Below are positions 1 to 36,929 of a DNA stretch of 36,929 bases, one piece after another. Position 1 is the first letter of the stretch. Each line of letters starts with the position of its first letter. The position numbers and the translations under genes are program-made. This DNA is from Octopus bimaculoides (Eukaryota): positions 46,918,246-46,955,174 of the forward strand of contig NC_068981.1 in NCBI RefSeq assembly GCF_001194135.2. Reading direction: 5' to 3'. The notes under the pieces were generated by a model. That model saw nothing but the letters and a program-made list of their open reading frames with translations, was not told the origin of the DNA and searched no databases.

Positions 1-788
1 ATATATATATTATTTCCATGCATGTATACACACATAAACATATTTAATATTCCATTTTAATTTTGCATGTATTATCGAAGATATCTCTAAACATCAATCC
101 ATAAGCGAGATATATATTTTACAGAACTCTCCTGCTAGTTTTTGATTTGATATATTCTTATGCTTTATAAATGTAGAAAAATAATTTTCGCTCCTACATA
201 ATTTAGCACAATTTCTCTCTCTGAGGAGAATCCAGTTATCAGTTCATCAAACATATGAATATGACATTTGGCATTCAGTAAATTTAACCTAAGTTAATTG
301 CCAAACGGATTTATTACTGTGACATCACACGAAATAAATGTGTACAAAATATATCATTATACATATATGCAATATTTATTCAGCGTCACAGCAAAACGAG
401 CTTCTTCAATAATTTACTTAATTTTGATTCAAGTCAGCATCAATTCAACCGATCTACCTTGAAATACGTTCCAGCCATGACTATCCAGAAAAAAATGTCT
501 TTATCCTTTTGTACACAGAACTATATTACCCAATGTTTACTTTGGTCACAAAAAAGAAATGCCGCATTTAAATGACAGAAATTAACCCAAAATACCTTCT
601 ACTTAAAATGTAACCGAAATTTTAGAAATAGCAGCTAAATCACTTTTAATCCCATTTACTGTCAGAACCAAAGCAACAATATTTTAGAGAGAAATTTAAA
701 ATAATCTGATTATACTGTAACCATATACCTGCTTGTTGAGGAACGATGCGGGTTAAACAAGAACAACAACGACTATGATGATAATAAT

Positions 789-965
789 TTTTACTATAGG
801 TATTAAGGCTTGAAATGTTGGAGAAGGGGCAAGTCGATCACATTGACCTCAGGCGACTTCGAAACGACGAAAAGCATAGTCGACCTTAGTAGGATTAAAA
901 CTCAGAAAGTAAACACGGACGAAATGTTGCTAAACATTTTATCCGGCGTGCTAACCATTCTGCTT
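789..965 (-). mobile_element. Degenerate SINE copy (same family as 14378-14575 and 19761-20020)
   Basis: Shares ordered motifs with the 14378 copy: ACTATAGG..AAGGC.TGAAAT, AGTCGAT.ACAT.GACC, CGACTTCGAAA.GA.GAAA.GCA.AGTCGACCT, CTAA.CATTT..CGTGCTAAC.AT.CTGC. Has an internal deletion. Confidence 0.8.
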
Positions 966-2336
966 GCAAATGAACTTGATGGCTATGGTGACAATGAAGG
1001 CAACAATAATACGCTTCTCTATTGTTGTAGTTCATAATTAGCTGGCTTTCTTTGACTCATATTTTCGATACAGTAGGATGTGCATTTCACTTGAATGTCA
1101 TATTTTTGAAGACAAATATATTCTGTTGGAGAGATGTTAGTAAGTAGCAATATAGTCACGTGGCACTTATCTTCTTTTTTTTTTTTAGATTTGTTTTCCT
1201 TTTGAATCATTAATAAAGGTTCGACGTATTTTTCCACAGCTTAAGGAAACATTATAAAAAGTCTGCTTTATTAATTATGAAAGTCATATATTCTATAATA
1301 ATCAATTTTAGAACATCTGTCTCGTGATGATAAAGCAAATAACGTTTATAAGATTTTTAAAGTTGGAGACATAATGTTTATTAAGAACGTAACACAAAAA
1401 CAAATACTTGTGAATATTTAACAGATTTTGTGAGTTGATATGAAACAGGAATTCTCAACATATGTGTCGTGGAAACAATTTTTTCTAAATTTTAAAATAG
1501 TTGATAAAATCGAAAATGATTATTAAACAATGAAACATAAACCTAAGTGATCGAGTATTCATACCAGACACAATCTGATCACTTAATGATTTCAGTTTAT
1601 ATTGTCGTTATTGTTGATTTGAATACCGTTGCTCTTATTCCAGTTTCTTCTTCTCCTGCAGTTATGATGGTTGTACCAGTTATGATGGTTGTACTAGCTG
1701 TATAGTCACAAGTCAGCCCTAATAAAATATTAATAATCAGATTTCAACCATAGATATCCCGTATTTTTGGAGATATTGCCTTTTGATCTTTAGTTAGGTT
1801 CCTTAATTTCGAAATAAATGTTTTTCGTAATCTAATATAACTACACTATAATTGAAAACTAATATATTAATTAAATAATTCTTCAAACTAATCTCTTTCA
1901 CACGGTTTCATTTTCTTTCATCGCACTTTCATTACACAGATTCACATATATAAAAAATACGGAGCAAAAGAGAGATACAGAGAAAGATAAAGACGGGGTG
2001 GGAGAGAAATTGTGTACAAAGATTAATTCTTTTTACACTACAAACTTAAATATACATAAGTGCGTGTATGTGTGCAAGCATGCGTATATGTGTAATTGAT
2101 GTATGTTCTCTTCTCTTTATAATTCTTCACATTTTTCCTCTGGAGAAGGATCTGGTTTCGAACAAAATACAAAGCTCCATCATTGGTCGGTAGATAATAA
2201 ACACGATGTCACACTTTAAACTTGAGAAAAGACTTGCATATATTTACGGTTCCGCTTACAGACAGTATTTGTGTTGTGTGAGTTATTTGGTGAGATCTTT
2301 TTAATGAAAATCCTAGCGTATACAATTTCTCACACA

Positions 2337-3018
2337 AAACATTCCTCATCAGATATAGGGGAAACAACCAAATCATTGCTGGAAATGTTGCTAGTTTGAT
2401 TTACAGATTTCTGTCTTTCACAACTATATAGCAACAATTATCCTGACCAAATTCCAGTCCTGTATCCTTTAGGAATGCTGTAACAAGACCAAGGCTATTT
2501 TTCTATCTCATACATATTCTTTGCATAAAGTTTTAAGTCATTCACAAAGAAACAGTGTGTAATTTTACNNNNNNNNNNNNNNNNNNNNNNNNNNNNNNNN
2601 NNNNNNNNNNNNNNNNNNNNNNNNNNNNNNNNNNNNNNNNNNNNNNNNNNNNNNNNNNNNNNNNNNNNNNNNNNNNNNNNNNNNNNNNNNNNNNNNNNNN
2701 NNNNNNNNNNNNNNNNNNNNNNNNNNNNNNNNNNNNNNNNNNNNNNNNNNNNNNNNNNNNNNNNNNNNNNNNNNNNNNNNNNNNNNAAACATTCCTCATC
2801 AGATATAGGGGAAACAACCAAATCATTGCTGGAAATGTTGCTAGTTTGATTTACAGATTTCTGTCTTTCACAACTATATAGCAACAATTATCCTGACCAA
2901 ATTCCAGTCCTGTATCCTTTAGGAATGCTGTAACAAGACCAAGGCTATTTTTCTATCTCATACATATTCTTTGCATAAAGTTTTAAGTCATTCACAAAGA
3001 AACAGTGTGTAATTTTAC
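2337..3018 (+). repeat. Two identical ~232-bp segments flanking an N gap (2337-2568 and 2787-3018); LINE RT-derived; probable assembly overlap
   Basis: Both copies start AAACATTCCTCATCAG and end GTGTAATTTTAC, and abut the gap 2569-2786. The minus strand encodes KITHCFFVNDLKLYAKNM. Confidence 0.9.
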
Positions 3019-3019
3019 T

Positions 3020-4400
3020 AAAACACCAAGTGCATGAATTTGAATTTATAACATGGATAAAGAAGCTGGAGATTTTGAAGCAGTTGTCTATTGTTATCCT
3101 AATTCTGTATGTTTTTCAAAGAGATATTCACTTCAGCAGGACAATTGACTTCTATGACGGTACAGACGTTTCTTTATCTGTCCCAAACAGTAATATCCGA
3201 CCTGTTATGTTTACATTTGACAGATGATTTGATGGGGATGTCTCGCTTGTATTCACTGTGTTCATGTTTGCGAATGTAGCGTAGCTACAATATCATGCCT
3301 CATAAGTAAATAATACTGTGATGACATTTTTGGGCAACTGCTTACATTGTGGTGAAATCTTCGGTATTAATTCCACAAAGCCTGCATCGATTGTCATATT
3401 TTGCTGCTTTTCCTGCATCTCTGTTCGTTTTGTGTATCAGGTATTTGTTTGATATTTCCTGTTCCTGGATGGCAAACGCAGTGGGACATCTTAATCCGGT
3501 TGTTGGTCTATGATAGACTGATTTGATGATCAAAGTTACTATCATCTCAGAGCTTTCTACTAACATATCCATGCATGGTTTGCTGCTGATATAAACTCAA
3601 GCTTTCATCTGATGATACGTTGCGGTAGACTCGTGCGACTTATTTGGGTATGTACTTAAAGTTATCAGACAAGGAATGCTGCCCAAGAAGCCGCTTTGCA
3701 AGCCTTATGATGTTATTTGCCTCATGTATGCAAATTTGGTAACGAGATGCACGTCGACAGTGGGTGGTTAATAAATGTTGCCGAAGGGATATAATGCAGC
3801 ATTCAAAGGCGGTTTGGACTGATGTCAAGCTTTTGCCGCCTTGTTTCGTTTTAGTTAGAAGAAATCTACATCACTGATGATGTGGAAATTATGAATGCTA
3901 ATTAGTTACTTCCGGGTCGTCAAGTCAATGACTCAGATCTCATCGTGCGTCCAGTCAAGCAGCCCAAATATTGATATGAGTAAAAGCACTGGAAGCACGT
4001 TGCGGGCAACTGTTTTATTGAATGCAGTGGGGCACGAGCTCCATATGTTCTTAATTCGGCTGCAATATTTTTAGTGACACATGTTTTGTTACAGGTCCCA
4101 TTGTAAGATAAGTTTTCATTCACCCAAGATACCTGTAACATTCCTCATCAGATATAGGGGAAACAACCAAATCATTGCTGGAAATGTTGCTAGTTTGATT
4201 TACAGATTTCTGTCTTTCACAACTATATAGCAATAATTATCCTGACCAAATTCCAGTCCTGTATCCTTTAGGAATGCTGTAACAAGACCAAGGCTATTTT
4301 TCTATCTCATACATATTCTTTGCATAAAGTTTTAAGTCATTCACAAAGAAACAGTGTGTAATTTTAACATTTCTATTCCATTGCGAACCAGTGATATATC
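3020..4400 (-). mobile_element. Decayed R4/Dong-like (RLE-type) non-LTR retrotransposon fragment B (RT end to endonuclease)
   Basis: Minus-strand peptides: RT motif KITHCFFVNDLKLY (DD mutated to ND), DEECYRYLG, FAIQEQEISNKYL..DNRCRLC (Cys knuckle), and an RLE-like region near 3050-3300. Multiple stops and frameshifts. Confidence 0.8.
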
Positions 4401-6950
4401 CAAGCAGCGCTATTTTCTGCAAGAGCTCTACTCTTCTTGCAGCCCCTATTTCTACCATATATTTCTAAAGATTTTACTCACTGTTCCCAGGGCTCCGACA
4501 ATTATTGGTATTACTACCATCTTTTTCAGCGACCAGAAGTGCTTCATCTTCCAAGATAATCTGTCATATCTATCGACTTTACTTTCTTCCGTATCTCATG
4601 CCTTTATTTTTCAGCTGGGTATGCTATGATCCTGTATCGTTTGTTTTCTTTCGCAATTAACACAACGTCCAGATTCCTATTCTCTATCCCATGGTCGCAC
4701 TGAATCATAAAATTCCATAGGGTTTTTGCTTTATCATTTTCGATGACGACTTCGGGTTTATGTTCACACCACTTTTTTTCACTGTCAAGTTCATACATGT
4801 TTCAAAGTGTTCAATGGTCAATATTTGCTGTGTCTTTGTTACATCTTTTATATTCTTTCTGGGCTTGTGGCGTACGTTGACTGGTAATATGCCATACGGT
4901 TTGACGTTTTTGTCCACAAATTCTGCACTTATCACTTTCTGATGTGTTGTCTATTCTGTATTTGATGTAATTGGTTCTTAATGCTTTCTCATAGGTAGCA
5001 CAGAAGCGAGCCACGGTTTCCGGTTTTAAATCACTTTTAGTCATCCATGGCCATCTTTTTGCTCTGTCCGTCTTATCTTCAATTTCTCTTTGAAATTGTT
5101 CATGCATTCTTTTCTTTATCCATTTATTTTCAGTTTCATTCATTCTCAAGTGTTTGTACAGTGCTTTCGTTTTGCAATCGTCCACCCTACACAAGCCTGG
5201 CAAACTTCCTTCCAATAACAGCGGTCCTATTGTATTTTTACATGCCATGCTATGCTGATTTCTTCTACGCTAATGCTGTGTTCCCATCCAATCTGTCCTC
5301 TGCTTCCTCTTTTTCTTGGTACATACTCTCTTTCTGTGTCACTTTTTGGGTAGAGTGTCCCATATCTATTCAGCAACTTCCTGATGTTTCTGTCTAAGTT
5401 GTTTAGCCCGTCTACTGTCCTTGCGATTACCCGTGCTCCATATCTAAGGAGTGAAACCGCCCAGGTGTTGATAGCTTTAGTCTTATTCAGTCCGTATAAT
5501 TTCGACTTAAGATCAGTCTGTGTCTGCACAAGTTCTCCTCCTTAAATTTTTGTCATTTCTCTCTGCATCAATTTATCCATTTCCAATAACCCCAGTTACT
5601 TATAGCTCGTCACCTCTATCTGCTTCATAACCATCACAGACAGTATCGCTAGCTCATCCATACATTTGATTTTGCTTCTCTTCAAGCCTCACACGCCACA
5701 ACGTTTCAGTCCGAATTCCATTCTGATATCAGCACTGACGGTATACGCCGTAACAAAGAGGGAACTGGCTTGGGATTCATCATTACCATAAAGTTTGAGG
5801 TTATCCATGAATAATAAATGGTTGATTTTTTTGTTGGCAGCTTTTGAATACATACCCAGCCCTTGCTTTCGTTAGAAGCAGTGCTAGTAGTATCATGCAT
5901 AGTAGAAAGATCACTGGCGACATGCCACTCCTGATTTCTATTGTTCCTAAACGTCTATAGGCTGTCACATCCTTCCTCCACTTCGCCATACTTTTTCCCA
6001 AGCAATCACTAAACATTCCATGCAATACCAAATAGGTTCATAAATTCTATATTTCAGGAATGTGGGATGATATTGTACGCCTTACGATATTCTATCCATG
6101 ACATAGCTAAGTTAGATTACATCCTCTTGGAGACTTTAACTACACTTTTTCCTACCAGGAGTTTCTACTTACCCTTGCAACCCTTCTGATCTATGGCAGG
6201 ACTTCATTATTTTCCCGATGTCCGTAGATTGACTCTGCGGCCATTCAAGTTAACAATTTCCACATAAGCTGCAAGCAGGATATCGGCCTGTAATTGTCTA
6301 CTGCATTGCCTTTTCCTATGTTTTTCAAGCACTACTCTGGTGTTACTCGATCAGGATTTAACAAGGTGTTGAGCTGTACAGCTATTCGTTTATGACATTC
6401 ACTAGATCTTTTGATTCAGTAGCCTTGAACTCCATCTGGTCCCGGGGCATTCCAGGTTCCCATTCTTTTGCTGATTTCCCTCACATCCCAAAGTGAAATG
6501 ACTAGTTCTGCCTGATTTGGACAGACTGCTATTTGTTTCAATTCTTGTAACCATTCAGCATCCTTCTTGTGTTCCTTTTCTTTGCTCCAGATTTCACTCA
6601 AAGAACTTTATCTGGTATCAACTTTTTATCTGTACATTCTGTATTTATGGCTTTGTAGAATCTCTTCTGATCTACTCTGAATAACTTATTCTACAGTTAT
6701 CCCTTCATTACTTGGTCGTGTCTTGCTATGTTTGCATTCTTTGGGAACGAGGCGCTGTTTCAGTTCCTCCATCACCACTTTCACGCCCATTCTTTCAACA
6801 TCATACTTCCTGTTCAATGACCTGTATTTTTGTTCTATTTTTGGTCTAGCACAGAAATTGTTTCGACAGCATATCTAACCACACCTATATTCTTATTTTC
6901 TACCGTGGATCTTTTCTTTTGTCACTCCTATTATATTTCTTTTCCTTGAT
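4401..6950 (-). mobile_element. Decayed, 5'-truncated R4/Dong-like non-LTR retrotransposon A (RT, CCHC, restriction-like endonuclease)
   Basis: Peptides WNAPGPDGVQGY, INHLLFMDNLKLY, LYGLNKTKAINTWAVSLLRYGA, PKSD..YVPRKRGSRG, KSDLKPET..YEKALRTNYIKYRIDNTSESDKCRICG, EHKPEVVIENDKAKTLWNFMIQCDH, RVELLQKIALLG. These are in the order expected for R4-clade ORFs, broken by frameshifts. Confidence 0.92.
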
Positions 6951-6960
6951 CAGCAGCAGC

Positions 6961-7032
<72 letters not shown>
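6951..7032. repeat. (CAG)n/(TAG)n microsatellite
   Basis: Directly visible; abuts the 5' end of LINE A. Confidence 0.98.
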
Positions 7033-7416
7033 TGCATCAGCATCAGTTGCCATAGCAATAACATTGATATCACCATGAGAGAATGATAAAATTCATACAT
7101 ATGGAGCAACCACGCAATCGCGTTAAAACATGTACCTGTAATATACTATATACATTTCCTTCCATATTTGGGGCCTTCTTAGAAACATATAAATCAATGT
7201 CCTTAATACTACTTCGCTATCTAGAAATATATATCTTCGATTAGATAATTACGTATTAAGTTAGGCCAACTCGCTTAAGTGTGTGATCGTTATCTTCAGA
7301 AGCCATATTATCATTTTATATAGTATCACGTATTATTTCTTTAATATAAGCTACACCGATATTATTTAGGCTAAGTTAAAATATAACTCAAAACATATCT
7401 GCGAAATCTGATCAGA

Positions 7417-7471
<55 letters not shown>
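7417..7471. repeat. (TAC)n microsatellite
   Basis: Directly visible. Confidence 0.98.
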
Positions 7472-7472
<1 letters not shown>

Positions 7473-8387
7473 TTCTTATACTTATGTGTATGTTGCTAAA
7501 CCTTATACTTTATTGATTCCTAAGTAAAACCAGATGATTGTTCTCCATATTCTGAACTGTTTCCTCTTTATCATATTATTATTATTATTATTTCATATTC
7601 TTTCATACGGTGTCACTAGCTAGGTTCGATATATTAGTTACCTATCGATCCACGCATAGGTATATGTATGTATGTATATATATATATATATNNNNNNNNN
7701 NNNNNNNNNNNNNNNNNNNNNNNNNNNNNNNNNNNNNNNNNNNNNNNNNNNNNNNNNNNNNNNNNNNNNNNNNNNNNNNNNNNNNNNNNNNNNNNNNNNN
7801 NNNNNNNNNNNNNNNNNNNNNNNNNNNNNNNNNNNNNNNNNNNNNNNNNNNNNNNNNNNNNNNNNNNNNNNNNNNNNNNNNNNNNNNNNNNNNNNNNNNN
7901 NNNNNNNNNNNNNNNNNNNNNNNNNNNNNNNNNNNNNNNNNNNNNNNNNNNNNNNNNNNNNNNNNNNNNNNNNNNNNNNNNNNNNNNNNNNNNNNNNNNN
8001 NNNNNNNNNNNNNNNNNNNNNNNNNNNNNNNNNNNNNNNNNNNNNNNNNNNNNNNNNNNNNNNNNNNNNNNNNNNNNNNNNNNNNNNNNNNNNNNNNNNN
8101 NNNNNNNNNNNNNNNNNNNNNNNNNNNNNNNNNNNNNNNNNNNNNNNNNNNNNNNNNNNNNNNNNNNNNNNNNNNNNNNNNNNNNNNNNNNNNNNNNNNN
8201 NNNNNNNNNNNNNNNNNNNNNNNNNNNNNNNNNNNNNNNNNNNNNNNNNNNTATATATATATGTATAAATTTTTCTATGCTCTCTCATATATCTTTCGTG
8301 ATATCAATATAAGAATATCTGCATTTATGTAAAATAACATTGATACATATTATATTCAAAAGAACGATTCCTTATATTCATATATGT

Positions 8388-8448
8388 TCACACACACACA
8401 CACACATACACACACACTCGCATACATAATACCTATATATATAGATAT

Positions 8449-8495
<47 letters not shown>
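8388..8495. repeat. (CA)n/(TA)n/(CT)n microsatellite cluster
   Basis: Directly visible. Confidence 0.95.
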
Positions 8496-8498
<3 letters not shown>

Positions 8499-8919
8499 AT
8501 TCATACATGCAACTGTACATACATATCTTAAAAGAAATATATTCATCGCTATCATAATCAATGAAGAACATAAAGAAGACAGCTATTTCCACTATGTTTT
8601 TCACTTGTGTTCTTCTGATGTTTTATGGCAATGAAATATAATTTGACAGTAATATATCATTTTTTTCTCTCTGGCAGAAGTGATTACCATATCGAAACAA
8701 ATCAAACCTAGATTCCTGTCTACTGAGGCAAGTTTACCTATAGGAAGTGCATATACATATAAATGCAGACATTCATGCATATAGATACATATATACCTAC
8801 ACCCACACATGTATATATATATATATATATACACATATATATATATATATATAATGTTCATGTTGTAATGCGTGCATCACTTCTATTTATTTTGTAAGTT
8901 TATCGGAGTCAATGTGCAA

Positions 8920-10135
8920 GAGTCGTATACCATATTACTGCATAAGACGATTTAAAAAACTATCACCCGATATCCTACTTGTTCTACCTCTGTAGTCTGT
9001 TTTGAAAGGTCATAATCAACTGACCATCGAAATATCTGAATAACCAACCAGAACGAATGATCCATCGTACTGTATGATGTGCAGTTCGATGGATCACATA
9101 TTCTCTTAAATACTTACGATAGAACGAGCGAAAAATACAAGAATGCCAATGTGTTTTGTTTTTGTCGACCATGAAATGGCGTTCGATTGCATCGAGATAA
9201 ATGCGAGGCTGAAATCTCTGGAAATGCAAGGTGAAACGTAGCACACCACACTCTTCAAGGATGTGAACCGGATGCACCTTTAAAATAGTTCTGCTATCAC
9301 CACCAGTATGAGTTCCAAGTAGAAAGTGCGTGAAACAAATAGACACTTTCTCTCCAAAGTTCTTCACCGCATGTCTAGAAATGGTTATCAGTGACAATGA
9401 CTGGGCGGGTGGCGTGAGTATCAACGATGATCTGATAACACAGCTCTGATTCGCTGATAACATCGTACACATCGCCAAAACAGATCAGCTGCTGATGATG
9501 GTAACAGAGCTGGACATCAATTGATCAACAACAATTAAGAAAATTAAGCGCATGGAAGCAAAATATACCCGGTCCAAAAACATATGCCAAGGCCAAAAGA
9601 GGTGGGAAGCGTTGGAATCGAGGAGGTAAAGGAGTACATCGACTGAGGGCACACAGTGAATATACACCGGAAGATTGGTGCTGAAATGTTGAAAAGAATA
9701 AGGACAAGGTGGGAGACATTAATCTTACTAAAGTATGTGATCAAAGCAAAGCTGGACAATACCATACGTGTCAGACGCTTCAATAGCACCTTCCTACATT
9801 CCCTGTCATATGTAAGAGAGACGTGAGCTAATACGAAGCTAGAGGAACATTGATTGGCTTCAACGCAAAGGGTCATGGGAAATTTCATGCTAGGAATATC
9901 ATTGCGGGAGCATATCTGAAATAAAATAAATGAACAACGGATTTGTGCGAATGTCATAATCTCAGAATACCGAAAGCACCAGTTCTGCTGAGCTGGATAT
10001 GTCCCAAGGTTCATAGACAATAGATAGACACGTGCTGTTGCCTACTGGTATTAAAGGGATCGCAAAATAGACAACTCGGCAGGAAACCACCACGATGAGT
10101 AGATGATTTAGTTCAACGGTTTGGGCTATGAGGGA
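8920..10135 (+). mobile_element. Decayed RTE-clade LINE, reverse transcriptase and 3' region
   Basis: Plus-strand peptides MPMCFVFVDHEMAFDCIE..LEMQG (cf. FxDYEKAFDS), RKCVKQIDTFSPKFFTACLEM (cf. KGVRQGDTISPKLFTACLE), RFADNIV (cf. RFADDIV), and a C-terminal RQLGRKPPR.VDDL. Many stops and frameshifts. Confidence 0.88.
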
Positions 10136-10187
10136 AAAGAATGGCAGAATGACGAAAGCGTTGGAAGCACATTGTGATCAGTGATGT

Positions 10188-10188
10188 C

Positions 10189-10230
<42 letters not shown>

Positions 10231-10350
10231 CGCGTGTGTGTGTGTGTGTGTGTGTATGAAAGAAGAGAGAGAGCGAGAGAGAGAGAGCGAGAGAGAGAGA
10301 GAGAGAAAGAAAGAGAGAGTGAGAGAGAGAGAAAGAGAGAGAGATATATA
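10188..10350. repeat. Compound (TA)n-(TG)n-(GA)n microsatellite
   Basis: Directly visible. Confidence 0.97.
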
Positions 10351-10907
10351 AAATGAGAGATAATGATGCATATCAGCTCGATGAGATTCCTTTTATGGCC
10401 TGTCCTCGATAAAAAAAAATTCGGAGTGTGAGTTCAGATTGTTTGAGCACTACCAAGTGTTTTCTATATTGAGCACGTCTGAATCTCATTTACTGGTTTC
10501 CAATCTCACCCCTACACCCCCTCTCTCTCCAAGAGATACTGCCTCTCCAAATCTCTACGGGACATCCGACAAAATATTACCATATAACTTGTAAGTGCAA
10601 ATAAGAGACTCATTAACCTGAATATATTTAGAGGGATAGGAAGCTCAGGAAAGAAAACTTACCTTCGGCAGGTGTTTTAATAGTGCCTGAAATATAATAA
10701 TTCCACCACGAAGACAAAAGTTTCAACAAGAACAGTGTTAAACACAAAAATAGGAATATGATATTCTTATTTCAGCGTTTAATTATGTTCTTACAGAATC
10801 TCGAGTTTGTGTGAAAATTGATGGGAAAGAAAATGGTCAAGGAATTAAAAATAGAAGAGGATATACATGCGAATCCCTATATATACAAGTATGGTTACTT
10901 GTGTATA

Positions 10908-10932
10908 TGAGTGAGAGAGAGAGTGTTAGATT

Positions 10933-10983
<51 letters not shown>

Positions 10984-11050
10984 TGTTAGATTGATAGATA
11001 GATAGATAGAGAGAGATAGAGAGAGAGAGAGAGAAGGAGGGAGGGAGAGA
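10908..11050. repeat. (GA)n/(GATA)n microsatellite with repeated GTGTTAGATTGATAGATA interruption
   Basis: Directly visible. Confidence 0.95.
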
Positions 11051-14034
11051 AACACACAGACAGAATGTATATGCTTTACGTCAGAAAATTGTCTCACGAG
11101 ATTATTAATCGACAAATAAATCTAATTAGATTTAGTCTAAGAAACTTGCTTATTGAAAGATCTTAGAGTGAATATTCAAGAACAAACTATACAACAGTAT
11201 ATTAGAAGCAAAGGGCCTTATACTAGAATCTAATAATTTTGTACCCAAGTGTAATTAAATTGACAATATCCTTCATATGTGACGATAGGTGAAGTTGCTA
11301 AATTTCATTAGCACCGGAGTCCTCTTGATCATCATCTATCTTATCTTTACTTGGTGTCATGTCATTTGACTAGCTATACCCCATATTCAACGCAAATATC
11401 ATTCGTCTTATAAACTTTATCACCGAAGCATACACCTCATTGTAAAAACTGAATTAGCCACCAGAGAATCTCTAAATAAATTTCACAAGCGTGTGCAGTG
11501 GCTTGGTGCATCACAAATTATACCATAAATTCCCTGCTTTACGCATATAAATATTATAAGTACATTAGCGTTTACATATTAAATGTAGGAAACATTAAAA
11601 AAGCTGACTGAAAATAATGATACAGTGAAGATGAAAACAATATTTGTCAGTAACCAATATTAGTTTAATTTCTTCGTCAAATATGGGGGATCATTAAAAA
11701 GTTGACTTGATTTTATATCCTGCAGCATAAAAGTAGAAAATTACATTCTAGTATTGATGCTATTTTCGTAAATGATTTGATCCTTTTTGCTATAACCCTT
11801 TGTAGCTCGCCAGACAATAGCAACAGAAAAACAATTGTTTAGACCACATCCGATGTAATGTTGATTGTTCGGTGTTGCGAATGAATCTGTCAAAATGTCA
11901 ACATCAGAATTAAAGTAAAACAACTTGCATGAGGGCGAAAAACCGTTTAAGAAATCCAACATGGTGGATATTTGACTTCTATTCTCACTCGTTCTTCACT
12001 ATTTGTGCAAAATACGTGGGTATTTTTGATTAGATGCAGCAATGGAACTTCAGACGAATGAGAGATGACTGGCTTTGTTTTGCTTATTTCAATCTATTTT
12101 ATTGTATCTCAATACCAAACAGTAGAAGTCAACGATATTAAAGTTATATCAAAATCTACACTATTCGACAAAGCAGTTCCCTCTTTTCTCAATGCGGTAC
12201 TCACTTCTCGTCATAGTATTATGTGCAATCAATCCTAATATGCTTCATTTCATCAGGTTTAGATAAACTACGAAATCTGAAGGGTTTCTCTCGCGTAGCT
12301 AATTTAGAAAAAAAAATCTCAGACAGGTTTCAATCATTACTTCTATCTATAATACTTTTCCAATTTTAGCTTGCTTCTTTTCTTGTTTCTTCTACTCTCT
12401 CCCTAACTCTCTCGATATTCTCAATCACACAAATTTACAATATTCCTCCATTTTAATTTCTCCCTTATTTATTCATCTACAACCAAACCAACAATAGTAA
12501 TATATTTCTCTTCTATACTTCAAGAAGGCCAAGAATTAAACAAGTTTGAGCTTTCACTCTTTACTATAATTAAACTTATCGAAAACGCTATAGAATTATT
12601 GCTACTGGCATAGGCGATCAACAGATTTTACCATCCGTTTTTTCGACTTCTTTCATTGGAGAAATACCTAGGAATGAATTGTTAAGTTTCAGAACCACGA
12701 ACGTAGCAAAAGAAAATTAAAAAAAACAACAAAAAAAAAACAATGGCGTTAGTGCCACAAGTATTTCAGAAATAAAGTAAAGATACTCCAGGAAATGGAA
12801 ATGAAACGTGACAATATCTGTTAGACTCAAATTAGACACATTCGATTTAAATTTATTCAAAAGAAATTAATGAAATAGCAGGTGTTTTTAAACAAGAACA
12901 AAGCTCCACTTCACGAGTTAGTAGGTTTAAAGTTATATTTACTTTTCACACATTATCACTCTTTCCCGCCATAACGACTATACCGATGTCAATGTCATTT
13001 TCTTTAATCCATAATTGGTATAAATTAATTAAGAAAAGGTAAAATGTTTAGTCAGAATCCTGGTCGTTCTTGGAAAACTCTTATTCATTTTAGATTGAAG
13101 AAACTCACGCAAAGTTTTACACTGAGATTGAAGCTGAAACTTGTTTGAAAGCGAATATCTCATAAATATCTCACAAATAGTTAATTTGCAGCAATTAAGT
13201 TCGTTTTTCTTCTCAGTAGAAATCACATAATTAGGTCAAAGGGCGTAACAAAGCAAAAGTCCGGCATGTTGGTCAGATTCCTTTTTACATGTTCATTTTG
13301 TTATTCAGTTCGGTCCACAGTAAATGTTGGTATGTTATATAGCAGTCACACTGTGAGAAATGAAGGCTCATTGGAAAGGAAGCCTGAAGCTTCATGCAAA
13401 TTGATGTATCATAACACAGAGATTAATTACATTTCCCAATCAAGGATATATAAGGATTTTGTGAGCATTTTAAATAATAATGTATATGCTTATTTACTGG
13501 TGTAATTTAGTTCAGGTATGTATATGAGTATATAAATGTGTGTATATATGTGTGTGGGTGGTGGTGGTGGGGGTGAATGTAAATCTTTCGATATGTGCGT
13601 GTATGTGTGTAAATGTGTGTTTACGCTAGTATTAAAGCGAGACATCCTTCAGAAACAACAATATAAACAAATTACAGCTGCTTCATTCTCAGATATTAAA
13701 AGGCATCGTTGTTATGTTCAACAGTTTTGTTTCAGCTACCTGAGCAATAAATCTTCGGGATATTATTAAAACGCACATACTCGCGTGACACGGATATGAT
13801 CAAAGATACGTATACAAACATGCTTACACAATTCCCACTCACTTAATATATATATATACACATACGTACACACGCAAGCACACAGACACACATACACACA
13901 TATCATTTGAGAAATCTGTTTTTATTCAGATATATTTCGATATACTTAATGCAAGGATATACTCATGTATGGGAGTATACAGCTGAAACGAAATCATGGA
14001 TACATCACTTCTAGATTTTACATTGAACTGCCAG

Positions 14035-14036
14035 GC

Positions 14037-14117
<81 letters not shown>

Positions 14118-14372
14118 GGCTGCCTGTCTATCTGTCTCTCTGTATGTCTGTCTGTCCATCCGTCCGTCCGTCCGTCCGTCCATCCATCCATCCATCCATC
14201 TATCTATCTATCTATCTATCTATTTATCTATCTATCTATTTATGCATACATACATATATGCATACATACATATATGCATACATACATATATGCATACATA
14301 CATACAAACATACATATATGCATACATGCATACATGCATACACGCATACATACATACATACATATATACCTA
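14035..14372. repeat. Compound tetranucleotide microsatellite (TCTA/TCCG/TCCA/CATA)
   Basis: Directly visible; explains ORFs 13965-14393, 13996-14469 and 14144-14380. Confidence 0.97.
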
Positions 14373-14377
14373 CACGG

Positions 14378-14575
14378 TAATAATCCTTTTTAATAAAGGC
14401 ACAAGGCCTGAAATTTTAGGGGATGGGACTAGTCGATTACATCAACCCCAGTGTTTCAATGGTACTTAATTCATCGACTTCGAAATGATGAAAGGCAAAG
14501 TCGACCTCGGTGGAATTTGAAATACCGCTAAGCATTTCGTTCAGCGTGCTAACGATCCTGCCAATTCGGCACCTT
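14378..14575 (-). mobile_element. SINE copy (Octopus-type family, recalled not searched)
   Basis: The reverse complement matches 19761-20020 motif by motif (head GAGCTGG/GAATTGGCAG, GGTCGAC.TTGC.TTTCATC, CACTGGGGT.AT, CTTGTGCCT). Confidence 0.85.
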
Positions 14576-14578
14576 TAT

Positions 14579-15040
14579 ATATATAGCAATAGTAACAAGA
14601 ATCATTGGATGCGATTCGTAAACCATAAAATGCATCACTACGCGCCTTTTCACAGATTACATGTCTCTTACAATTACAGACCGTACTCCTGGTAGGATTA
14701 CAGTGTAGTCCGCTATATCCGTGGGTATCGTGTAGATCGTTTTCAAAGTAGATCATTTTCATGGATTCATTTTTTCTGGCGATATAACATTAATGGACGT
14801 TTAACAGTGGGGTGCAATAAACAACCCTCTGTTAAGCATCCATTAGTATTATGTCGCCTGAAGAAATGAATCCATTAATGTGATCTACCCGATGCTCACG
14901 GATATAGCGGACATCACTGCAATCATTATTGGGATACTGTGTGTAATCTTAGGATACATTTGATACGTGGAAACGCGCATTGAGATCCATTACATATTTA
15001 TAAATTCCATCAAAAGATTATGATTATTATTACTATATTT
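14579..15040. repeat. ~460-bp imperfect palindrome (fold-back / MITE-like), loop at 14815-14821
   Basis: CAGTGTAGTCCGCTATATCCGTGGGTATCGTGTAGATC (14701-14738) pairs with GATCTACCCGATGCTCACGGATATAGCGGACATCACTG (14882-14919). ATGGATTCATTTTTTCTGGCGA..TTAACAG pairs with CTGTTAA..TCGCCTGAAGAAATGAATCCAT. Weaker pairing continues outward. Confidence 0.88.
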
Positions 15041-15139
15041 ATCCTGCAGAATATCGCTACAGCTCGATGCAATCCTAAAAAACTGATTCACCAATCAGCA
15101 TACCTGAATAGGAACTTTATTTCGTATTCAGTGACCGCG

Positions 15140-15345
15140 TGTGCATCGTTGGCGATTTTCTTTCTCTGTCTGCCCTTCTTTGGACTTTTCCTATATTTCT
15201 GATGAAGATCTCCGATCGAAACGTTAAATCCTCTTTCTTTTCTTTCCTTTTCTGAGCTTCCAATAACACGGTACTTATTCCATGTCCTCGCGTTATGTTT
15301 TCGTGTTTTTTTCGTGTTTTTTGTCTTGCTTGATCACGTTTAAAT
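15140..15345 (+). mobile_element. Penelope-like element terminal-repeat (pLTR) remnant
   Basis: Carries the CTGATGAAG..CGAAACGTT signature typical of PLE pLTRs, followed by a pyrimidine-rich tail; no RT or GIY-YIG ORF nearby. Boundaries approximate. Confidence 0.6.
15195..15229 (+). ncRNA. Minimal type I hammerhead ribozyme motif
   Basis: AUUU (helix I) - CUGAUGA - extra A - GAUC/ucc/GAUC (helix II) - GAAA - CGU - U (cleavage position) - AAAU (helix I). Confidence 0.6.
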
Positions 15346-15347
15346 TG

Positions 15348-15392
<45 letters not shown>

Positions 15393-15419
15393 GATGTACT
15401 CTATGCACTTCATTATCAT

Positions 15420-15720
15420 TTCACTCGGGATTCATATTCTTTGTAGAAAACAGCCACTTCACTCCAATGTCACTCTCACATACATCAATGACATCATCAT
15501 CTTCATCATCCTCACCAGCGCAATCACTCCCCACTACCATCACAATCCTCATTATCAGTTCTCTGTTGCGAAGTCGTTTTTTTTTAAAGCTACAATCACG
15601 ACTGCAACATCTACTATACCATCACTATGAAAAAAGGTATCATTATTCCCCGTCCCATCCCCATCCCGACATCTATCATCAATGCGACCATCATCACCAG
15701 CATGAAAAGTGTCACCAAAC
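15420..15720. repeat. Degenerate (CAT)n/(CAC)n low-complexity region
   Basis: CATCAT/CACCAT-rich; explains the His/Ser/Ile-rich ORFs. Confidence 0.75.
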
Positions 15721-16767
15721 CAGCTTTGGACGCGTCACGACTCTATCACCATTACAGTACTTTCTCATTATTATGAACCTACTTACCCCTATGGATGTTC
15801 TTTTTCGAAAATTATCGAACATCGTATTTGTTCTCATCCTGAGTATTGTTGGAACAACGCCATAGATTGCGCTTGTACTGAGTGTCATAGGCCATCAGCA
15901 AATAGAAACTGAAATTAGCATCACTATGCCCTAAATATTGTATACGACTTCAAAGAATTGTTTTATTTTTTCCTTGCTGAACAATATACAAGTAATCGTA
16001 AACGTGTATAGATCTAGACTCCACGTCTGTGTGTGTTTGTATGTGCATGTATGTGATTGTGTGTATGTACGTGTCCATACGTTTGAGTGCATTTATGTAT
16101 GTATGCATGTCTGAATGTGTGCGCAAACGGCTATATTTGAATCATTGTATTTGTACCACTGCAAGTTTTTCTCAACAGGGTGACAGGGAAATAAGCTCTG
16201 TATAGGTTACACTGGTTAGTGCGAAAATGAATGCAAGCCAAACTTCCTTCTACTTCATTGAGAGCCAGCCTCCTGGTATCGAAGTTGCTATAACAACAAT
16301 ACTAAATAAACTGTCATGGTTGTAGTAATGAAGAGAAACAGGCTTCAAGCTTATATTTACAAGGATCGCAAAATACAAGTTATAAAATAAAGAAAAAAAA
16401 TGTGATATGTTATCTCGATATCTGTTTCAAGATTGCTACAAATTGCGTGATAGCAATAATCATAAGCAGTATACGTATGATGTCAGAGTTGTTCGACCAA
16501 AAATGCTTTTGCCAGTCTACATCTTGGAAGACGTATCCTAATTTGTTTTAAAATGTTAATCTGGATTTGTCGTTGATCGCACATTTATGACAACATGCAT
16601 TTATTACTGATAAATGTCATCATGTTCTAAGTTATGATGATCTTGAAACAGCTGCTGAGATAAGACATTACTTAATTTCTTGTATATTTTATAATTTGCA
16701 TTTCACGCCCCATGTAATTCATACATAAAGCCTGATTTATCTACCTAAATACATATCTCTACACACA

Positions 16768-16824
<57 letters not shown>

Positions 16825-18642
16825 GCATATATATATNNNNNNNNNNNNNNNNNNNNNNNNNNNNNNNNNNNNNNNNNNNNNNNNNNNNNNNNNNNNNNNN
16901 NNNNNNNNNNNNNNNNNNNNNNNNNNNNNNNNNNNNNNNNNNNNNNNNNNNNNNNNNNNNNNNNNNNNNNNNNNNNNNNNNNNNNNNNNNNNNNNNNNNN
17001 NNNNNNNNNNNNNNNNNNNNNNNNNNNNNNNNNNNNNNNNNNNNNNNNNNNNNNNNNNNNNNNNNNNNNNNNNNNNNNNNNNNNNNNNNNNNNNNNNNNN
17101 NNNNNNNNNNNNNNNNNNNNNNNNNNNNNNNNNNNNNNNNNNNNNNNNNNNNNNNNNNNNNNNNNNNNNNNNNNNNNNNNNNNNNNNNNNNNNNNNNNNN
17201 NNNNNNNNNNNNNNNNNNNNNNNNNNNNNNNNNNNNNNNNNNNNNNNNNNNNNNNNNNNNNNNNNNNNNNNNNNNNNNNNNNNNNNNNNNNNNNNNNNNN
17301 NNNNNNNNNNNNNNNNNNNNNNNNNNNNNNNNNNNNNNNNNNNNNNNNNNNNNNNNNNNNNNNNNNNNNNNNNNNNNNNNNNNNNNNNNNNNNNNNNNNN
17401 NNNNNNNNNNNNNNNNNNNNNNNNNNNNNNNNNNNNNNNNNTATATATATATATATATCTTCTTACATCTTTGTAGGCCTTGTGCGTATGTGTGTATTTA
17501 TGTTTAAAATTACGCCTTTGCTTTCTACATTTCAAGTACAAATATCTTCCAAATCTGATACTTGTCCACTCTGTTGGCCTTATTCTTGTTTATGTTGAAG
17601 ATTGGAACTTTACTCTTTCTATCTATTTAAACACCCACTTACATAGAAGCATAGAAACTTGCTTCCAATATCAATCAAAAATCTACTACATGTACACATT
17701 TTATTTAATATCCACATCCTTGCACACAATAGTATCACGTACACACACATTCACACTGATTTCAACCCGCCTTACCAATATTCTCCTACAGCTTCACACC
17801 TTTGGTGCTTACATAGCTTATTCTTTGTAAATCTATTCAAAATTCTCTACTCATATATTTTTCTCCTCCATCCTCGATCTATGTATTACCATTCCCTACC
17901 TACACCATTGATTCCTGGTCTTATTTCTACTCACTCGTTTTATATATCTTTTCTCATATTTGCTCATGTCATATATTTTATCTTTCAATCAACATGCTCA
18001 TTCAAATCTCTCATATCTCTCTCACTTTTACTGTAACCCACAGTTTCAAATATACTTTTCCTATTATATTTGCATAAAAGCAACTTCTTTTTACATATCT
18101 AACTTTGCAACAACCTACTATTTTTTTTTTATATTTTGATGTCTTATAAACACCAGAAGCACACAGAGATACAGACACACATAGAGAGCCACACGTAGAA
18201 GCACATAGTCAGACACGCACTAATATTCACACACGTTTCACCACTGTACTTTTCAATCCCGTTAGCACTCTACGCTTCATAGACGCATTTACTTCATCAA
18301 TATTCCCTTTGTTAACAAACCTGAGGCTATCTGCATAAATTTGTACGCAGCATATTGTATTTTTTTGCTTTTTTTTTTACAATTTGTATATCAAGGTACA
18401 ACTCAATTGGACGTAAAGAACATCCCTTCATAATTACATTTCAGAAAGAAGAACAACACACACACATACATTTACACATATTCATACACACACACGTGCA
18501 TATATATANNNNNNNNNNNNNNNNNNNNNNNNNNNNNNNNNNNNNNNNNNNNNNNNNNNNNNNNNNNNNNNNNNNNNNNNNNNNNNNNNNNNNNNNNNNN
18601 NNNNNNNNNNNNNNNNNNNNNNNNNNNNNNNNNNNNNNNNNN

Positions 18643-18673
<31 letters not shown>

Positions 18674-18794
18674 AATATATACATGCATATGTATACAAAC
18701 TTACACGCACTCATACACTCATACATATACATAAAAAATATTCACGTAGACGCACAGACATACACAAACATACACATACACATACACATATACA

Positions 18795-18829
<35 letters not shown>

Positions 18830-18979
18830 GCATATATATAATTTCTTTCATTAACGAGCCAGGTAACAATTACCATTTATAATCACCATGTTTACTTCAC
18901 GTATATTCCCCTTATCCGCCTTGCTTGTGTTGTTGCTGTTTTTATTCTACACCTTCCAATGGTCCTTCTTACGCGCCAC

Positions 18980-19045
18980 TTCTTCTTCTCCTCCTCCTCC
19001 TCCTCCTCCTCATCATCATCATCATTATTATTGTTGTTGTTGTTG

Positions 19046-19106
<61 letters not shown>
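18980..19106. repeat. Compound trinucleotide microsatellite (CTT/CCT/CAT/GTT/ATT)
   Basis: Directly visible. Confidence 0.97.
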
Positions 19107-19107
<1 letters not shown>

Positions 19108-19604
19108 CGTATCATCATGTTCCGTGTTTACCATCAGTAAAATCGGTATTTTCATGTGTTGTCTTCCACTTTACATCTTTGCTTTCGTGTCTCCTGTACA
19201 TGTTTTTGCCTCATACCTGAACACAATGCCCCTATCGAATCTGTCCAACAATAATGCTTACATTGAACAATTACCATTTTATTTAATCTATGGAAAATAA
19301 ACATTTTTTTCAGCACACACTTGTTTTAAATCTCTCATTGTGGAAATCGCTATTTTCTATTCACAACATATCTGAAATTAATATTGTGTTCGGATGAAAA
19401 CTTTCTGTGGTGCTAAAGACATAACATGGTGTACACTGTCGTGTAATCCTTCAATAAGAATTCTCAAAAAAATTCGTGAAATTTCTTTTTACCTAAAATA
19501 ACGGGTTTATTATTGTTGTTCTTGAGGTCCTTGTTCTTTTTATTGATGTTGATGTTGTTTCAATTATTGTTATTGCTTTGTGGTTGTTGTGGCTTTTGCT
19601 GCTG

Positions 19605-19703
19605 TTCTTCTTCTTCTTCTTCTTCTTCTTCTTCTTCTTCTTCTTCTTCTTCTTCTTCTTCTTCTTCTTCTTCTTCTTCTTCTTCTTCTTCTTCTTCTTC
19701 TTC

Positions 19704-19760
<57 letters not shown>
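19605..19760. repeat. (TTC)n followed by (ATT)n
   Basis: Directly visible. Confidence 0.98.
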
Positions 19761-20020
19761 CAAGTCGGTGAGCTGGTGGAATTATTACCACCCCAGGCAA
19801 AACGATTAGTGGTATTTCTTGTTTAGGATTAAAATTCCGCTTCGGTCGACATTGCTTTTCATCCTTTCAGGGTCGATGAAATAAGTACAAGTGAGACACT
19901 GGGGTCAATGAAATCAACTAGTACCCTCCCACAAAATTTCATGCTTTGTTCCCATAACTCTTACCCCTCAAATTTCTGCTCTTGTGCCTATAGTAGAAAG
20001 GATTCCTTTTATTATTATTA
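19761..20020 (+). mobile_element. SINE copy with duplicated 3' segment and (ATT)n tail
   Basis: Same family as the 14378 copy. The 3' motif CCC..CAAA.TTTC..CTT(T)GT.CC occurs twice; ends GTGCCTATAGTAGAAAGGATT. Confidence 0.8.
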
Positions 20021-20227
20021 TCAACAGTGATAATAGCTCTTTCTACTAATATGCACATGGTCTGAAATTTCATACAAAATTCTTAATTTGTTTTTAAAGA
20101 AGTAGATGTCGCAAGTTTTGGCTTATTGAGCTAACTCAGTGGTCCTGTTGTAGACAAGAAACCAAGACTATCACGGCTAGAAAACTCGATCAGAGGTTAA
20201 ATGACTTTAACGCGACAACTTGTGCCA

Positions 20228-20951
20228 TATATATATACTACTGGCACAAGAACATAATCTTAATGCAGAATTCACTATATATACTACTGGCACAAGTACA
20301 TAATCTTAATGGAGAATTCACTATATATACTACTGGCACAAGTACATAATCTTAATGCAGAATTCACTATATATACTACTGGCACAAGTACATAATCTTA
20401 ATGGAGAATTCACTATATATACTACTAGCACAAGTACATAATCTTAATGCAGAATTCACTATATATACTACTGGCACAAGTACATAATCTTAATGCAGAA
20501 TTCACTATATATACTACTGGCACAAGTACATAATCTTAATGCAGAATTCACTATATATACTACTAGCACAAGTACATAATCTTAATGCAGAATTCACTAT
20601 ATATACTACTAGCACAAGTACATAATCTTAATGCAGAATTCACTATTNNNNNNNNNNNNNNNNNNNNNNNNNNNNNNNNNNNNNNNNNNNNNNNNNNNNN
20701 NNNNNNNNNNNNNNNNNNNNNNNNNNNNNNNNNNNNNNNNNNNNNNNNNNNNNNNNNNNNNNNNNNNNNNNNNNNNNNNNNNNNNNNNNNNNNTCTTAAT
20801 GCAGAATTCACTATATATACTACTAGCACAAGTACATAATCTTAATGCAGAATTCACTATATATACTACTAGCACAAGTACATAATCTTAATGCAGAATT
20901 CACTATATATACTACTAGCACAAGTACATAATCTTAATGCAGAATTCACTA
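20228..20951. repeat. 46-bp minisatellite, unit CTATATATACTACT(G/A)GCACAAGTACATAATCTTAATG(C/G)AGAATTCA
   Basis: About 9 copies before and about 3 after the gap 20648-20793; head-to-tail with no spacers. Confidence 0.97.
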
Positions 20952-22802
20952 TTCACTTATACGAACGCATTTGTATTAACTATGTGTAGTTGTTATTATT
21001 ATTGTCATCGTGTGTAGATGTTATTTTTAGCTCTAGATCATCTGCTTGTTATCGAGGAAATTAAAAACCACAAGCATTTACTCCATGACCATGCACGATT
21101 GTCCTTTTAGAATGGTATACTTCTGATTCCAGCAAAATATATATCTTTTTAAAAGAAATAGAGTGTTGCTTGAAGTAGATTTAGCTGCTGTTTCTACTTA
21201 GTTTTATCTTCTTTGAGAAGGGTATTTTACTGTGACAAAGAAAGAAGAAGCACTCCTTCGAATATTGCTTCAATTTTTAGGGATCAAATCGGCAACAGTT
21301 TCTGACAGAAAACCTTGTTTGTGTAGAGCATGTCACTTTGTTGTAATATTTCTTTTTAAAGCAAGAATATGTTTATCTCATTGATATACAAGGCGTATTT
21401 TATTTTTGATTATTCGTCTCCCATGCATTGTCTACTCTATTTCTGTCAAGCTTAAAATATTCTGTTATATTCATAACCTCCACTATAGTAGAATATACCG
21501 CTTGACTTACCACGCGATTTCCGAATAATATTTTGATTATCAACTCCAAAAAACTGTCCAGAACATGATATATTTTATTTTCCAGTATTTTTCATTAAAC
21601 TTCCACGTTCTTTTCTTTTTGCTTTCCTTCTTCTACTCAAAGTTATGCTTATTTCATAGCCATTTTGTCTTCTTTTATTATGATCTTCTTCATATTGAAT
21701 AAATGTAGATATGTTGAGCACAAGATGTGAATTTCTTTAGTGAACCCCTTCTTGCTTGAAATAGTGCTTATGTAGAAAAAATAAATACCTCTACCCTTAG
21801 ATCTATTTTGAATAATATCACTATACTTATTATGAAGTTACAAATAAAAATGTAATCTAAGTACTAGGTTTCAAATTATATAGAGAATGCAGCTGATAGT
21901 ACTAGAACCATCTATCTTGTGCGGGATTATTTTGTTAAACATTATGTAGTAACACATTAGCTTCTTAAATATGTAAGACAAATTGCATTCACTCTTTTAT
22001 CTTTAATGCGCTATCACCATTACATAATTCCTCAGCAATTCAGTTATTAATAATATGATTCATCGGAGCATATTGAAACGGAATGGATATTTGCTAGGTT
22101 AGAATATAAGAAAAATAGCGTTAACTTTTTACAGCAAGTAACTGACAAATTACCTTGAGACTTAAAACTGCACTATTTTATAGGAGAGAATTGTAGTTCG
22201 CTTGATGCATTGTGTATTGTTTGTAAAGAATAAAAAGTTTTGAATGGTACAACAATGCACTATAATACAAAAAAAAAAGGAATATATAACTATTGTAATT
22301 TAGTTATCTATAGTTCGATGATATTTCGGAATAGAATTCTTTCTTCAGATATTCTTAGATGGAGTCCCTGCTATTGGAAACTGCAGTTGCTCTCTTGTGT
22401 ATAATCTAATACGATTTCTAAGCAAGTAATACATACTTAATACTAATTCCTGAATAGGTTTGTTTAAATTTCATATCTTAAACTGATGTGTTAACGTCTA
22501 CTGTTAATCAATATCTTGACATGATTGTGGTCATCGGGTAATCAAATCTATATTGTTAATTGATATAATCCTATTTAACTTGAAAGAGAAAATTAAGAGA
22601 ATCATTAAAGTCTTAAAAGAAAGTCCTTAGAGCATATTCTGTTGGCATAACGATTTACATTTACCACTTGGTTTTATGGTTGTAGAATTATTGCTGTTAT
22701 TAATGCTATTCTCATATCTTATAAAATAGGTAGTGGTCTTCCACGCTTAGAGGCCTCTAGCGAAGGAAAGCGAATCTAACATCTTATGACAATATGGACA
22801 CA

Positions 22803-22845
<43 letters not shown>

Positions 22846-24183
22846 GAAACATATTATAACAGTAATAAAAAATAATAAAAAAAACATGCATTTGTCTTAC
22901 TGTGAATATATATTGGAGATATAGGAATACCACAGTCTGAAAGAAGGGTTCTATCATCAAAACCAGGTATAAACATGATGGGGTAAACGGCAATGGGATT
23001 TGTAAGATATAAACTGCAAGGAAATAAGTTGCGTAGATGTACACACACCGGCACGCAGAGATGTACACGGAAAAACACGCACACCCATTTACACCCATAA
23101 ACACACATACACACACATATAAACACATATGCTTTTATAAAGGAAATGACAACAGTGATTTCAAAATTTTGAGTTCCCAGTTTAATGAAAGCAAAAATGC
23201 TGAAACTTAGAAGTCACTGGCAATTATTTTCCTTTCATAAATTAATAAATATGCATTCTACGAAAAACTATCAAATTATCTTTAAGTTTAATGTTAGATT
23301 GTTTGTACATAACTTCGCATAAAGCAGACATATATATATGTGAATATATTTAAAATGTATGTGTGTGAGTGTTTGTGGGTGTATGTATAGCTCTGTGTGT
23401 GTATGTATGTATGTATGTATGTATGTATGTATGTATGTTTGTTTGTATATGTGCCTCTATGCGCATGCGTGATTTTTTTTTGTCTATGCGTTGTCTTACG
23501 GAGTGTGCATACGTAAGTTATGAGTGCCCAAGTCTACAAATGAATGTTCAAACTTTTATTGAGTCTCCCTATTCTCGATATTGTCAGCGTGTTTTCATCG
23601 GGATTGTCGTCCTTATCTGTACTCCTTTGTGTTTTTTTTTCTTTCCTCTGTTATTCGTGTTCTTTTTCCTGTAGTATTATTAATATCATTTTTATTACAG
23701 CTATTGTAGATTTACGACTGTCTTCTTTTATTACATTTACAATTTATTTTCGATATAACTAATTTGTCAGTTACTTTTATTTATTGTTAATCTCTTTTCT
23801 TTTTTTTCTCTTTTTCTTTGCATATCATTGTCCTCCGAATATTTTTTGTCGGCTTCATGGAACATATTTCACCTGCGAACGATTTCGTAGACTAAATGAA
23901 AATTGAAACGTATTGGAAATGAAGATTAACCAATAGTAAATGCCTTCTAAATGAAACAAACTTCCTTACAGAATATATCAGTAATTACACGAGTGCTGTT
24001 TTTACATATCAAAACCTTTCCAGTATCTGAAATAAGAAAACGGTAACCAAATAACAATAACAAAAATATTGTAATAATAACCATTGAAAACCACTAGCAT
24101 CAACACCCAGCAGCATCAATAATAACACAATTCATAAATTTAACGGCACTAGTTAACATAAGGGAGCTAAGATATCATACACA

Positions 24184-24477
24184 ATGAAACACAGAGCAAT
24201 TGTAATCTGCCAACGGAGATGGATGCTCCTTTGTACATTCTTCACGTTATGTAATATAGCATTGATTGGAAAAACAGAGGCATATACGAAATACCGCTGT
24301 CATTTTCCAAAGTTTCTAGAGGTTCCAGAAGGCTGGTCGGTTCAATACACTGATGGCAGTCATAAAGCAATCATTGAAAAAGGAAAACTTGATGCGAAAT
24401 CATGTGTCGCTCAGTGCCAAGAATTCGTCAGATACTGCCAAGAAGAGAAAGAAAACGGAAAATATGTCGTCTCACAT
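24184..24477 (+). CDS. Exon 1 of uncharacterised secreted/GPI-anchored Cys-rich protein (signal peptide and start of domain A1)
   Basis: ACAATGA start (A at -3); signal-peptide-like MKHR..WMLLCTFFTLCNIALIGKTEA; CHFPKFL..GW motif; 98 codons ending at the donor CAT|GTAAGA (phase 0). Confidence 0.8.
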
Positions 24478-25390
24478 GTAAGATACTCAAATTTTCTGAT
24501 TTGCTTCTAAAATTTGCTTCTACAATGTGATTTCTGAGTTTATGTCCTTGCTTGTTCTTCCGTTCTGAATTTCTGTTATAATGTACAGCATTCATTTCTT
24601 TTTCACCCACCACTTATACCCGATTTTCTGAAATTTCTAATATATAATTTTTCATGTTGTATTTCGTTGTATATTTTATTATAAAGATTGTTCAAACAAG
24701 TTATATATACATGTGTGTGTGTGTGTGCGTGCGTGCATCCGTGAGTGCCTGTGCAGGCATATATGTATACATATTTATGTATATATATGCATATAGGTGT
24801 GTGTGTATGTGCATTATATATATATATCCATTTCTGTTTTCCTTTTTATGGTGTTCGTCTTGACTTATATATATTTTAATATTTTCATCATTCATTTCAT
24901 TTTCATTGTGTTACATCTTCCTCTTTCTATTTTCCTGTTTTGCGGTTTCTTTTTTTCGTTATTTTCATCAAATTGCTATCTATCTGTTACACTTTCCGTA
25001 AATTTATTTGATGCACCGTTCGTTTTTGTTCACAAAATAAAAGCAAACTCTTTCCTTCTGTTAAAAATAAAAACTGAGTTAAAGGAAAGGTAGCATACTG
25101 CAGTGTATCTAAAATATATTAGCAAAACAAGCTATCGAATAAGAAAGCGTTTATACACATATGTAACAAATAAATACATATACGCATGCAGAAACACGCG
25201 CGCGCACATAAACATACACACACACATGCACACACAGACACATGTGCACACATGCACACACTTATGCATATGTGTGTATATACATACGCATTTATCTCTA
25301 TTTCTCGCGACCTGGCTATATGTCTGTGTCTCTCCTTCACTATATATATATATATATATATNNNNNNNNNNNNNNNNNNNNNNNNATATA

Positions 25391-26668
25391 TATGGTGCGG
25401 TGAATAAATTGTCGCCTTACCCAAAAATAAGAATAGTACTGACTTCTGATTTTAACAGAAGTATTTTACAAAAATGACATAAAAATATCTTGAAATACTA
25501 AAGCGTAAATCCATTCAATAACATGGCCATTGTCTTCAACCAGAGCTTCTAGACGACTTGGGAATCTCCTGCCACTCTTCTGATTATGTTGGTGAATGCT
25601 CTCGTAATCCTTGCCTTCAGTTCATCTTTAGTGTTACAATGAATTTTGTTGGTCACTTGCTCAAAAACGCCCCAAAATAATAATCAAGGAGTGGGGTACC
25701 TGATTGGGAAGTTCGGTGGCCAGATTTTAAGGGTGATGTTGTCGCAGAAATTGTCTAACAGCCATGGGTTCTCCTGCTCGTGTGGCATGGTGCAGAATCC
25801 TCTTGCCAGATAGAGGGTTTTCAGTAGCCGCCCTCTTGATTCAGGGAAGCACTGCCCCCTCCAGGTACTTGATGTAAGACTCCGTGCTGAGTCTAAGGTG
25901 TGTGCAAAGATGAATGGAGGCATAACGTCGCCATAACTTGTGTTCACTCCAAACACCATAATGTTGGCTAGATGTTTGATTTTTATCACTCTAAGTACAT
26001 TTTTTGGGAACACGGCAAGACAACAGTTGTTCAGTGTGTTCACCATCTGATCCTGGCAGAAATTTTTCTGGTCTGAGAAGAACCAAAGCATGTTCGGTTG
26101 GAGGGGATGCTTGAGTTTATTCAAAAGCTTCGTTGCATGGTCTTTCATCTCGTCCTTGATGGGCTGGGATAACAAATGACCTTTTCTCATCTTGTATGAC
26201 GAATACTAAATGTCTCCATGTACTACCTGCCCGATAAGAAACTCAGACAATCCCATGTCCTTGGGGATGGACCTGGTCAACTTCGAGGGATCGTTGTCAA
26301 TCATAGCCGGATATCACCAAGAAATTCAGTAGTTGTTTTCTTTTCAGAATGATCTGAGTGAGTTTTTCGAGCTTCCGTACCTTCGTAATTGACTCATCCA
26401 ACTATTTCCGAGTCCTCTGCACCGTCCTCAGATTGACCCCCCAAATACTCTGAATTGTTCGCATTGGAGCTTCCGGTGGGAATGCCAAGTATTACAGCAT
26501 ATGGTTTCCGAATTTCTGGCAGAGTGAATTGCGCCATCGTGCTCTTTTTCATACAGACTGTGCCGATCAACCCTTCTAAACTGTGTAGTCGACAACATAA
26601 AAACAAGCAATTCGCATGTGCGAAATTAGAAATATAAAATGACTACAATTTAACAATTGCACCCTTTA
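25391..26668 (-). mobile_element. Full-length decayed IS630-Tc1-mariner transposon, DD37D (maT-type)
   Basis: The transposase can be read from MAQFTLPEIRK (~26535) through YKMRKGHLLSQ, WFFSDQKNFCQDQ, MVFGV..GDVMPPFIF, EDSAPCH and IWPPN.P to NGHVIE. The reconstructed D2-D3 spacing is 37. Imperfect TIRs GGTGCGGTGAATAAATTGTCG / GGTGCAATTGTTAAATTGTAG with TA flanks. Confidence 0.85.
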
Positions 26669-27885
26669 TACACACACATACACACATGTATGTATGTATG
26701 TATGTATGTATGTATGTATGTATGCATATTTTACTCATTATTATCCTTTGCAGATTCCATAAAAGTCTACCAATTTTCCGTAATTACAATGACCACAAGT
26801 TATCTTGCATCATGCCTTCTCGCTGTGATACGATTAGGTGTGTATCTTAGAAAGAATGTGTTCTGCACTTCTGTTACAAATCTGGCCAATCTGCACGAGA
26901 TTGTACGTTTTGTGCAAGATTAACTGATGTACAACACTCTATATGGTTTTATCCGTCTGCTCATATGTAATGCCAACCTAATTTTAGCTATATACAATCG
27001 TTAACACCTCATCTTTGGAGATCAAATAATTCCTTTTCCTTTCTTTCCGGTGACTTAAGTAAACCTACTATTGAAATCCACATATCGAAACACATAAACG
27101 TTAACTTTAAACGCAATTCATTAGATGTGACAATACACCGGTGCAGATAGATAAAATGAGTTAAAAATCCAGGGGCAAGCACGAAATTGTTCGTTGGAAA
27201 TTATTTGTACTGCAATAACTAAAAGAGAACTGTAAGGATGGAGATATATTCAGATGTTCAACTTTTGAAACCTCTCTCGATTTCTCAGTTGCTGCGGAGC
27301 CATACTTTGAAATTATCTAGCAAATTCCCCAAATACCATTATATGCTGATTTTGAACAACGGGAGTTTGTAAGTAGCACTCCTGGATAAGAAAAATATAG
27401 CTGTTTCTTTCAAGCTTTCAATTATAGTATTTTCATTACTGCGGCAAATAGGTTGTCATGTTCATAGCCTGTGATAATGTCTTATGATATTCATAATACT
27501 CTGCTAGTTCGTAAGTATACTGTACTGAATATAATATAATTTCCTCACCAAGAAATTATGCTGAAATTATTCCTAGACGAGCCATGCACAGAAAAATTAG
27601 AATATATTTTTTAATCTTTTTACAAAGTCCAAACCAAGTCAGATTTAGATATATAATATGATAAAAAGAAAAAAAAGATTGTGATTGGTGAAGAAACACT
27701 TCAGATACACATGTTTTCTGTCTGAAATAAAAGACGGAATGATTATGCTTGAATATTGATGGACATCTTTGTAAGCAGTTTAATGTTCATTTAGGTTTTC
27801 TTGACTGTAAGGATAATATAAACGTTCATATATATATATATACAAAGTTCCATTTTCGTTACGGATATATTCAAGGCAATCTGTG

Positions 27886-28525
27886 TACTAGGTGATATGA
27901 AAAGATTTCCGGACTAGTTGTGTTTAATCAAAAAATGTTTAATAAAAAATATCTCAGTGAAGAATCCAGTCTTTCGCGCTCCATAGATGTGGCCACTTTA
28001 GCTGAATGTCTTCTCTCAAATGCTTCAACGCGTTGCAGTAGAACTCTCCCTTGACAGTTTGGCTCAGGGGGACAAATTCTCGATATGAAATACCACATTT
28101 CCAGGGTTGACGCTTGTGGCAGATCTTCCACATCGGTCATCGTCTTCCTGAGCGCTCATAGCCTTTCAGGGACCTTCTTCTGCTTTTGAAACATCCGAAA
28201 CATTGCAGATGACCCATTGCTCCGTCGCTGTAAGCTTGCCGAATCATGCCCCATGTTTCTGTAGCAGACATCCCAAGTTTAACACAAAATTTCACATTGG
28301 CTCTTTGTTTCTGTCCATGACAAAATTGCATATTACAGCATACGCATGATCACCCCCACCCCAACAAAACACAAATTTCACAACTAGCGAAGTAAACACA
28401 GCGATGTCATTCGGCACATTGTCTCATGGCGGTCATTGCTAGTTCACACTGCACATGCAATCGTGTGATGACATCTGTTACCATGCTACAGAAATAGTCC
28501 GGGAACTTGTTCATACCATGTCGTA
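27886..28525 (-). mobile_element. Internally deleted mariner-family element (~640 bp)
   Basis: TIRs TACTAGGTGATATGAAAAGATTTCCGGACT and (reverse complement) TACGACATGGTATGAACAAGTTCCCGGACT; HTH peptide QRANVKFCVKLGMSATETWGMIRQAYSD..ERSGR; catalytic C-terminus missing. Confidence 0.85.
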
Positions 28526-29261
28526 GAATGAAGTACAAAATAGACTTCCATACTTAAAATAATAATGTAGCTCTAAAATGTAAAAACATGTTTATTGTTC
28601 TAAACTCTCTAACAGGTTTTAACTATATCACTAATATTAATTAACAGTAAACAATAGGAACATTTAAGCTATTATCTAACTAACATATTTTTGTACATCG
28701 GAAATCATCCATTCTTGTCAATATATAGAAAAATTACTTACAGTGAATACTGAATATTTTACATATATTGTCATTTATTAATATCTCCGAACTTAGATTA
28801 GTCATTGATAAAAACAAATCGATAACACAACATGGTTCCCATATTAAAGTCCAAAGAGAGGTTTATCTTTAAAAGAATTTCAAAAATGTTTTTAATAAAT
28901 GTTCATTTAATTCAGTCTATTTAAAATTCACTGTTGAAATATAATAGCACATTTTGTTAGACTTTATAGTCTTGAATAATATTGATTTTTGTCAATGACA
29001 TGTTCAGAGAATAAATAATAGCATTTTTCATCGATACCACAAAAGTTTAATTATTAAATGTTGGATTATTGAACGTAGTTGTTAGCCTATCAAAGTATAA
29101 ACAAATATTTCGAGTCCATTGTTGTAAACAAACAATTAAACTCAACTCCGTAATAGTGGACTATGTGATTACAAAAACGCGCTAAAGTTTTCTTTTTACA
29201 CATTAATATAGAATCTATGATATAAAGGAATCACTGACGCCAATAAGCACATTTAGTATTA

Positions 29262-29370
29262 AATACTGCAGCATTGAGAAGTGAGGTGTGTAGCTCAAAA
29301 GAACAATGCAGGCCCTATCCGTGTTTCGAACACGCGACCATTTGATCGATAATCCAATACCTTAAATGGA
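29262..29370 (-). mobile_element. Degenerate tRNA-derived SINE head
   Basis: The reverse complement has a B-box-like GGTCGCGTGTTCGAAAC followed by TTGAGC..CAC core-like sequence; no cloverleaf. Confidence 0.45.
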
Positions 29371-30739
29371 TTATCGTCTTCACACACACGCGCAAAATGC
29401 ATGCATGCGTTTATACGAGAGAGGAAAGCAGACAGAGACAGTGATAAAGATGGATTGAGAGAGCGAAAGAGAGAAAGAAAGTGAAAGAGAAAAGCGAAGA
29501 CAGACAAAGATGGAGAGATAGATAACATTTAGATAATTGTAGTTGTATCTGTCAGGTGATAAGTTTTGGTGCTGGTGTCTAAGACGAGAATTATTTGTTG
29601 TAAGGTACGTGTGAGTGGTAAAATATTTTCATTCCTAGCTGTTAGAATAATCTATTGTTTTGAAATGTTTTAGCGTTTCGAAGATTATATTTTGCAGGAA
29701 GACACTAATTTCAATTTATTGTTCAATAATTGAGTTCTACATAAGACGATATGATAGGATTCATTGGTAGAGATGTGTCAGGTTTAGACTTGTTTTGTTT
29801 TTTCGCATAATTGTTCGTGGGTGAGTATTTTTCAGTTATAGATAAAGTTTTGATTTATTTCCCACGGCTGTTTAGATTGTGGATTTTTTCTCTTGTTTGG
29901 GTTGCATAGCTTATAAATGTGCGCATATACGACAAGTACACATATTTGAAATTTCATGTATGTTTTTGTGCGTGCACTTGAGGACTCTATATCTGAAAGA
30001 AAGTTCCATATTACAATATCTCAATTGTAAACAGACTAAAATAAAAGTATTTTGTTTCTTCAAATGCCAGAGAATTTGATTAATTTTTACGGAGAAAGAG
30101 TTATTACTAATCCAAGACATCTTCAGTATTTGAAAATATCTCAATTATGCACAGTCATTATCGCTTACAATGCTTGATGATGCAGCTGATACTTTAAACA
30201 TTTCCTCACTCTAAATCTTTATATGTGTCCTCATTCAACTGACGAGCAAACTAATTATATGTTAACGAAAGAATATACGACAAACACCTACCACTTGCAA
30301 CATTTACTCTCTAGCGTGTTAAGCCAGTTTGCAATTTAACTTGGAATTTTGTAATCTGTTATTAAATTACATAAGTTTTGTGAAACTCTAAAATATAAAG
30401 TAGAAGAAATGACATTTTTAGTGATGTCTTTTCCAAGTCTCGTTCCTCACGAAGTAACACGATCCTTGTTCTCACGAGTGATGAAAATTTGATATTGTTT
30501 ATTTTCTACTTTCTTCCTTCAATTGTGTTTCCATTTCTTCCCGAGTGTCTTCCCGACACACAGGGCAATGAAACTCACTGCACAAATGTGTATGCTATTA
30601 AAATAAACACACAAGATTGTCCATTTACAAACTCAAGTTATGTGAAGGAAAAGGTGGAAAAGATGAAAGAAGGAAAACGGAAAGGAGTAAAAATGTAAAA
30701 AATGAAAACAATGAAAAAAAGCTAAACATATTAAGGGGA

Positions 30740-31897
30740 AAAAAGGAAATAAAATTCACAGTGACACTGCTTTACTCAATACTTGTGACGTACCAGCTAA
30801 AACATCCTTTGCACTTTTTCCGTATATGGTAAGGCAGGGATCATTCTCAAATAATTTTGAGTTCCTTTTTCCATAAATTCCGAGTTCTCTTACAATCACT
30901 GATATTGTATCCGACTTCAGATGGCATAATTCTTTGATTCCAATGAGCAAATCACTATATTTTCTGAGCTCATTAAATTCTTTTGCCGAGATATGTTGAT
31001 CACAAAGTATGCTCATGTCAATCAATATACAAACCTCATTGTTTTGGTTTTTAGCAATAATATTTGGGTTATTAGCTTTGATTGTCCGGTCTGTATGTCC
31101 TGGAAAGTCCAAAGAAATCGTTGCATTTTGTCCCCCAGTTATAGTCTCAGGGTTGTGCATACATCATTTGTCAGCAGTTTTGATTTTATCATGTCGTTAT
31201 ATTAACCATTGTTGATATTGGCCAACTCTGTCATGTTTTGTTTTAGACTCTATAGCTGTTACAACCTTGCTCCCAGAGATTAGGTGTTTCACTATTTCCA
31301 TCTCATTGTTGCAGTATCGCCACTTGGGATCTACTTTATTTTTCATTACATTGGCAGTTAAGATAAACCCTTCGCTCTCTGTCTTTAAACCTGAGATCCG
31401 TAGCCACTGAAGGCTGTAGACCACTTTTGGTCTACATCAGCTTGTTTACTACAGGTGACATATTAGTTATGCAGAGGATTTTGTTTTCACCTATGAACTA
31501 AATGTTCAAACGCTATTTGCTTTTGCCATTGATTTTACCTTCGTTGCAACAACACTTGCCACACTTCTATTACACCGTTCAATCTGAATATTATGCATGA
31601 GCTCGTTAGTAAATTTTTCTCTCCTTCATAACTGAATGAAACTTCTTTCGCCTCTCGTGGTTTTCAGCGAGTTTTAGCATCCAATCATTAGATGTTTCAA
31701 GAGATTTTGGCCAGTCCAATTGAGGTGGTTTTGTAAGAGATTTCAAACTGAACCAAGCCTCGAACGTCTTGGGTTCTGGGAAGTTAAAGATGATCTGCGT
31801 CTACCTTTGGGTGGTGCATCTTATTGCAAGTCAGCTGCTTTCGGATTTTCCTGTCAATCTTCTTTATTTTGTTCATATTCTAGTTTAACACATCATG
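30740..31897 (-). mobile_element. Decayed 5'-truncated R4/Dong-like LINE fragment C (post-RT, Cys knuckle, RLE)
   Basis: IDRKIRKQLTCNKMHHPKVDADHL.LPR..RGLVQFE; SLQWLRISGLKTESEGFI; KHDRVGQY; DRTIKANNPNII..CILIDMS..KEFNELRKYSDL; ends VLSKAVSL*. Confidence 0.88.
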
Positions 31898-31901
31898 ATT
31901 A

Positions 31902-31966
<65 letters not shown>

Positions 31967-32019
31967 TGTTATTGTTGTTGTTGTTGTTGTTGTTGTTATT
32001 ATGATTATCATTGATGATC

Positions 32020-32069
<50 letters not shown>
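31897..32069. repeat. (ATT)n/(GTT)n compound microsatellite
   Basis: Directly visible, between LINE C and the exon 2 acceptor. Confidence 0.97.
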
Positions 32070-32088
32070 GTGTTTTTATATTCTTCAG

Positions 32089-33720
32089 GAGGAAAAAGAT
32101 GATCCACGCGCCAAATACCTTTGCATGCAGTTTATTAAAAGGAGTAATGCCGTAATGCAGATACGAATGTCACCACTGAGCTCTTCCGACGACGGAATAT
32201 GCAATGACACCCGTTTGATGATGGATGACTGGCCTCTCCTATCCGTCCATTTATTTCATACAACAGAAGTTAAATGCCCTTTTGAAGGAGGCTATGATTT
32301 TGATATAAAATTACCTTCAGGTGAAAAAGTGTGTACAAGTAAAATGTTACCATTTCGGTTTGAAAGTTATTGTGTTGACGAAGAAGGTCTATTACTTAGA
32401 ATTCGTGATAAGACATGTACAGATTACATAGGAAATTTAAAGGAGGAGAACAGACTCCGTTGTTTGGCAACATGGAAACATGGTAAAGATACGTATGTGA
32501 TTGTACGAGAAACTGATGTTGTGCGCTATTGGTGTATGCGCATCATATACGACGATAACGGTATGATTAGCAGAATTTATTTCTTCTTAGATATGATATG
32601 TGATACGAAAACTATATTCCCTACAAGTCGAAAATATCTTGTTTTTGAAATGTATCATCGGGTAATCCGAAGCATATGCAGTGATGAATTTGAAACATGT
32701 AGCAGTCATAATATGTGTAATTCGGAACACAGGTCGCACTGCCTGGAATCTTGTGGTGATTGCCAAATTAAAGCCTTTAGTAAATTTCGTGGTCTTCAAG
32801 CCTGTACCTTCCCAAAGGTTATGCATGGTACTTGGGTGAGGCATGTCAACCAAGGAACGAGCAAAATCACAATAAGTAATAACACAGTCAACATTAATAC
32901 TGAAACAAATTGGCATTGTATTGATGCAGGAGAAGGTAACTATTCTCGAAGACGAGTTCTAATGAAAACATTTGATAACGGTTGCTATCCACGTTTTATG
33001 TGTATCGAACTTCATGAAGCAGCTCCTTCAGTTATGCGATACCGAGTAGGAAAAATTGTTCTTTGGCCTCTGAACATTAGTCATTTACTTCAAGAACATG
33101 TCTGTAATGATAATCTTTTTGCACATAATAGTCCCACATTACCTTCTCAAAGAATCACTCCTTTGCAGAATTTAGTCCGCTCTTATGATAAAAGAACCGT
33201 TTCTTGTAATCTACCGCCTGGACTGGGAACATGGATAGCCTTCCGCGACGAGAAAGCGCGACGTGGCTGCCTCTTAAATGACATTCATTTTGTACCGCAC
33301 CATATGTTTTTGGTGATGGAGAACGAAGAGGGGAAGCACATAACACATGCTGAGTACTTTTGCCTTGCGTCTATGAAATTCATAAATGAATATGACACAA
33401 TAATTACGCAAACAAAAGATCAAAGTAATGAATATTTGTGTTGGATGATCATTGGTAACAAGGAATTCATTATGCTTCCTGCATCTCTCTGTAACAGAGT
33501 TCACGCTGAGGCAGTCTTGAGAAGAGTTGAGAAGCCCTTAGCAAGACTAAGTCTCATAAATAACAGTGAATGCAAACGTGCAGACGAGGAATGGCGTCAA
33601 AGAGTTATAGAAGAAAGAAACAAACATGATAATGTAGAGGTGTCTAAATCCATTGCTACGAATACCCGAGGATGCCTAGCGTTAATTGCATTTTTTATGA
33701 CATATCTGACGTTACACTGA
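32089..33720 (+). CDS. Exon 2 (terminal, 543 aa) of uncharacterised Cys-rich GPI-anchor-like protein with ShKT-like motif
   Basis: 1632-bp uninterrupted non-repetitive reading frame, by far the longest in the window. Regular Cys/Trp pattern, five N-glycosylation sequons (NDT, NNT, NYS, NIS, NNS), hydrophobic C-terminus, TGA stop. Confidence 0.93.
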   Translation, partial: EEKDDPRAKYLCMQFIKRSNAVMQIRMSPLSSSDDGICNDTRLMMDDWPLLSVHLFHTTEVKCPFEGGYDFDIKLPSGEKVCTSKMLPFRFESYCVDEEGLLLRIRDKTCTDYIGNLKEENRLRCLATWKHGKDTYVIVRETDVVRYWCMRIIYDDNGMISRIYFFLDMICDTKTIFPTSRKYLVFEMYHRVIRSICSDEFETCSSHNMCNSEHRSHCLESCGDCQIKAFSKFRGLQACTFPKVMHGTWVRHVNQGTSKITISNNTVNINTETNWHCIDAGEGNYSRRRVLMKTFDNGCYPRFMCIELHEAAPSVMRYRVGKIVLWPLNISHLLQEHVCNDNLFAHNSPTLPSQRITPLQNLVRSYDKRTVSCNLPPGLGTWIAFRDEKARRGCLLNDIHFVPHHMFLVMENEEGKHITHAEYFCLASMKFINEYDTIITQTKDQSNEYLCWMIIGNKEFIMLPASLCNRVHAEAVLRRVEKPLARLSLINNSECKRADEEWRQRVIEERNKHDNVEVSKSIATNTRGCLALIAFFMTYLTLH

Positions 33721-34824
33721 TGAATGTAATAGGTATATAAAATATTTAATTATATATAAAAACAAAACAAATATAATGGTATACGCAAATTATGTATATA
33801 TATATNNNNNNNNNNNNNNNNNNNNNNNNNNNNNNNNNNNNNNNNNNNNNNNNNNNNNNNNNNNNNNNNNNTATGTATGTATGTATTTATATATATATAT
33901 ATATATACGTGTGTATAACCTTGTTTACCAAACTGGGAAAAGATTGTGTGCACACAAATAAATGAAATAAATACTAATAAATTGACCAAATCCAACAACA
34001 GCAAACATTTATATGAATTAATATATGCGTATGAGCCATGAAATAAGAACATGTTCATCACAAAAAAACAACACTAACAACAAATATAAACCTTAATATA
34101 CTGATAAGAAGTAATTTTCCCATTAAATCATCGGATAAATAAAACCACTATCAATGAAGCAGTTAAAATATTACGAAAAGCTACGTCAATTTTTAAACCC
34201 TATTCTTTTATTATGGATTTGGTAGTTATGTCTGGCGATAAGCTTGTGCAGAGCAGGGAGAATGATTAAAAAAATTACTGACGATGTAAAGAGACTGAAA
34301 AGTGTCCAAGAAACCAGCGAGCAATAGAAAGTAAAATGCACAAGTACACAAAATGTTCACGGAATTATGACACTGAAAATAAATGATACATTGAGGGTAA
34401 GACAAATGAAAACAGAATAAAAGTTAATATAAATGGTTTGACAAGAAGACAATCATGGGTAGAAAGGGAAATAATGAGATATAAAGAAAACAAAATACGT
34501 TTTTATCAAAATCTCACTAGGGATATAATGCTAAGACATTTCAATAAAAAGGAAGAATTTAAACAAACGATTGTAAATGCAAAAATTCATCCGCTACACT
34601 TTCCGTTATGTAAAAGGCTCTAGTTGCGTGGAAGGTTATATGTAAGGATTGAAAGAAAACTTAAGTGAGTAGGGGAAAGGACGGTCTAAAAAAAATTGAA
34701 TGAAATAAAGGGGGAAACCGAATGAGAGAGAATGATGTGAACAGTAAAAGAGATGAAGAAATTTGGTGTTATCGTTAGAGAATCGCGAAACCAAGGTGAG
34801 TTAAGCAGAACATTAAAGAAGAGA

Positions 34825-34825
<1 letters not shown>

Positions 34826-34888
<63 letters not shown>

Positions 34889-35000
34889 GTCTATATGTCT
34901 GTCTGTCTGTCCGTCCGTCTATCTATGCATGTATGTATATATGCGTGTGTGTGTGTGTGTGTGCGTGTGTGTGTGTGTGTGTGTGTCTATATGTGTATCT
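34826..35000. repeat. (TCTA)n/(TG)n microsatellite cluster
   Basis: Directly visible. Confidence 0.96.
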
Positions 35001-36104
35001 ATATGTATACACGCCTATACAAGTATGTATATACAATGAGTCGAAACATATTCTATTATCTGTTGTGTTTCAACGTCAGGCGTGTTATATTTCGTGATTC
35101 TGCCGGGATGTATCTAGGTATACATGTATTTCTGTACGTATTATTGCGTATTTGGGAGTTGGTTCGAAATTTGTTTAATCAATTCCCCATGTCCGTATTC
35201 CTTAAGTATCCCACTAAATTATTTTCACATTTTCCTCCCTTTTACGGTTCGCTACGCATATTAATTATATAAACACTTATGAAAAGAGGACGTGTGAAAC
35301 ATGAAGAAAGCAGAAGCACAAAGGAAGAAAAGGAAAAGAATAAGTCCCACATAACCATTATATAATATAGAGAAAAACCGTAGTACAGGTATGGATGAAT
35401 CTATGCAAATATTCCTGTATATATGTTTCTGGCTGTAATTATGTATAATTGTATACAGATGAAGTTAAAACTCCTAAGAGATTGAAAAAAAGCGAGTATA
35501 GTCTATGAAAAATTAGAATAGACAAAATAATAAAAAAAAAAAAAAGAAAAGAGAGAAAATAAATACCAAACTTGATTCTATGACTCTTTCCTTCTGCGCT
35601 GTCTACCCTCATGATGAATGGATCTAACAAATTTGTAATATTTTTTGAAAGAGAAAATGAGATGGTTAGAATATTGATAAGCATTGGTTCCCTAATGTGC
35701 AATTTGAGATACAGAATACGTATTGTGCTATTACTTGCTTCCGATATATATATGACGCTAGAAGTTGCACAGTTGAATTCCCATGAGACCACATATATCT
35801 CTAAGCGAATACATATTCAAATGCTAGAATATAGAAGATAATCTGTGTGCATGGCTGAATATCGTTATATATATATNNNNNNNNNNNNNNNNNNNNNNNN
35901 NNNNNNNNNNNNNNNNNNNNNNNNNNNNNNNNNNNNNNNNNNNNNNNNNNNNNNNNNNNNNNNNNNNNNNNNNNNNNNNNNNNNNNNNNNATATATATAA
36001 TTAAGATTTAAATAGTAAGGGTGATAAATTGGATACTAATTTAATTAAAACCAATTTAAAACCAGTGGCCTAGCATAAAGAAAATTCTGAAAATTCAGAA
36101 AAAT

Positions 36105-36756
36105 TATATAACATACATATGAGAAGGGATGACCACTAAGTGGATATCCATTATGCTAGACATAAACCATCTACGGTCAAACCACAAAAAAAAAAGAATG
36201 TTCTCTAGGTAAATTCACACACACCAGAAAATGAACGGGCAAGACAAATGAAAATATACAAAATAAAATATTAATCGTAGACCAGGCTTCGCACATTATT
36301 GGATTAATGTAATGTTTACTTACATAACCCATCAGTTGCTCATCAGTACGACCGTTCAATTCAATATAATTTGCAGAATTCAGTATAACTTGCAGTCCAG
36401 CTCTGGGACTTTTGAAAATAATTCCGATGTAATCGGTAGAACTGTACGCATGTCTAATCTTATGTGGACAACTCGTGAAATGTTCTGCAAATTATATTGA
36501 ATTGAACGGTCGTACTCTTAAGTCACGGATAGGTTATGTGAGTAAAAATTACATTAATCCAATAATGTGTGAAACCTGGTGTATGATAAATTATTTATTT
36601 TGTATATTTTCATTTGTCTTGCCCGTTCATTTTCTGGTGTGCGCTGAATTTCCCTAGAGAACATTCTCTTCTCTTGTGGTTTGACCGTAGATGGTCTGTC
36701 ACTAGCATAATGGATGTCCACTTAGTGGGCATCTCCTCCCATATGAATGTTATATA
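36105..36756. mobile_element. Fold-back / MITE-like element: ~274-bp inverted arms (36105-36378, 36483-36756) and 104-bp spacer
   Basis: The left arm aligns along its length to the reverse complement of the right arm, with long exact blocks such as CACACCAGAAAATGAACGGGCAAGACAAATGAAAATATACAAAATAAA and AGTACGACCGTTCAATTCAATATAATTTGCAGAA. TA-rich flanks; no ORF. Confidence 0.85.
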
Positions 36757-36896
36757 TGTGTGTGTAAAATCTATCATACGTTGATATATGCATGTATATT
36801 CAAATATAAGGGTGTATAAATATGTGTACATATGTGTTCACAATATAAAACATATATTCGTATACACACACACGCACACATATATGTATGTTTTCA

Positions 36897-36929
<33 letters not shown>

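What the first reader, a model, noticed from the sequence alone, without database searches (positions are those of the whole stretch)
24184..33720. Two distant ORFs form one ~641-aa uncharacterised surface protein
ORF 24184 supplies the signal peptide and ORF 32011 the body. Phase-0 donor and acceptor join them to give RYCQEEKENGKYVVSH|EEKDDPRAKYLCMQFIKRSNAVMQIR, which completes a domain whose second copy lies intact in exon 2. I cannot assign a gene name. The motifs recall invertebrate uncharacterised families (DUF7042/7043/7044-type, from memory, unverified).
Basis: partly seen in the sequence, partly recalled or inferred. Interest (0 to 1): 0.7.

Follow-up and report, generated by a model that had tools for sequence, protein, structure and literature searches.

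The report
Two-exon octopus surface protein gene

Summary
Exon 1 (24184-24477, donor GTAAGA) and exon 2 (32089-33720, acceptor ...ttcag) join in phase 0. The 641-aa product is 100% identical over its full length to NCBI "uncharacterized protein LOC106884017 [Octopus bimaculoides]".

The N gap (25362-25385) lies inside the roughly 7.6-kb intron, within a TA microsatellite, and no coding frame crosses it.

The exon junction completes a Pfam DUF7043 domain. Relatives align across it without a gap, and a Mactra relative encodes the same stretch in one exon.

The architecture is: signal peptide, then DUF7043-DUF7042, then a degenerate six-cysteine ShKT linker, then a diverged second copy of that two-domain module (DUF7043/7044 and DUF7045-like), then a helical stalk and a hydrophobic tail at the very C-terminus (GPI-signal-like).

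AlphaFold2 gives a confident all-beta model (pLDDT 90). It has no significant match in the PDB or in a viral structure library. Relatives with a species name come from molluscs, an annelid and a nemertean, and none has a known function. No paper mentions the family.

My best reading is a non-enzymatic, membrane-tethered extracellular binding protein. That mechanism is inferred, not shown. The gene and the family were already catalogued, so interest is low.

The parts
24184..24477 (+). Coding exon 1 (aa 1-98): start codon, signal peptide (aa 1-33, 24184-24282) and the N-terminal half of the first DUF7043 domain (aa 37-98, 24292-24477)
   Evidence: for sequence and frame. for the hydrophobic core at aa 13-30; exon 1 alone matches DUF7043 profile positions 3-53; eight family members hit this exon by tblastn, E down to 2e-7.
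24478..32088 (+). Intron, 7611 nt as written. Donor GTAAGA at 24478-24483; T-rich tract and acceptor AG at 32087-32088
   Evidence: No family homology inside it. It holds degenerate transposon remnants, with a weak Mos1 HTH_48 match at 28137-28331 on the minus strand.
25362..25385 (.). Assembly gap (24 N) inside the intron, within a (TA)n microsatellite
   Evidence: No coding frame crosses it.
31898..32069 (+). (ATT)57 microsatellite ending 19 nt before the acceptor. Its translation gives the false poly-Leu start of ORF 32011
32089..33720 (+). Coding exon 2 (aa 99-641 plus the TGA stop)
   Evidence: The acceptor position is conserved in three other cephalopod genomes. The ORF is intact in all four.
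32089..32232 (+). C-terminal half of the first DUF7043 domain (aa 99-146)
   Evidence: profile positions 61-102, 29.5 bits; the joined sequence matches positions 3-102.
32266..32631 (+). DUF7042 domain (aa 158-279)
   Evidence: 51.5 bits against a cut-off of 27, E 1.3e-13.
32677..32763 (+). Six-cysteine linker (aa 295-323, spacing C-x6-C-x5-C-x7-C-x3-C-x2-C): a degenerate ShKT-type domain
   Evidence: All six Cys are invariant in 67 family linkers. 31 of the 67 linkers match Pfam ShK PF01549, best E 8.6e-8. The octopus copy itself does not match.
32797..33126 (+). Second DUF7043 copy, also matched by DUF7044 (aa 335-444)
   Evidence: DUF7043 E 2.8e-12, DUF7044 E 3.3e-7; hhalign of domain copy 1 against copy 2 gives probability 98.4%.
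33226..33495 (+). DUF7045-like domain (aa 478-567), the diverged counterpart of DUF7042
   Evidence: only 14.9 bits, E 0.03; hhalign of the DUF7042 region against this region gives probability 95.5%, E 1.4e-8.
33562..33633 (+). Predicted charged alpha-helical stalk (aa 590-613)
   Evidence: secondary structure read from the AlphaFold2 model.
33670..33717 (+). C-terminal hydrophobic tail (aa 626-641), preceded by small residues S617/S619/A621: GPI-attachment-signal-like
   Evidence: hydropathy 2.0, ending one residue before the C-terminus; 74 of 87 relatives have such a tail, and in 54 of them 6 or fewer residues follow it.

Best explanation
This is the two-exon protein-coding gene LOC106884017 of Octopus bimaculoides.

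Proposed route of the product. It enters the secretory pathway through a cleaved N-terminal signal peptide. It folds into a disulfide-rich ectodomain with 30 cysteines and five N-glycosylation sequons. It is then held on the outer face of the plasma membrane by its C-terminal hydrophobic signal. A GPI anchor is the most likely form of attachment; a bare membrane-spanning tail is the alternative.

Ectodomain. It is an ancient internal duplication of a two-domain all-beta module: DUF7043+DUF7042, then DUF7043/7044+DUF7045-like. The two modules are joined by a degenerate ShKT knot and raised on a short helical stalk.

Proposed function. I think it acts as a non-catalytic extracellular binding or recognition protein, with each beta module offering a binding surface or pocket. 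It belongs to a paralogue-rich family whose named members are all lophotrochozoan.

Shown versus inferred. Shown: the gene structure, domain content, internal duplication, family membership and coding constraint. Inferred: secretion, the GPI anchor, and above all the binding role.
For: Gene model.
- Identical to the NCBI protein, with the same gene span.
- Canonical GT..AG join in phase 0.
- DUF7043 is split by the intron and restored by the join.
- Relatives align without a gap across the junction.
- Mactra has the corresponding stretch in one exon.
- The acceptor is conserved in three other cephalopod genomes.
- pLDDT is 96-97 at the junction.

A functional gene.
- Exon 2 is intact in four cephalopods.
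- dN/dS is 0.25-0.59 among the decapod orthologues.

Topology.
- N-terminal hydrophobic core and a C-terminal hydrophobic tail at the very end of the protein.
- The same pattern is seen in 77 of 87 relatives (N-terminus) and 74 of 87 (C-terminus). A few relatives instead have a real cytoplasmic tail.
- The mature part has an even number of cysteines (30), most of them invariant or nearly so.

Architecture.
- Module 1 against module 2 by hhalign: probability 99%, E 9e-18.
- ShK matches at the homologous linker in 31 of 67 relatives.
- Confident all-beta model: pLDDT 90.3, pTM 0.83.

Non-enzymatic.
- Conserved columns are Cys, Gly, Trp, Pro and Phe, plus R116, Q122, E190, R249 and N395.
- No conserved His, Ser or Asp set is present.
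- No enzyme family is matched in Pfam.

Family.
- 476 representatives (50%-identity clusters) at E<=1e-3.
- Named members come from cephalopods, bivalves, gastropods, an annelid and a nemertean, and all are labelled hypothetical or uncharacterised.
Against: - No transcript reads were examined, so the junction rests on homology, splice consensus and NCBI's model.
- No signal-peptide or GPI predictor was available. The tail could be a transmembrane anchor.
- The binding role is argued by exclusion and by analogy with other tethered multi-domain ectodomains. No ligand, partner, expression site or structural homologue supports it.
- Foldseek found nothing significant. The best local leads are nitrophorin 2/4 (prob 0.77, E about 0.3), then FABP, YceI, TbpB and HphA, all with TM 0.35 or less.
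- Conserved R, Q, E and N residues could still form an active site.
Confidence: 0.6

Rival explanations
1. The beta modules are calycin-like barrels (the lipocalin, FABP and avidin type). On this reading the protein is a tethered carrier or scavenger of a small hydrophobic ligand, haem or lipid at the cell surface. It would be a two-lobed binder, loosely like the bacterial surface lipoproteins TbpB and HphA.
For: - The model shows runs of consecutive beta-hairpins in each domain.
- The only local Foldseek matches with noticeable probability are meander barrels: nitrophorin 4 and 2 (prob 0.77), intestinal FABP (prob 0.38, rmsd 6.0 over 127 columns), YceI, HphA and TbpB.
- A conserved C-x-F-P...G-x-W motif opens each DUF7043 copy. 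From memory, this resembles the lipocalin G-x-W motif.
Against: - None of the matches is significant: E is 0.02 or higher and TM 0.35 or less.
- No Lipocalin, Avidin or FABP Pfam match appears in any of 69 relatives, even at E<=1.
- The full-length search dilutes single-domain signals, and per-domain searches could not be run.
Confidence: 0.2
2. The protein is a tethered ShKT-type modulator. The central ShKT knot would act on an ion channel or receptor in the same or a neighbouring membrane. This is loosely the way GPI-anchored Ly6/lynx-type prototoxins act on nicotinic receptors, or the way the ShKT domain of MMP23 acts on potassium channels. Both comparisons are from established knowledge, not tested here.
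For: A ShKT domain at a fixed position between the two modules is a family-wide feature. Its six cysteines are invariant, and 31 of 67 linkers match Pfam ShK. The protein is probably membrane-tethered.
Against: - The octopus copy is shortened and falls below any Pfam ShK score.
- Apart from the cysteines, no linker column reaches 90% conservation.
- ShKT domains are common structural knots in many extracellular proteins that have no channel activity.
- The linker is about 5% of the protein, while the large beta modules are the conserved bulk.
Confidence: 0.07
3. The protein is a structural or organising component of an extracellular matrix (cuticle, mucus, shell or egg coat) rather than a receptor-like binder. 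Drosophila Knickkopf, a GPI-anchored organiser of chitin, works in this way (from memory).
For: It is a secreted, tethered, disulfide-rich, multi-domain protein of about 650-700 aa. The family is large and restricted to invertebrates as far as the named members show.
Against: No DM13, DOMON, chitin-binding or other matrix domains were found. There are no low-complexity or repetitive matrix-type regions. There are no expression data.
Confidence: 0.08
4. The model is an assembly or annotation artefact. On this reading exon 1 and exon 2 belong to different genes, or to paralogues brought together across the gap.
For: A gap of unknown true size lies between the exons. The orthologue models in other cephalopods lack exon 1, and I could not find it within 10 kb upstream of them.
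Against: - The two exons carry complementary halves of one domain, on the same strand and in the right order.
- Relatives align contiguously across the join.
- pLDDT is 96-97 across the join.
- The gap sits inside a TA microsatellite, which is typical of an unsized repeat rather than a scaffold join.
- The truncated orthologue models start at internal Met codons or within the intron, and each has the same acceptor directly upstream.
Confidence: 0.03

Closest known systems
Pfam DUF7043 / DUF7042 / DUF7044 / DUF7045 proteins (PF23070, PF23069, PF23071, PF23073), for example 'DUF7043 domain-containing protein' of Sinanodonta woodiana, Pomacea canaliculata and Paralvinella palmiformis
   Same: - Same domain set and order, and a similar length (about 650-700 aa).
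- Same signal peptide and C-terminal hydrophobic tail.
- Same conserved cysteine framework.
- The window's protein is itself already in this family in public databases.
   Different: - Only 20-33% identical to non-cephalopod members.
- Its ShKT linker is shorter and undetectable by Pfam.
- The cephalopod gene has an intron inside the first DUF7043 domain, whereas Mactra has its intron at aa 368/369.
ShKT (ShK toxin-like) domain, Pfam PF01549
   Same: Six cysteines ending in C-x3-C-x2-C and a C-x-D start. 31 of 67 family linkers at the homologous position match PF01549. The family profile weakly aligns with solved ShK-type peptides, E 0.22-2.5.
   Different: The octopus copy gives no Pfam match even at E<=1. 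Its loops are shorter. Here the domain is an internal linker of a large protein, not a free peptide.
GPI-anchored metazoan ectodomain proteins in general (for example Ly6/uPAR proteins, glypicans, Knickkopf)
   Same: Signal peptide, cysteine-rich glycosylated ectodomain, small residues, a short polar spacer, and a hydrophobic tail of about 14 aa at the extreme C-terminus.
   Different: No sequence or domain relationship to any of them. GPI attachment was not tested.
Calycin-type meander beta-barrels (nitrophorins and other lipocalins, FABP, YceI) and two-lobed barrel-plus-handle surface binders (TbpB, HphA)
   Same: All-beta hairpin-meander modules. These are the only local Foldseek leads. The two-lobed layout is loosely similar.
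   Different: The matches are not significant: E is 0.02 or higher and TM 0.35 or less. There is no sequence-profile match. This is a resemblance only, not membership.

Membership tests
DUF7043-DUF7042-DUF7044-DUF7045 protein family (Pfam) | DUF7043 (PF23070) score above the gathering cut-off of 27 bits | tested here: met
   83.7 bits, E 1.4e-23, two copies at aa 37-146 and 335-444.
DUF7043-DUF7042-DUF7044-DUF7045 protein family (Pfam) | DUF7042 (PF23069) score above the cut-off of 27 bits | tested here: met
   51.5 bits, aa 158-279.
DUF7043-DUF7042-DUF7044-DUF7045 protein family (Pfam) | DUF7044 (PF23071) score above the cut-off of 27 bits | tested here: met
   30.3 bits at aa 335-417. The same stretch scores higher with DUF7043 (47.4 bits), so the two models describe related domains.
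DUF7043-DUF7042-DUF7044-DUF7045 protein family (Pfam) | DUF7045 (PF23073) at the C-terminal domain position | tested here: inconclusive
   The whole protein scores 27.8 bits, but the best stretch lies on the DUF7042 region (aa 202-255). The C-terminal region alone scores 14.9 bits, E 0.03. Profile-profile comparison links it to the DUF7042 region at probability 95.5%.
DUF7043-DUF7042-DUF7044-DUF7045 protein family (Pfam) | Full-length collinear homology to other members | tested here: met
   324 representatives at E<=1e-10, most of them aligned over about profile positions 10-580. Alignments A2 and A3.
ShKT domain (PF01549) | Six-cysteine framework ending in C-x3-C-x2-C | tested here: met
   C295, C302, C308, C316, C320 and C323. 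All six are invariant in 67 relatives.
ShKT domain (PF01549) | Profile score above the Pfam cut-off (20.9 bits) | tested here: not met
   The octopus linker gives no match at E<=1. 31 of 67 homologous linkers do match at E<=0.01. It is therefore filed as a degenerate homologue by position, not as a scoring member.
GPI-anchored proteins | Cleavable N-terminal signal peptide | tested here: inconclusive
   Hydropathy peak of 2.24 at aa 14-28 and T-E-A|Y at positions -3/-1. No SignalP-type predictor was available.
GPI-anchored proteins | C-terminal signal: small omega-site residues, a polar spacer, and a hydrophobic tail with no cytoplasmic extension | tested here: inconclusive
   S617/S619/A621, the spacer TNTRG, and a hydrophobic stretch at aa 627-640 followed by one residue. 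The pattern holds across the family. No GPI predictor was available.
GPI-anchored proteins | Release from the membrane by PI-PLC, or a lipid-anchor mass | not testable with these tools
   This is an experimental test.
Calycin / lipocalin-like barrels | Significant structural match to an 8-10-stranded meander barrel | tested here: not met
   The best such matches have prob 0.77, E about 0.3 and TM 0.35 or less. Per-domain searches were not possible.
Calycin / lipocalin-like barrels | Sequence-profile match (Pfam Lipocalin, Avidin or FABP families) | tested here: not met
   None in 69 relatives at E<=1.

The most novel reading that the evidence does not exclude
The DUF7043/7042 module would be a new extracellular beta fold. 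It would form a two-lobed, GPI-tethered ligand-binding protein with an embedded ShKT knot, in a paralogue-rich family whose identifiable members are all lophotrochozoan. The family would serve surface recognition or channel/receptor modulation, making it a previously unrecognised class of invertebrate cell-surface receptors.
Probability: 0.12. Interest if true: 0.55.

Novelty: already known. Interest (0 to 1): 0.22.

Why it matters
As a gene call it adds nothing new. NCBI already holds the identical 641-aa model, and its DUF domains are already recorded for it.

Its modest value is as an entry point to a sizeable family that nobody has studied. The family has at least 476 clusters at 50% identity. 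It gives a confident predicted structure with no significant counterpart among solved structures, and it has a clear secreted, tethered architecture.

Three points sharpen the annotation:
- The protein is an internal duplication of a two-domain module.
- The central linker is a decayed ShKT domain.
- The cephalopod orthologue models in public data are 5'-truncated.

If the family proved to be a new class of surface receptors or tethered modulators in molluscs, annelids and nemerteans, that would interest invertebrate cell biologists. Nothing here shows it.

Tried and rejected
1. Two further word-indexed protein searches, using the 6- and 87-sequence alignments, returned only the same six proteins. 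They gave no new names or taxa.
2. The first AlphaFold2 run with six sequences was poor (pLDDT 64) and was not used.
3. Foldseek of the good model against the PDB and BFVD gave no significant match.
4. Profile searches against PDB sequences gave only noise (MIF, ICAM-2, a nanobody) and weak ShK-type peptides.
5. Literature searches returned nothing. Terms were DUF7042-45, LOC106884017, relatives' locus names and PF14564.
6. Three cluster look-ups named only lophotrochozoan members. Most representatives are unnamed Logan or ENA contigs, so the true taxonomic range is unknown.
7. Exon 1 of the other cephalopod orthologues was not found within 10 kb upstream.
8. The MbtH match at aa 41-62 (18.3 bits against a cut-off of 27) is rejected as chance.
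9. Intronic and upstream ORFs that look like transposon remnants gave only one weak Pfam match, HTH_48 at E 0.008.
10. An enzyme reading was rejected for lack of a conserved catalytic-type residue set or any enzyme family match.


Full report
**1. Observation**

The window is from Octopus bimaculoides assembly GCA_001194135.2, chromosome record CM046601.1.

ORF 24184 opens with ATG, with A at position -3, and runs 98 codons to ...GTC TCA CAT. That is followed by GTAAGA at 24478, and the frame stops at 24508-24510.

ORF 32011 begins inside an (ATT)57 microsatellite at 31898-32069. This explains its artificial poly-Leu start. After the T-rich tract gtgtttttatattcttcag, the AG at 32087-88 is followed at 32089 by GAG GAA AAA GAT..., in the same frame as ORF 32011.

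That protein is 100% identical over 100% of its length to NCBI 'uncharacterized protein LOC106884017 [Octopus bimaculoides]'. The annotated gene range is 9537 nt, the same as 24184-33720.

**2. The assembly gap**

The 24 N at 25362-25385 lie within the intron (24478-32088), with (TA)n on both sides. No coding frame has to cross them, so continuity or frame at the gap does not affect the protein. Only the intron length is uncertain.

A hidden exon in or near the gap is unlikely, for four reasons.
- tblastn of 86 family members against the whole window hits only the two exons.
- The query coordinates on the two exons are contiguous. P0021, for example, aligns at aa 26-87 up to 24471 and at aa 89-541 from 32092.
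- In the Mactra antiquata relative, aa 1-368 are encoded by one exon, which covers the octopus junction.
- The AlphaFold2 model has pLDDT 96-97 in the blocks around residues 90-110.

A second gap (33806-33871) lies 86 nt after the stop codon. It can only affect the 3' UTR.

**3. The junction completes a domain**

Pfam places DUF7043 at aa 37-146, profile positions 3-102 of 104, across the exon boundary at aa 98/99.

Scanned separately, exon 1 matches profile positions 3-53 (15.2 bits). The first 52 residues of exon 2 match positions 61-102 (29.5 bits).

A second DUF7043 copy sits at aa 335-444 (E 2.8e-12), wholly inside exon 2.

The acceptor is at the same codon in three other cephalopod genomic loci: L002, L003 (Acanthosepion pharaonis) and L004. 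The gene models for those loci (P0002, P0003, P0004) lack exon 1 and start at internal or spurious Met codons. I did not find their exon 1 within 10 kb upstream.

The Mactra gene has its single intron elsewhere, at aa 368/369, just after the ShKT linker. The cephalopod intron is therefore not shared with Mactra.

**4. Anatomy of the protein**

| Region (aa) | Feature | Evidence |
|---|---|---|
| 1-33 | Signal peptide: hydrophobic core 13-30, T-E-A\|Y site | |
| 37-146 | DUF7043, copy 1 | |
| 158-279 | DUF7042 | |
| 295-323 | Six-cysteine ShKT-like linker | |
| 335-444 | DUF7043 copy 2 / DUF7044 | |
| about 478-567 | Weak DUF7045 | |
| 590-613 | Predicted charged helix | |
| 614-624 | Low-confidence spacer | |
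| 626-640 | Hydrophobic tail, ending one residue before the C-terminus | |

*Internal duplication.* Profile-profile comparison of slices of the 87-sequence alignment shows that module 1 (aa 36-292) and module 2 (aa 334-600) are homologous over 210 columns, with probability 99% and E 9e-18. The match also holds domain by domain: 98.4% for the DUF7043 copies and 95.5% for DUF7042 against the DUF7045-like region.

*The linker.* The octopus linker gives no Pfam match. Its six cysteines are nevertheless invariant across 67 relatives. 31 of the 67 homologous linkers match Pfam ShK, best E 8.6e-8. The family profile weakly aligns there with solved ShK-type peptides. I read it as a decayed ShKT domain.

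*Other features.* The mature ectodomain has 30 cysteines and five N-x-S/T sequons.

*Family-wide topology.* Of 87 relatives, 77 have an N-terminal hydrophobic segment and 74 a C-terminal one. In 54 of these 74, six or fewer residues follow it. Only two of the 74, including P0108, have more than 15 residues after the segment, which suggests a real cytoplasmic tail. This pattern is typical of GPI-attachment signals, with occasional switches to a transmembrane anchor. No GPI predictor was available, so this is an inference.

**5. Structure**

With 87 sequences, AlphaFold2 gives mean pLDDT 90.3 and pTM 0.83. Each module is all-beta and made largely of consecutive hairpins.

Foldseek of the whole model against the PDB gives no match with TM above 0.12 over long alignments. 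The one hit below E 1e-3 has TM 0.10 and rmsd 21.8 Å.

Local leads are all below significance: nitrophorin 4 and 2 (prob 0.77, E about 0.3, TM 0.30-0.35), intestinal FABP, YceI, HphA and TbpB. The viral library gives nothing.

No calycin-type Pfam family is matched by any of 69 relatives, even at E<=1. 'Meander barrel, calycin-like' is therefore a lead, not a result.

**6. Family and constraint**

A profile search of 1.84 billion cluster representatives finds 476 proteins at E<=1e-3 and 192 at E<=1e-30. Most are 600-750 aa and collinear with the query.

Named members come from these groups:
- Cephalopods: Acanthosepion.
- Bivalves: Sinanodonta, Potamilus, Mactra.
- Gastropods: Nucella, Pomacea, Babylonia.
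- An annelid: Paralvinella.
- A nemertean: Lineus.

All are labelled hypothetical, uncharacterised or 'DUF7043 domain-containing'. The Mactra label 'Cilia and flagella associated protein 61' does not fit the domain content and is probably an annotation error.

Most representatives carry no name, so the range beyond Lophotrochozoa is unknown.

Exon 2 is an intact ORF in four cephalopod genomes. Among the decapod orthologues dN/dS is 0.25-0.59. Synonymous sites are saturated between octopus and the decapods. The gene is therefore under purifying but rather relaxed constraint, as is often seen for extracellular proteins.

Longer relatives add no informative partner domains.

**7. Mechanism**

- *Shown:* the gene structure, the domain architecture, the internal duplication, family membership and coding constraint.
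- *Inferred with moderate confidence:* entry into the secretory pathway, disulfide-rich glycosylated ectodomain, and tethering by a GPI anchor or a minimal transmembrane tail.
- *Inferred with low confidence:* a non-catalytic binding or recognition role for the two beta modules.

The low-confidence inference rests on two observations. Conserved columns are almost all Cys, Gly, Trp, Pro or Phe, with no His/Ser/Asp-type set. No enzyme family is matched.

The rivals are a calycin-like small-ligand carrier, a tethered ShKT-type channel modulator, a matrix organiser, and an assembly artefact. They are set out in the Rival explanations section with their tests.

**8. Comparison with what is known, and novelty**

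The protein is a scoring member of the Pfam DUF7043/7042/7044 family. It is a positional, non-scoring homologue of the ShKT domain. It resembles GPI-anchored ectodomain proteins in layout only.

The exact protein and its DUF annotation are already public. No paper in the searchable library mentions the family or the gene.

**9. Verdict**

The finding is an ordinary, already catalogued gene of unknown function.

The points added here are the internal duplication, the decayed ShKT linker, the GPI-like tail across the family, the absence of the cephalopod intron from the Mactra gene, and the truncated orthologue models.

Interest is 0.22.

Noticed in passing
window 31898-32069: An (ATT)57 microsatellite ends 19 nt before the exon-2 acceptor. 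It supplies much of the T-rich tract and produces the false poly-Leu N-terminus of ORF 32011.
   Followed up: yes
window 2337-2568 and 2787-3018 (flanking gap 2569-2786); also 4137-4366: The 232 bases on the two sides of an assembly gap are 100% identical, which looks like unmerged overlapping contig ends. A third copy, 99.6% identical, lies 1.1 kb further on.
   Followed up: partly
window 20230-20952: A minisatellite with a period of about 46 bp and copies 96-100% identical, interrupted by the gap at 20648-20793.
   Followed up: partly
window 36105-36378 and 36483-36756: An inverted repeat with arms of about 275 bp at 88% identity, separated by about 100 bp. It may be a foldback or MITE-type element.
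   Followed up: no
window 25684-26190 (-), 27928-28331 (-), 30756-31160 (-): Intronic ORFs that look like decayed transposon genes. Only 28137-28331 gives a weak Pfam match, to the Mos1 transposase HTH_48 domain (E 0.008, below the cut-off). The others match nothing.
   Followed up: partly
window 2495-2887 (-), 4811-5529 (-): ORFs with motifs like the tail of a reverse transcriptase. The only Pfam match is a very weak one to zf-RVT (E 0.47). They are probably LINE remnants.
   Followed up: partly
window 33806-33871: A second assembly gap lies 86 nt downstream of the stop codon, inside a TA/TG-rich stretch. It may fall in the 3' UTR. An AATAAA follows at about 33959.
   Followed up: no
L002 10001-11653; L003 10001-11569; L004 598-2232: The public gene models of the orthologue in three other cephalopod assemblies are 5'-truncated. 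They lack exon 1 and begin at internal or intronic Met codons. The conserved acceptor lies at L002 10021/10022, L003 9934/9935 and L004 576/577.
   Followed up: yes
L005 2001-6120 (Mactra antiquata, P0006): A family member is named 'Cilia and flagella associated protein 61' in its source, which does not fit its DUF7043/7042/7044 content. Its single intron is at aa 368/369, not at the cephalopod position.
   Followed up: partly
protein P0095, aa 37-81 (family representative, not in the window): One relative matches Pfam PF14564 'Membrane_bind' (28.9 bits against a cut-off of 25) on top of its DUF7043 region. None of 69 other relatives does. I could not establish what that Pfam family is.
   Followed up: partly
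family representatives P0037, P0050, P0062, P0071, P0076, P0084, P0093, P0107 (C-termini): A subgroup ends with a hydrophobic stretch followed by a short Cys-rich tail (...FQIPCLCK...). This suggests a transmembrane anchor with possible acylation sites rather than a GPI signal. Their source organisms are unknown.
   Followed up: no
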